A stretch of DNA of 64,000 nucleotides from a virus. The position numbers and the translations under genes were made by a program. The notes under the pieces were generated by a model, which saw nothing but the letters and a program-made list of their open reading frames with translations, was not told the DNA's origin and did no database searches. The stretch is from positions 10,549 through 74,548 of the IMG/VR virus record IMGVR_UViG_3300027832_000009; one strand, 5' to 3'. This document shows, piece by piece, positions 1 through 64,000 of this stretch (within the stretch, counting starts at the first letter, position 1; the number at the start of each line of letters is the position of its first letter).

Positions 1-95
1 AGTCATTTTGCGGTCCTGCAGCATACCAGTATGATCCACACTTGGTTGCCCGGGCTCAGTGTCTGACATTTGAAATATTTCTCCTCACGTCGCTC

Positions 96-284
96 TCAGT
101 CTTGGATGTTGAGCTCGCTTTTAACTTTCTTCCAGATTTTGTCTATCAGACGGTACAGCACATCATCAACCTGACGCTCTTCGTTCAGGTCCTTGATCTT
201 CTCCATCACAGCCCGCCTGGCATCCGCCACAGAGCCGTCGATCGCGTCGTAGAGCTCTTGGCGTTTCTTCGCACTAATCCGCAT
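96..284 (-). CDS. hypothetical small phage protein
   Basis: ORF track 96..323; likely start MRISAKK at 284, just after the stop of the upstream ORF. Confidence 0.5.
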   Translation of the reverse strand: MRISAKKRQELYDAIDGSVADARRAVMEKIKDLNEERQVDDVLYRLIDKIWKKVKSELNIQD

Positions 285-285
285 G

Positions 286-726
286 TCAGACCCTCGCAGC
301 TGCCGCATTGAACTCACCCGCATCTACTACTGTGTGCGCATCCCCGTTCAGCTCGCAGTAACGCCACCGGTTCCAAGCATGCTCTGCCTCCGCGTCCTCC
401 CGGATTTCCGCAATTACGAACGCCCTGTTCGCTGTTCCGAGAATGCGCGATGCTGCAGTCTCTCGAACATGGACAGTGTCCCCAACTTCAAACTCTGGCT
501 CTCCGGGTGCAGCATCAGGAAATTGGGTGATCGTCCAACTGTATCGTACCCCGTTCAAGTACACCGCGGTGGCTTTCTCAAATGCCACCGCGGTCAATAT
601 ACTCTGCGCCAGCTCAGTCGGGAACCCCCTAACTGTCTCCTGTACGATTCCGCCTTTCTTCCGCAGAAGAAACGCGAGAGGTTCACCATTACGGAAAAAC
701 TCAATCCTTACATTCTTCTTATCCAT
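286..726 (-). CDS. hypothetical protein
   Basis: 146 aa ORF co-oriented with neighbours, with AGGA-type RBS. Confidence 0.6.
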   Translation of the reverse strand: MDKKNVRIEFFRNGEPLAFLLRKKGGIVQETVRGFPTELAQSILTAVAFEKATAVYLNGVRYSWTITQFPDAAPGEPEFEVGDTVHVRETAASRILGTANRAFVIAEIREDAEAEHAWNRWRYCELNGDAHTVVDAGEFNAAAARV

Positions 727-769
727 GACTACTCCGATTGATTAGATGAAAAACTAAATCCCCATTAGA

Positions 770-994
770 TCACGGTATTGAAGCACCCGCTGCCCGCTCC
801 GCAGCCATTTGATTCGCAGCTGCCAGATCTTTTAGCTCCTCCGCCAAACTGAGATCGAAGCTCGTCGCAATAACGTCTTCGATCTCCTCCGCATCGCACC
901 CCAGCACAGTCATCCACTTACGGCGGATAACTACAGCCTCATCGTGCTCTCTGTCGATCTGACGCCACTGTGCTCTGATTCTTGGGTCTATCAT
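770..994 (-). CDS. hypothetical protein
   Basis: 74 aa ORF with ATGA overlap with the upstream gene. Confidence 0.5.
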   Translation of the reverse strand: MIDPRIRAQWRQIDREHDEAVVIRRKWMTVLGCDAEEIEDVIATSFDLSLAEELKDLAAANQMAAERAAGASIP

Positions 995-1221
995 CGTGAC
1001 TCCAGCTGGGAGAGCCGAGTCTCGATATCTGCCAGTCTAGCTTCGACAGGCTTGGATGGTTCGTATTTCATGAGCGCCGTCCGCAGCAATTCACTGATTG
1101 CCGTGTCTCGAAACATGACCTTTCCGGTCTCCGCCCGGCGAGCCTCTCTGTATGTCGACAGCTTGGCTTCCAGGTCTTTTGGTAACGCAGACTTACTCCG
1201 CACGATAAGACTCCAATGCAA
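991..1221 (-). CDS. small putative DNA-binding protein (RHH/CopG-like, tentative) with C-terminal coiled coil
   Basis: LPKDLEAKLSTY...AISELLRTAL pattern; C-terminal RLADIETRLSQLE. Confidence 0.4.
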   Translation of the reverse strand: MHWSLIVRSKSALPKDLEAKLSTYREARRAETGKVMFRDTAISELLRTALMKYEPSKPVEARLADIETRLSQLESR

Positions 1222-1330
1222 CCGAGTTGCGTGTGAGGGTTACTAGCCAGACCGCCCCTAAAAACAACTCACCGAATAACTCCGGCGATTTTTTTAACTT
1301 TCGTCCAGATTTTCTTGACCTACCTCAAGC

Positions 1331-1720
1331 TCAGCGTACAGTGCTAGTCATGCCTCTGCAGAGGCTTCGTTTCTGCAGAGCTGCCTTTGTTTGCGCTGGT
1401 GTCGCAAACAATTCGTCGCGACTGTCACGGGCTGCCGCCGCATCACTGGCGATCTCCACCTTGGTGTTCTGCGGAATACGTCGGTAAAACACTCCAGGTT
1501 GATCGCACAGCATTCCTATTGCGGCCCCCACCTCATACCGCCCCGTTCGCCAGCAGAACTCGTCGCCCTTGATGAGGGCTTCGCCGACTTCCACTACTCG
1601 CCAGATGGTAGCCGGGCGGCGCCAGTAAATGGTATCCAACACGCCAATGCGGTGCAGCCACGCACCTATCGGAAACATGATCAGCATTCCCCATACTACA
1701 CCATATAGAAACTCAAGCAT
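1331..1720 (-). CDS. hypothetical protein with N-terminal hydrophobic helix
   Basis: 129 aa; contains a WRVVEVGEALIKGD module like those in 14259..15539; its 3' end contains a copy of the 31-nt element. Confidence 0.55.
   Translation of the reverse strand: MLEFLYGVVWGMLIMFPIGAWLHRIGVLDTIYWRRPATIWRVVEVGEALIKGDEFCWRTGRYEVGAAIGMLCDQPGVFYRRIPQNTKVEIASDAAAARDSRDELFATPAQTKAALQKRSLCRGMTSTVR
1348..1378 (-). repeat. solo copy of 31-nt hairpin element (family 1)
   Basis: minus strand reads CTGCAGA-AACGAAGCC-TCTGCAG-AGGCATGA. Confidence 0.85.
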
Positions 1721-1750
1721 ATCATCATCTCCTGCTGGATCACGATGGAA

Positions 1751-2179
1751 TCATGTGCGACTACGACTGTTCGATGTTACGTGCGCTTCTCCCCAGATAT
1801 TATCACACTGCTCCTTTATCGCAGTACGCAGATCAACCTCCATTTTGTTCATTTTCACCCGGCGGTCGGCTACCACCTCAGAGATAGCCTGCTCCATGAA
1901 CTGTCTCTTGTTTTCGGCGTATTTCGACCACTTACCGCTGTGTGGCTCAAATGTCTTATTTTCCAAATAACCACCCTGCCCGCCAACGCAGCCAAATAGC
2001 TCGCTGACCGTACACATTCCGAATCCTCCTTCGAGATTATACTCAGGCCTACCTATTAGGATCATCTGTGTTCCTTCACGACACATATAGTACAGCACGG
2101 TATCGTTACCGTGGATTGTAGTTTTGAATGCCCAGATAGATCCCGCATCGGGGTAAGTGAATGTTTTCGTAACTTCCAT
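1751..2179 (-). CDS. hypothetical protein
   Basis: likely start MEVTKTF at 2179 after GGGGTG; lower-GC stretch. Confidence 0.55.
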   Translation of the reverse strand: MEVTKTFTYPDAGSIWAFKTTIHGNDTVLYYMCREGTQMILIGRPEYNLEGGFGMCTVSELFGCVGGQGGYLENKTFEPHSGKWSKYAENKRQFMEQAISEVVADRRVKMNKMEVDLRTAIKEQCDNIWGEAHVTSNSRSRT

Positions 2180-2219
2180 AATAAACACCCCTGCATACTC
2201 TCGAGCTAGGTGACGTTCG

Positions 2220-2247
2220 ACGGGCGGCACCCGAAGATGCCGCCCGT
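2220..2247. terminator. GC-rich hairpin, possible terminator
   Basis: ACGGGCGGCA/TGCCGCCCGT 10-bp stem just downstream of 2265..2429; no clear U-tract. Confidence 0.35.
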
Positions 2248-2264
2248 ACAAACATCGACAGAAA

Positions 2265-2429
2265 CTACTCCTCCGCTGCCCTATCGCGATTTTGTGACCA
2301 CGTCGCAAGCGAGCACATCGCATTTGCTGCGTTGCACGCCGCTTGCGAGAACTTCAGGGCATCATCAGACTTTTCAGCCTTTGCCGCTTTCTCAATCATC
2401 GACTCAACTGACTTTACTAACTCATTCAT
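2265..2429 (-). CDS. 54 aa small phage protein (below ORF-track cutoff)
   Basis: manual translation MNELVKSVESMIEKAAKAEKSDDALKFSQAACNAANAMCSLATWSQNRDRAAEE; GGAG RBS upstream. Confidence 0.6.
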   Translation of the reverse strand: MNELVKSVESMIEKAAKAEKSDDALKFSQAACNAANAMCSLATWSQNRDRAAEE

Positions 2430-2493
2430 CGGGTTCTATCTCCGCTAAATCGCCGTCAAACAAAATGTTATAACCGAGCGACGGTAAGCTCGA

Positions 2494-2727
2494 CTACAAA
2501 GCAACGTTCTCTACTGCATACTTAACTGCGTCGTTGATGGTGTCTGCCAGTGTTTCCCGGTTTGATGGGAACACAGCTTCTCCGCCGGTGCTGTTGTGCA
2601 GAACCACTTCAGCGCACCCGTTAGACAGGTTTACTATTACCTCTACGTTATCCGGTAGCTTGCTGCACGCATTGTCTACTGCTGCAGCCAACTTGGCGTT
2701 ATACAGCCTCGCTCCAATTGAATCCAT
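2494..2727 (-). CDS. hypothetical protein
   Basis: 77 aa ORF with AAAGGTGAG RBS. Confidence 0.55.
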   Translation of the reverse strand: MDSIGARLYNAKLAAAVDNACSKLPDNVEVIVNLSNGCAEVVLHNSTGGEAVFPSNRETLADTINDAVKYAVENVAL

Positions 2728-2836
2728 GTACTCACCTTTGTTACTCGTTACAGGTACGCACCGGCCGCCGCAGGCTCTGCTACGTCTGGCCGCTGGGTGC
2801 TACCCCAGCGGCAACTGTTGTTCTGAAAACTACGGG

Positions 2837-3043
2837 CTACGCACCCGTACAAATGCTAGTTACCGAGGACGACTCTTTCTCCGCAATCCGCATAGCCATC
2901 ATGATAAGCACAAGCTTGACCTCGCACTCCTCATCCGCTGCATCTGTCGTGGGAGCGTCCGCTGTAGCTCTGCGAAGGACTGCCGCGGCAGCTGGGTTTA
3001 GGTGGCTCAACGCCTCAGCCAACTTTTTCAAGTTAATAGCCAT
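2837..3043 (-). CDS. hypothetical protein
   Basis: 68 aa ORF with AAGGAAGG upstream. Confidence 0.5.
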   Translation of the reverse strand: MAINLKKLAEALSHLNPAAAAVLRRATADAPTTDAADEECEVKLVLIMMAMRIAEKESSSVTSICTGA

Positions 3044-3123
3044 ACTCTAACTCTAACCTTCCTTTTGTGTTTTTGTCTGTTGTGTGTGGTGTCAAAGTAT
3101 TTCCCACTGACCCACTTGTGTGA

Positions 3124-3495
3124 TTACTCGACTGGTGTGTCCGCCTCACAATCCCGACTCGCCAGCTCATACAGAGAATTGTTGAACTTTGCTATCTCCA
3201 GTTCTAGTTGTAGTCTCCTCGAATATAATGCCGGTTGTCCGTATATTTTCTGAAGTCTGTCTCGCAACATTCTGCAGCCCACTATCTGCTGCTGGATTAT
3301 TAGCAGCGTAGCAAATTCGCTGTGTTCAGCTAACCGAAGCATCATCGCCTCAGCTGTCGCCGTTAAGCTGTCGCACTCTCTCGCTATTACGCCCGCCACA
3401 TCGGACATTTGTGGCTCACCACCGTTAAACGGTACCTCAGTACCACCGCTACCCATGTGTGCCCTTGCTTGGATACGAAGCCCCCAAGTAGGCAT
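3124..3495 (-). CDS. hypothetical protein
   Basis: 123 aa ORF; start uncertain. Confidence 0.4.
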   Translation of the reverse strand: MPTWGLRIQARAHMGSGGTEVPFNGGEPQMSDVAGVIARECDSLTATAEAMMLRLAEHSEFATLLIIQQQIVGCRMLRDRLQKIYGQPALYSRRLQLELEIAKFNNSLYELASRDCEADTPVE

Positions 3496-3511
3496 ACTAT
3501 CGGGTCAAAGG

Positions 3512-3529
3512 TTCGTTATTCATAACCAA
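3512..3529. promoter_or_regulatory. intergenic GGTTATTAATAACC-type palindrome (imperfect copy)
   Basis: TTCGTTATTCATAACCAA directly after a stop codon. Confidence 0.45.
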
Positions 3530-4243
3530 CTACTGGAAGTAGGTTAGGTTATCCGGCTCGCGATGTAGTTTCTGCCGCTCCCCGCGAGCCACATCCTCCG
3601 AGCCGGCGGCAGGAGCAGCAATAGAAGCTAATATCCTGCTATCCTCAGCAGCTATCATTCTTCGCATGATAGGATCCAGCAGAGTGGGTTGTGGCGTGAT
3701 CGTTAGGTGATCGCCCGCACTCTTGAATCTATCCGTGTAACTATCTGGTACTGCGTCTGTGAATACCTTCACCAGATGCTCCAGCAACATACACCTGCTG
3801 CACCACGGGTTAACCTGATCACGCAGCTCGTCTAGCGGCGCGTCGCGTAAACTTTCTGGCAGCAGTCGCCGATCCGGGTCGGCTGATCGCAGAGCTTCCA
3901 GCTCTGTTTCCGCCTGCTTATGAGCTCGACGGCACATCCCAGCAAGTACGAGGGCCTCCTCCCACGAAACATTAACATCTGAACCGTGTGAGAAACCTGC
4001 GAAAGCTGGTGCGGGCTCCATCGCCGCTTGTACAGCCTGCCCCACCACCGCTACCTCCGGAGGTACCGGATCGTGCGGTCGTAACCCGTGCATTTTGAAC
4101 TGCTGCTGGAGATGTAGATCCAGCCAACGTGCCACAACTCGGCTGATCGTGATGGTTACCAGATCAACTGGTTCGGTTTTGCCTGATTCTTGGTGCTGCT
4201 CTACTACCACTGAGTCCTCCTGTTTGATTGCCTGTTTTTGCAT
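3530..4243 (-). CDS. hypothetical protein
   Basis: likely start MQKQAIK at 4243 after AGAGGAG RBS. Confidence 0.6.
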   Translation of the reverse strand: MQKQAIKQEDSVVVEQHQESGKTEPVDLVTITISRVVARWLDLHLQQQFKMHGLRPHDPVPPEVAVVGQAVQAAMEPAPAFAGFSHGSDVNVSWEEALVLAGMCRRAHKQAETELEALRSADPDRRLLPESLRDAPLDELRDQVNPWCSRCMLLEHLVKVFTDAVPDSYTDRFKSAGDHLTITPQPTLLDPIMRRMIAAEDSRILASIAAPAAGSEDVARGERQKLHREPDNLTYFQ

Positions 4244-4346
4244 GTCCAGTCTCCTCTGTTTCTCGTTATCTCGTAATTCCGTGGTGCTGTTACACAATTT
4301 TTTACCTGTGCAGTTGACTCGCATCAGGTTCAGCGTACAGTGCTAG

Positions 4347-4377
4347 TCATGCCCCTGCAGAGGCTTCATTTCTGCAG
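4347..4377 (-). repeat. solo copy of 31-nt hairpin element (family 1)
   Basis: minus strand CTGCAGA-AATGAAGCC-TCTGCAG-GGGCATGA; a further about 17 bp flank (CTAGCACTGTACGCTGA) is shared with the 1348 copy. Confidence 0.85.
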
Positions 4378-4380
4378 ATA

Positions 4381-4668
4381 TTAGCGTCTTCTTGTAGTCG
4401 TTGAGATGGTGGCGTCGCCGTCACCACCACCGTTACCGTTGCTGCCGCCGTTGTAACCGTTGCCGAAGCCGAAGCCGAAGCCGAAGCCGCTGTCGTAGCC
4501 GGAGCCGGAGCCGGCACCTCTGCCGCTGTCATAGCCGGAGCCGTAGCCGAAGCCGTAGCCGAAGCCATAGCCGTCGCTGGCGCCGTAGCCGATGCCATAG
4601 CCGTAGCCGCTGCCATAGCCGTAGTTGCCTACAAGTTTCAAGGTGTTGCAGCCTGGGCCTGCGATCAT
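4381..4668 (-). CDS. Gly/Tyr/Ser/Asn-rich small protein, paralog 1
   Basis: start MIAGPG overlaps the upstream stop (ATGA); GYG repeats; ends TISTTTRRR. Confidence 0.6.
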   Translation of the reverse strand: MIAGPGCNTLKLVGNYGYGSGYGYGIGYGASDGYGFGYGFGYGSGYDSGRGAGSGSGYDSGFGFGFGFGNGYNGGSNGNGGGDGDATISTTTRRR

Positions 4669-4988
4669 TTCAGCCCCCAGTTTTCCGATACCGGAACGGA
4701 GCAAATCTCCGACCCTGCCGGGATCTCGACATCATTCTCCAGCGGTCGCAGGAATACCTTAGGTGACAACGGGTTCGATAGCATCCCATCGAACCCAACT
4801 TCTTCCCATTTGAAGACAAGGATCGCTCTGCTCAGGAAGATCCTGCCGTCCTCCCGCCGAGCATCCCCAGCGAAGATCCACCCGCGATCCACCACAACTA
4901 CAGCCCTGCTTCCAGTCGGCCGCGGTACTGGAACTGAGTCTGCTCGGACATACGTAACACCATTGATCACTACTGTTTGCTCGATCAT
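4665..4988 (-). CDS. conserved phage protein (DUF6948-like, tentative)
   Basis: INGVTYVRAD and VVVVDRGWIFAG motifs; this type of gene commonly precedes Gly-rich ORFs in phages. Confidence 0.55.
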   Translation of the reverse strand: MIEQTVVINGVTYVRADSVPVPRPTGSRAVVVVDRGWIFAGDARREDGRIFLSRAILVFKWEEVGFDGMLSNPLSPKVFLRPLENDVEIPAGSEICSVPVSENWGLK

Positions 4989-5059
4989 TCTGTTTCTGCC
5001 TCTACTTATTGCTTACTACTTACTGTCGCTGCCTCACAATGAGTCAGCTATCTATGAGC

Positions 5060-5077
5060 TCGGTTATCAATAACCGA
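5060..5077. promoter_or_regulatory. intergenic GGTTATTAATAACC-type palindrome
   Basis: TCGGTTATCAATAACCGA. Confidence 0.5.
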
Positions 5078-5103
5078 TTACACCCTTTACACCCTGCTGC
5101 ACA

Positions 5104-5403
5104 TTATCGTCGTCTGGTAGAGGTCGACACTGTGCCGTTACCATTGCCGTTGCCGAAGCCGCTCCTGCTGTAGCCGTTGCCGTTGCCGTTGCCGTTGCTG
5201 CTGTAGCTGTCGCAGTCGCCGGAGCCGGTGCCAGAACCGGAGCCGGAGCCGTTGGTGCTGCCGTATCGACCGTTGTTGCCGAAGCCAAAGCCGAAGCCGA
5301 AGCCGTTACCGTATCCGGTGCTGTAACCGTATCCGAATCCGAAGCCGTTGCCGAAGCCGTAACCCAAGCCGTGGCCGCTACCTACTAGTTTTAAGCTGCT
5401 CAT
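5104..5403 (-). CDS. Gly-rich small protein, paralog 2
   Basis: MSSLKLVG...TVSTSTRRR; AAGGTAAAAATG RBS/start. Confidence 0.65.
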   Translation of the reverse strand: MSSLKLVGSGHGLGYGFGNGFGFGYGYSTGYGNGFGFGFGFGNNGRYGSTNGSGSGSGTGSGDCDSYSSNGNGNGNGYSRSGFGNGNGNGTVSTSTRRR

Positions 5404-5423
5404 TTTTACCTTTCTGCTTCCTG

Positions 5424-5720
5424 CTACCGTCGTCTGGTAGCTGTCGAGATTGTGCCGTTGCCATAGCCGTAGCCGTCGCCGTAACTGTGGCCGCCTCGCT
5501 CGTTGCCGTCGCCATAACCGTCGCCGTCGCCGTTACTGTAGCCGCTGCCGTAGCCGTTGCTGAAGCTGCGGCCGCTAATGTAACCATTGCCGGTACCGCG
5601 GTTGCAGCCGTTGCCGAAGCCGAAGCCGTGGCCGTTACCGTTGACGAAGCTGTAACCGGCGCCGGAACCTTGTCCGCTGCCGTGACGAATACCGCCACCC
5701 ACTGGTCTCACACTGCTCAT
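5424..5720 (-). CDS. Gly-rich small protein, paralog 3
   Basis: MSSVRPVG...TISTATRRR; same RBS/start. Confidence 0.65.
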   Translation of the reverse strand: MSSVRPVGGGIRHGSGQGSGAGYSFVNGNGHGFGFGNGCNRGTGNGYISGRSFSNGYGSGYSNGDGDGYGDGNERGGHSYGDGYGYGNGTISTATRRR

Positions 5721-5747
5721 TTTTACCTTCCTGCTTTCTGCTTTCTG

Positions 5748-6047
5748 CTACCGTCTTCTGGTAGTCGTTGAGATTGTGTTGCAGCCGTTGCCGAAGCCGC
5801 CGCCGTCGAAGTAGCCGCCGCTGCCGCTGCCGTGGCCGCTGTTGTAGCCGGATCCGTTGCCGAAGCCGTTGCAGTAGCCGTAACCTCTGCTGCTGTAGCC
5901 GCTGGTGTAGCCGTTGCCGGTACCGTAGACGCTGCCGTAATCGCTGCCGTTGCCGTGGCCGTCACCATTGCCGTGGCCGTTGCCGTTGCCGGAACCTTGT
6001 CCGCTGTTGTAACTAATACCGCCACCTATTGGTCTCACACTGCTCAT
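5748..6047 (-). CDS. Gly-rich small protein, paralog 4
   Basis: MSSVRPIG...TISTTTRRR; same RBS/start. Confidence 0.65.
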   Translation of the reverse strand: MSSVRPIGGGISYNSGQGSGNGNGHGNGDGHGNGSDYGSVYGTGNGYTSGYSSRGYGYCNGFGNGSGYNSGHGSGSGGYFDGGGFGNGCNTISTTTRRR

Positions 6048-6067
6048 TTTTACCTTCCTGCTTTCTG

Positions 6068-6358
<291 letters not shown>

Positions 6359-6448
6359 TTATCGCCCCCTCTCTTTTTGTCCGCCACCTGCGGCAGCCGG
6401 CTCGCAATGAGCCGGCTGCACAGAGTGGATCTTGCTGCTTATGAGCAA

Positions 6449-6895
6449 CTAATCGAGAGCCCTGCGCTCCCTCATCTCAATCGCGTCGAACTCTCGCTGG
6501 TAGTGACACGCGACTGTCATTTCCGCCAACATCTTAACAGGTCCGTGTGTTGGGTGCAGCACTACGCGAGTTGCTGCCAGCACCAACACAGGGCCTTCCA
6601 GCGACTCGCTGGACCAGTTAGGCGGGTACCACTTTGTAACACCCTCCAACGAGTCAAGGCAGTGCTTTGCCCCCTCAGTGTTACCCGGCACAAGCTGACA
6701 TGAATCGTCAGTGGACCGGATAAAATGTGCCGGCACTGTATCCACAATGACTAAATACAGGTCCCCCTGCCTGATGGCGTCGTTAGCAATGCAACCCCTT
6801 GTAAAGCTCTCGGGCCTCCCCGGCTGAACAAGTGGGTCTCCACCTGCCCTCACACGACACATAGTACTCTCGATTTCCTGAATCACTGTTGTCAT
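6449..6895 (-). CDS. conserved phage protein, usual neighbour of DUF6745 genes
   Basis: IRQGDLYL, LVPGNTEGAKHCL, LHPTHG and YQREFD motifs. Confidence 0.7.
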   Translation of the reverse strand: MTTVIQEIESTMCRVRAGGDPLVQPGRPESFTRGCIANDAIRQGDLYLVIVDTVPAHFIRSTDDSCQLVPGNTEGAKHCLDSLEGVTKWYPPNWSSESLEGPVLVLAATRVVLHPTHGPVKMLAEMTVACHYQREFDAIEMRERRALD

Positions 6896-6908
6896 GATGC
6901 GACCTCTT

Positions 6909-9900
6909 TCATGTAGCTGCTATCAGATTGAACTTTTTGTCGCCAGCAAGCCACAGCTGAGCCTGCTCGCACGTCATGATGGTAGATGGAACACCCATCG
7001 TAACCATCTTACCAGTCACACAGCCAGCAACAAGCCTCTGTGAATTGTCTGCCAATCGGTACAACGCTTCTGGTGTGTTGCTGATCGGGTTTGTCATGCT
7101 GTGCACACACACCGCACCAGACTCTTCAATATACCTGGCCCACCCAAACCGGGTGATTCGGATAGATCGGATGTCTTGATTCGTCTCCTCGTTGATCTGC
7201 GCAACCGTTTGTGTCTCCGGTCGCATAACAATCTGCTCATCCACTCGTATGCCGTGAAGCGACCAGACCCCAAAACCATCACGGTACCGACACGCCATCC
7301 CTGTCTCGTTGTGCAGTCGCCCCGCTTCATCTCGGTGCAGCTCACTGTGCCGGTGCTGAAAAATGCACGCACCCTTATACGGCGCCCACCAGCCGCAGTG
7401 CTTGGCCAGCTCAAGCAGTCCGGAAAGTTTATCTGTAGCCTCCGTTAACCCGCAATGCTCGCGGAAAAATGCGTAATAAGATAACCACCCTACGTCGTGT
7501 GATCCAAAAACTTGATCGCTGACCTTATTCAGGAGCTGCTCTCGTAACTGCTCCGGGGTCTGCTCCGGGGTCTGCTCCGGGGTCTGATCGCTGACCTGCT
7601 CCAGGACCGGATCACCGACCTGCGCACTGACCGGGCCACCAACCTGAGCCCATGTCCGCGAGCTAACATAAACCCGGACCTGCTCCCGGACCTGATCCAT
7701 GATCGCCTTGTTGACCTGATCAGAGACCTGATTCGAGACCAAATCCTTGACCTGCTCCGTGACCAGCTCGCCAACCTGATCTAGGACCTGCCTCCAGATC
7801 TGACTCCAGCCCTGATCCAAGACCCGAGTACTGATCTGATCCCAGACATGCTCCCGCGCCTCGTCGCTAACCTTCGCATCGACCTGAGAACCGGCCTCAG
7901 TCCTGAGCATATCCCTGATCTGATCCCAGACCTGCTCCAGGACCAGATCACTGACCTGATCATTGACCGGACCAACGACCTGAGCATCTGCCAGCAAGTG
8001 GACATAACCCCGGGACTGCTCCGTGACCTGCCTGTTGACCTGAGCATCAACCTGATCAGCGACCTGATTCGAGACCTTCACCTGGACCGTCCCCATGGCC
8101 GTCTCGTTGAGCTGATCCTGGACTAGGTCCCGGATTTGCCTCAAGACCTGACCGGGGATCCAGCTCAGTACCTGATTCGCGACCGCCGCACTGACCTGCT
8201 GATTGACCTGCCCGTTGACCAGCTCCCTAGCCCGTGCATCGACCTGATCTCTGACCTGCTCCAGCACCTGATTACTAACCTGCTCCCGGATTTGGTCACT
8301 GACCACGCTGCTGACCTGATGGATAACCCGATCATTGACCTGATCCAAGACGTTCTTCCTGATCTGGCCCAAGACCTCGCCCGCGACCGGATCACTGACA
8401 CTCTCGCGAACCTGACTCCAGATCTGATCCCGTACCGTTGCAACGACCTGATCTCGGAGTTGCTCCCACACCTGTTCACGGACCAGCTCCTCGGCCTGAT
8501 CCGAGACCGTATCACCGACCTGCGCACTGACATAATTACTGATCTGATCCCTGATCTTCGCACTGACCTGCTCGCTGAGCTGCGCGTCGACCTGCGAACC
8601 GACCGGACTCCAGATCTGGTTCCAGACCTGACCCCAGACCTGATCACCGACCTGCTCCATGGTCGCCTCACTGACCAGCTCATGGACCTGACCCGAGACA
8701 GTATCCCGGACCTGCTCGCTGACCTGACCGCTGACACGCATCCGGATCTTCTCCCAGACTTGCTCCCGAACCTGCCCGCCGACTAGCATCCGGATCTGCC
8801 CCCAGACTTGATCACGAACCTGATCGCTGGACTGCTCCCGGACCTGATCTTGGACCTGCTGCCGGACCCCTGCACTGATCGCCGCATTGAGCTGATCGCT
8901 GACACCGTTCCGGACCTGATCCACGACCCGCTCGCCGACCTGATTTCGGACCTGATCCCGTACCGTTGCAACGACCCGCTCTCTGATCTGCTCCCAGACC
9001 TGATCTCGGATATGCTCCCCTACCTGCGAACTGACCTCGTCACCTGGAGTATTCAGGATGATCTCACGTGATCGCTCCCAGACCTGATCTGCCACCTGCC
9101 CGGTGACCCGCTCACGGACCGCTCTCCGAGCCGTCTCGCTGGGCTGCTCCCGGACCTCAGCCGCAACCGACTCGCTGAGCTGCTCCCCAACCTGCTCAAT
9201 GGCCTGCCCGCTGAGCTGCTCCCGGACCTGCTCCAAGACCAGCTCTTTTAGTTGTTCCCAAGCCTGACCCATGACATGGTTGCTGGACTGCTCCCGGACC
9301 ATCCTACGGACCGACTCGCTGGCCTGATCCATGACCTCGCCAGCGGCATGATTGTTGGCCATATTACGGACCTTACCCCAGACATGCTCACCGACGACAT
9401 GCTCGCCGACCTGCTCCCGGATCTGCTCACCGACGCTCTCGCGTACCTGAGCCGAGACCGGACCACGGACCTTACCCCAGACATGCTCACCGACCTGCCC
9501 ACTGATCAGCTCACTGATTTGTGCAGCGACCTGATTACTGACCTGGTTATGGGCCTCAGCCCAGACCTGCCCCCAGACACGAGTACCAACCTGCTCACCG
9601 ACCGGCTCGGCAACCCCAGCCCTGACATGCGCATCGACCTGACCGCGGACCTGGCCACTGGCCTGATCCTGGGCCTGCTCGCCGACCTGTTCCCGGATTC
9701 TGTCCCGGATCTGCCCCATGACCGGCTCGGCGACATGATCCCTGACCTGATCCAAGACTTCACTACTGAGCTTCTCGCAGAGCTTACCCCAGATCTGCCC
9801 CAAGACCTGCCCCAAGACCTGATCGCTGACTTTCTCGCCTGGGGTATGCGCAATCGCCTCTTGGGCTACCTCCCAGGCCTGCTCCCGGACCGGCCTCAAG

Positions 9901-11168
9901 ATCTGCTCCCGAACCGCGAGCGTATCATTGCCCGCCTCCCATATCTGATCACTGATATCATCGCCGACCTGTTCCCGGATCTGATCACGGATCTGATTAT
10001 CGATCCGACCCCAGATCTGCCAACGGACCTGCTCCCAGATCTCCTCCCGTATCAGCCCCGAGACCTGCGAGTGGAGCGCACCACTTACCTGATTGGTGAC
10101 CTGAGTATCGACACGATCACCGACCGGATCCAAGACCTGATCAGCGAGCTCATTCAGGACCTGCTCCTTGACCTCCTCGTTGACCATATCCAGTACCGGC
10201 CACGTGACCTGCTCGTGGATCATAGAATTGACCTGAGCACTGACCTGGTTGTCGAGCTGATCCAGGGCCTGCTCAACGAGCTCATCCCGGATCTGCTTAC
10301 CGACCTGCTCGCTGAGCGTATCATCGACCTGAGCACTGACCTGATCCAAAATCTGCCCCGCGACCTGCTGCCAGACCTGACCCATGACATGGAGCGCATC
10401 ACTGACCTGCCCGCTGACCTGCGCATCGACACTATCACCGACCTGAGCAGTGAGAGCATCACTGACCCCCCCGTTGACCATATCCCGTACCGGCCACGTG
10501 ACCCGATCGTTGATCATAGAACTGACCTGAGCACTGACCTGGTTGTCGAGCTGAGCCAAGACCTGCTCAGCGAGCTGATTCCTGATCTGCTTACCGACCT
10601 GCTCGGTGACCTGCTCGCTGACCGGATCACTGACACTCTCGCGAACCTGATTCCAGATCTGATCCCGTACCGTCTGCCAGATCTGATACACGATCCTATC
10701 GCCGACCTGTTCCTTGACCTGCTCGTTGAGCATATCATCGACCTGAGCGCTGGCCTGTTTGTCGACCTGACTCAAGACATGGTTCCGTACCTGCCCACCG
10801 ACCTGATCACTAACCGGCCTGGTGCTCTTACCCTTGACCTGCTGAATAACCCGATCCAAAACGCTATCACGGACCTGCGCCCAGGCCTTCGCCAAGATTT
10901 TATTCCTGACCTGGTGCTGGAGCCGCTCCATACCTTGATCCGAGGCAATAGACTGCAGTGCTACCGCCCCCATAGCCGCCGCTATGGGCGAATCGAAAAG
11001 AAGAAACAATTTGGGCGGCTCCAGCCCAGCTGCTACGTAGCACTCGATTGCAGCCGCTTTGGCCTTCTCGAAATCGCACGGCTCGCATGAGAGCCCTATC
11101 TTCAACCATTTCTCTGTGTGCAGCGGGAGCTGCGCGATCTGTTCTGGTGTGAGTTTTTCTAACTTCAT
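6909..11168 (-). CDS. DUF6745-domain protein with very long (D/E)QV(R/W/G) repeat insert
   Basis: N-terminal KLTPEQ...EKWLKIG...YVAAGLEPP; C-terminal GSHDVGWLSYY...CGWW...GRLHNETG...RYRDGFGVWSLHG; about 1150 aa of low-complexity xQVx sequence between them. Confidence 0.75.
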   Translation of the reverse strand: MKLEKLTPEQIAQLPLHTEKWLKIGLSCEPCDFEKAKAAAIECYVAAGLEPPKLFLLFDSPIAAAMGAVALQSIASDQGMERLQHQVRNKILAKAWAQVRDSVLDRVIQQVKGKSTRPVSDQVGGQVRNHVLSQVDKQASAQVDDMLNEQVKEQVGDRIVYQIWQTVRDQIWNQVRESVSDPVSEQVTEQVGKQIRNQLAEQVLAQLDNQVSAQVSSMINDRVTWPVRDMVNGGVSDALTAQVGDSVDAQVSGQVSDALHVMGQVWQQVAGQILDQVSAQVDDTLSEQVGKQIRDELVEQALDQLDNQVSAQVNSMIHEQVTWPVLDMVNEEVKEQVLNELADQVLDPVGDRVDTQVTNQVSGALHSQVSGLIREEIWEQVRWQIWGRIDNQIRDQIREQVGDDISDQIWEAGNDTLAVREQILRPVREQAWEVAQEAIAHTPGEKVSDQVLGQVLGQIWGKLCEKLSSEVLDQVRDHVAEPVMGQIRDRIREQVGEQAQDQASGQVRGQVDAHVRAGVAEPVGEQVGTRVWGQVWAEAHNQVSNQVAAQISELISGQVGEHVWGKVRGPVSAQVRESVGEQIREQVGEHVVGEHVWGKVRNMANNHAAGEVMDQASESVRRMVREQSSNHVMGQAWEQLKELVLEQVREQLSGQAIEQVGEQLSESVAAEVREQPSETARRAVRERVTGQVADQVWERSREIILNTPGDEVSSQVGEHIRDQVWEQIRERVVATVRDQVRNQVGERVVDQVRNGVSDQLNAAISAGVRQQVQDQVREQSSDQVRDQVWGQIRMLVGGQVREQVWEKIRMRVSGQVSEQVRDTVSGQVHELVSEATMEQVGDQVWGQVWNQIWSPVGSQVDAQLSEQVSAKIRDQISNYVSAQVGDTVSDQAEELVREQVWEQLRDQVVATVRDQIWSQVRESVSDPVAGEVLGQIRKNVLDQVNDRVIHQVSSVVSDQIREQVSNQVLEQVRDQVDARARELVNGQVNQQVSAAVANQVLSWIPGQVLRQIRDLVQDQLNETAMGTVQVKVSNQVADQVDAQVNRQVTEQSRGYVHLLADAQVVGPVNDQVSDLVLEQVWDQIRDMLRTEAGSQVDAKVSDEAREHVWDQISTRVLDQGWSQIWRQVLDQVGELVTEQVKDLVSNQVSDQVNKAIMDQVREQVRVYVSSRTWAQVGGPVSAQVGDPVLEQVSDQTPEQTPEQTPEQLREQLLNKVSDQVFGSHDVGWLSYYAFFREHCGLTEATDKLSGLLELAKHCGWWAPYKGACIFQHRHSELHRDEAGRLHNETGMACRYRDGFGVWSLHGIRVDEQIVMRPETQTVAQINEETNQDIRSIRITRFGWARYIEESGAVCVHSMTNPISNTPEALYRLADNSQRLVAGCVTGKMVTMGVPSTIMTCEQAQLWLAGDKKFNLIAAT

Positions 11169-11225
11169 CTGTTTACTACTTTCTGTTTAGTTAGGTTTAG
11201 TGCTGCAATACTAACTCGCAGCACA

Positions 11226-11456
11226 CTATCTTCTGAACACGACTCCTTTGGAATCATCCTGTATGGTCACACTGAACCACACACGGCTATTATTGTACAG
11301 ATCCTGATTCGTATTCCTGACGCACGTGACGGCGTGACCCTCGTCAGCTGCCCGCACATAATTCACAGAAGACCACTCTCTGTCCTGTGCTAGCACTCTG
11401 TACAGCCGAAGAGATACCGCAGCTCTCGGCTGTCTGGCTGCCAGTGTTATCTGCAT
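11226..11456 (-). CDS. hypothetical protein
   Basis: 76 aa ORF co-oriented with neighbours. Confidence 0.4.
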   Translation of the reverse strand: MQITLAARQPRAAVSLRLYRVLAQDREWSSVNYVRAADEGHAVTCVRNTNQDLYNNSRVWFSVTIQDDSKGVVFRR

Positions 11457-11494
11457 ACTCTGCCTCCTATACTGTTTACTGTGATGCGTTGGCG

Positions 11495-12640
11495 TTACCT
11501 GCCGACACTTGCAGTCATTGCTGCTATTGCAGCCGGTCCAACCTTCTCAATCAGCTTCCGCTGCTGCTCTGGTGTCAGGTGTTTCCAGCCACCTTGAACA
11601 GCAGCCGCTGCCATATCCTTAGCATCCTGCGCGTTTTCTGGCCTCATAGCAGAGTACATTTGCTGTATCGGCCCAGCGTACGCAGCTGGGTCGTTGTACT
11701 CCATATGACCACCCAGATAGTTTTTACCCACCTGCTGCACACCTGACACAGCTGCAGCAGCCGGGCTTCTGTAATGCATTAGGGAATCCAGCATACCACG
11801 ACCCACAGCAGGTTTAGAGAGTTGATATTTCATCGCATCATTCAACGCCAGGCCGTACAACTCATCTCTGGATTTAGATGCGGTTACAGCAGCCTCGTCA
11901 CCCCCATGACCGAAAATATTTCGTTTCAATCTCCCGAGAGTTGCGTCCTGCAACGTGTACTGCTTGACCTTCTGCCCCTGCTCACTCAGCCTCCTTCTCT
12001 GATTAGGTGTCAGCCCAGCCTGCACACCATAATCGCTGGTCGTGTTGTAGATCGAATCGTTCACAACCTGATTCGCATCACTGAGGCCTTGAGCTCCCGA
12101 ATACACCAAGCCGGCAGCTGCGGCCTGATTCAGCCTACGCATACCCGGCACACCGTCAGCTGACAGCAGTTTTGCTGTGTTCATGGCTGGCCGCTGGCGA
12201 AATCTCTCACCTGCAGGCACGTTAGCGACAGTGTTGAGGGCTCTACCAGCACGACTCGGCAAAGGTTTGCCTATGTTCGCCGCTACCAACGCTGGTGCCG
12301 GTCTTGATCTGGGTGCCGCGACAGCCTTCACAGCAGGTGTCACAGCTGCTACAGCTCTGGTCGCCAACGACTTGGCTGGCGGCGTCGGTACCTTGTTCGC
12401 CATTGATGTGGTGATTGATTTCTGCTGCGCCGGTGTAGGCACACGCATCTGCCTGACCGGCGACTGTATCGGTGCAGCTCCAGGTCCTGCCACAGGCCTG
12501 CCCATTGTTTTGGAGGCTGTACGGGACAAGACTTTGGAAAGACCCTTCATGTTGATGGCCTGCTTCTGTAGCTGGCTATCTGGATGCGTCAACACATATA
12601 GACAGTGGACTGCCCGCAGATCCGTGAGGCTGTTGAACAT
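11495..12640 (-). CDS. Ala/Pro-rich hypothetical protein, possibly virion-associated
   Basis: likely start MFNSLTDL at 12640 after ACAGGAG RBS; lies directly downstream of repeat array 2. Confidence 0.65.
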   Translation of the reverse strand: MFNSLTDLRAVHCLYVLTHPDSQLQKQAINMKGLSKVLSRTASKTMGRPVAGPGAAPIQSPVRQMRVPTPAQQKSITTSMANKVPTPPAKSLATRAVAAVTPAVKAVAAPRSRPAPALVAANIGKPLPSRAGRALNTVANVPAGERFRQRPAMNTAKLLSADGVPGMRRLNQAAAAGLVYSGAQGLSDANQVVNDSIYNTTSDYGVQAGLTPNQRRRLSEQGQKVKQYTLQDATLGRLKRNIFGHGGDEAAVTASKSRDELYGLALNDAMKYQLSKPAVGRGMLDSLMHYRSPAAAAVSGVQQVGKNYLGGHMEYNDPAAYAGPIQQMYSAMRPENAQDAKDMAAAAVQGGWKHLTPEQQRKLIEKVGPAAIAAMTASVGR

Positions 12641-12677
12641 GTTTTCTCCTGTGCTTGTTTGTCCGGCTGCACGCGAT

Positions 12678-13279
12678 GCCCTGCTTCGAACCCGCAAGGC
12701 TGGGATTGTTATTGTGGATCCTGGACTGTGCTGCCGTGCTATGAACCCGCATGGCTGGGATTGTTGTGAGAGCGTATATGTGAGGAGCTGTGTACTGTGA
12801 CCTGCTGCCCAATATGCTCTGCTTCGAACCCGCAGGGCTGGGATTGCTATGAGAGCGTATATGTGAGGACTTGTGCAGTTGCCCTGCTATGAACCCGCAA
12901 GGCTGGGATTGTTGTGAGAGCTTATATGTGAGGAGCTGTGCACTGTGACCTAGAGCTGTCACGATGCGTACCAACACCCCTGTTGCACTGCTTCGAACCC
13001 GCAAGGCTGGGATTGTTGTTGAACGTGTTTTCTTCTGTGCTTGCTTGCCAAGCATACGGCAACTTCGGCGGTTTCGGTGCCCTGCTTCGAACCCGCAGGG
13101 CTGGGATTGTTGTGAGAGCGTATATGTGAGGACTTGTGCAGTTGCCCTGCTATGAACCCGCATGGCTGGGATTGTTGTGAGAGCGTATACGTGAGAGCTT
13201 ATATGTGAGAGAGTATATGTGAGGAGCTGTATACTTTGGCCCCCTGTTATCCTGCTTCGAACCCGCAAGGCTGGGATTG
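12678..13279 (+). repeat. array of 8 copies of 31-nt hairpin element (family 2) interspersed with GAGAGCGTATATGTGAGGA subrepeats
   Basis: GCCCTGC-TTCGAACCC-GCA(A/G/T)GGC-TGGGATTG at 12678, 12733, 12816, 12881, 12985, 13079, 13144, 13249. Confidence 0.9.
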
Positions 13280-13337
13280 CTGTCAAAATGTGCTGTGAGA
13301 GCGTATATGTGCGAGTGTATATGTGAGAGCTCACAGG

Positions 13338-14114
13338 TTAGGGCGAGAGCCGAGAACCGATGTTGGCCCCGACTGTGCCGCCAGCTGCACCACCAACCAG
13401 TCCGCCAACACCAGCCGCCAATCCTCCAGCTGCACCCAACGCCCCACCACCCAAAGAACCACGAAGTGCGGCCATCATCCGGCTCCGCTTCTTGCCCTCC
13501 TCATCTACACCTGTATCGCTAAACATGCCGTGCAGCCCGCCAATTGCAGCACCGGCAGCCGCGCCAGCACCAGTCACACCACCAACCCTGCCCATCGCAG
13601 CACCACCCGCCAGCTGGCGAATCCGTTGCTGAATACCTGCGTATGGCGACACGTCAGCTTGTGGGATCTCTGCAGCTGGAGGTGCGATAGGAGCAGCAGG
13701 CGGTTGCATGCCTGCAATCTTCCTTTGCCCTGCTACGAACCCGCAAGGCTGGGATGAATCTTTACTCGAAACAACGATTTTCCCAGAAGAAGTTGCCTGC
13801 ATACCCTTCCCTGCAAGCCTTGCCCTGCCAATCTTAAATCCTTTCGCTACACCTGCTGCGTGGTTGCCATCCACAGTCCCAGCCGGCCCCAACGCTCCGT
13901 GTGTTTCTATAGGGTTGCCTGCTGGACTGCCTGGCAACCCTGGAAACGCTGTAGCCTTTCCTCGCTGCGTCGAAAGCCCTGTTTGCGGTATTCCACTCCC
14001 CATCACATGTCGTGCCCCAGCCTGCTGTCTTGGTGCTGTGTTACCCGGTGCAACCATTGGTGAAACAAGTGCACTTTTTCTCCACGCCCTGATCGCTGCA
14101 AGTGCATCCGACAT
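13338..14114 (-). CDS. Gly/Ala-rich hypothetical protein, possibly virion-associated
   Basis: likely start MSDALAA at 14114; C-terminal GGxxGAAxG helices; contains an element copy at 13727. Confidence 0.6.
   Translation of the reverse strand: MSDALAAIRAWRKSALVSPMVAPGNTAPRQQAGARHVMGSGIPQTGLSTQRGKATAFPGLPGSPAGNPIETHGALGPAGTVDGNHAAGVAKGFKIGRARLAGKGMQATSSGKIVVSSKDSSQPCGFVAGQRKIAGMQPPAAPIAPPAAEIPQADVSPYAGIQQRIRQLAGGAAMGRVGGVTGAGAAAGAAIGGLHGMFSDTGVDEEGKKRSRMMAALRGSLGGGALGAAGGLAAGVGGLVGGAAGGTVGANIGSRLSP
13727..13757 (+). repeat. solo family-2 element inside a coding sequence
   Basis: GCCCTGC-TACGAACCC-GCAAGGC-TGGGATGA. Confidence 0.8.
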
Positions 14115-14258
14115 AATAAATCCTTTGTTTCCGCTGGTTTGACTTGATTGGTAGCAAGGGGTGGAGTTCAGGGTTATAGTCTGCCACACAGAGGCAAGGA
14201 ACACAATACCGCAGAGGTATATCCGTGCCAGCAACGCAAAACACAGGGAGTACAACAG

Positions 14259-15539
14259 ATGACAGAAGCTGCAGAATCCTTCCCCACCCACACACACCAA
14301 TTAATTGACAGTATGAAGGCCCCATACAGGCTGATGACCGAAGGGGAGGTCATTTTTCCCAGCTGTTACATTGGTAATACCAGCACAGGTACGTGGGAGC
14401 TCACTACTGCGGCTTTCTGGCACTCTGAGGCTGTTCCTACAGCATTCCAGCTATTCTGTGCTCCTTCGTCTCCTGAGGACTACAAGATCGTCTACGGGGA
14501 TCAGGTTATCTCTGAGGATGCTGTGTACTGGCATCAGGGGCACTGGATCCCTGTTCCTGTCTGCTGGTACGGTCTTGGCGTCTCCAAGTACTGGCACAGC
14601 GACCCTGGCAGCATAAAGCAGACTGTCAAAGGAAACTCTGCTGTCTATTCAATGTACCGTCAGAGTGCGATGGTCGCACACCCTGTTCGATCGACGTGGC
14701 GGACGTTATCCGCACCTCCGGGACACAGACATCTACAGATCGGTGAGGTCGTCAGACAGAAAGACCTGCGTACGAGTGCTGTAGACAACAATAAATGGGC
14801 TGACGTGAACGCACCAGTGATCGGAACTACCATCACAGGGGTCACCATAGAGAGCGCTCGCTTTATTCGCCCTATCCCTGTGCATTGGGTCAATTGGTAC
14901 GTGAACACCAGACCGGGCTTCGGGGCTAATGCGAACGCTGGGACATCCCTGAGCACTGCTCTGGGTAACATTATCGCTGTTCGCAAGAAAATGCAGGAAA
15001 TTCAGCATAACACAGGGCAACCATGCTATGGGATTATCTGGGATACGTTCGGCACAGCGTTGCAGGTCTTCGACAAACCAGTCAACACTCAGGATATGTC
15101 GCCCACCATCGCAACAATCGGGGATTCTGCTGTCCCTGAGTCTATCCGATGGAACATGGAGTACTCCGTCTACCTCGGAGAGCCAATAACCCATAACGGG
15201 CTGCTGTCACTAGCCGAGAAGGATATGCCGGCCAGACACAGAATACTGAGCGCTGGCGAAGTCAGTCAGGATGGGGACCTCATCTTCACACTGGCTCCCG
15301 GGAAGCGATTACCGTTTATCTGGCAGCCTGTGGCACCAAAGTTGTGGTATCAGCCCGGATTACGCCAATACATCTTCTGTCGGCACTCAGATGCTGTCTG
15401 CAACATGGATGCCCCGGAAGTACGGTTAACCTTCCTCACCGAACGGGTGGCCAGTCTGGAGCAGGGGCAGCAGGACCTCAGAGGCCAAATCCACTCCCTG
15501 CTCCAGCGATTAGCCATCCTGACACCAAAGGCCAGCTAA
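14259..15539 (+). CDS. hypothetical multi-module protein (one of only two plus-strand genes)
   Basis: start after CAGGGAG RBS; repeated (Y/H)RxLxxGEV-type modules; C-terminal coiled coil. Confidence 0.65.
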   Translation: MTEAAESFPTHTHQLIDSMKAPYRLMTEGEVIFPSCYIGNTSTGTWELTTAAFWHSEAVPTAFQLFCAPSSPEDYKIVYGDQVISEDAVYWHQGHWIPVPVCWYGLGVSKYWHSDPGSIKQTVKGNSAVYSMYRQSAMVAHPVRSTWRTLSAPPGHRHLQIGEVVRQKDLRTSAVDNNKWADVNAPVIGTTITGVTIESARFIRPIPVHWVNWYVNTRPGFGANANAGTSLSTALGNIIAVRKKMQEIQHNTGQPCYGIIWDTFGTALQVFDKPVNTQDMSPTIATIGDSAVPESIRWNMEYSVYLGEPITHNGLLSLAEKDMPARHRILSAGEVSQDGDLIFTLAPGKRLPFIWQPVAPKLWYQPGLRQYIFCRHSDAVCNMDAPEVRLTFLTERVASLEQGQQDLRGQIHSLLQRLAILTPKAS

Positions 15540-15545
15540 ACAGAG

Positions 15546-16265
15546 CTATACCGGTGACTCGTAGAGCGGACGAGTCATCAGTGAGCCGGTTTCGTTATGC
15601 ATAACGGGCGAGTTCGTGACAACCAGCGTGTTCAGCTTATTCACCAGGAACAGGTCGCAAGGCCAGCCTTGCCTCAAGTCTGCATCAGCCCAGGCCTTGC
15701 GACCTGACTCATTAACAGCGTACATCAAACAACCCTCGTGCCACTTGAGGTCAGGAGGGGTAGTCAGACCCATGGATACCTTCCAAAGAGGACCCAGGAA
15801 CCGGATCTGCGCTTCTTCTGTGAGCGGCTTGGTCTGCAACTCACTGAACTGCATGCCGGGCAGCGACACGACCGGCCGAGTAGGTGACAGATTCCTGCCG
15901 TGGAAGCTGATTGCCTGAATATCAGGGTACGTCTCAAAAACATCATGACACGTATCCATGGCCCTGTGCAAGTACGCCTTATTCAACGACCCGAGCTTCA
16001 CGTCGTCCTCAAAGACCAGCGTAATGGCCGCCTTTGAGCGTTTGTGGATCTGGGTGTGCCCGTACATCGCTCTGTACTGCCTAACCGCGTAATCCCGCTG
16101 AGATGGCCGCCAGGACCGGTCTACCGAGTATTCGGCATGGTCAAACGGTAAATCACTGTCCTCATTCACATACATCGTGTGTGTAACACCTGCATGCTGC
16201 AGGAGTTGCGTCGTAGTGCACACCTTTCTCGGGTGGCAAAGCACAAATACTTCAAGATCGATCAT
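15546..16265 (-). CDS. glycosyltransferase, GT25-like
   Basis: AMYGHTQIH followed by LVFEDD, as in the GT25 GCxxSH...LEDD pattern; start MIDLEV after GGAGAAGG. Confidence 0.65.
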   Translation of the reverse strand: MIDLEVFVLCHPRKVCTTTQLLQHAGVTHTMYVNEDSDLPFDHAEYSVDRSWRPSQRDYAVRQYRAMYGHTQIHKRSKAAITLVFEDDVKLGSLNKAYLHRAMDTCHDVFETYPDIQAISFHGRNLSPTRPVVSLPGMQFSELQTKPLTEEAQIRFLGPLWKVSMGLTTPPDLKWHEGCLMYAVNESGRKAWADADLRQGWPCDLFLVNKLNTLVVTNSPVMHNETGSLMTRPLYESPV

Positions 16266-16282
16266 ATCACCCTTCTCCCCAT

Positions 16283-16313
16283 TTACAGATACGAGGCCCC
16301 TGCACAGGCGCTG
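16283..16313 (+). repeat. solo family-1 element
   Basis: TTACAGA-TACGAGGCC-CCTGCAC-AGGCGCTG. Confidence 0.75.
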
Positions 16314-16318
16314 AAACA

Positions 16319-16579
16319 CTACTTATCAGCCACAGCAGCCATTGCTGCAGCCAGCACACGTCTCCAACATGTCATACTTATCCCATGGAACTCAGTATCG
16401 ATTGCACCCCGCTCTGCAGCCTCCTCCTCGCCTCGCACCCACCGCAGCATCGCATATTGGATGACCTGCACAGTTTCAGGCTCCGTGTAACCGCACAGCT
16501 TGAGCTCCTCCAGACCTGCTGGGATATCCAGCCGGTCAACATTATGACCCGGTACCAAACCATGTCGCATCAAGAACAC
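16319..16579 (-). CDS. hypothetical protein
   Basis: 86 aa ORF; its 3' end is duplicated at about 17313-17360. Confidence 0.6.
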   Translation of the reverse strand: MFLMRHGLVPGHNVDRLDIPAGLEELKLCGYTEPETVQVIQYAMLRWVRGEEEAAERGAIDTEFHGISMTCWRRVLAAAMAAVADK

Positions 16580-16601
16580 CCATTTCTATATCTGTCTGCA
16601 G

Positions 16602-16632
16602 CTGCAGAAATGAAGCCTCTACAGAGGCGTGA
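16602..16632 (+). repeat. solo family-1 element
   Basis: CTGCAGA-AATGAAGCC-TCTACAG-AGGCGTGA. Confidence 0.8.
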
Positions 16633-16638
16633 CCAAAC

Positions 16639-16677
16639 AAAAAAAGAGCGAGGGGATTAACCCCCGCTCTCTCGCTC
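16639..16677 (-). terminator. rho-independent terminator
   Basis: minus strand GAGCGGGGG-TTAA-TCCCCTCGCTC followed by T7. Confidence 0.8.
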
Positions 16678-16718
16678 AACTCGCCCCCAGAACAACGCAG
16701 GCTGCGTTGTAAGCTGGG

Positions 16719-16976
16719 CTAACCTGCAAAATTGTCGTCATCATCGTCGTCGTCGTCGTCATCGTCGTCGTCGTCATCGTCGTCGTCGTCATCATCGTCA
16801 TCGTCTTCCTCCTCGGCGAAGTCGTCGTCTGCATCGGCGAAGTCGTCGTTAACGAAACCATTGACCTTTGCTGCATCCTCCTCTGCGGGGGCCACCAGCA
16901 AATCACTGTCCGCACCGTTGTAGAGCGGCTCATCATGTTCCGGCATATCATCTACCATAAATTCAACATCCTTCAT
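16719..16976 (-). CDS. highly acidic small protein with poly-Asp tail
   Basis: MKDVEFMVDD...EEEDDDDDDDDDDDDDDDDDDDDDDDDNFAG; followed by a terminator. Confidence 0.65.
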   Translation of the reverse strand: MKDVEFMVDDMPEHDEPLYNGADSDLLVAPAEEDAAKVNGFVNDDFADADDDFAEEEDDDDDDDDDDDDDDDDDDDDDDDDNFAG

Positions 16977-17013
16977 GTTAACGAGGCCCCACCGAGACGG
17001 TAGGGTGTAAGGT

Positions 17014-17044
17014 TTACAGATACGAGGACCACTCACAGGCACTG
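17014..17044 (+). repeat. degenerate family-1 element (loop and tail kept, stem lost)
   Basis: TTACAGA-TACGAGGAC-CACTCAC-AGGCACTG. Confidence 0.6.
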
Positions 17045-17276
17045 ACGCAACGGTATCACTGCAACTTGCAGGCAGCAATAGAAAACAGCTAGCCAACGCG
17101 GCAGCCCCAAGAAACTCGTCAAATGTATCCGTCACAAATGATGGGCGTATCATGTCGCAGCCTCTCCAGAAATTCAACCCTCGCAAAATGGTCGTACGGA
17201 ATATCTACCGAAACCGACCGACGAGTGGCTGTAACCGGTTACAACCACAAAATCGTCGAAGATTCAAACACAGAGT

Positions 17277-17307
17277 TTACAGATACGAGGCCCCTGCACA
17301 GGCGCTG
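17277..17307 (+). repeat. solo family-1 element, part of an 85-bp duplication
   Basis: identical to the 16283 copy. Confidence 0.75.
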
Positions 17308-17547
17308 AAACACTACTTATCAGCCGCAGCAACCATTGCTGCAGCCAGCACACGTCTCCATAAGCCTCACAACACAGTTACTCGACCTTCTTGCTCCTTG
17401 GCGTGTAGCTGGGGTTATCAAACTGGTACAGCTGGGCGCCGCATCGCTGACACTTGTCCGCCCTGTACCAGTGCACAGCCTGACAACTGCGGACCCGGCA
17501 CTTCCAGTAATGCTGGTACCAGCCAGGCACCACCGGCCGCCCGGCTC

Positions 17548-18975
17548 TCATATCTTGGGTATCGCGCTGGTGTCTTCGACAAAATCAAAATAGAACCGCG
17601 GCCTGTGTTGGAAGCACAGAGATCCGACAGCACCATCAGATTTACGCGTCACCACACAGTACGGGGCGATAAACGACCTAACCTCGAAATCCTCAGTCAG
17701 CTGGGCGGTGTCCCATGCTTGCCCGAACAACGCCTCGAGCTCCTCCCGTGTGCGGGGATTCGCATTAATCTCCTCCAGCTGCTTCATTCGCAGCGCCTCC
17801 ACTTCTCGTGGATCGGGTTTAGCTTTTGCCATTGTGGTCTTCTCCTTCAGGATAGGTTTGTAAAGTGACTGATCTAGTAAAGCGATTCCCGTTGCGTGCA
17901 CCGTCACAGGTGGTGTCGAATAGACCTCACCAGACGGAATATCGTTGATAGCTGCCTCGACACAGCCCGTAGCTACCGTCACATTACGCCAACCGCTGGC
18001 ACTGCGTAGTAGGGCCAAATACGTCAACATGCCGCTGGTGCGGATGTTCTCACCATAAAACACAGGTTGCTGCATGGGCCACAGCACCACAGCCGACCGC
18101 CCTGGTGATGGCCTTGGTATTTCGCACCATGTGAACACATTGGAATCCAGCCAGTGGTTGTACTGCTGGAGCTCCTTATTCAAGATCTTATTTGCCCACA
18201 CTTTACCACGACGCATAGCCTCACTAATAGATACGTCATCCTCAGGGAAAGCATCGGCCAACCTGTTCGCAACATCTCGCCACGTTACAAAGAAGTACCC
18301 ATCAATAGCCTCATCAACTACAGTGGGTGTTATTATTACAGGCTGCATGCGGCCGTCCTTGTATTTCACAAACACCACCGCAGCTGTGAGGCTCTGCAAT
18401 AAATGGATCTTCTGCCGCAGGTTAGTCATAAGTGCGTAACGTGGACGCAGCATCGACCGCCCCCCATAGATTTTGGTAGTGACACCCCTTGTGTTGACCT
18501 GCCATCTCCTCAGCATGTATTCGAGTATCTTCGGCACACTGCCGTCATCCCCAGTGTGTGCCGATAGCATAGACCTGCTCAGCAGTGCCTGATCCAATAA
18601 CTCGTGTGTGACCGTCGACAGGCTTCCACCCAGCGGAGATGAGCCGTACATGGTAACTGTAGGCTTAAGCATGTGACGCCTAGTACCCGTTTGCCAGCTG
18701 TCGGTATAAAACAAGTTATAAAAATACTCAGCGTCAGGTGTTCTTCTCCCCTCTTCTACACAAACAAACTTTGTATACCGGTAGTCACCGCCATCACCAG
18801 CAATCACATTACGGCCGGGTAGTGTCACACCCTCTGAAGCTGCAAACACAAGTTCCCTGTACCTGCTGTTATCAAGACGAGGGTTACGCTGCCTGCTCGG
18901 CGATAACTTATCACCTAGGTCGCACCGCACCGGTATCAACAAACGCTCAGCTGTCGCCTGCATTGTAATGTGCAC
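17548..18975 (-). CDS. paralog-family protein fused in frame to a small conserved phage protein
   Basis: ELQQYNHWLDSNVF family motif; internal GAAGGAG RBS and ATG at 17832 begin an FGQAWDT...FQHRPRFYF module. Confidence 0.7.
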   Translation of the reverse strand: MHITMQATAERLLIPVRCDLGDKLSPSRQRNPRLDNSRYRELVFAASEGVTLPGRNVIAGDGGDYRYTKFVCVEEGRRTPDAEYFYNLFYTDSWQTGTRRHMLKPTVTMYGSSPLGGSLSTVTHELLDQALLSRSMLSAHTGDDGSVPKILEYMLRRWQVNTRGVTTKIYGGRSMLRPRYALMTNLRQKIHLLQSLTAAVVFVKYKDGRMQPVIITPTVVDEAIDGYFFVTWRDVANRLADAFPEDDVSISEAMRRGKVWANKILNKELQQYNHWLDSNVFTWCEIPRPSPGRSAVVLWPMQQPVFYGENIRTSGMLTYLALLRSASGWRNVTVATGCVEAAINDIPSGEVYSTPPVTVHATGIALLDQSLYKPILKEKTTMAKAKPDPREVEALRMKQLEEINANPRTREELEALFGQAWDTAQLTEDFEVRSFIAPYCVVTRKSDGAVGSLCFQHRPRFYFDFVEDTSAIPKI

Positions 18976-20017
18976 ACGTTTCTCCTATGTTTACTGTCGC
19001 GATGTCTGGTCTTAATCTCACCGTTGTTGAGGGATGCATAATTTTGATAACGCTTTCAAGACAACGAAGTAGGCCGTTCGTCCTTATGTCGCTGCCATAA
19101 AACAGTGGTGTATCGAGCACCGTGTCTTCACCGTTAACTTGCGTGCACCATGTGTATACATCCGACGCCAGATACGCGTTGTACTCATCAATATCTCTCC
19201 GAAGTGCTCTATATGCCCAGTCTTTAGCAGCCTGTACAGCCTCCTTCTTGGGTAGTGAGAGCAGATTCGAATTTACTAACGGCAGCCTGAACTCGTGCGT
19301 TCGCATGAAGAACACACCAGAGATATCCCGCGGCTGTGTGAGATGCGACAGTTCGCGGGATTCTTTTAGTTTTCTACCATCATATTTCACAAAAATACAC
19401 GCACCGCACAGGTTCTTTACCCACTCACACAGCTTGTAGAAAGGCACACTGATGGCAACACCACCAGCCGCTTTACTGTCAAGCCTGCTGTATGTATCGC
19501 CAAGAGCGTTGCGGACCTCTCTTGCTACCAAATCCGTCTGCCAGTCTAACTCCGCCAGTATGTCCCTATAACGGGGTGCTCCCCACCGATCAATGTTGTC
19601 CAGCGTCTCCTCTGGGCGGGTATGGCGTAACGCTGGCTCGGTTCGCAGCTCCGACAATATCCTGAACAGCATATACCGCCTACTACCAGCCTCCTGGAGT
19701 CGTATAGGGTTGACTGAGGATAGACTGATCCAACCAGCCGAAGGGAATAGCCAAGTCTGTTGGTCACTCGGTAGCAACCTACCGCCTTTCGATCCAAACA
19801 ACACGCAACCGGTAGCGGTAGTGTTGTGCAGCAGAGCTTCTGTTGTTGCCCCGTCATGTATGTTATACGCTTTGAAGTTTTTATATACAGTCACCCTAAG
19901 ACCGGACCTGGGGTTTCGCATGATAGCTGCGTTACCCAGCGGCCCCCTCTCGCCGACAAAATTCAACTTAGCAATTCCTACCGTCAGTGGCTCGGCTGGG
20001 AGGCTAGTAAATCGCAT
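18947..20017 (-). CDS. paralog-family protein
   Basis: DIDEYNAYLASDVY motif shared with neighbours. Confidence 0.7.
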   Translation of the reverse strand: MRFTSLPAEPLTVGIAKLNFVGERGPLGNAAIMRNPRSGLRVTVYKNFKAYNIHDGATTEALLHNTTATGCVLFGSKGGRLLPSDQQTWLFPSAGWISLSSVNPIRLQEAGSRRYMLFRILSELRTEPALRHTRPEETLDNIDRWGAPRYRDILAELDWQTDLVAREVRNALGDTYSRLDSKAAGGVAISVPFYKLCEWVKNLCGACIFVKYDGRKLKESRELSHLTQPRDISGVFFMRTHEFRLPLVNSNLLSLPKKEAVQAAKDWAYRALRRDIDEYNAYLASDVYTWCTQVNGEDTVLDTPLFYGSDIRTNGLLRCLESVIKIMHPSTTVRLRPDIATVNIGETCAHYNAGDS

Positions 20018-20889
20018 GCGTCTGCCCCTGTAATGAATTTGAACCTGCTATCCGACCCCGCGGTTGCGAGCGTCTGCAATGTACCATTTGTTCGGTGGTC
20101 TGCACCGTATCGGTACCGGTGGCCGGACCAGCGTACCGGTGCCACCGGAGTACCGCCAGGCAGTAAAGCGATTTTGTACACCTCGTTACTGAACCAGCTA
20201 TTGTACATTCGGATCTCTTCCGTCACCGCCTCATCTGCCCACCTAAACACCCGCTGCAGTGTTTTACCCTCCAACGAGTCGCGGTCTTGGTAGTACTGCC
20301 GACTTATACAGCTCGCAGCGGCTGCAAATGGTACCACGAAAATTGCAGAGACATCTCGCTCTAACAATTTGCGACTATTGCTTATCCCCTTCCAGTCCAC
20401 CCTGTGGAATACACCGTCACGAAACCGCACAGGTACTACAGCTATAGACATCATATGCAACCATACAAGCAGTTGCTGAAACGACGCAGGTGTTTTTCTG
20501 GTATCGCTATACTCCTGCCTCTGTGCCGCAACCCTTCGGTAGTACCTGTCTTCAAACACGAGAAGGTTACGTAACAACTCAGATCTAATGCGTCCAACAT
20601 CTTCAGGAAGTAGGTAGTTGTGGATCTCTAATTCGGTGCTTATTACACTGTCTAAATTTTTTGACTTACTGAGTCCAGGGTGTACTGTGTAACTACGTAC
20701 AAGTTCCCCTTTGTATTTACTAAACATCATAACACCACACACCAACGACTCGATCTCCCCCGTGATTCGACTGTACCTTCCGCCAGTTGCGGGCTCGCCT
20801 TTGCAGTCGGCAGACCACCCTTTGCGTAAAGGGTTAATCTTGACTTGCGTGGCGTACACTACAGGCTTGATACTGCTTGTTATCTGCAC
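19984..20889 (-). CDS. paralog-family protein (recent duplicate)
   Basis: EEIRMYNSWFSNEVY; GTG start MQITSS after GAGGGGG. Confidence 0.7.
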   Translation of the reverse strand: MQITSSIKPVVYATQVKINPLRKGWSADCKGEPATGGRYSRITGEIESLVCGVMMFSKYKGELVRSYTVHPGLSKSKNLDSVISTELEIHNYLLPEDVGRIRSELLRNLLVFEDRYYRRVAAQRQEYSDTRKTPASFQQLLVWLHMMSIAVVPVRFRDGVFHRVDWKGISNSRKLLERDVSAIFVVPFAAAASCISRQYYQDRDSLEGKTLQRVFRWADEAVTEEIRMYNSWFSNEVYKIALLPGGTPVAPVRWSGHRYRYGADHRTNGTLQTLATAGSDSRFKFITGADACDLLASQPSH

Positions 20890-20890
20890 A

Positions 20891-21772
20891 TCACACCCCC
20901 TCTCTACGTGTAATGAATTTGAACCTATAATCTGCCGCAGTGGCTGCGAGTATCTGCAGTGCGCCATTCGTTCGGTGGTCTGCACCATATAGGTGGCCGG
21001 ACCCCCATAACGTGCTTGTCCCCCCCGACGTACCGTCGGGCAGTAAAGCGATTTTGTACACCTCGTTACTGAGCCAGCTATTGAACATTCGGATCTCTTC
21101 CGTCACCACCTTACCCGCCCAATTATACACATGCGTCAGGTTTTTACCCTCCAGAGATCCCCGGTCTCGGTAGTACTGCCGACCTAGACAGTCCTCAGCG
21201 GTATCAAATGACACCAAGAAAATTGCAGAGACATCTCGCTCTACCAATTTGCCTTGGTTGCTTATCCCTCGCCAGTCTACCTTGTGGAATACACCGTTAC
21301 GCAACCGCACAGGTACTACAGCTACAAACATCATATCCAGCCATGCAAGCAGCTGGTGAAACGACGCAGGTGTTTTTCTGGTATCTCTATACTCCTGCCG
21401 CTGCGCCGCGACCATTCGGCAGTATCTGTCTTCAGTCATAAGGAGTTTACTTAACAACTCGAGGCGTCTAGTAATCTGATAACTGTCAGGCTGGTAGATG
21501 TGGGCCGCTAATTTAGCGTCTATTACAATATCTAGAGTGTCTACCTTAGGGCGTCTACTGTTTACGCTGCGATTCGATAAACATGCCCTGCTGTATTTAC
21601 TAAACGACAGGATATCACACACCAACGACTCGATCTGCCCCGTGATTCGATTGTACCGGTTGCCGCACACTACAGGGTCACCCTCGCCGTCGCTACCCAG
21701 CCTTTTAGGAAAAGGGTTACTCTTGACTTGCGTGGCGTACATTACAGGCTTGACGCTGCTCGTTATCTGCAC
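20891..21772 (-). CDS. paralog-family protein (recent duplicate)
   Basis: EEIRMFNSWLSNEVY; DNA similarity to the neighbour at an 880-bp offset. Confidence 0.7.
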   Translation of the reverse strand: MQITSSVKPVMYATQVKSNPFPKRLGSDGEGDPVVCGNRYNRITGQIESLVCDILSFSKYSRACLSNRSVNSRRPKVDTLDIVIDAKLAAHIYQPDSYQITRRLELLSKLLMTEDRYCRMVAAQRQEYRDTRKTPASFHQLLAWLDMMFVAVVPVRLRNGVFHKVDWRGISNQGKLVERDVSAIFLVSFDTAEDCLGRQYYRDRGSLEGKNLTHVYNWAGKVVTEEIRMFNSWLSNEVYKIALLPDGTSGGTSTLWGSGHLYGADHRTNGALQILAATAADYRFKFITRREGV

Positions 21773-21878
21773 ATCACACCCCTCTCTACGTGTAAAAGAG
21801 CACAACCCTAGAACACAAATAGCCCACACTCGTATGAGTGTGGGCTACAAATTCTTTTCTTTAGCTATCAGCTGATAC

Positions 21879-22826
21879 CTACGCCCATAGCTCGTCGGTC
21901 ACAGGCCGGTCAGTCGCCTCATTAGAGATCAGCTTCCTTAACTGCTGCCAACCATGCTCGAAATTACCTGACGCTGCCGCTGCTGCTTTGTAGCCTTCTA
22001 GCGTCGTACAATCTACATTGATGCACTTGGCGGCATGCTCGAGCGCACTTGCGTGCTTAGGTGTATCGGCAACAAGTCTGTCATACAGATCCAGATCTTT
22101 CGCTGGCGCCCTGCTACCGTTATGTGTCAAATACGACACACGAGCGCACCGCGCAGCGGACACCTTCGGTAAGTCGATATAGTCTATGTCCCAGTCCTCG
22201 ACCTTGTCTATGAACGGTAGATGCCAGTCACCAATATGGAGTTGCGAGACCCTCCCCGCTGCCTGATTAGCAGACATACATTCGCGAATAAGACCAGCCA
22301 GTATCTGGATATGCGGCTCTGCTTTCTCGTGGCAGCGTAATGCGAACAGGTTCGCAAATGAGCTGGTGGTTCCTGAGAGGACCACAGTGATCCACATCCA
22401 CGGCTCCAGCAGCCTGTTAGGGATCTGTTTGTGTAGGCCGAGCTTCAGCATCGCCCACGCAACAGCGATCACGAAAAGTCGCAGAGTGAGCCACAGCCGT
22501 CTGCAAACCCAGATTCTCAGTGCAGAAACTTGGGAGTAGGCCTGCATACCTTGCTGAGCCGCCCCCCAATAAACCGGTACAACCGGATCCCTATAAACGT
22601 CACGAAGCATCTGCCGCACAGGGATGGCTCGGGACGATGCGGAGTTACGTGAGTTTCTGCGGTGAGTCAACAGCTCGCTGTGGATGAACCGATTATACCG
22701 GATCTCAAGTGTTGTTAGACGGCTTCCGTTTGGGTGCCGACTGTCGGCCAGTACTCGACACCTTATTCCTGACGCTTCGTCGTTTCGCTGTGTCGCCTCG
22801 CTGCTTATCTGTGTCATGCTTCTCAT
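21879..22826 (-). CDS. thyX: flavin-dependent thymidylate synthase
   Basis: LTTLEIRYNRFIHSELLTHRRNSRNSASSRAIP (ThyX motif), SAARCARVSY and HASALEH. Confidence 0.9.
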   Translation of the reverse strand: MRSMTQISSEATQRNDEASGIRCRVLADSRHPNGSRLTTLEIRYNRFIHSELLTHRRNSRNSASSRAIPVRQMLRDVYRDPVVPVYWGAAQQGMQAYSQVSALRIWVCRRLWLTLRLFVIAVAWAMLKLGLHKQIPNRLLEPWMWITVVLSGTTSSFANLFALRCHEKAEPHIQILAGLIRECMSANQAAGRVSQLHIGDWHLPFIDKVEDWDIDYIDLPKVSAARCARVSYLTHNGSRAPAKDLDLYDRLVADTPKHASALEHAAKCINVDCTTLEGYKAAAAASGNFEHGWQQLRKLISNEATDRPVTDELWA

Positions 22827-23169
22827 GCTTCTGCTTTGCTTTCCCTACTACCTGTGCCTCAATGACATTGAACGTAGACCGTACACCGTAAAACTCCTGC
22901 AACAATATCTGCGTGTAGTGAATCACCTTCTTGAGATCTGTGATACCACCCTCTACGCCGCCTTTCTTTCCGTGCCTCGTGATGTACTTGACAACCTCGA
23001 ACTCGATACCTCCCAAGTTGTTTGCCAACGAGTACGTCACAGGCTCAATACCACATCCCTTGTAGTGGCTACCACCCTGCTGGATCTCCAGCACACCCTG
23101 CTGACGTGCCGCCTTTGCGATTTCCCGTTTCACACGACTAACACGACACACTGAAGCTGAATTAGGCAT
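22705..23169 (-). CDS. DUF3310 / SaV-like protein
   Basis: QGGSHY...IEP...VKYITRHGKK...DLKKVIHY. Confidence 0.8.
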   Translation of the reverse strand: MPNSASVCRVSRVKREIAKAARQQGVLEIQQGGSHYKGCGIEPVTYSLANNLGGIEFEVVKYITRHGKKGGVEGGITDLKKVIHYTQILLQEFYGVRSTFNVIEAQVVGKAKQKHEKHDTDKQRGDTAKRRSVRNKVSSTGRQSAPKRKPSNNT

Positions 23170-23227
23170 ATCTGCGAACCTGTTGATGTCCTGCTGTGAA
23201 CCAGCAGGGTTGTGATTGTTATGAGTG

Positions 23228-23256
23228 AGAGGACCCCCGGAAACCGAGGGTCCTCT
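23228..23256 (-). terminator. hairpin, possible terminator
   Basis: AGAGGACCC(T)CGG-TTT-CCG(G)GGGTCCTCT on the minus strand; no U-tract. Confidence 0.45.
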
Positions 23257-23338
23257 ACTGAGCGCAGGGCCACAGATCTTCGCTGACTAGACGGTTTATC
23301 AGCTAAACCTGCGACCCGCGAATTCGCACAAAGACCTA

Positions 23339-24127
23339 CTACTCCCCATATGGGCCGGTTGGTCCTGTCGCTCCGTCTGGGCTGCTTGGCGACACAGGCT
23401 CAACCACAACAGGCTCAACCACAACAGGCTCAACCACAACAGGCTCAACCTCTGGCTCAACCACAGTAGGCTCAACCACAGCAGGCTCAACCGCCTCTGG
23501 TGCCGCTGGTAGAGTGGCAAACAGCGGACTTGCTGTCTCGCTGAATGACTTGACCGTGCCTACACCATCCGGACCCAGCGGCGCAACATCGTCGATCGCC
23601 ACAAACTCCGTAATGCTCGGGTGTGATCTGTTCCCGGCGTCGTCGATGTAGCTCAAGGTTATTGTGTACGCCGTGTCTTGCAACACGGAGAATTGCACAA
23701 CCTGGTCTGCCAGGGCTGGAACCTTAACAACGAGTGGCTCAGCGTTAGCCTGACTGATAGTCACCTGCTGGATAACCACATCCGAGTCCGTCAGACGTGG
23801 GTCAGCCAGCGTCAGCTGCTTATTGATGTAGGACATAAACTCGCTCTCCGAAATAACGTCAATCTCTGATATTTCTGGCGGTACCACAAGGTGCCGCCAC
23901 ACTAATTTCCGCAAATTTTCTTGCGACTTCCTCAAACCTTCTGACTGCGTCATCAATGACGCAGCCGCGCTGAACGTGAACTGCCGCAGCTCTCGCAACG
24001 TGTCCATTTGCACCAGCACCAGTTGCTGCAGCTCAGCCACCTTTAACAGAACTGCCGCAATATCCGGTGCTGGTGCCACTGGCTTTGATGTTCCGAATAA
24101 TCTGCCAAATATACTGCGACCAACCAT
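23339..24127 (-). CDS. protein with FN3/Ig-like beta domain and VVEPV repeats
   Basis: YTITLSYIDDAGNRS...IDDVAP; 15-bp tandem repeats near 23395-23490; likely start MVGRSIF. Confidence 0.6.
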   Translation of the reverse strand: MVGRSIFGRLFGTSKPVAPAPDIAAVLLKVAELQQLVLVQMDTLRELRQFTFSAAASLMTQSEGLRKSQENLRKLVWRHLVVPPEISEIDVISESEFMSYINKQLTLADPRLTDSDVVIQQVTISQANAEPLVVKVPALADQVVQFSVLQDTAYTITLSYIDDAGNRSHPSITEFVAIDDVAPLGPDGVGTVKSFSETASPLFATLPAAPEAVEPAVVEPTVVEPEVEPVVVEPVVVEPVVVEPVSPSSPDGATGPTGPYGE

Positions 24128-24182
24128 GGTTGGCAATCTCCACTGACCAGTTAAAAAAAACAGCAAAACAAAATGGGCGTTA

Positions 24183-24575
24183 CTACGGTGTCTCGCCGTG
24201 GACGTCCACCGCTTTTGCCCGCCTCTCGAGCATGGTGCTCTCACCACCGTCGTTGCCCCTGCCGGTATTAACGCTAGCAGACAACCTGTCTGTAAGCGCA
24301 CTGATTGCAACAGGTTCGACCTCGCGATCGAACTGGATTGTCACCATAAAATAGTCGGTGTTGTGGTCCCTCGTCAGCACGATCCCTGAAATTGCTGGTG
24401 AGATGCTGGCCGTGGAAACCGCGTCATCCACAAGCTCAGCAATTCCTCGCATCAACTTCCCGAGTACGCCAGCAGCAGCTGCTGCGACACCAACCTCTCG
24501 CAGGGCAGCCTCAGTCGACTCGCCCTGCTCTATCTGCACCTTCGTAGATACTTCGTCTTTTGTTGTTGTGACCAT
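24183..24575 (-). CDS. hypothetical protein
   Basis: 130 aa ORF with AGGGG RBS. Confidence 0.6.
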   Translation of the reverse strand: MVTTTKDEVSTKVQIEQGESTEAALREVGVAAAAAGVLGKLMRGIAELVDDAVSTASISPAISGIVLTRDHNTDYFMVTIQFDREVEPVAISALTDRLSASVNTGRGNDGGESTMLERRAKAVDVHGETP

Positions 24576-24604
24576 TTGATCCCCTATTAACTGCTGTCTG
24601 TGGT

Positions 24605-24892
24605 TTACTCTTCTTGACCAATTTTAGCGATAGCCGCAGCTACCGCCGTGTACACCAGCACATCGTCGGCACGTAATGCCAGCATGCTTGACTCGTACTC
24701 TGTGTCCTCTAACTCCAGCATCCCCTGCACAATCTCTTGTGCTATCTCCTCCACCTGCTGCTCGGTCCGCAGCTGCTCCGGCATCGCTACCTCCAGAGGT
24801 CGGATATTAAACGCTTTCACCAGATTCTGCGACACATCCCCAAACTGGTCTCTCAACCGTTGGCGGTAACTAGACTGGTCGTCTTGACTCAT
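24605..24892 (-). CDS. hypothetical protein
   Basis: 95 aa ORF with ATGA overlap. Confidence 0.6.
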   Translation of the reverse strand: MSQDDQSSYRQRLRDQFGDVSQNLVKAFNIRPLEVAMPEQLRTEQQVEEIAQEIVQGMLELEDTEYESSMLALRADDVLVYTAVAAAIAKIGQEE

Positions 24893-25713
24893 AGCTCTAC
24901 TCCAGCTTCAAATCTCTTAACCTTGTCCGCCATGGCGTATGGCGGAGACACATTCAACCCTATCCTAACAACACGCTGATTTAAGCTCCACCGTTTACCT
25001 GGTCGGACCAGCGACGTCACGCCAATGTGCTGGCAGATTCCTGGGTTTATCACACCTACCCACAGCCCTGCGGCTGCGGCCGAATTACGCAACAGGTCGT
25101 CAAATCGCTTCGTTACGTTTGGTGGCTGCTTCAAAAAATTCGCCTGCTCGTACACCCGCCTGCTCACATACAGACACTGCGCGGTAATACCCGACGACAC
25201 AGCTCCCTGCGTGTGACCCTTGTGAAAACTTTTACCGAGCTTCACACCAGCCAACACACCGAGAGGGTTGCTGTTACCCCAGCTGTTCACTATTTGCAAA
25301 AGTTGAGTATACCACTCCACCTTTAATAGAATGTCATCCTGCAGCAGGATTACCCCCTCCGCCTCGGTTGTCTCAAACAACCTTCGCAATACATGACAAG
25401 AGGCTTTCACTACACCCATGGGTTGCTTACTTACACTAACAGATACCCTATCTGCCAACGGTGTCAGCTTCCTGTTACCTGCTGGCAACACAGAGAAGCC
25501 GTAACCGCTCCACTTGCTGATCTTGGGCCAGTCATACTTAACCTCTAAAAGTGGGCCTCTGCCGTAGTAAGCCTTCGCCGATGCATCTGTGCTGCAATCA
25601 TCATGCACCATTACCCTCACGTCTGCCGGTAACTGCGTAGCACTCAGCGACCGTAACGTGATGTCGAGATACCCTGCTCTATTTCTAGTCAGTACACAAA
25701 TTGGTGGTTGCAT
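24889..25713 (-). CDS. glycosyltransferase, GT2/GT-A fold
   Basis: ICVLTRNR...VMVHDDCS...ILLQDDI. Confidence 0.75.
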   Translation of the reverse strand: MQPPICVLTRNRAGYLDITLRSLSATQLPADVRVMVHDDCSTDASAKAYYGRGPLLEVKYDWPKISKWSGYGFSVLPAGNRKLTPLADRVSVSVSKQPMGVVKASCHVLRRLFETTEAEGVILLQDDILLKVEWYTQLLQIVNSWGNSNPLGVLAGVKLGKSFHKGHTQGAVSSGITAQCLYVSRRVYEQANFLKQPPNVTKRFDDLLRNSAAAAGLWVGVINPGICQHIGVTSLVRPGKRWSLNQRVVRIGLNVSPPYAMADKVKRFEAGVEL

Positions 25714-25731
25714 TATTTGCGGACCTATGCC

Positions 25732-27720
25732 CTACATTGCTGCTGGTGCTGGTGCTTGCTGCTGTTGCTGCATCAGCATATCGCCACCTTGGAGCCTCGC
25801 CTGATTTCGCATCTCATCCAGTTGCGATTTAACCAAGTCTGCCATGACTGGGTTCTCTTTCCTCAGCTGGATCAGATAACTCTTCCTCTGACTCTCAGGC
25901 ATTGTCATCGCCTGCTGAGCCAGTGTAGTAGCCTGAGATACCATCTCTTCTACTGTAGTTGGCTGGTTCGGTGTCGGTAGCTGCTGGGCAGCGAATTGCT
26001 GAGATGCCCCTCCCGGGGCGGCACCCGCCGGCGCAGCTCCACCAGCGGCAGGTGCAGCTGGTGCTCCGCCGCCAGGCATTGCTCCCGGCATTCCCTGCAT
26101 CATTGGCATCTGCCCTGGCATCCCCGGCATAGGTGGCGGAGGGGCGCCACCGGCTGGCTGGCCTTGTACCGCAGTTGCCTCCATTGATGCAGCCTGATCC
26201 ATCTCCTTCTGCTGCTTTTCCGTCTCCTCTGCAACTATTCGCTCTTCCTCCAGCTTCAGCCGTTCTTCTTCTGCGAAGTCTGCACCCACAGAGGCCATAC
26301 CCGTTGTGCGACTCATCTGGCCGCCCATCATCAGTTGAAGTTTCGCCATCTGTCGATTCAGGTCATCCGCATGGGTAACCTTGGTCAGGCGAGCAGTAAC
26401 CGGCTGCCAGTTAAAGATCTCACCAACTCGCTGCACTATATGAGCGAGCTGCTTATTCAGTGCGTTTACCAGGCTGGACCAGTATGCCTCGAACAGCCGC
26501 AGCGCCGCGGGTGCTGCCTGCATGCTCATCGAACCTTTGTACATTTCTACCGGGATACCAATGGCTGTCAGCAGCGTATCCATACCGAGCTCTAGTAGCT
26601 CCTTCGGAGCCAGTTGCGTAGCATCCCCACCCAGCGCGTGATACTCGATCGGCGAGGGTAGGACATTCCACTCTGTCGGGTTAGCCCTGCGCCGCTTGAT
26701 CATGGACCGGACACGGGAGCTAAAGTCGCCCATGTTCAGCATTATTACAGGGTCGTTAAGGTCTCCCCCATCCCCACTGCTACCTTTACGCGGGGCAGGT
26801 GTGATCACTCGAAACGGGATAATGTAATCTAACGCCAGAGCTTCATTGTAGGCGTGCAGCAGCTGGACGTACCAAGCCTGCCTGAAGTTAGCCAGAACTC
26901 TACTTATTCCCCATCCGTGACTACGGATACCGGCGAGCGGCTGCTCTTTCATGTGGTACACGACATCCTTATCGAACCACAAGTGCTGATTGTTCTTTAC
27001 AGCGTCCACAACTTCCCAATTTGCCCGCTCAAGCTGAAACAGCTCTCCGCGACGCAGCTGGGATCTGTAGTCTTCTGGTATCTTCCAGATGTAAGCACTC
27101 TGACCTGTCAGCTGGTCGTAGCAAATCGCCATCTCGTGTGGGGACCATCGCTTTACAACGACATCGCCAGTAACCCCGGCCCTTCTGTCAATATGCCGCC
27201 AGTCACCCGAGTATCCGCACTGCTTGCAGGTGGCATTAAATTTGAATCCGTTGAAGCTATACCCGAATGACGAACTGTTCGCGATCTTGTTCAGCGGGCT
27301 CTCGAAGCCACATTTTCGGCAGGCGAGGTATCGCTTGAATGGCATCAACACAGACGTGAATGAATTACCGTAGGTCAGGTAATCCAGCCCGATCGTAAGC
27401 AGTAGCTCGCGGATACCGAGTTTGTCTTCAAGAAAGTCTATGTACTGCTGCTTTTCTTGTTTACCAAGTCGCTGCGCACCGTCCCCATCAGACTTCGCAA
27501 CAATCTCCACTTCCGTGATAAAGTAAGCGACAATCCTGGAGATCGCCGAGCGGTAAACACCGCTGGCATTGATGATAAACTCGGTCCAGCGGTTGGCCTC
27601 ATCTATTGTGGATGGCATAGCCATCGAAGAGAAACTCATGAAGGGGTCGGCAAACTGGTGCGGGTCTTTACCCGACCACATGCCGCTGGAGATCATTGAG
27701 TCTAGGCCGGGAGCAGCCAT
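25732..27720 (-). CDS. probable portal protein with CxxC zinc-ribbon insertion and P/G/A/M-rich tail
   Basis: FADPF...YRSAISRIVAYF...LDYLTYGNSF pattern typical of large-phage portals; CRKC and CKQC. Confidence 0.6.
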   Translation of the reverse strand: MAAPGLDSMISSGMWSGKDPHQFADPFMSFSSMAMPSTIDEANRWTEFIINASGVYRSAISRIVAYFITEVEIVAKSDGDGAQRLGKQEKQQYIDFLEDKLGIRELLLTIGLDYLTYGNSFTSVLMPFKRYLACRKCGFESPLNKIANSSSFGYSFNGFKFNATCKQCGYSGDWRHIDRRAGVTGDVVVKRWSPHEMAICYDQLTGQSAYIWKIPEDYRSQLRRGELFQLERANWEVVDAVKNNQHLWFDKDVVYHMKEQPLAGIRSHGWGISRVLANFRQAWYVQLLHAYNEALALDYIIPFRVITPAPRKGSSGDGGDLNDPVIMLNMGDFSSRVRSMIKRRRANPTEWNVLPSPIEYHALGGDATQLAPKELLELGMDTLLTAIGIPVEMYKGSMSMQAAPAALRLFEAYWSSLVNALNKQLAHIVQRVGEIFNWQPVTARLTKVTHADDLNRQMAKLQLMMGGQMSRTTGMASVGADFAEEERLKLEEERIVAEETEKQQKEMDQAASMEATAVQGQPAGGAPPPPMPGMPGQMPMMQGMPGAMPGGGAPAAPAAGGAAPAGAAPGGASQQFAAQQLPTPNQPTTVEEMVSQATTLAQQAMTMPESQRKSYLIQLRKENPVMADLVKSQLDEMRNQARLQGGDMLMQQQQQAPAPAAM

Positions 27721-27736
27721 ACCATCACCATCCGCC

Positions 27737-27754
27737 TTGGTTATTAATAACGAA
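27737..27754. promoter_or_regulatory. intergenic GGTTATTAATAACC-type palindrome
   Basis: TTGGTTATTAATAACGAA just upstream of the portal gene. Confidence 0.55.
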
Positions 27755-27756
27755 CT

Positions 27757-27927
27757 TTAAGCCTGGCGGGTCTGACGAGCTGCTGTTGCGAGCCGCTTCA
27801 CAGTATCACCATCCAATGTTTCTTCCCGCTTCGCTGTCTCCATTAGCGGTATGGCTACCAACTTTTTCTGCATTTCAACAGATGTCGGCAAAGTTGTTGC
27901 CTCGCTGACTACGCCTCTCTTCTCCAT
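27757..27927 (-). CDS. 56 aa small protein (below ORF-track cutoff)
   Basis: manual translation MEKRGVVSEATTLPTSVEMQKKLVAIPLMETAKREETLDGDTVKRLATAARQTRQA. Confidence 0.55.
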   Translation of the reverse strand: MEKRGVVSEATTLPTSVEMQKKLVAIPLMETAKREETLDGDTVKRLATAARQTRQA

Positions 27928-27929
27928 TA

Positions 27930-28697
27930 TTACTCTCCCGCCTCTGGGTCGCTCACTATAAGTAAGACGCAGTACTCTAGCGTACCGTGCTTGAATTGTA
28001 TACCTGTTGTCGCTATTTCCCAGACGTCTGCTGTGCCTACAACATTAACAAAGATACGCGGCTGAGGGCCGCCCTCCTGACCAGTCATGTCTGGAAAATA
28101 ACATACACCAGCATTTCTTGCGTGGTCAACCACAAGAATAAGCATATTACCTTGCCGCAACACTTCGGAGTACTGCGATGTCAGTTTGCCAAACCCGGCG
28201 ACTTGGAACAGCACAGATTTTGCTGTTGATGGCGGTGCTTGTATCACTGGTTGTTGCGGTTGTTGTGCAGATCTGCGGCCAGCAACTAGCGCTTCCAAGT
28301 CCACCCGCTGCATATCTGGAATGGGCGGACCTACTGCTGATGTGGGACCTATAGACCCTAGAGGCATTGCTGGGTTACCTTCTTGAACACTCAATGGTCG
28401 GGATGCAATAGGGTTACCTGTGGTCAGGCTTTGTAGAGCTTGGTGCCTTAAACTCTGCACAGTCACAGATCGCTGCTCCGGTCTACCCGGGTCGTAGTTG
28501 ATCGTCATATTGCCCACATCGTGCGGGTCGAACGATTGTGGTACTCCGCCAGGTGTAGCCGGTGGGATGATTACAGTAGCGATTCCCTTCTTCGGTGCCA
28601 TGTGCTGCGAGACATGTCTGGTGTCTCCAAGCACCCTCCCATCATCGTCTCTCGCCCACCCCTCGAGCTCATTACTGAATTTTATGTACCCTACCAT
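27930..28697 (-). CDS. hypothetical protein
   Basis: likely start MVGYIKF after GCAGGA. Confidence 0.65.
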   Translation of the reverse strand: MVGYIKFSNELEGWARDDDGRVLGDTRHVSQHMAPKKGIATVIIPPATPGGVPQSFDPHDVGNMTINYDPGRPEQRSVTVQSLRHQALQSLTTGNPIASRPLSVQEGNPAMPLGSIGPTSAVGPPIPDMQRVDLEALVAGRRSAQQPQQPVIQAPPSTAKSVLFQVAGFGKLTSQYSEVLRQGNMLILVVDHARNAGVCYFPDMTGQEGGPQPRIFVNVVGTADVWEIATTGIQFKHGTLEYCVLLIVSDPEAGE

Positions 28698-28761
28698 GGT
28701 CCTGCTCTGCCTAAAAAAAAAGAATAATACGGGCCGGACAACTGTCCGGCCCATATCATAT

Positions 28762-29196
28762 CTACATAAACAACAACGGGTTAGCCGCCGCCACAACCTG
28801 TGTAGGTACTGTCAGGAACAACAGCATCATAACAATCTTGGAGGGGTGGCCAGCTTCAGCTGCCTGCCATACTTGCTGATGGTAATGTACAGCTAACTGT
28901 GTCAGCAATACATAGGCCTTAGCGTCGGGTAACAAGAACGCTGCAGAATGACCGCACTCCCCATCTTCGCCGACTGTCGCCGACATGACGCACACAATAC
29001 AAAAATCACTATCGTCACCCACCCAAGGGGTAGCCAACGAAGCGATAGTGTACCGCTGCAACCAGAGAAGTACAGCCTCGGCCGGTAAAAGGTGACTATC
29101 CGTAACTGCCCCGCTCGGGGCAAGTACTGTGTACTCATCTATTATCGACTGCAACGCTGCTCCCGTCCGCCCAAAGACATCTGTCATACTTTTCAT
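28762..29196 (-). CDS. hypothetical protein
   Basis: 144 aa ORF with ATGA overlap. Confidence 0.55.
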   Translation of the reverse strand: MKSMTDVFGRTGAALQSIIDEYTVLAPSGAVTDSHLLPAEAVLLWLQRYTIASLATPWVGDDSDFCIVCVMSATVGEDGECGHSAAFLLPDAKAYVLLTQLAVHYHQQVWQAAEAGHPSKIVMMLLFLTVPTQVVAAANPLLFM

Positions 29197-30662
29197 CGTA
29201 TGGTTAGTGTCCTGTAAGCGCCGAGGTCTTCAGCACCCAACTGTACGCCGCGTTGGGAGAACAGTATGTGCTGCGTCACCCCCATTCGGCGAGCGAATAA
29301 GGGGCTGGTTGGGTTACCAGCTGCCAGGTCCAAGTCCGCGCAATCCAGCTTGTCAGCCAGGTGCGGATACTTGCACAAGCAAACCCCTACAGCAAGGTCA
29401 TCCTTCTGCTGGTCACTTAACTCTGTGACCGGCGGTATGACCGTCCGCATTTCTTCTCGCGGGTTTAGCAGACTTGGCAGTATCGCCTCGTCGCTGTAAA
29501 ACGACTCGAGCGGTCCAAGGAGGTCTCGGATGGTTGGTATCAACGATACCAACTTATCCGTAATTCCCCCCTCAACCTCCCGGGCAGACTCCTCATCCCA
29601 GCGTACATCGAGCTCTTTTGCCGATTCGGCCTGTAGCTGCAGCTCGTTAAGCTGCCGCACACAAGACAAGACATCGACGACAGGCTCGCCATTGCTGTCC
29701 TCCCCCTGCATGTATGCAGCCAGCCGAGCTGTATTCATCACAGCCAGCGTAGTACCGCAAAAGCGGTACGGGTTAGGTACCTGCGAACCACATAGCTCCT
29801 TGAAGTCCTCAAAGATCTCTGTGTTTGGCAGCCTGCTCTTACACAGGTAGTCAGCCCGCACCAACCAGTGATTGGTTGGGTTACCGGCGACCATTGGTTG
29901 CCGACACATGATCTGCCGTATAGTTCTGCCGTCTATCCTTCGAGACAACACCTCTTGAAGGTTTGCCGCCGCGTAAGTTACATCACACCTTGCGATGCCT
30001 GCGGCCACTACCGCCGCGACCCGGCCACCAATTGCGACGTTAGATGGGTCGCATTTCACTAGCAGTTTCGGCATAACCGGAACGGTTTCCGGTTGCACCT
30101 GTGCTTGTGCTGCTTGCACACCCTCTCGGAGCGTCTGCAAGCCAAGCCACGCCCATTGCATATCGGCATCTTCGATAAGGTCTGGTGTGACCGGTGCTGC
30201 ATTGATGATCTTACCTGTAGCCTCCGGAAAGGCTACCCACCCGAGATTCTTGAATCCGTGGGTACTATACTGTACCCAACCGTCTACAAGATTTCCTCGG
30301 ATCTCCCACAACGGGAGGTCGATCACACTGCGTGTACCCGGTGCGTCGAGCCTTCCCCGATATGTCACCACCGCGGCGGCGGTCTGGCCCAGTGGGGCCA
30401 CTATGTCCTTCACATCCCATATCATCGTGCCATGGGGCCACGGGGATGCGCCCCACTGCAAACCGCGAACAATAGCGAGCTGCTTGTGGATAATTGGGAA
30501 CGTGTACCGCGTCTCCGCCCTCTCTGCTGAGGTGGTGGGTTTCCGGAACACTCGCTTTGGGTGTCCCTCTCCGGCTGCGATTACTTCGGTGATCGCTGCG
30601 GTAATTGCTGCTGTTACTGTTGACTGCGTCATGACTGAGTCTTTCAAAAGAAAGCTATCCAA
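29193..30662 (-). CDS. hypothetical protein
   Basis: 489 aa ORF. Confidence 0.75.
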   Translation of the reverse strand: MDSFLLKDSVMTQSTVTAAITAAITEVIAAGEGHPKRVFRKPTTSAERAETRYTFPIIHKQLAIVRGLQWGASPWPHGTMIWDVKDIVAPLGQTAAAVVTYRGRLDAPGTRSVIDLPLWEIRGNLVDGWVQYSTHGFKNLGWVAFPEATGKIINAAPVTPDLIEDADMQWAWLGLQTLREGVQAAQAQVQPETVPVMPKLLVKCDPSNVAIGGRVAAVVAAGIARCDVTYAAANLQEVLSRRIDGRTIRQIMCRQPMVAGNPTNHWLVRADYLCKSRLPNTEIFEDFKELCGSQVPNPYRFCGTTLAVMNTARLAAYMQGEDSNGEPVVDVLSCVRQLNELQLQAESAKELDVRWDEESAREVEGGITDKLVSLIPTIRDLLGPLESFYSDEAILPSLLNPREEMRTVIPPVTELSDQQKDDLAVGVCLCKYPHLADKLDCADLDLAAGNPTSPLFARRMGVTQHILFSQRGVQLGAEDLGAYRTLTIR

Positions 30663-30671
30663 AAAATTAGG

Positions 30672-30926
30672 TCAGCCACACTTTGTGACTAACCTCCTTA
30701 AACAATCCATTGTCCGATCTGGCACATCTTGCAATGTACGACCGGCGTCTAGCTGAGCCTGCGTTACCACAAGCTGCTCACCTCTGGATCCCTTTATTTC
30801 ATTTACGAACGTGAGCAGGATTCCACCCACGACTTTACGTTTCCGCTTCACTGGGCGGCCCTCGTAAAACTCTCGGCTATGCCGCTGTTCGTGCGACATT
30901 GGTCCCCCTTTGCTACGCGTAGCCAT
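30672..30926 (-). CDS. small basic hypothetical protein
   Basis: 84 aa ORF. Confidence 0.55.
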   Translation of the reverse strand: MATRSKGGPMSHEQRHSREFYEGRPVKRKRKVVGGILLTFVNEIKGSRGEQLVVTQAQLDAGRTLQDVPDRTMDCLRRLVTKCG

Positions 30927-31001
30927 TAGACGAAGTTACACACTATGTCTAATAGATATGCTATACAACATACATACTAACTGACGCGTTTACTCGCTGA
31001 G

Positions 31002-31754
31002 TTAAAACAGTTGCGTGCCGCCACTGTCCTCATCGTAGTCTTCTTCCCCCAACTGGTCTTCTTCCTCATCACCAGGCTCCTCGCTGATCAGGCTACCGAG
31101 CTGCGATACCTCCGTAACCGGAAGCTCGCTACCTAACCAGCCGTCTTCAACTATATCCCCAGCAACTTGAGGTAATGCAAGCGATAGTGCGCCATACGGC
31201 GTTATCAGCGACTGATTGGCCCCGCGTGTTATGTGCATTCTCTGCCCGAGAAAACAAAACATGTAGACCGACTCCCCAGTCTTCGCCCTTATCGCATCAA
31301 TGAGCCCCTCCACATTCTCGAATGTCTGCAACTCCGGGGCTGCAGTCTCGGGGATCACCAGCAAGAAAAACGCACTGCCAGCCTCCCTACGCTGATTCAG
31401 CAGCGTCACCATCAGAGAACCCATAGCGCCAGGTACTGCTATTGCTGGCTGTGGTTGCGAGACCTGTAACAGTGCAGCTGGTGGTACCACTGGCACAGCC
31501 TCGGCTGATGCGGGCTGTTGCAACCTTAACTGCAACAGCAGTGCCTGCAAAACAGTAGCCAACTCCGGCGTGGCTACGGCACCGCCCTGTGTTGACGGTG
31601 GTGCTGTTTCTGCCGCCGGCTCGGATTGTTGTAACGCCGCCCCGAGTTGCTGCGGTGGTGGAAACGTTGAGGCTGGTCGCTTACCTGCACTGCCACGTGG
31701 TGGGACTGCAGCTTGCGGCTGCGGGTTACCTGGCTCTGTGATACTGTTCGACAT
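31002..31754 (-). CDS. hypothetical protein with Pro/Gln-rich N-terminus and acidic C-terminus
   Basis: 250 aa ORF. Confidence 0.65.
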   Translation of the reverse strand: MSNSITEPGNPQPQAAVPPRGSAGKRPASTFPPPQQLGAALQQSEPAAETAPPSTQGGAVATPELATVLQALLLQLRLQQPASAEAVPVVPPAALLQVSQPQPAIAVPGAMGSLMVTLLNQRREAGSAFFLLVIPETAAPELQTFENVEGLIDAIRAKTGESVYMFCFLGQRMHITRGANQSLITPYGALSLALPQVAGDIVEDGWLGSELPVTEVSQLGSLISEEPGDEEEDQLGEEDYDEDSGGTQLF

Positions 31755-31758
31755 TTCG

Positions 31759-32028
31759 CTACTCCTGATACAGAATCACGATCGCCAGCATGATACATTT
31801 GACAGCATACGGATCTTTATCCGTACCGTGCCACACTGTATGCATACCGAGGGTTCCAGGGTTGACGATGATGCTACCAGTCTCAACCACCCAATCTGCT
31901 ACCTGCTGATCCAGACTAAGCTGGCTAACGGATGGCGGAGAGAACTCCACATACCGCGACCCCTCTTCGTCTACCACCCGCTGATACCACCGGGTCTCGG
32001 TAAATGTCCGTGTAAAGAAGACAGTCAC
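31759..32028 (-). CDS. hypothetical protein
   Basis: 89 aa ORF with ATGA overlap. Confidence 0.6.
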   Translation of the reverse strand: MTVFFTRTFTETRWYQRVVDEEGSRYVEFSPPSVSQLSLDQQVADWVVETGSIIVNPGTLGMHTVWHGTDKDPYAVKCIMLAIVILYQE

Positions 32029-32402
32029 TGTTCGCTGCCCCCTCGCTTGATGGGCGGTGCGGGAATTCCGAAAGTTTCCTCTGGCTCTACTGCCGGCTCT
32101 TCTGCTGCAGCCGATGCAACTCCAGAAGCCGCCACCTCGCTGCGGTCGAACTCAAAGCCTTTAGGGTCCAGCTTCTTTGGCCTGATAAGAAACTCTCCCT
32201 TCCTCGTATCGAATACTATGTCTGTCAGCACCTCGCGGCCGCTATTGCCGAGGGCTTTGAGCCGGCCGATCGGGATGTACCTCTTGCCAACAACCGGCTC
32301 TGGCTCGATAACCAGCCGCTGAAGCCCAGTAATAGCTTCACCTTTTGCCGTAACAGCTATTAAACTCTCGTCAGTACCTGTCAGGGTGAATATCAACTGC
32401 AT
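32025..32402 (-). CDS. hypothetical protein
   Basis: 125 aa ORF. Confidence 0.6.
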   Translation of the reverse strand: MQLIFTLTGTDESLIAVTAKGEAITGLQRLVIEPEPVVGKRYIPIGRLKALGNSGREVLTDIVFDTRKGEFLIRPKKLDPKGFEFDRSEVAASGVASAAAEEPAVEPEETFGIPAPPIKRGGSEQ

Positions 32403-33016
32403 GCTAATTCCAGTTTAGAAAGTTCTTCTGTTGTGTATGGTGGAGCTACAGCATACTTTGGCAGCAGCCCGCTACCCACCAACCTTGGTAATAAATGGTA
32501 GAATCCGGTGTCATGATTCACCGCGAAAACTTGTACTGTAACAATTGGCAGCGCCGGTAATAAAGGGGATTTCTGCATAGCCACTACATCCACCACAGCG
32601 ACAGTGTGCAACAGCACCTGATATGTGGTCATGTCACTAGCTATAAACGCAGCACTCCCTACGAAATTTCGCAAGCCCTCCCAAAGATCTTTACGGACAG
32701 CGTAAATGCGGCGATCCAAGTCTACAAACTTGTTTAACACGAGCTGCTGACCCAGCCCGTCGAATAACGCTGGCCCACTATCAAACACGGCCACAGCATC
32801 TGTGGCGTCCTCTACAGCTGTCAGGAAGTCTCGCACCAGGTCGCGGTTCAGGCCTGGTATCGTTGCGTGAAGCACACCTGATGTGCACAGCACGAAATGG
32901 GCCTGCATATCCAGCAGTGTAAACTTGCTGACATCAGTCCTCGGCGGCTCCTCCGCTATCTCCAGCTTCCGCACAATCGACTGTATCGGGTTGGCCATCT
33001 CTGCTAGTGGGTCCAT
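32393..33016 (-). CDS. hypothetical protein
   Basis: 207 aa ORF. Confidence 0.6.
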   Translation of the reverse strand: MDPLAEMANPIQSIVRKLEIAEEPPRTDVSKFTLLDMQAHFVLCTSGVLHATIPGLNRDLVRDFLTAVEDATDAVAVFDSGPALFDGLGQQLVLNKFVDLDRRIYAVRKDLWEGLRNFVGSAAFIASDMTTYQVLLHTVAVVDVVAMQKSPLLPALPIVTVQVFAVNHDTGFYHLLPRLVGSGLLPKYAVAPPYTTEELSKLELACS

Positions 33017-33425
33017 CGATCATATCCTGCACACCTTGCCGCGAGATGTGTTGACAAAAATACGGGTAGAGTTCGAAAGAAGACTTACCAGCATCCAGCT
33101 CTCTCTGGAACTGCCGGCAGAAAATGTCAACAGCTGGTACCACTCTGTTGAGTAGACCCCCCACAACCTCCGAAGCTGTCGGTGTCCCCATTGTGCGGGA
33201 TTTGTGCACGGCTATCTCTGTCATGCCGCTCAGCAGCGATGCCTCGTCGCTGGTTGTTTTCCATGTACGCAGCTCGTGCGCTCGTGCGTTAACGATAACG
33301 CACAGAGCTCTCCGCAGCTGTACCTCGAGGGCAATAGAGCAAGCCAGCTGCGGGCTCTCTGACACAAGGTGCCTAATATCCCTGATTACACTGTTCTGCT
33401 GATCTGATAAGTTCGGCTCTATCAC
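32934..33425 (-). CDS. hypothetical protein
   Basis: 163 aa ORF with AGGAG RBS. Confidence 0.55.
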   Translation of the reverse strand: MIEPNLSDQQNSVIRDIRHLVSESPQLACSIALEVQLRRALCVIVNARAHELRTWKTTSDEASLLSGMTEIAVHKSRTMGTPTASEVVGGLLNRVVPAVDIFCRQFQRELDAGKSSFELYPYFCQHISRQGVQDMIDGPTSRDGQPDTVDCAEAGDSGGAAED

Positions 33426-33511
33426 GGCTGCTTCGCTCCTGTGTTACCCTCGCTGAATACCAATGCACACTCTCCACCGAGTTTACACGACCGGCAGCTG
33501 CATTTGCAAAC

Positions 33512-34249
33512 TTACCGCTGCGTATACTCAGCAAGACCCTCTTTGTACATGTCTATACCGAGGCTGCAGCAAAACACCGCGTCTGCCACATTGTCATCCC
33601 CAACTGCGCGGGCTTCTTCTTCCGATGAATCTACCAGATTCATCCCATATTTAGTATTGGCTGCTCGCACCATATCCAACTTGCTGGCTACACCCTTACC
33701 AGTTGCGTACTTCTTTATCGTACCAATATCCTGCGGTTGAGTAGGTACCCCATTCGCCTCTGCCCACGATAACACTGTCATCTTCAGCCCGCCCAGGAAC
33801 TCCTGCGACGTTGCAGCCCTGGCCACAATAGCAGCTGGCGACAGTCTACCCTTAAACTGTTCCGCTGGTGGTGTGTACTTCACATTCTCAAACGAGATGA
33901 AATCTGGCTTTGTCACAGCCAAGAACTGCCGCAGTCTGAGATGCCTTAACGCACCCGAGTCAAACGGCCCTACAGACAGATCCCATATCCCAGCAACGAT
34001 CAGCTGCCCGTCAAGAGGTTTATCTTTCTGCAGGTCGCAAACAGCGAACCCGCATTTCGTACCCAGGTCCAGCCCGATTACGCGGACAAACACCCCGTCA
34101 GGAACGGGGTGCTCCGTCGCAAACGATGCCGGATCCTTCCGCAACCTCAGCCGCCCTGTCGGTAGCGGGGTGACTGCGTCACCAAGAGTCGCAGAGGATA
34201 CTGCTCGTTTTTTTGCCACGGTTAAGTCCCACTTCCTAGTTTGTACCAC
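33512..34249 (-). CDS. ruvC: RuvC-like Holliday junction resolvase
   Basis: VIGLDLGTKCG, ISFENV, IKKYATGKGVASK and DDNVADA catalytic motifs. Confidence 0.85.
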   Translation of the reverse strand: MVQTRKWDLTVAKKRAVSSATLGDAVTPLPTGRLRLRKDPASFATEHPVPDGVFVRVIGLDLGTKCGFAVCDLQKDKPLDGQLIVAGIWDLSVGPFDSGALRHLRLRQFLAVTKPDFISFENVKYTPPAEQFKGRLSPAAIVARAATSQEFLGGLKMTVLSWAEANGVPTQPQDIGTIKKYATGKGVASKLDMVRAANTKYGMNLVDSSEEEARAVGDDNVADAVFCCSLGIDMYKEGLAEYTQR

Positions 34250-34986
34250 TCCTGCAGGATTTCACAGTACCGGATCAGCATATCGTCGGCAGTCAGTACT
34301 GTACCCGGTGGTACACCCAGACCGTAGAGTGGCAGCATGAAGCTACGCAGCGACCACTTCGACTTAGAGCGAATAGCTGCAGCATTACGCTGCCACTCTG
34401 CCAACGGTACTGAAGACATCGCATACACGCCCTCGTCGGCTTGTCGCAGTTTTTCTATATTCGCCGTATCCACCACCCCACCGAGCAACGTGGACGAGTC
34501 AAGCTGCTCGTCAACGGTGACGGGTAAATGCGGCTTCAAGAAGTTCCAATGAAACGACAGCAACCCATGCCCGACTACAGGTGTACCTGCAAGAATCGCG
34601 TCAGCGATACTCGCCGCCATAGTTGCTACAGCCTCCCGGCCATCAATTGCGCTGTGCTGTACTGCACTGCCATAGTCAGGATACTGTCCAGTACCCTGCG
34701 CAGGCTCTGCCATCCTCAATCTGTCGAGGTCGTTGTGCAGTCTTTCCAAGATCGGTGCTGGTGTGTTACTGAAATTCCACCGCAGCATGCCCCGGGCCAA
34801 ATTCCGAATAACTGGAGTTGCCCCACCAAGCTGCACCAACGCAACTGAGTGGTCTACCACAGTTGCTGATGTCGCACTGAAGCCGCTTGTCTCCATGTAC
34901 ACACACAGAAACGACCCTGGTATTGGGTATCTCTGCAAGTGTCGCAAAACCTGCTCGCGACCCTCTACTGGTAACGTTGCTACCAT
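34222..34986 (-). CDS. DEDD/DnaQ-like 3'-5' exonuclease fold, probably inactive
   Basis: VYMETSGF (for DxETTG), VVGHGLLSFH (for GHNxxFD), VVDT and TADD. Confidence 0.55.
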   Translation of the reverse strand: MVATLPVEGREQVLRHLQRYPIPGSFLCVYMETSGFSATSATVVDHSVALVQLGGATPVIRNLARGMLRWNFSNTPAPILERLHNDLDRLRMAEPAQGTGQYPDYGSAVQHSAIDGREAVATMAASIADAILAGTPVVGHGLLSFHWNFLKPHLPVTVDEQLDSSTLLGGVVDTANIEKLRQADEGVYAMSSVPLAEWQRNAAAIRSKSKWSLRSFMLPLYGLGVPPGTVLTADDMLIRYCEILQEWYKLGSGT

Positions 34987-35003
34987 AAACTCCTGCTCTC
35001 TGC

Positions 35004-35759
35004 TCAGCGTGTTGCTGAAACTAGTTTTCTGAATAGCCGCAATACACGGCTGTTTTTTAACACCTCTCGCACTGCGTCGATCTTCAGGTTGGCGATCTTC
35101 GCCGCTCCCTGTAATCGTTCATTCGCTATCTGCAGCTCCTGCAGCTGCTCCTGCAGACCCCGATTCTTTGTAACCTGCTCTGCAACGCTGTCCACGAGCT
35201 CTTGTCGCAACCTTCTAGCTTGCTCCAGTGCTCGACGCGTCTCACTCACCTCCACGCGCAACAACGCTATCGCGTCTACCGGAGTCTGGTCGCCGTCTCC
35301 CCCCCTCGGCGACCGACGGTCAGCCAGCGACCTCGCCGCTGCCAACATGCGAGCCATATCCGGCGCTGCGTCGCTAGCCTCACCTTGCAGCGTCACGTCA
35401 CGCACAGCAACGAACCACCCAGCTGCTATAGACTCACCAAACCGGGCAAAAACCAAATCTTGCACAACCAGTCGGGACTCCAAGAACCCACTGCGTTGCA
35501 GTGCATCAAACGGTGAGCTGATAGTCGGTTCTCTAATATACATCGCCAACGCGGCACCCAGCTTACCACACGCCTCGGCGATCTCCTGCTCACTGATCTG
35601 GTGTGTATGACAAGCTTGCTTCGTTGCGTCGCCCCAGTTGCACTCATCCAGCTTGGAAAACACTTCTGCAACCAGTGCAGGGAACAGGTAAGCGATGTCG
35701 CGATAAGGTGAGTAACCCTGCAACCCTGCGGAATTCTGCGGTCTGATATTCATAGTCAC
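35004..35759 (-). CDS. hypothetical protein with C-terminal coiled coil
   Basis: 251 aa ORF. Confidence 0.7.
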   Translation of the reverse strand: MTMNIRPQNSAGLQGYSPYRDIAYLFPALVAEVFSKLDECNWGDATKQACHTHQISEQEIAEACGKLGAALAMYIREPTISSPFDALQRSGFLESRLVVQDLVFARFGESIAAGWFVAVRDVTLQGEASDAAPDMARMLAAARSLADRRSPRGGDGDQTPVDAIALLRVEVSETRRALEQARRLRQELVDSVAEQVTKNRGLQEQLQELQIANERLQGAAKIANLKIDAVREVLKNSRVLRLFRKLVSATR

Positions 35760-36094
35760 TGAAACGCTCCGTTAACACACTGAGATATGACACTACTCTG
35801 AGTTTCCTCATCCAGAATTGCGAACGCAGCCAAGTGCGCGTCCCAAACCCGCAACCCCTCTACGGACTGACAATGTCGAGACTCCTCGACTATAAACTCA
35901 CCAGTATTGTAGTAGGCGTAAACAACCGCCTTATCTATGCCTGCAGCAAGCATTGCTTGCGCTACCTGCGGTACACCTTTTGGTTTGTGTGGGGGCTCTG
36001 CCGCTTTCTTGCTGTTACCGCAACACTTCTTGACCTTTTTATTACTGCCGCAGGGACACATCATATTTCGTTCACTGGTCACTACTGACTCCAC
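35756..36094 (-). CDS. SEC-C motif protein
   Basis: CPCGSNKKVKKCCG. Confidence 0.75.
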   Translation of the reverse strand: MESVVTSERNMMCPCGSNKKVKKCCGNSKKAAEPPHKPKGVPQVAQAMLAAGIDKAVVYAYYNTGEFIVEESRHCQSVEGLRVWDAHLAAFAILDEETQSSVISQCVNGAFQ

Positions 36095-36097
36095 ACT

Positions 36098-36967
36098 TTA
36101 ACGCTTGGCGATATCTACAAGACACCGCTGGTGACTAAGACACTGAGCACACACAGTTGCTGCTGGTGCAGCCGGGTCAAACAACGCGTCTGCATTCATG
36201 CACTTGTCGCAGAAGCCTAGCGTATATGACAACGGCCGCACAGCGAACGGGCACTCATTTCTACCTATCGCACACTTCGTGCAGGGGTGGGTGTAACCTC
36301 GTGGGCAACCCGCCTTGTGTCGACACCTGACCGCCAGGAAGTTATCCCTGTTCCATTTACACAGACTATCCGGGCACTCTACTTCCTTGAACCCGGGTAT
36401 ACCGTCCCTGACACACGACTGCTCAAACTTACCGTAAAATCTTAGGTAAGTCATGTCCAGCGTGTGACGGTACGGGTATCGCCCGTTAGCGGCAGAGAAT
36501 CCGATTTTTCTGGCTATGTGTTTGATAGCACCCGCGCTCAGGTATCTGGTAACCGTCAGACCGCTGCCTGTACCGCTCAAGATCCGGAAGACGCACTCCG
36601 ATACAATATTCGCATAACGGAGTACACGCGATAGAGACCTTATCTCTACAGCCATCCACTCCTCGCTGTGCTGCCCAACCCACGGCCTAGCCGCTGCACC
36701 GCTCTGGAGTGTTTCAAGATTTCCAGCCATCAACCAAGCCAGCTTTACCGCTACACCGACCGGAATTGCTTCATTAATATGCGGCCGAACAGTTTCGAGT
36801 ATCGCATTGTATGGTACGCCAGGCATAACTTTCTTTAACAGCCTGCACAGCTCGCTGAACTCTTCAGCTTCCCTGAGAGGCTTACCTACGAAATGCACAA
36901 ACGCCTTGGAATATAGCGTCTGTCGCAGTTTGTCTATTCTTGTGATGCCAATTTTCGGCCTGTCCAT
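36098..36967 (-). CDS. hypothetical protein with Cys-rich C-terminus
   Basis: 289 aa; multiple CxxC motifs. Confidence 0.7.
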   Translation of the reverse strand: MDRPKIGITRIDKLRQTLYSKAFVHFVGKPLREAEEFSELCRLLKKVMPGVPYNAILETVRPHINEAIPVGVAVKLAWLMAGNLETLQSGAAARPWVGQHSEEWMAVEIRSLSRVLRYANIVSECVFRILSGTGSGLTVTRYLSAGAIKHIARKIGFSAANGRYPYRHTLDMTYLRFYGKFEQSCVRDGIPGFKEVECPDSLCKWNRDNFLAVRCRHKAGCPRGYTHPCTKCAIGRNECPFAVRPLSYTLGFCDKCMNADALFDPAAPAATVCAQCLSHQRCLVDIAKR

Positions 36968-36976
36968 AACACCCTA

Positions 36977-37447
36977 TCACTTAACTGGTTGAACGATTCT
37001 CCGAACTCGCGACGGCTGTGCCGGCTCTACTGGTGTTGTACTGAGGGTGTCCAGTTGCTGTAGTTCTTCTGCTGCCTCCACCTCTGCGACCTCTCCCGGC
37101 TGCGGCAAAGGTGACGCTGCTGGCTCAGCCAGCAGATTGTGTGTATTTACTGCCTCGTAGCAATACGACCGCAACTGCTCAGCCGCCACTGCCAGTCGCG
37201 TCACTTCCGCTAACAGCTCAATAGCAACCCTGTTCGGGCCGTTCGCTAGAACTGTTGCAATCACCTCTTCTGTGAGTAGCGGGCTCAGTACTATCTCGCC
37301 TGTTGGTGTGTTAGCCATACGCACCACAACTACAGCCCCAGGTTGCGTGAGCAAATCGGTCTGCGCAGCTGCTTCCGCATAAGCCGAGTAGAGACGAAAA
37401 GCTTCCTGCGTCATCTCTGCAATTTCTGTTAAACACCTGTCTATCAT
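36977..37447 (-). CDS. hypothetical protein
   Basis: likely start MIDRCL after AAAGGAG. Confidence 0.6.
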   Translation of the reverse strand: MIDRCLTEIAEMTQEAFRLYSAYAEAAAQTDLLTQPGAVVVVRMANTPTGEIVLSPLLTEEVIATVLANGPNRVAIELLAEVTRLAVAAEQLRSYCYEAVNTHNLLAEPAASPLPQPGEVAEVEAAEELQQLDTLSTTPVEPAQPSRVRRIVQPVK

Positions 37448-37884
37448 CACAACTCCTTTACAAAAAATGCCACACCATGAAAAATTTTCCAAACATTTTC
37501 ACCGTTATGCACAGCGGCATACGGTATGTTGCCAACTGATATCACAACCCGCGAAGCGTTCAAGCTGTTAGCGCTGCTATCTATAATCATCCCTAACTTT
37601 GTAGCGAACAGCACAATAGCTGTAAGCGATGGCGCCGTTATGTATCGCTGCACGGGTATTTCTATTGATGAGCTGGTCGATGACCGCTGCCAGTGTATTG
37701 TATCGTCCAACAGACTTGTCTTAGGTACAAACCACGAGCCGCGAGGTCCTCCACCTGACATAATGTCTGCGTGCTTCTTGTCCGGGCCGCCCATCGCCTC
37801 AATGTCCAACACTCTGTGATCTAACTGCACTGCATAACCTTTACGTTTAAGGGGAGTACGGGGAGTACTGAAGTCCGTGCTCAC
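37447..37884 (-). CDS. hypothetical protein
   Basis: 145 aa ORF. Confidence 0.5.
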   Translation of the reverse strand: MSTDFSTPRTPLKRKGYAVQLDHRVLDIEAMGGPDKKHADIMSGGGPRGSWFVPKTSLLDDTIHWQRSSTSSSIEIPVQRYITAPSLTAIVLFATKLGMIIDSSANSLNASRVVISVGNIPYAAVHNGENVWKIFHGVAFFVKEL

Positions 37885-38671
37885 CTACAGAGAACAACTG
37901 ATCCGCTGGGTGCAACAACGTCGTCGCCTGATCTAGTGACGTTGCCGCACTATTGCGACCTATCTGCGGCTCGCTAACCCCTCTACGAGGCGCGGCCGAT
38001 TCTTTACCTGCTGCATCCGCGTTTACAGCTACTCCGCCTGCAGTGTAATTAATCAACTTGATACCAGCGTGCCGACACGCTTCACCGAGCATCGAGTCAC
38101 CACCATTGTGAGACAGATTCAACCACGGGTAATTCAGATTGTGTAGTACAGCAGTTTGAATTAACCACCAACTACCCTGAATAAACGAAACTTTATCCGG
38201 TGCTATACCAGTATTTGAGTTATACCACGGTTGAGATTTCACCCACGATCTCTGCTGCCCCAACCACGGGATCGTGTACGCTCTACCGAGCAAGCCTGGG
38301 CTGGTACCTAACTGGCCCACCAAAGTTGATAACCATGAAGCCTGACGCGACACACTCCCGCTAATTAAAAATGTGTCATCGTCAAACCACATGATATAGT
38401 CAGACTTCGCAGCCTCCCCGACACCGTAAAACATCTCGCGCATCATGGGATATTTACGAAGGTTGCTGTCACTTTCAACAATAACAGCACGACTATACTC
38501 GCCGAGGGTGCTGTAGACATAATCTTTTGTGACCTGCGCTACAGCATTCAACCCTACTACTATATTCACATCATCGAACCACGCTGCCTGCAGGATACTT
38601 TCAATACATCGCTTTGCGAGTGTCGGGTAGTCGCCGTACAGAAGCACGCAAACAGTTACTCTAGCAGACAT
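37847..38671 (-). CDS. glycosyltransferase, GT2/GT-A fold
   Basis: VTVCVLLYG...RCIESI...YIMWFDDDT (DxD). Confidence 0.75.
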   Translation of the reverse strand: MSARVTVCVLLYGDYPTLAKRCIESILQAAWFDDVNIVVGLNAVAQVTKDYVYSTLGEYSRAVIVESDSNLRKYPMMREMFYGVGEAAKSDYIMWFDDDTFLISGSVSRQASWLSTLVGQLGTSPGLLGRAYTIPWLGQQRSWVKSQPWYNSNTGIAPDKVSFIQGSWWLIQTAVLHNLNYPWLNLSHNGGDSMLGEACRHAGIKLINYTAGGVAVNADAAGKESAAPRRGVSEPQIGRNSAATSLDQATTLLHPADQLFSVGEHGLQYSPYSP

Positions 38672-38699
38672 GCCGTAGCCCTTATTCTAACGACTAGCA

Positions 38700-39611
38700 T
38701 TAAGCCGGAACAGCTGATGCGGATCGCGATCTACGTGTCGGTGGTGGGTCTACAGGCGTGTCCGCATCTTGCTCAATTGCCCGACTTGCCCGTGTTCCGC
38801 TGGCCTCTACGGCTGCGGCAACTCCGCTTCTCGCCTCAGTCGCATCCTCTTCACGTGCTTTCAACGTGTCGTTGATCCTTGTGACAGCTGCGTCGCTGAG
38901 TTCTGAAATTACCTGCAGCTCACCTGCTAGTTTGCTGGAAGCTTCAAGCATCTGCTCAGCGTAGGACAACATGGCGTCGTCCAGCTCGCTGTCCTCCATA
39001 TTGCTGAGCTCCCGAAAAATGCTGTGTGCCTCCCCGTTCCAGAGCTGATCGTGCAACCGCTGCATTCTCGCCAGTTCTTTGATCAGCGATCTGATTTGTT
39101 TCTCTACCGTTACAGGTACAGCGAACGGCCTACCGTGGCCGCTGTTAGGGTCCTCTTTGGCGGCCTTGATTTCTGCGTGTAGCGCCGGAGCTGTCAGCTC
39201 TTCCCGCACCGCTCGCGAAGCCCACTTCTTCCTTTCTGTCTTCGTAGCACAGGTTAGTAGTATTGGAATATGTGACCAGGTCAGCCCTACCCCAGTCTTT
39301 GCGTTCTTGAGATCCAGCAGCCACTGCAAGTCCTCCGTAGAGAAGTTCTCAAAGAATCGCAACGCTGTAGTTACCGTTGATGCGTGCTTAGCAACAGCCT
39401 CCAACAGAAGCTCGAGGCCGTCTGTACCGTCTGTCCCGCGGTAGCGATCCCCGTCCTCTTTAACCGCCTGCACTGTCTTACCTAGTTTGTAGTACCACTG
39501 AATTGTACCGTCTCGCTGAGCCTGAATCTGCTGCTCCACAACTGCGAGCTTAGTCAGGAGTGGGGCCGGCATACGCTCGACAACTACATCTCTAACACTT
39601 TTCTCTACCAC
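38700..39611 (-). CDS. YhcG/DUF1016 N-terminal-like DNA-binding protein
   Basis: WYYKLG...LRFFENF...LTWSHIPILL...RKKWASRAVREELTAPALHAEI resembles the LSWSHY...R.FY...WSVRELxxQI pattern. Confidence 0.5.
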   Translation of the reverse strand: MVEKSVRDVVVERMPAPLLTKLAVVEQQIQAQRDGTIQWYYKLGKTVQAVKEDGDRYRGTDGTDGLELLLEAVAKHASTVTTALRFFENFSTEDLQWLLDLKNAKTGVGLTWSHIPILLTCATKTERKKWASRAVREELTAPALHAEIKAAKEDPNSGHGRPFAVPVTVEKQIRSLIKELARMQRLHDQLWNGEAHSIFRELSNMEDSELDDAMLSYAEQMLEASSKLAGELQVISELSDAAVTRINDTLKAREEDATEARSGVAAAVEASGTRASRAIEQDADTPVDPPPTRRSRSASAVPA

Positions 39612-39646
39612 AAAAATCTCCTACAGGGTCTAACCCGTAAAAATTG

Positions 39647-40801
39647 TCACACAAAAAGAACACGACCTACCAACAACTTGTAGGCGACAAGCTCAGCACA
39701 CTCTCGCAGATCTGGTCGCAGCGTTCTGGCTGTTCCCAGCAGTTGCAAAAACAGATCCAGCGCAGCTTTCTTGGCGTACTCGGTACCCAGGTGCAGTGGT
39801 GGAGCCTCTAGCTCACCGTCGCTGTCTGTTCGCAGTGTTCGCTTCAGGATATCTTGAGACAGCTCTTGCTGCAAACCAAGGCTTCGCAGAATACGGACAA
39901 CAGCGCGAGATTGAACCTCTACAGCTTTTGTCGACATTTCGACACTGTAACCCAGTGGCCGAGATGCGACTGTTGAAATACCGTGCTCCAGAGCCGCCCA
40001 CTCGAACTTCTTGTCAAAAACTGTCGAGAACAACTGCGCAACCTTGCCGCCGAAAGTTACAGCATTGTGCTTGCGAGACATCCTGGCACCGAACGGCTTG
40101 AACGGTGCCAGACTGACCCCGTGTGATGAAAACACCGCCACAGACCCACGCAGGGCTGCCCCGCTTGCCTCCTGAACTGTGAAATAGTACCCCTCGTTGA
40201 ATGAGTAGGTCTTATCTCGCATAGTAATAATAACCGACGACGCTGGTTTTCGGAACCAGAGTGTCATCCCCCTACCAATCAGTCGAGCCCCGTAAAAACT
40301 ACAGGTCGTACCGTGTACGTCTTCGCAAATAGTCAGCGATGTCTGCAACACCTCATGATTTTTGATGTACTGCTGACTGTTACCTACCAGACCCTCCAAA
40401 CTGTGGGTCTTCCTATTCACGATCATTCTGTACTTGGCTAACTCTGCAAATCGCAATTCGACGAGCTTGTTCCACACTCGTACTGCAAACGCGACGTCGA
40501 AAACACGGCTGGCGTCTGTGTCAGCTGTACCTATGCCCGCCAACGACTTAACGACACGGGCTGTGCCCGGTCCAAGCTTGTGTGCGACTTGCTGAAACAT
40601 AGACCTACTCAAAACGGCAGACCCATGAATTGTCTTGCCGTTTTTACCGAGCTTCAGCTGGTCCACTGCAATAATGTCTACCAGCTCTGTGTGCGAGTCC
40701 GTCGCTTTCAGTGTCTTCTGCAGTAACTGCAGCTGACCTTGTCCGAATGTCACCAGCTCCGGCTCACTGTAAATTTGCATTACTCGCCCAGTCCGTACCA
40801 A
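39647..40801 (-). CDS. hypothetical protein (DUF932-like, tentative)
   Basis: LEGLVGNSQQYIKNHEVL resembles DUF932 LGxVSxxYxxIxN. Confidence 0.45.
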   Translation of the reverse strand: MVRTGRVMQIYSEPELVTFGQGQLQLLQKTLKATDSHTELVDIIAVDQLKLGKNGKTIHGSAVLSRSMFQQVAHKLGPGTARVVKSLAGIGTADTDASRVFDVAFAVRVWNKLVELRFAELAKYRMIVNRKTHSLEGLVGNSQQYIKNHEVLQTSLTICEDVHGTTCSFYGARLIGRGMTLWFRKPASSVIITMRDKTYSFNEGYYFTVQEASGAALRGSVAVFSSHGVSLAPFKPFGARMSRKHNAVTFGGKVAQLFSTVFDKKFEWAALEHGISTVASRPLGYSVEMSTKAVEVQSRAVVRILRSLGLQQELSQDILKRTLRTDSDGELEAPPLHLGTEYAKKAALDLFLQLLGTARTLRPDLRECAELVAYKLLVGRVLFV

Positions 40802-41363
40802 CAGTGTGCGTAAACGACCTCAGCCCTTCCAACACATAGTAGGTACCACGAAACCAGAACATAAACCTGCGGCACAGTGTTTCCTGCACTTCTTCAGGTT
40901 CCGTATCGAAATCAGGCATACCAGTCTGGGATACCTGATTATGCATTACCTGGATGGATGCCTGCTTAGCCCAGCTACAGCGGAACACCAACCCAAATCT
41001 GACAGCTTTGACGTTTATCTCGTGCTCGCTGGCTACCTTGGCGTACTCATCAATCAGCTTCAGCTTAGACAGCTTACCACCAAGCAGCGAGGCATAAGGT
41101 AGTTTTCCAGAGTACCTGTTAGTGCTAGCCGCTAACCGCACAGGATAAGAGGGGAACACAGTGGCAAACTCTGCAAAGGCTACCCTCGGGCTGCCTGTCA
41201 GGTTCTGCTGGTGCCGCTTCAATGCTGGGAGCTGTAGCTGGCTACTCGATAACTGCAGCAGCTTCGCAACAACTGCCTCCTCAAACTTACCTGTGTCACG
41301 GTTGCTACTGTTGTCTTCCGCGTCCTGCTTCAGCTTTTTGAAAAGCTTGTGACTATCATTCAT
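40764..41363 (-). CDS. hypothetical protein
   Basis: 199 aa ORF with AAGGAG RBS. Confidence 0.65.
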   Translation of the reverse strand: MNDSHKLFKKLKQDAEDNSSNRDTGKFEEAVVAKLLQLSSSQLQLPALKRHQQNLTGSPRVAFAEFATVFPSYPVRLAASTNRYSGKLPYASLLGGKLSKLKLIDEYAKVASEHEINVKAVRFGLVFRCSWAKQASIQVMHNQVSQTGMPDFDTEPEEVQETLCRRFMFWFRGTYYVLEGLRSFTHTVGTDWASNANLQ

Positions 41364-41390
41364 ATTCAGCGTTTCTCCTTCATATTACTT

Positions 41391-41468
41391 AGATGCAACC
41401 GCGTTGGCGGTCACCCGTTTTCACATGGAACTTCTTTCGCTCCAACCGGCTGATCTTTGTCGTTCGTT
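41391..41468 (+). mobile_element. attC-like site 1 (left core degraded)
   Basis: AGAT[G]CAACCG[C]GTTGG pairs with CCAACCGGCTGATCT with two extrahelical bases; R' GTTCGTT at 41462. Confidence 0.7.
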
Positions 41469-41938
41469 TTCGACACAGGTATGCCGTCCGTGATGACAAG
41501 CACGCCACAATCAGTCGCACCGAAATGTGACACCTGCTGACCGTCCTGCAGCGCTTGATTCAAATCCCCCAAATACGCCGTGCGGTTATTACTAAACCAA
41601 AATGCTCGTCTGCCCACTGGTTTTACCCCTACAAAAGAATGTTGAAGATGGCCCATAAATTCGAGCCTGGTGATGTGGTAAAGCTAAACAGCGATACCAA
41701 ACAGAACCCTGACATGACCGTACAAGGTCACACTGGAAACGGAAAAGTCGTCTGCAATTGGCGATCCGGCCCGCAGCCGTTTGAAGAAGAATTTGACGAA
41801 CGGCAACTACAGCTTGTGCGTAGTGCGGACGATGCCGCAAAACCCAAATCACAAAAACGAACAATAAGATGCAACCGAGTTGTCGGTCACCTGTTTTCAC
41901 ATGGAACGTCACTCGCTACAACCGGCTGATCTCTAGCC
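41463..41938 (+). mobile_element. integron-type gene cassette carrying a DUF2158 gene
   Basis: cassette start GTTCGTTTT is the exact reverse complement of AAAACGAAC (41854-41862) in the downstream attC. Confidence 0.7.
41648..41929 (+). CDS. DUF2158 (YodC-like) protein
   Basis: KFEPGDVVKLNS...PDMTV...VVCNW...FDERQL; reads through into attC2. Confidence 0.8.
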   Translation: MAHKFEPGDVVKLNSDTKQNPDMTVQGHTGNGKVVCNWRSGPQPFEEEFDERQLQLVRSADDAAKPKSQKRTIRCNRVVGHLFSHGTSLATTG

Positions 41939-41944
41939 TTATGC
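41854..41944 (+). mobile_element. attC-like site 2
   Basis: R'' ACGAAC; AGAT[G]CAACCG[A]GTTGT / ACAACCGGCTGATCT arms; R' reads CTTATGC instead of GTT. Confidence 0.7.
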
Positions 41945-42133
41945 GGACTTAGGAACGACTTGCTCGGTCACACGGAGCCATTTTACAATTGGCTGCACCC
42001 TACCACCATAATCTGCTGCGTACCACCCGTGTGTTTTCGTCCACATGATTTTCCCCCACCACCCATCTGCACGCATCGCAACTACCGACTCGCCGTGCTC
42101 CGGTAGATTATCTTCGACACTTATCCACTCCAT
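41939..42133 (-). CDS. DUF551-like small protein
   Basis: MEWISVEDNLPE...VKW; its stop codon lies in the R' box of attC2. Confidence 0.7.
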   Translation of the reverse strand: MEWISVEDNLPEHGESVVAMRADGWWGKIMWTKTHGWYAADYGGRVQPIVKWLRVTEQVVPKSA

Positions 42134-42164
42134 ACATATCTCCAATAATCGCCACCTGATTAAT

Positions 42165-43484
42165 TTAGTCGTCGCCACCATCACCCTCCAGCATGTCCGG
42201 GAAGTCCGCAGCGCTGAAACTTGCAGGGTCGTCTCTGAATTGCTGCAGGTTTACCAGCAGCGCCGCCCGCTGCTTATCACTCTCGGCCGACATAAACTCT
42301 GAGTACGGGATACGTTGATCCCAAACTGTTCGCACCTCGATGCCCAGGATTTCGTACAACTGCACCAAAATATCCTGCCGAGTCTCCAGCAGCCTACCAA
42401 GCTGCCGGAATGTGGTCGGAGAGTCTTTCGGTACGCCCAGCACATTCGACCACGCCTTTCGCGTAGTCTTGCTGATTACGTGGATATCACACACCTCCTG
42501 AAGCCTCCTGTATAAGCCCTTCTTCCCTTTACAGCTCTCGAACGCCAGCAGTAGCTCTATGCTCGCTGTCTCCCAGTCCCAGGCTGTCTCCTGACGAGGT
42601 TTACCATTTGGACCGGGTGCTCTCCACCACAGCAGATCCGCTTTGACAGAGAATCTTGAAGGGCCGAGGCTGTTCTTCTGCAGCGTAAACTGCACAGTGA
42701 TACCGCCGTAATTCGCCTTGTCGATGTCCTTTATTCGGACCATCTTGATCTCGTAAGTCTCCATGAACTTCACAGACTTACCGCCGGGTATGTCGTCTTT
42801 GGGTCTCCCCATCGCATCTGTACCAGGTTTGAGATGGTTTGTCCCGACAACCGTGAACGGGTAGTTGCGAAGCTGTCCCGGCATAGCCCTCATGAAGCGG
42901 CTGATCAGGTTAGCCATCACAGCAAAACCCCTGGATGCAAAACCGTCCGAGTGGATATTCTCCAACTCGGCTGCTGTGCCCGTTGCTGTAATGCTGTCAA
43001 CACCCAGTATGAGGGGCCACACTGCTCCGGCCGTTTTAGAGTCTTCGTAGATCTCTTTGGTGGAACTAAGTGTCCGGATCAGGAACTCCTGCCACTCCTC
43101 CAACGAGGTCGTATCCTCCTTGAAGAACTTGGATGCCCACTCCGGGTTGTACTTCAGTATACTGCGACGAAGTTCTGGGCTGTCCTTATTCTCGTTCTGG
43201 GCTAGCGCTGCCCCGCCGTTCGCCATGTAGTGCCACCGCATTATCTCATAGAGAAACGCCGACTTGCAGGAACCCTCCTGCCCTGTCAGCTGCACAATCT
43301 TACTCAGCGGAAAGACAGTCGAGCGGAAAAAGTACCGCATCACCAGCGACGGTAACGGGATACCTGTAACTACGCCGACGTCAGCCGGCTGGACGCTGCC
43401 CTTACCTTGCTGCACCCGCTGAGCGGATAACCCTGCAAAACTAGCCGCCACAGAATCCACTGACTTACCAGATTTCTTTGCCAT
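42165..43484 (-). CDS. recA: RecA/UvsX-like recombinase
   Basis: Walker A variant GQEGSCKS, ILGVDSIT, VVGTNHLK and PGGKSVKF. Confidence 0.85.
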   Translation of the reverse strand: MAKKSGKSVDSVAASFAGLSAQRVQQGKGSVQPADVGVVTGIPLPSLVMRYFFRSTVFPLSKIVQLTGQEGSCKSAFLYEIMRWHYMANGGAALAQNENKDSPELRRSILKYNPEWASKFFKEDTTSLEEWQEFLIRTLSSTKEIYEDSKTAGAVWPLILGVDSITATGTAAELENIHSDGFASRGFAVMANLISRFMRAMPGQLRNYPFTVVGTNHLKPGTDAMGRPKDDIPGGKSVKFMETYEIKMVRIKDIDKANYGGITVQFTLQKNSLGPSRFSVKADLLWWRAPGPNGKPRQETAWDWETASIELLLAFESCKGKKGLYRRLQEVCDIHVISKTTRKAWSNVLGVPKDSPTTFRQLGRLLETRQDILVQLYEILGIEVRTVWDQRIPYSEFMSAESDKQRAALLVNLQQFRDDPASFSAADFPDMLEGDGGDD

Positions 43485-43511
43485 AAATCACTCTCTCTGA
43501 CACCTGGTTGC

Positions 43512-43546
43512 AAAACAAAGCCCACGCGGAACGACCCGCGTGGGCT
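43512..43546 (-). terminator. rho-independent terminator
   Basis: AGCCCACGCGG/CCGCGTGGGCT 11-bp stem followed by TTTGTTTT on the minus strand. Confidence 0.8.
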
Positions 43547-43552
43547 GACTAA

Positions 43553-43570
43553 CTGGTTATTAATAACCAG
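43553..43570. promoter_or_regulatory. perfect 18-bp palindrome CTGGTTATTAATAACCAG
   Basis: lies 3 bp after the stop of 43574..45508. Confidence 0.6.
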
Positions 43571-43573
43571 AGA

Positions 43574-45508
43574 CTATTGAGCAGTTACTCCTGCAGCTGC
43601 CTGTGCTGCCGCAAGTGCTAACTGTGCTCGACCGCCACCAGCCGCTGCAGGTTGTGCAACCTGTGCCGGCATCTGCTGAGCTACCCCTCCAACCTGCTGC
43701 TGAGGTGCAGGGTTAGTAGGATACGCTACTGGCATCGCAAAACCTGCGGCTGGTTGTGTCGCCACGTTGGACACAGGTAGCGGCATTACCGTTGGCTGAA
43801 CCACCGCTACCGGAGGCATACCAGCCACAAGACCAGCCATGGCAGCGCCCACCTGTGCGGGTTGCTGCATCTGCTGAGGCATCTGCTGCATCGGCATCTG
43901 CTGCATCGGCATCTGCTGCATCGGCATCTGCTGCATCGGCATCTGCTGCATCGGCATCTGCTGCATCGGCATCTGCTGCATCGGCATCTGCTGCATCGGC
44001 ATCTGCTGCGGCATACCCGCCTGCTGTGTCAGCTGGTGGGCAGGGAACCCGCTGTTTACCTGAGGCATATGCGCCTGCGGCAAACCACCGACAGCCGGAA
44101 ACACCGCAGCCGGGTTTCCAACAAACGGCGCCGCAACTGTCGCGTTTGCGGTTGCTGCGTCGGCATACATTGCAGGCTGCTGTGCCGGGTCTACCAGCAC
44201 AGCCTGCGGTACAGGGTTTAGCGTAGATGGTAGACTAGGCATCGCGCCCTGTGGCTGTGGCATTACCTGCGAGCCGGTTAACCCGTGTGCTCCGTAGACC
44301 CCAGGCATCCCCTGCACACTTGGTGCACCGTACATCCCCGGCATGCTCTGCACACCCGGCATACCCTGCATCCCGTAACCTTGCGGCATCATCCCGTGCA
44401 TAACACCCGGCATACCGTATCCGCCACCAGCCACAGACATGGCCGCTACAGCCAGCTGCCGAACACGATCTGGAATCCACTCAGGGTGGTCGTGGAACGC
44501 GTAGAGAATAACACTTGGTGGGAACTTGTCCGCAATCCACTGAGCCTGCTGCTCATAATCATGGAACACCAGCGAGGTATCCCACTGGATAGACTGCCCC
44601 ACCAATTGCGACTTGAACGCCGAGAAGTCCGCGCCAAGTCCGTTGAAGTTATCCTCAGCGTAACACGCATACGACGTGTTACCACCACCCTGCGATCGAC
44701 CACTCCACTGCTGGGCAGCTTGAGCAGCCCAAGCTGCTGGTCCGTTAGGTTGACCCGCAGATGCTCTCGCAACACGTGGGTCGGGTTCGTCCCCTTTCCA
44801 GAACGTCACAAACCGGCCGCAACCGGGCTCAAGCGATACCATGTCCCCGTTAACGAACGAGTTCTGATAGTCCTGCGTTCTAGGATCTGCTCCGGGTAGC
44901 ATCGCATTCATGAGCGCCTGCAGCTGCCCTGCGGCAGATTGCGTCATACCCAGCAACTGCGGCTTATCTACCCAACCTTTTGGTGGGTGATTAATCACAT
45001 TCTTGTGTTGAAAAACCAACACCTGAGAAAAGAACGCCATGCTTGGTTTTGGGAGCGCTGCCGAACGACCTGTGCCGCCCTGCAACAACGCCGCCCAACC
45101 CTGCTGGTCTTGCGCGTTCTTCACAGCGTTACTAACTGCGTTATACAAAATGTGCGGCGGGCTCTCCTCCACAGGCGGGCTGTGAGTATCCATCACATCC
45201 CGAATCAGAAATGAAGCCCCACCACCAGAAGCGTCGCGGCCGAAGTTGGTAACTGCTGGGTACGCCCGAATCCAATCCCCGAACGCATTCGGCTCTGCTG
45301 ATAAGCGGTAAGGCTCAAACAGCGGATTCTCTGGAGTAGCCCCGGACTGCTTGGGTGGCAGAAATCGCACAGTGCACGCACCGCCCCCCCACGCCAGTCG
45401 ATACAAGTCCACCATGTTGTGGTCAACCATGAACTGACCACCGAATCTGCCGCCAGTCAACTGCGATTGCTCACGAAAACTGTACGCACCTGTTGGATTA
45501 TGAACCAT
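43574..45508 (-). CDS. putative ssDNA-binding protein (gp32-like) with long Q/M/P/G/A-rich tail
   Basis: TVRFLPP motif and position between pol and recA; about 290 aa low-complexity C-terminus. Confidence 0.5.
   Translation of the reverse strand: MVHNPTGAYSFREQSQLTGGRFGGQFMVDHNMVDLYRLAWGGGACTVRFLPPKQSGATPENPLFEPYRLSAEPNAFGDWIRAYPAVTNFGRDASGGGASFLIRDVMDTHSPPVEESPPHILYNAVSNAVKNAQDQQGWAALLQGGTGRSAALPKPSMAFFSQVLVFQHKNVINHPPKGWVDKPQLLGMTQSAAGQLQALMNAMLPGADPRTQDYQNSFVNGDMVSLEPGCGRFVTFWKGDEPDPRVARASAGQPNGPAAWAAQAAQQWSGRSQGGGNTSYACYAEDNFNGLGADFSAFKSQLVGQSIQWDTSLVFHDYEQQAQWIADKFPPSVILYAFHDHPEWIPDRVRQLAVAAMSVAGGGYGMPGVMHGMMPQGYGMQGMPGVQSMPGMYGAPSVQGMPGVYGAHGLTGSQVMPQPQGAMPSLPSTLNPVPQAVLVDPAQQPAMYADAATANATVAAPFVGNPAAVFPAVGGLPQAHMPQVNSGFPAHQLTQQAGMPQQMPMQQMPMQQMPMQQMPMQQMPMQQMPMQQMPMQQMPMQQMPQQMQQPAQVGAAMAGLVAGMPPVAVVQPTVMPLPVSNVATQPAAGFAMPVAYPTNPAPQQQVGGVAQQMPAQVAQPAAAGGGRAQLALAAAQAAAGVTAQ
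43878..44009. repeat. 15-bp coding VNTR (QQMPM x8 plus partial)
   Basis: GGCATCTGCTGCATC tandem copies. Confidence 0.95.
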
Positions 45509-45539
45509 TACTCAAAATTCCTTAGTACAGAAAAAACAG

Positions 45540-48500
45540 TTAAATGAATTCGACAGGGACACCTGCCGCTGTAGCCGTCTCCTCAGTCATAGACTCACCC
45601 CAATTCAGCTGTACCTTGTAATCGATACCGAAATTGTAAGGTGCCCCTACCGTGATTGGCTTATTGTCCAAACTGCGAGGCCACACTGGGACCTGCTCAA
45701 TCATACACTTCCTGAGCGTCCCTGCTCGCACAACATTACCACTGCTGTCTACCTCATCGCACACAAACTCTCGTATGTGCGGTATCGGTACCTCGAACAG
45801 CAGCGAGTCATGAATCTGCATGAGGATTCTGAACGGTACGCTGCCTACCAGTTTCTTCTCCTCTGAGAAGTTGTGGATTGCAACCCATACCGCATCCGCC
45901 ACACAATTCTGGATCGGGAAGTTTTTTCCCTGCCGACGCTGATCTGATTCAACAGACCTGTTTCTCGTTACAGTGAACCTTCTGTAACGGCCGAATGATC
46001 CGGCCAACCAACGCGGATTCTGCGTTCTCTCTTCGCACATGTCAAGGAAGGGAAGGGTCAACGGGTATTGCATGAAATACGCGTCAATAATCTGCTGACA
46101 CTGATCAGCCGTAACGTCTGTCCCCTCCTCCTGACACTGCCGGGCTATAGCTTCAGCCCCCCTACCGTAGGGGATGCCAAAGTTGACACTTTGGTGTGTC
46201 AGGATACCACCATAGGTGACGACGTGTGTAGAGTCCGTAGTACAATCATAAACTCTTCGATCACCTACTGCTGTCACTTCCCGCGCTAGCTGGAAGTTTG
46301 CTCTCAGTTCCAACAACGCATTCAACTCGTTGTAAGCCGCTGTGGCCTCCTCTGATAGCCGGCCAGGTTCTACAGCACCAAGAATCAACCGCAGCCGTGT
46401 AGGACTAAGGCTGACTCGTGCACTCACTCTCGTACATTCACGGCACTTCTCTTTGGTCTTACCTGTCACATACGGCAACAGCACAGTCAACCTACCAACC
46501 TGGTGCGGAATGATGTCTCTGTCCTGTTTGTACGCCCCGCTAGCCACACACTGAGCTGTTTTGCGTTGTGTGATGAATCCGATGTGCTCCAGGAAATTAT
46601 CCCGAGACGTGTTACCTCGCACAGCGATCGCATAGTACGTCCCGTCGTAGCCAGCTCGGCTCTCTGGGGATACTTTACAGATCACAGCAAATGCAGCCAG
46701 CAACTGCTGCAGTCCGTACGCCAGCTCGTTACTCGCGGTGGAGTACGTGATCCCAAAGCTGCTGCCGTTACGCTTTGCCGACCCGTCACCTTCGAACATC
46801 CACCTCAGCATGATTCGCAGCAGGTGCTGGGGCCATGACCATACAAACTCTGGCATCTTGAGGTTGTGAGAACCTCTACCACAAAACTCGCACAACCAGC
46901 GAGACAACTCCACGGAATTTATGGCATGTTGAACCGCTCCTTTTGCATTTGCTTGAGGTGATCGTACCCTGTCGCCAAACAGCCGGAGTAGCAATTGAGT
47001 AACTGCTGCAGAAAACTCTGGGTCGTACGCCTCGGATATCCCAATCTGAATACAGCCTCTAACCGGGTCATTGCTACCTTCTGCCAGAAACAAACCAATA
47101 AACGCAGCCCAGTCTTCGTTGAACGTAGTTGGGAAGTTTATTGATTTGAAACTTGCCAGCTGCTCGCACGGAATTGTCACGAACTCTGTGTTGTCCCCAA
47201 ACGGCCCCACAGCCTGTCTGACAGCAACCCAATCCCCAACAGCGATGTCTTCAGCATACCGGAATCCATACGAGCCATCAGCGTCGATCACTCGATACTG
47301 GTGAGCCCCGGTTGAAGTCAGGCTGAACCCCATCTCTGTTTCTACCTTCAGGCAGGGTTTAATCCCGCCGGAATAGACCCCAAGCAGCGGCAGATCTTGC
47401 CGCTCACTAGCCAGCTGCACAACTCCCGGCCTGGCTTGCCATTCGTCGTCGTTCAAACCTGCGGCCACTGCTTCAATTAGCAACATACCTTGGGAAGTAT
47501 GCAGTCTTGTACCCTCCACAACACACTTTGCAGCATTTCTAAACTGCGGAAACCCTGCTTTTACCAGCCCTTTTTTAGTTGGTTCGCAGTCTAGCTTAAA
47601 CGCTTTAACAGCCTGATTGCTGTGGATGTCGTAATACTCTGGGTGATTCTCCGGCAGAATATTTCTTCTGACGTGCTCAATCATCGCGGCATCTCCGGAC
47701 AGCCACGCTATCACAGCCAGCTCGGCCCCGGTGTAGTCTGCCTCTATCAGAACGTACCCTGGGGAGGCTTTTAACACGCTGCGGATAGGGTGTGAGTAAC
47801 ACGGGGCACCCAACACGCTGAGATAATCGCCCTGCGCCTTCCTCTCTCCGGTGACCCTGTCCGTTGCCCAGGATCCCAAAATTCTTTTGTAGTCCGCCTC
47901 GCGTCGCGACGAGATAGCTTGCAGGTTTGGGCGTGAGCTGGAGCCTCGCCCAGTTTCCATCGTCTGCCTGAATCTTGTCCTCACTTTACCGTCATCATTT
48001 GCCAAACTGGCAATACCCTTATCGTAAACAAAAAATCCGGCTGTGTTTTTTTGAAATTCTCCATTCGTGTTTGTGAAAGGTGTTCTTAGAAGACCCTTCA
48101 GCGTTTGCGAAACAAACACAATATCTCGCAAGAGCATGACCAGCGGGTTACGGTACCCGAGAATGCCCAACGTCTCCTTATCCGCCGCTGGTGTGTGAAC
48201 GGCCTCTGCTCTTCGCATGACGACCTTGTCCCACGTCATCGACCGCTTACCTGTTGTCTTCAACGGGGTAAACCCCAACGACAACGCACCCTCGGGGCGC
48301 TGCGCCCTCCGCTGATTTGTAATTGGGTCAATCTTGGGGGAGAACGGCGTCCCAAACAAAAACTCCACCTTATGTGGGGCGCTGCTTGGATTGAAGGTGG
48401 GCCAACTGATTTGAGATCTCAGGTGCGTCAACAGCCTATTATGCACATCGATGAACAACAACGCCAACATATCGATCCGCGGAAAATCGACGCTGATCCC

Positions 48501-50204
48501 TGTCATCTCCATTTCCAACACGCCGAGACTGGCGCTGTGTGAAACGAAATACGACTCCCACGAACTGTTACCAAACGAATCTCTGTCCAGCAGTCCGCCC
48601 TCCTGCATATGCTTGAAACAGATTCTCCGGCAACAGTCTACGTCCAGGTGTGCATAGTTGTACCCAAACTCTGGGTCTGTCGGCTCGGGGTGTAGCAACC
48701 ACTTCGGCAAAAACCCATAACCCTCGAGCTGATCTTTAGTGATCCCCAACTGTTTGCACCGCTCGGTCACCGCGTCCCGGATGAGTCTGTCGTACGCCGG
48801 GGCATCCGTGTGCTTAATTGTCTGCTCTGTCAGCCCGTAGAGTGCTGTCTCATCCACAGCGTGACATTGCAGGATTGTGTCAAACCCGCCGTGAGACCGC
48901 ATCTGCGATAACTCAGCTGGTGGTGCGTACGACTCTCTCGCATCGATGCCTGCGTGCACCAGCCACGGCAAGTCCGCTCTAAAGAAGTGGCCTCCAACTC
49001 TTGGACGCCAGTTCGCAGCGGGATCTGGCAGGAGCAGCCGCTTTAACTCTGTTATCGCCGCATCAATACTCGGCTTGAATGCCGGCACCCCATTCTGGTG
49101 TCGCAGGATCACCGCAAAACCTTCTTTATGTTTTGTCGAGAATTGGATCGTTCGAAGGTAGGCACCCTCGTCAGTCGGGTACGCTCCATCCCACTCCCCG
49201 TCCACAGCAATCAGGTTTCGCCACGGGTCCGTATCGTTGCGTATCTCGTCAATTATTTCCCGCAATTGCCGCTGCTTGTAGATATTGATGTGCCGCAAGC
49301 CTGTCTCTTGCTGACCTACCTCGATACCTCGTGTTAACCTGGCAAACGTACTGAACGTAGCACAGAAGTCATCCAGCTTTTCCGGTTGTAGAGCTACCGC
49401 ACCAGGACTCTCCGCAACCATGACCCGGGCTGTCTTGAACATAGGCTCCCCGCCTGGGAGTGTCAAGTTAATGTACTTGTCAGCCACTCGTCCCAGCATG
49501 TCCCTGATGGTTTGTTTGTCTCCCAAAATAGCCTTAACAGCTTCAGACCCAAGACAGAGGATAAAATCTGGCTGCACCAGCCGCAGCTCCTGCTCAAGCA
49601 GGATCGCATTAGACTTAATGTGGTCTTTTGGTATCGCATGACTCTGGGGGTTTACAATCGGCCACTTCACTACAGGGGTCACGTACCAGGTTTGCGAGTC
49701 TGTAACACCTGCCGTCAGCATAGCTTGCTGCACCACTGTCGCCGCATCACTTACCAGGTGGCTTCTGGCCGCCATCTCGTCACGACCTGGGCACTTATAG
49801 ATCACCATCACACTGGACCGCCTCGGTCCTCCGGCTTGGTAGACCAAGACCTGGTGAAACTTGTGCCCTGGAAGCATTGGCGCATCAACATAAGTCGACT
49901 TCAGCGGTACCCGCATTGTGAAGCGTGGGTCATAAAGCGCTCGTCTATACAGGTAATTCAGGGCTGGTCCGAATTCCTGTGGCTGTCCGGCAGCTCGGCT
50001 CCTCGCTGTAGCTGCTGTGGGCTGCGGATCCCCAAGTGCTTCCGCCATAAGCCTAAAGACGTGGCCCGGTGGAGGCATACCTGGGCTGTTTAACGGGTAG
50101 AACGGGTACTCTCTGTTGAACTCCTCGCTAACAGGTTTCCCCGCTAAAAGTCGCTGAAATTGCTCACTGTCTACAACGTTCTCAAACGAATTCATACAAC
50201 ACAC
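45540..50204 (-). CDS. polA: family A DNA polymerase with N-terminal UDG-like domain, 3'-5' exonuclease domain and intein
   Basis: ExoI AVDGEW; motif A EADYTGAEL; motif B RNAAK|SVNFGIPYG; motif C QIHDSLLFE. Confidence 0.93.
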   Translation of the reverse strand: MCCMNSFENVVDSEQFQRLLAGKPVSEEFNREYPFYPLNSPGMPPPGHVFRLMAEALGDPQPTAATARSRAAGQPQEFGPALNYLYRRALYDPRFTMRVPLKSTYVDAPMLPGHKFHQVLVYQAGGPRRSSVMVIYKCPGRDEMAARSHLVSDAATVVQQAMLTAGVTDSQTWYVTPVVKWPIVNPQSHAIPKDHIKSNAILLEQELRLVQPDFILCLGSEAVKAILGDKQTIRDMLGRVADKYINLTLPGGEPMFKTARVMVAESPGAVALQPEKLDDFCATFSTFARLTRGIEVGQQETGLRHINIYKQRQLREIIDEIRNDTDPWRNLIAVDGEWDGAYPTDEGAYLRTIQFSTKHKEGFAVILRHQNGVPAFKPSIDAAITELKRLLLPDPAANWRPRVGGHFFRADLPWLVHAGIDARESYAPPAELSQMRSHGGFDTILQCHAVDETALYGLTEQTIKHTDAPAYDRLIRDAVTERCKQLGITKDQLEGYGFLPKWLLHPEPTDPEFGYNYAHLDVDCCRRICFKHMQEGGLLDRDSFGNSSWESYFVSHSASLGVLEMEMTGISVDFPRIDMLALLFIDVHNRLLTHLRSQISWPTFNPSSAPHKVEFLFGTPFSPKIDPITNQRRAQRPEGALSLGFTPLKTTGKRSMTWDKVVMRRAEAVHTPAADKETLGILGYRNPLVMLLRDIVFVSQTLKGLLRTPFTNTNGEFQKNTAGFFVYDKGIASLANDDGKVRTRFRQTMETGRGSSSRPNLQAISSRREADYKRILGSWATDRVTGERKAQGDYLSVLGAPCYSHPIRSVLKASPGYVLIEADYTGAELAVIAWLSGDAAMIEHVRRNILPENHPEYYDIHSNQAVKAFKLDCEPTKKGLVKAGFPQFRNAAKCVVEGTRLHTSQGMLLIEAVAAGLNDDEWQARPGVVQLASERQDLPLLGVYSGGIKPCLKVETEMGFSLTSTGAHQYRVIDADGSYGFRYAEDIAVGDWVAVRQAVGPFGDNTEFVTIPCEQLASFKSINFPTTFNEDWAAFIGLFLAEGSNDPVRGCIQIGISEAYDPEFSAAVTQLLLRLFGDRVRSPQANAKGAVQHAINSVELSRWLCEFCGRGSHNLKMPEFVWSWPQHLLRIMLRWMFEGDGSAKRNGSSFGITYSTASNELAYGLQQLLAAFAVICKVSPESRAGYDGTYYAIAVRGNTSRDNFLEHIGFITQRKTAQCVASGAYKQDRDIIPHQVGRLTVLLPYVTGKTKEKCRECTRVSARVSLSPTRLRLILGAVEPGRLSEEATAAYNELNALLELRANFQLAREVTAVGDRRVYDCTTDSTHVVTYGGILTHQSVNFGIPYGRGAEAIARQCQEEGTDVTADQCQQIIDAYFMQYPLTLPFLDMCEERTQNPRWLAGSFGRYRRFTVTRNRSVESDQRRQGKNFPIQNCVADAVWVAIHNFSEEKKLVGSVPFRILMQIHDSLLFEVPIPHIREFVCDEVDSSGNVVRAGTLRKCMIEQVPVWPRSLDNKPITVGAPYNFGIDYKVQLNWGESMTEETATAAGVPVEFI
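46191..47525 (-). mobile_element. 445 aa intein with LAGLIDADG homing endonuclease, C-terminal His-Gln
   Basis: begins CVVEGT after motif-B Lys; FIGLFLAEG and WMFEGDG blocks; ends VYDCTT...GILTHQ followed by Ser. Confidence 0.92.
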
Positions 50205-50213
50205 CTTTCCTAG

Positions 50214-51326
50214 CTAGCTGGGCGCTGTTATGCGGACCCCTCTAGCTGAGCACTGTGAAACAATAATGGACCAGTTTACCTCTCGGGGTAGAGATCCGGG
50301 ATCTGTGCCGTCTGGCAACCTCACTGACAATACTGGTGACTGGCTGCACGCGGCAGTCAGTCGCTGCAATGCAATAGCTGTCTCCTCTACCGCTTCCGGA
50401 TCATAGAGTAGCACTATCGGCTTACCGGCACAGTTCACAGCCAGCAGCTGTGCCTGCTGCTGAGACAGGCTTGAGCCCATGGTAGCAACGCCAGGGTTAC
50501 CAATTCTGTGTACGTCGGTAAGTCCTTCTGTGATGACAACACACGGACATTGCGAAGCCACATCAAAGTTGTACAGGATACGCTGCTTCTTTAGCCCTGG
50601 CATCGTGTAATACTTGGGTGTTGTCTTCCAGTTGCTCAGTTCTCCGAGGTGCCTACCCTGCCAACCCACATACTGCGAGTTGAACCACACAGGGAATATT
50701 ATCCTACCTGCCGCCGTCGCATATCTGTCGCTGGCTGACGAGCAGTAGCCCGCCCCCCACTGCCTTAAACTGTCCAGCGTATATTGTCTCTCTACTAGCA
50801 TATACTGCAGAGCTGGGTGATTAGGATTAGATACATATAAGTCAGCCAGCGGTAATACCACACCCGGCGGGGAGGCTTCTCGCACAGTAACAGCTTCTTC
50901 TGCTGTCGTCTCAGACTCTCGCACGCCGAACAAGTTATTACCTCGCTCACTCGCGTTGCGAAACCCGTAAATCAAATCGTAAAGTTTCTGCTGGTTTGTG
51001 CCCTGCGTCAGGCAGCTCTCGTTGTAACAGATAGCCAAAAACTTCATCGGCCACCCGTCGTGACCCACCTGCCCAAACATGTGGTTAACCCACAGTCTCT
51101 GCCGGGTATCGCGACAGAAAGGACAAGGTATCGTGTAATACTCTCCGGCCACCTCAACATTCAGTCTTGGTCGTTGTACCAGCATGGACTGCCTGGCTGT
51201 TGCGATGAATGGGAGCCCCTCGTTTGCTACACCCACTTGACCATCTGTAAGTGCCCACAACTTGTCATACAATCCTCTACATAACACGCTATGGCCAAGA
51301 TATTCATGATGTCCTGCACCTAACAT
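50214..51326 (-). CDS. DNA primase (DnaG-like)
   Basis: CPFC...CYNESC zinc finger, RIIFP, GWQGR, TOPRIM TEGLTDV and LYDPE. Confidence 0.9.
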   Translation of the reverse strand: MLGAGHHEYLGHSVLCRGLYDKLWALTDGQVGVANEGLPFIATARQSMLVQRPRLNVEVAGEYYTIPCPFCRDTRQRLWVNHMFGQVGHDGWPMKFLAICYNESCLTQGTNQQKLYDLIYGFRNASERGNNLFGVRESETTAEEAVTVREASPPGVVLPLADLYVSNPNHPALQYMLVERQYTLDSLRQWGAGYCSSASDRYATAAGRIIFPVWFNSQYVGWQGRHLGELSNWKTTPKYYTMPGLKKQRILYNFDVASQCPCVVITEGLTDVHRIGNPGVATMGSSLSQQQAQLLAVNCAGKPIVLLYDPEAVEETAIALQRLTAACSQSPVLSVRLPDGTDPGSLPREVNWSIIVSQCSARGVRITAPS

Positions 51327-53021
51327 CTAAGTATTGCCGCTCCCTTCCAGTTCTGGCATAGTCGCCTGCGGAGGCATAGCCGATAAGTTTGTCCTCCTCG
51401 ACAGTGTTTGAATGGCTCCAATAGCCGCAGCCTCTGTTGCGCTGAGGAACCCTGCTCCAGAGTCGCTCACCACGTACTGCGATGAAACATCCACCATAAG
51501 TGCAAACTCTGGGTGGATTTTTAGAATTGCCGGAGCCACATTCTCATTCGCCCTGTTACGGGTCTTTGAGAAGTTAAACATTCGGCAACCCGTCACAGGG
51601 TCGGCCACCCCGAGTACCCCGCATACTGCCATGTTTTCCGCAAAAGACTTCGAGTCCGCCGCGTCAGTATGTTTCAGTCTGCGGGTCGGTGCGCTTTTAC
51701 CTATCTCGCCGTTGAGCTGGTGCAGCACCCAAACCGGGCACTGAAACCTCTCGGCGATCTGCTGACGCACACGACTACCGAAATACTTCAGCAATGGTGT
51801 TCTTTTTCCCTCGTCCATGCCGTTGGCGTGCATGTGCCTCTCTACAACCAACCCTGCATAATCTATGACAACCATAGAGACCTCCACATTGTCCAGTGAC
51901 TCCACAAGTCTGCTGATATGTGCTTCAATCTCGTCGATGTAGCCGGTCCCCGCATTCGGATACTCCACAGATCCCGATATGTCCAGTACACGGAAGCAGG
52001 CTGTCAGGATCGGCCGTCTGAGTTCGTACCTCTCCCGCTCTGAGAGGACATGCGGCTGACCTCGCTGGTCTTCCCGCTCATACGGCAACAACGTCGCTTG
52101 CGTTGTCATGTTCGTGAATGGGTCTGGTACGCTGACCCTGTCTCGCGGGATGCGAAAGAATCCAGACCACACCTTCGGCCGCAACAGCACTGCAGACTCT
52201 TCAGCCGTTACATAGATCGAAATCTTAGGTCTAGTGTTGTTTTGTTGGGCCATAAACCAACACAACGACGCATTTGAAATTGCCAAATGCACACCCATTG
52301 TCGTTTTACCGCCACCTGTTGGACCCAGTAGACCGTACACCTCGCCCGCCCGCTGCCCGCCCAACGCGGTATCCATGAACGTAGTGCCTGTCGGTGTCAG
52401 CTCCAGTTGTGTGTTGATCGCGGTTCCAAATTCTGGCGCCATTTCAACTACTGGTAGGTCGGATAGGGTATTTGCCTCGCTGTGCAACCGTGTAGCTGCT
52501 TGTAATACGCCAAACAGATCCACCGGTACAGATTGCATCCCTGCGTTGTTTATGATTCTGCGTACGGGTGAAAACACACCCCTCGCAATAATCAGCCGCC
52601 GCAAAATGGTCCTGGCTAGCTCTGCGTTAGGTCCGCCTGTCGTCACGCTTGGGTTGGCTACAGCGTATAGCAGACCATACTCGTTGCGAATAAATAACGC
52701 CTGGTTCTGCTGTGCCATCAGGACAATGGCTGGGTTGTTGCCGAGCTCCTGCTGCACCACATAAACGAGTGACTCATACGTCACGCCACCATACTGATTC
52801 CACGATGCCGATATAGCCGCCCATGTCAGGCTAAGCAGTATCTCGTCGTCTCTGAAATAACTCGCCTGCAGCTGGCGGCTCGCCTCTGCAAACATAGGTT
52901 TATTTGTTCCGCATACAATCAACAAAAACTCAATCGCCGTTGAGTCTACTGCAGACTCGACGACAATAGGTCTCTGCGAATACGCAACAATGTCGCGTAT
53001 CCCCTGGTCTTGCACTGCCAT
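51327..53021 (-). CDS. DnaB-like replicative helicase
   Basis: GPTGGGKTT, VVIDY and VWVLHQLN. Confidence 0.88.
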   Translation of the reverse strand: MAVQDQGIRDIVAYSQRPIVVESAVDSTAIEFLLIVCGTNKPMFAEASRQLQASYFRDDEILLSLTWAAISASWNQYGGVTYESLVYVVQQELGNNPAIVLMAQQNQALFIRNEYGLLYAVANPSVTTGGPNAELARTILRRLIIARGVFSPVRRIINNAGMQSVPVDLFGVLQAATRLHSEANTLSDLPVVEMAPEFGTAINTQLELTPTGTTFMDTALGGQRAGEVYGLLGPTGGGKTTMGVHLAISNASLCWFMAQQNNTRPKISIYVTAEESAVLLRPKVWSGFFRIPRDRVSVPDPFTNMTTQATLLPYEREDQRGQPHVLSERERYELRRPILTACFRVLDISGSVEYPNAGTGYIDEIEAHISRLVESLDNVEVSMVVIDYAGLVVERHMHANGMDEGKRTPLLKYFGSRVRQQIAERFQCPVWVLHQLNGEIGKSAPTRRLKHTDAADSKSFAENMAVCGVLGVADPVTGCRMFNFSKTRNRANENVAPAILKIHPEFALMVDVSSQYVVSDSGAGFLSATEAAAIGAIQTLSRRTNLSAMPPQATMPELEGSGNT

Positions 53022-53046
53022 GGAGACATCCTAAAACAATTAGCGG

Positions 53047-53772
53047 CTACAGCCCCATTTCCGCACGAATTAAACACGCTGCCGTCTGCAGTTGCGCCGG
53101 TACGCCACTACAGAGTGCTCTATCATACTGCTCTGCTTCAAACACATACTGCACCAACGCTGACCTGAAACTGGCCACCGCTATGTGATTTATCGCCTGC
53201 TCTATGGCTACACAGAACCTGGTGAATGGCGTGATGACACACCCCGTGCGATCCGTCAAGGCGTACGAAAGTGCGTCACGCTCTGACCACCCCAGATTCC
53301 GCATCAACGGCATGGCCACCATACCGATCTGCGTCTGATCTGACTTTAGCTGCTTCCGAATATGCTCAACCCGGTCGACGTGAAATTGCTGCCAGTTCTC
53401 AGCCGCCCACTCTGAATAGAGCATGCGGGCAGCTGGAAAAGGTAACCCGCCATCCCTGCGTTTTGAGAACGCCTCGAACTGGGCTCTGATATACAGGTCT
53501 GGCGGTGCTTTCAGGTGCAGCAAATGGATAGCTAGTCGTTCCCAGGCATTCCTGCCAGCCCTAGCGGCTGACAGGGCTTTGTCACCATCTACGACCCGTA
53601 TGCCGTAATCGCGGTACCTTGCATCCCCTAGCATTCTGACAGAGTTGCAATAAATGGCCCGAATGGCAGAGGCAAGCTCCTCAGCCGCCCTACCTATAGG
53701 AATCGAAGTGACTACTGCCGACGCTGCTGCATCATCGCAGTCTTCCGTCATTAACAGTATCGCCCTACTCAT
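53047..53772 (-). CDS. hypothetical protein in replication operon
   Basis: 241 aa ORF with ATGA overlap. Confidence 0.7.
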   Translation of the reverse strand: MSRAILLMTEDCDDAAASAVVTSIPIGRAAEELASAIRAIYCNSVRMLGDARYRDYGIRVVDGDKALSAARAGRNAWERLAIHLLHLKAPPDLYIRAQFEAFSKRRDGGLPFPAARMLYSEWAAENWQQFHVDRVEHIRKQLKSDQTQIGMVAMPLMRNLGWSERDALSYALTDRTGCVITPFTRFCVAIEQAINHIAVASFRSALVQYVFEAEQYDRALCSGVPAQLQTAACLIRAEMGL

Positions 53773-55274
53773 GGAATTCTCCTTGCTGGTGCACCTGCAC
53801 TCAGCCAGCCTAGCTTCTTATAATGCTTTCCCCGCACTTCAGATCTTCGCAGGAATCGCTTATCGAAAAGGTCATAACAGTCTACCAATACAGCCCCAGT
53901 TTTGTCAGCGGCAATACGACTCAATCTGCCGGGTCCTTGATTATCGATGATCTCAGACGCTCTGGCATCCACTCGGTACAGGACGCGCAAATGCGGGAAG
54001 TCTACCCCGGTTGCCCAGACATCTGTAGCGATGACACGGCGAACCGTGCCTGTGGTGAACCCTTCGCGTAACTCGTCCCTGCGTCTTACAGTCATCTGCA
54101 CAAAATTCTCGCCGACAAGGCCGTGGTTTTTGTACTTTACCATCTTCTCGGCCGTGATCGGTCCGTGGCACAATTCAAAATCTGGCAACTGTTTTGCCAG
54201 GTTTGCAGCGTGCTCAAACTTCTCGCACAGAATCAGTATCTGCGTATCGTCTGGGTAGCTCCTTCTGATGTCATCAACAATAAGCTGGTTTCTACCATGG
54301 TTAGACCAGACACCAGCCCGCATGGCCCGGGCATCCTGCAGCGAGGCGAAACCAGCTACAGGATTATCAGATAGGTGGATGTGAAGCCACCTGACGGTAA
54401 TTGGTACAACAAGACCTAGCGCCTCCGCTTCCACATAACCCATCTTGTAAATACGAGAACCGAAAAGCACCTCCAGCTCTCGATCTGCCTGATCGAGTCG
54501 CATGTCGCACGTTCCAGTGAACCCAAAATTTCGTGTCGCACTCCAAGTGAAACCGATATCTCGGGAGTGTGTCGGGGCTGCCATCTTGTGGACCTCGTCC
54601 GCTAGCAGGAAGTCCGCATCACCATCTGATTTTTTCATGCTGTTCGCAACGAATACAGTCAGCCGGCTACCGAAGAAGTTCTGCCCTGCTCCGACCAATC
54701 CCACATTACTGTAATACTTTGTAAGGCGTCTACAGATGCTGCGAGCTAAGTCTGCACCAGGTACAGCGATGTGAAATTTAGCTTTAGGGTATAAGGCGGC
54801 CAGCATGGCAAATATCTCACCCTTACCGAACCCCATTGTCGCATCTACGATACCGCACTGATTTGCAGCTATCAACTGCAGGCACTGCTCCTGCCCTGGT
54901 CTGAACTCGAACATGCTCCTTAACTTGTCCCAGTTCGGCTCGTAGCATGTCGGCCGCACTCGCTCTGGTGACATGTCGTAGTACTCCACCGGCACACCAC
55001 GACTATGAAGCCAACTATAAACTCTAGTTAGCATCCCAAACCCCGTGACAATAGCGCCGTAGTTGTCGTAACTAAACAGCCTTGTGCTGGTCACCTGCAC
55101 ATTTTGAGTCTCTCCGCTTGGTCCGTATCTGGCGTAACCTCTTAACAGCTGCACTTTTCCGTATGTTAGTTCAGCCTCCAGTGCTTCTTTAAGCTCTACT
55201 GGAGGGCTTTCCAGCTTGTCGTCGCTAATTGAAATCACTGTACCCGCTCTGCGTATCAGTATCCTCTGCGTCAT
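53769..55274 (-). CDS. superfamily II helicase (UvsW/ERCC3-like)
   Basis: FRPGQ, ATMGFGKG, ADEVH, GFTGT, ATDVWATGVDFP and QGPGRLSR. Confidence 0.88.
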   Translation of the reverse strand: MTQRILIRRAGTVISISDDKLESPPVELKEALEAELTYGKVQLLRGYARYGPSGETQNVQVTSTRLFSYDNYGAIVTGFGMLTRVYSWLHSRGVPVEYYDMSPERVRPTCYEPNWDKLRSMFEFRPGQEQCLQLIAANQCGIVDATMGFGKGEIFAMLAALYPKAKFHIAVPGADLARSICRRLTKYYSNVGLVGAGQNFFGSRLTVFVANSMKKSDGDADFLLADEVHKMAAPTHSRDIGFTWSATRNFGFTGTCDMRLDQADRELEVLFGSRIYKMGYVEAEALGLVVPITVRWLHIHLSDNPVAGFASLQDARAMRAGVWSNHGRNQLIVDDIRRSYPDDTQILILCEKFEHAANLAKQLPDFELCHGPITAEKMVKYKNHGLVGENFVQMTVRRRDELREGFTTGTVRRVIATDVWATGVDFPHLRVLYRVDARASEIIDNQGPGRLSRIAADKTGAVLVDCYDLFDKRFLRRSEVRGKHYKKLGWLSAGAPARRIP

Positions 55275-55286
55275 AATTCCTCTGCC

Positions 55287-64000: not shown

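Follow-up and report, generated by a model that had tools for sequence, protein, structure and literature searches.

The question raised by this locus is what a set of short, closely similar hairpins, clustered between two phage genes and repeated with other stem sequences in a second array, represents, and by which factor it might be read. The window analysed here comprises 64,000 nt and corresponds to bases 10549–74548 of an 87-kb IMG/VR virus record (G000), which is rated 44% complete. Nearly every gene in the window is found on the minus strand. The gene content of G000 includes a family-A DNA polymerase and SbcCD-like genes, and the large terminase subunit is located just beyond the window. 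Cultured phages are only very remotely related to this phage: blastn and tblastn comparisons with them gave distant matches to PolA only, and no relatives of the array region or of the neighbouring protein. A search of sequencing runs detected G000 DNA in freshwater, lake and estuary metagenomes; all of the positive runs were DNA runs, and none of the RNA runs contained G000 sequence.

A related-locus search for the array-neighbouring proteins returned a single close relative, G002, and nothing else, while the sole match in a metagenome scan was a G002-like contig of 138.7 kb. The nucleotide sequences of G002 and G000 are 97% identical and collinear across 54 kb. Scans of the window with Rfam (gathering thresholds) and for tRNAs gave no matches, and the proteins flanking both arrays showed no HUH, Rep, Nop or nuclease signal in PHROGs, Pfam or PDB. 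In both arrays, no sigma-70 promoter sites were found, and the number of terminator-like sites was near the shuffle expectation.

Two Families of One Structured Element

The initial annotation, which was made from the sequence alone, described eight intergenic copies and one in-gene copy of a hairpin with GCCCTGC and GCAGGGC arms at 12678–13757 (family 2). All nine were recovered by consensus, repeat and motif scans (Table 1). A consensus search with up to three mismatches yielded eight matches, all on the plus strand, where shuffled sequences lead one to expect none, and the ninth copy, at 12733, was recovered by the repeat and motif scans. The described arrangement was thereby confirmed, but perfect arms are present in the copy at 13079 only, and most copies carry GCAAGGC instead. 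This arm gives a C·A mismatch on the plus strand and a G·U pair on the minus strand. Five of the nine copies carry the loop TTCGAACCC, three carry TATGAACCC and the in-gene copy carries TACGAACCC; the eight intergenic copies have the tail TGGGATTG and the in-gene one TGGGATGA. Read on the minus strand, the scaffold of this array is CAAUCCCA/GCCYUGC/GGGUUCRWA/GCAGGGC/A, with predicted RNA hairpin energies of −8 to −15 kcal/mol. The copy at 13727 does lie within a reading frame, which is open and conserved across it in both G000 and G002.

The second array, at about 63 kb, is built of family-1 copies, which read CAAUGCCU/CUGCAGA/GGCUUCGUA/UCUGCAG/A on the minus strand, with GCUCAGA (paired with UCUGAGC) and CCRCAGA as arm variants. 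A tandem repeat of 11 nt and a stretch of AT-rich sequence also lie within the 63-kb region. It had been proposed that both arrays share a 7-9-7-8 layout, a loop and a tail, and this agreement proved to be far above chance: the joint motif TWYGARSCC-N7-NGGSAYTG occurs 14 times in the forward and not once in the reverse direction in the 87-kb record, and the backwards control gave no matches. A joint covariance model built from both families recovered 13 copies at 62423–63781 and nine at 12678–13757, plus further single copies.

Table 1. Positions of the arrays, single copies and neighbouring genes in the window
Feature	Position	Strand	Remarks
Family-2 array	12678–13279	−	Eight scaffolds of the Cas12m repeat type, 31 nt each
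Scaffold starts in the family-2 array	12678, 12733, 12816, 12881, 12985, 13079, 13144, 13249		
Consensus matches, up to three mismatches	12678, 12816, 12881, 12985, 13079, 13144, 13249, 13727	+	
In-gene copy	13727–13757	−	UCAUCCCA/GCCUUGC/GGGUUCGUA/GCAGGGC; within open frame 13338–14300
Inter-repeat segments of the family-2 array	12709–13337	−	From repeat scans
Leader duplicate	13017–13047	−	90% copy of the leader plus initial codons of gene 11495–12643
Gene of unknown function, 382 aa	11495–12643	−	Downstream of the family-2 array
Gly/Ala-rich gene	13338–14300	−	Upstream of the family-2 array, which begins directly past its stop codon
Family-1 array	62423–63781	−	Thirteen covariance-model matches and one degenerate copy
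Single leader copy	3467–3497	−	Third arm type, ACUUGGG/UCCAAGC; AUG at +10
Single leader copy	16283–16313	−	GGGGAGAAGGG and AUG at +17 (239-aa ORF)
Single leader copy	16602–16632	−	Start codon ~18–22 nt downstream (86-aa ORF)
Single copy	17277–17307	−	Identical to the copy at 16283
Antisense-type single copy	1336–1378	+	Scaffold antisense to genes; conserved 5′ flank GUACAGUGCUAG
Antisense-type single copy	4335–4377	+	12-nt 5′ flank as in the copy at 1336

Fold, Covariation and Strand

The stem was analysed in an alignment of 32 copies from both arrays, single sites and other records. Of the cells of the 7-bp stem, 86.6% are paired, compared to 59.5% in shuffles and 25–46% with slid partners, and six of the seven pairs show compensatory changes on both sides. 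The view of the two arrays as divergent subfamilies of one structured element under selection for pairing is supported. The claim that their arms share no sequence holds for the most part; it is slightly overstated, since the G6–C18 pair is invariant in all 32 copies.

On the minus strand, the element has the layout 5′-CAAU[SCC]N/7-nt arm/[GGS]YUCRWA/7-nt arm/A, in which the SCC of the box forms a 3-bp pseudoknot with the GGS at the start of the 9-nt loop. The parts follow one another as box, arm, GGS and arm, and the linker is 1 nt and the second loop 6 nt long, which is the layout of a classical H-type pseudoknot; on the plus strand, this pseudoknot is geometrically impossible and was dropped. 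Across 63 distinct copies, the pseudoknot is Watson–Crick in 185 of 189 cells, and its triplets covary (GCC/GGC in 45 copies, CCC/GGG in 14 and ACC/GGT in one), GCC/GGC being the type of family 1 and CCC/GGG that of family 2. The base following the 3′ arm is A in 28 out of 33 copies. The segment previously taken for a 3′ tail is instead the 5′ strand of the pseudoknot, which pairs with the first three loop bases, and the functional strand is not the plus but the gene (minus) strand. Both arrays are flanked by minus-strand genes, with which the repeats share their strand. The mismatches in the stem (21 G·U versus 27 A·C) showed no strand bias, and the orientation therefore rests on homology and synteny.

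One copy in G002 combines the CCC/GGG pseudoknot with GCUCAG arms of the family-1 type, which indicates that pseudoknot type and arm type assort independently.

Similarity to Cas12m Guide RNAs

The element had been regarded as undescribed. Comparison with published crRNAs and with regular arrays identifies it instead as a CRISPR repeat scaffold of type V-M (Cas12m), and we assign a probability of roughly 0.7 to the reading that the hairpins are the repeat-derived scaffold of a Cas12m guide RNA encoded on the minus (gene) strand. The identification started from the family-1 core, with which viral contigs were scanned; this led to a provirus record (G001). Three exact matches to the core lie there inside a regular array of about nine 36-nt repeats with unique spacers of 36–38 nt. 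The 648-aa protein encoded beside this array is a Cas12m (PDB 8pm4, E-value 1e-71; Cas12m2, 8hhl, E-value 4e-64).

The close relative G002 encodes a Cas12m of 663 aa (PDB 23vw, 'CRISPR-associated DNA-binding protein Cas12m', E-value 3e-44), and scaffold copies flank its gene at distances of 85 nt (upstream) and 15 nt (downstream), on the same strand as cas12m. No cas12m gene is present in the 87-kb, 44% complete record of G000 itself, the left end of which corresponds to ~46.4 kb of G002 and lies ~3.4 kb short of cas12m, which starts at 49.8 kb. Judging from the 97%-identical relative, the phage represented by G000 probably carries cas12m as well. In the Cas12m of G002, the RuvC-I Asp of 23vw (aiDlG) is replaced by His (aaHlG), and the C-terminal DxD-NA motif is kept; on these residues, the protein fits the H-D-D class of Cas12m, which would make it a DNA-binding, non-cutting enzyme.

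A third case is a phage contig of 105 kb (L034), which encodes a Cas12m 45% identical to that of the G002 lineage. Downstream of its cas12m gene, and on the strand of that gene, lies a perfectly regular array of 11 repeats of 36 nt (GGCG-CAAAGCCU-GCUCAGC-GGCUUCAUU-GCUGAGA-C) with spacers of 36–38 nt, which trails into degenerate repeats. The covariance model built solely from the phage copies matches all 11 of these repeats, which fixes both the orientation and the family of the element. In G001, G002 and L034 alike, the element lies on the cas12m strand.

The published crRNAs (Bigelyte et al. 2024, Table S5), which are written as 5′ repeat followed by spacer, agree with both families. The Tf and Un crRNAs read UUG-CAAUGCCU-(A/G)GCUCAG-(A/G)GG...CUGAG-AC, the Mk crRNA CAAACCCU...GGGUU and the Mm crRNA CAUAGCCC...GGGC (Bigelyte et al. 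2024, Table S5). The CAAUGCCU box of family 1 is identical to the Tf/Un box, while family 2, CAAUCCCA-GCCCUGC-GGGUUCGAA-GCAGGGC-A on the minus strand, corresponds to the Mk crRNA; GCC/GGC and CCC/GGG pseudoknots are thus both found among published Cas12m orthologues. In Cas12m2 and GoCas12m, the crRNA scaffold consists of a pseudoknot plus a stem, and the Cas12m2 structure demonstrates that the stem is contacted via its sugar-phosphate backbone, whereas recognition is base-specific in the loop and at the terminal bases (PMC10442227, PMC11013384). That the arms drift with compensation and the loop and box stay fixed would be explained by this mode of binding, in which Cas12m holds the stem by its backbone and reads the bases of the loop and pseudoknot.

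With regard to the features that characterise type V-M loci, the element has the CAAYGCC-type box, the stem and the GG-initiated loop pairing back to the box, and it shares its strand with the effector gene and, in the window, with the flanking genes. An adaptation module is absent, as is usual for type V-M: Cas1 was not found in G000 or G002, while control genomes gave the expected matches. A regular period and unique spacers are found in neither of the two arrays. As had been supposed, the most likely reader of the element is a factor encoded by the phage. Of the candidate readers proposed in other parts of the initial annotation, neither the HUH/Rep-like protein at 61310–62374 (no HUH/Rep match in Pfam or PDB) nor the IS110/Nop-like protein at 55287–56225 (no Nop match or domain) gained support. 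A single cas12m gene was found for the two repeat families. It is plausible that one tolerant effector serves both pseudoknot and arm types; a second cas12m paralogue may also be encoded in the unsequenced part of the genome.

Comparison with Known Systems

As in the known type V-M repeats (MmCas12m2, GoCas12m, Ms/Tf/Un/Mk; PMC10442227, PMC11013384), the scaffold spans ~31–36 nt and consists of a CAAYGCC-type box, a 1-nt linker, a stem of 6–7 bp, a loop that starts with GG(C/G) and folds back onto the box as a pseudoknot, and, ahead of the guide, a short A/C end. Known and phage loci alike lack a tracrRNA and neighbouring adaptation genes, and the effector is a protein of ~600–660 aa with a non-canonical RuvC site. 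In contrast to known V-M repeats, in which the first stem pair is G·A and the repeat ends in C, the phage copies have a canonical C–G or G–C first pair and end in A. They further differ in that two families with different pseudoknots (GCC/GGC and CCC/GGG) and unrelated arms reside in one phage genome, and in that the arrays are irregular, lie within operons and are located away from cas12m.

The first report of a Cas12m in a phage is claimed by a preprint on myxophage MV-1, where the array is regular; there, too, no protospacers were identified (10.64898/2026.09.14.751636). The lineage studied here resembles MV-1 and L034 in having a phage-encoded Cas12m without cas1/2/4 and a repeat on the effector strand. 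In MV-1 and L034, however, an array with one consensus repeat and unique 36–38-nt spacers lies beside cas12m, whereas the arrays described here are found tens of kb from the effector, with variable periods and duplicated inter-repeat sequence, and are accompanied by dozens of single copies. The report of a phage-encoded Cas12m is very recent (one preprint, of 2026) and concerns a regular array, from which the present arrangement differs. The element itself was already known; what is added here are two co-resident families with unrelated arms and different pseudoknot triplets, and irregular arrays within operons. A formerly unknown structured motif is thereby turned into a testable system of an RNA-/DNA-binding effector and its RNA handle.

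A further parallel is provided by CRISPR repeats that occur apart from canonical arrays, in part in phages, and serve in regulation or counter-defence. The standalone repeats, cr-like RNAs and regulatory mini-arrays described so far belong mostly to types I and V-A and usually comprise one or two repeats in cas loci or acr islands (Shmakov et al. 2023, 10.1101/2023.03.03.530964). Unlike these, the copies reported here are of type V-M, number ~30 per 85 kb in mRNA leaders plus two arrays, and have their cognate effector in the phage lineage.

It is very improbable that the hairpins act as DNA, be it as ssDNA sites of HUH/Rep or RAYT-like proteins, as origin iterons, or as a TIGR-type array with a Nop protein. 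This explanation was prompted by the Rep-like and Nop-like neighbours suggested in other parts of the initial annotation, and the tandem repeat and AT-rich stretch of the 63-kb region would suit it. However, Pfam and PDB searches with the proteins encoded at 61310–62374, 60076–61302 and 55287–56225 returned no HUH, Rep or Nop family, which led us to reject REP/RAYT or HUH-Rep sites. TIGR-Tas systems (PMC12045711) resemble the present arrays in that phage-borne tandem units with short conserved boxes alternate with short variable segments and are difficult to detect with CRISPR tools. In TIGR arrays, the units follow each other directly at a period of 36 nt, carry 9-nt spacers that are mutually non-complementary, and need a Tas protein with a Nop domain (PMC12045711). 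Here, by contrast, the variable segments are 7 nt long and mutually complementary, the units are non-contiguous, and a Nop domain was found in neither G000 nor G002. The homology to Cas12m crRNAs, on the other hand, accounts for every conserved position. Three other candidates were dropped on structural grounds: a tRNA T-loop mimic, which fits family 2 only; N4-type hairpin promoters, which have the wrong loop size and context; and a CsrA-type sponge, as the loop contains no GGA.

Array Organization and Possible Roles

The identity of the element, the covariation of its fold, its orientation and the presence of an effector gene in the 97%-identical relative are regarded as established. As a putative Cas12m guide array, each of the two arrays would be transcribed together with its leftward operon from the minus strand; Cas12m would bind every scaffold, reading the bases of the loop and pseudoknot and holding the stem by its backbone only, and the array transcript would be cut into crRNA-like RNAs. 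The 17–33 nt following each scaffold could then serve as guides for DNA binding and silencing, with the non-cutting Cas12m supplied by the phage lineage itself. If the arrays are functional, their copies constitute a natural mutagenesis series of the scaffold positions that Cas12m needs, and a CRISPR effector may be used in the phage's own gene control or in conflicts with the host or other phages.

The spacing of the units is uneven. In the family-2 array, the periods range from 55 to 105 nt, which corresponds to inter-repeat lengths of 19–69 nt when the repeat is counted as 36 nt. Each of the inter-repeat segments begins, directly after the repeat, with ~13–24 nt of variable sequence, followed by a conserved pre-repeat tract of 14-nt units (CUCACAUAUACGCU), which fills part of each unit and is confined to this array. 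Some of the inter-repeat segments are duplicates or relatives of one another; the guide AACUGCACAAGUCC, for instance, is present twice in this array. The family-1 array has periods of 53–69 nt or more overall and a spacing of 53–69 nt from 63321, with an inter-repeat length of 17–33 nt in its regular part (repeat taken as 36 nt).

The number of units also differs between the relatives, with eight in the family-2 array of G000 and five in that of G002. The extra block of G000 contains a copy of the leader of the downstream gene; this leader duplicate marks growth of the array through segmental duplication. The in-gene copy at 13727 lies at the boundary of a large (165-aa) indel relative to G002. 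One might accordingly view the arrays as decaying or selfishly spreading CRISPR-repeat remnants without function, perhaps kept as recombination sites for module shuffling: the irregular spacing, the duplicated units, the variable unit number, an indel boundary exactly at the in-gene copy and the degenerate repeats that end the canonical array of L034 are all in line with this. We consider it unlikely, as the stem and pseudoknot are kept by compensatory changes over at least four arm types, the loop and pseudoknot bases are almost invariant despite diverging flanks, and the copies are strongly biased in orientation and position.

A structure scan, which required the box, the pseudoknot and at least six of the seven stem pairs, detected 32 copies in G000 and 22 in G002, with 0–1 in reversed controls. 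Most of them lie on the gene strand, 8–50 nt upstream of a Shine-Dalgarno sequence and start codon. In the gene-called locus L036, eight out of 10 model matches are wholly intergenic, while intergenic gaps make up ~12% of the DNA. The arrays themselves end as leaders do: the AUG of gene 11495–12643, preceded by AGGAG, is found 37 nt past the last repeat of the family-2 array, and the family-1 array ends 48 nt before the AUG of gene 61310–62374. The in-gene copy is followed by AAGGAAG-N-AUG at +17.

These positions would suit a role mainly in cis, in which Cas12m, by binding or cleaving the leaders of the phage's own mRNAs, processes, stabilises or represses the messages, and the arrays are multiplied leaders, or sponges buffering free Cas12m, instead of guide sets directed at foreign DNA. 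The single copies upstream of start codons, the intergenic matches in L036, the last unit of each array acting as a leader (AUG at +37 and +48, respectively) and the gain and loss of units via duplication speak for such a role, as does the empty target search. In that search, the guides were compared with G000, G002 and four other loci, ~290 kb of related phage DNA in total; no protospacers beyond paralogy or chance were found, and the matches were self, orthologous or paralogous ones, or 13–18-mers at chance level. On the other hand, Cas12m is known as a crRNA-guided DNA binder and has no published function in cis on mRNA. Moreover, one guide segment is strongly divergent between the near-identical phages G000 and G002 while its flanks are conserved, which is a spacer-like behaviour. 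A mainly cis-acting role is the strongest of the alternatives, but considerably less likely than the guide-array reading. It is also conceivable, as a tentative proposal and with less than even probability, that the Cas12m handle is used as a genome-wide regulatory part, placed in the phage's own mRNA leaders and multiplied into two leader arrays with different stems, through which the non-cutting Cas12m would act in a programmed way on transcripts or genes of the phage itself, by processing, marking or silencing them, beyond defence against foreign DNA.

A different use of such repeats is known from viral solitary repeats, which mimic those of the host as an anti-CRISPR strategy. By analogy, the arrays might be RNA decoys (Racr-like solitary repeats or mini-arrays) that titrate a host Cas12m and protect the phage. 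In favour of this, three to four good copies are present in the unrelated phage G004, the 72 kb of which contain no cas12m. For the lineage studied here, a decoy function is quite unlikely, since the lineage carries a cognate cas12m with the same element on both sides, and no host array with the family-2 core is known: among 185,579 species genomes, the core gave 113 single matches, which is at or below chance, and no credible hairpin. The combination typical of RNA anti-CRISPRs, a host-mimicking repeat in a virus without the cognate effector, is thus not seen here.

The copies flanked by GUACAGUGCUAG represent a distinct subtype that reads on the opposite strand.

Antisense scaffold copies

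Four copies of the type V-M CRISPR-Cas12m repeat hairpin (scaffold), each joined to a GTACAGTGCTAG flank, are oriented against the direction of the genes and lie at minus-strand ORF 3' termini. The flank, which contains a −10-like TACAGT, might make these copies separate small transcription units.

Locations of the scaffold copies, genes and repeats discussed in the text
Feature	Location	Remark
Antisense 43-nt scaffold copies (n = 4)	window 1336–1378, 4335–4377; G000 (whole 87-kb record) 3141–3183, 82779–82821	near-identical
Large ORFs of 479 and 580 aa	G000 1635–4914, outside the window	mostly missing from G002
Additional codons past the in-gene copy	G002 28786–29650 vs window 13709–13757	~165 codons
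Phage_ProQ_C_like (PF24203) gene	L026 (in G002) 7242–7679; L036 1947–2384	
1419-aa protein gene	window 6909–11168	
TGTTACGTGCG tandem repeat	window 63225–63303	11-nt unit, ×7.2, perfect
Inverted repeat and AT-rich stretch	window 62560–62760	in array 1 gap
Degenerate repeats	L034 12789–13615	~8 copies
tRNA T-arm-like sequence	L028 (in G004) ~18799–18900	

Comparison with the relative G002

In G002, a 97%-identical collinear relative encoding Cas12m, the additional codons lie directly past the in-gene scaffold copy and are absent from G000. Array 2, too, differs between the two genomes by whole units. The scaffold element may have a second role as a recombination junction. The 479-aa and 580-aa ORFs have no match in Pfam or PDB; a single ORF in the unrelated phage G004 is weakly similar to them.

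Sequences between array 1 copies and neighboring genes

Within array 1, the TGTTACGTGCG tandem repeat is flanked by scaffold copies at ~63205 and 63321. The array also has a 500-bp gap holding a long inverted repeat (GGGGCTATATGT ... ACATATAGCCCC) followed by an AT-rich stretch, and this gap could be a promoter or regulatory region of gene 61310–62374.

The gene directly 5' of phage cas12m carries the RNA-chaperone-like Phage_ProQ_C_like domain; its product is a possible partner in RNA handling. The 1419-aa protein matches DUF6745, DUF445 and CTD9 (ABC-3C), and periodic repeats of 12 and 24 nt are abundant throughout its gene.

Scaffold copies in other phages

The regular array of L034, another phage contig with Cas12m, ends in degenerate, irregularly spaced repeats, possibly an intermediate towards the irregular arrays of the window. 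In G004, the T-arm-like sequence GGTTCGATTCC lies at most ~30 nt after one scaffold copy, which may therefore precede a tRNA gene.
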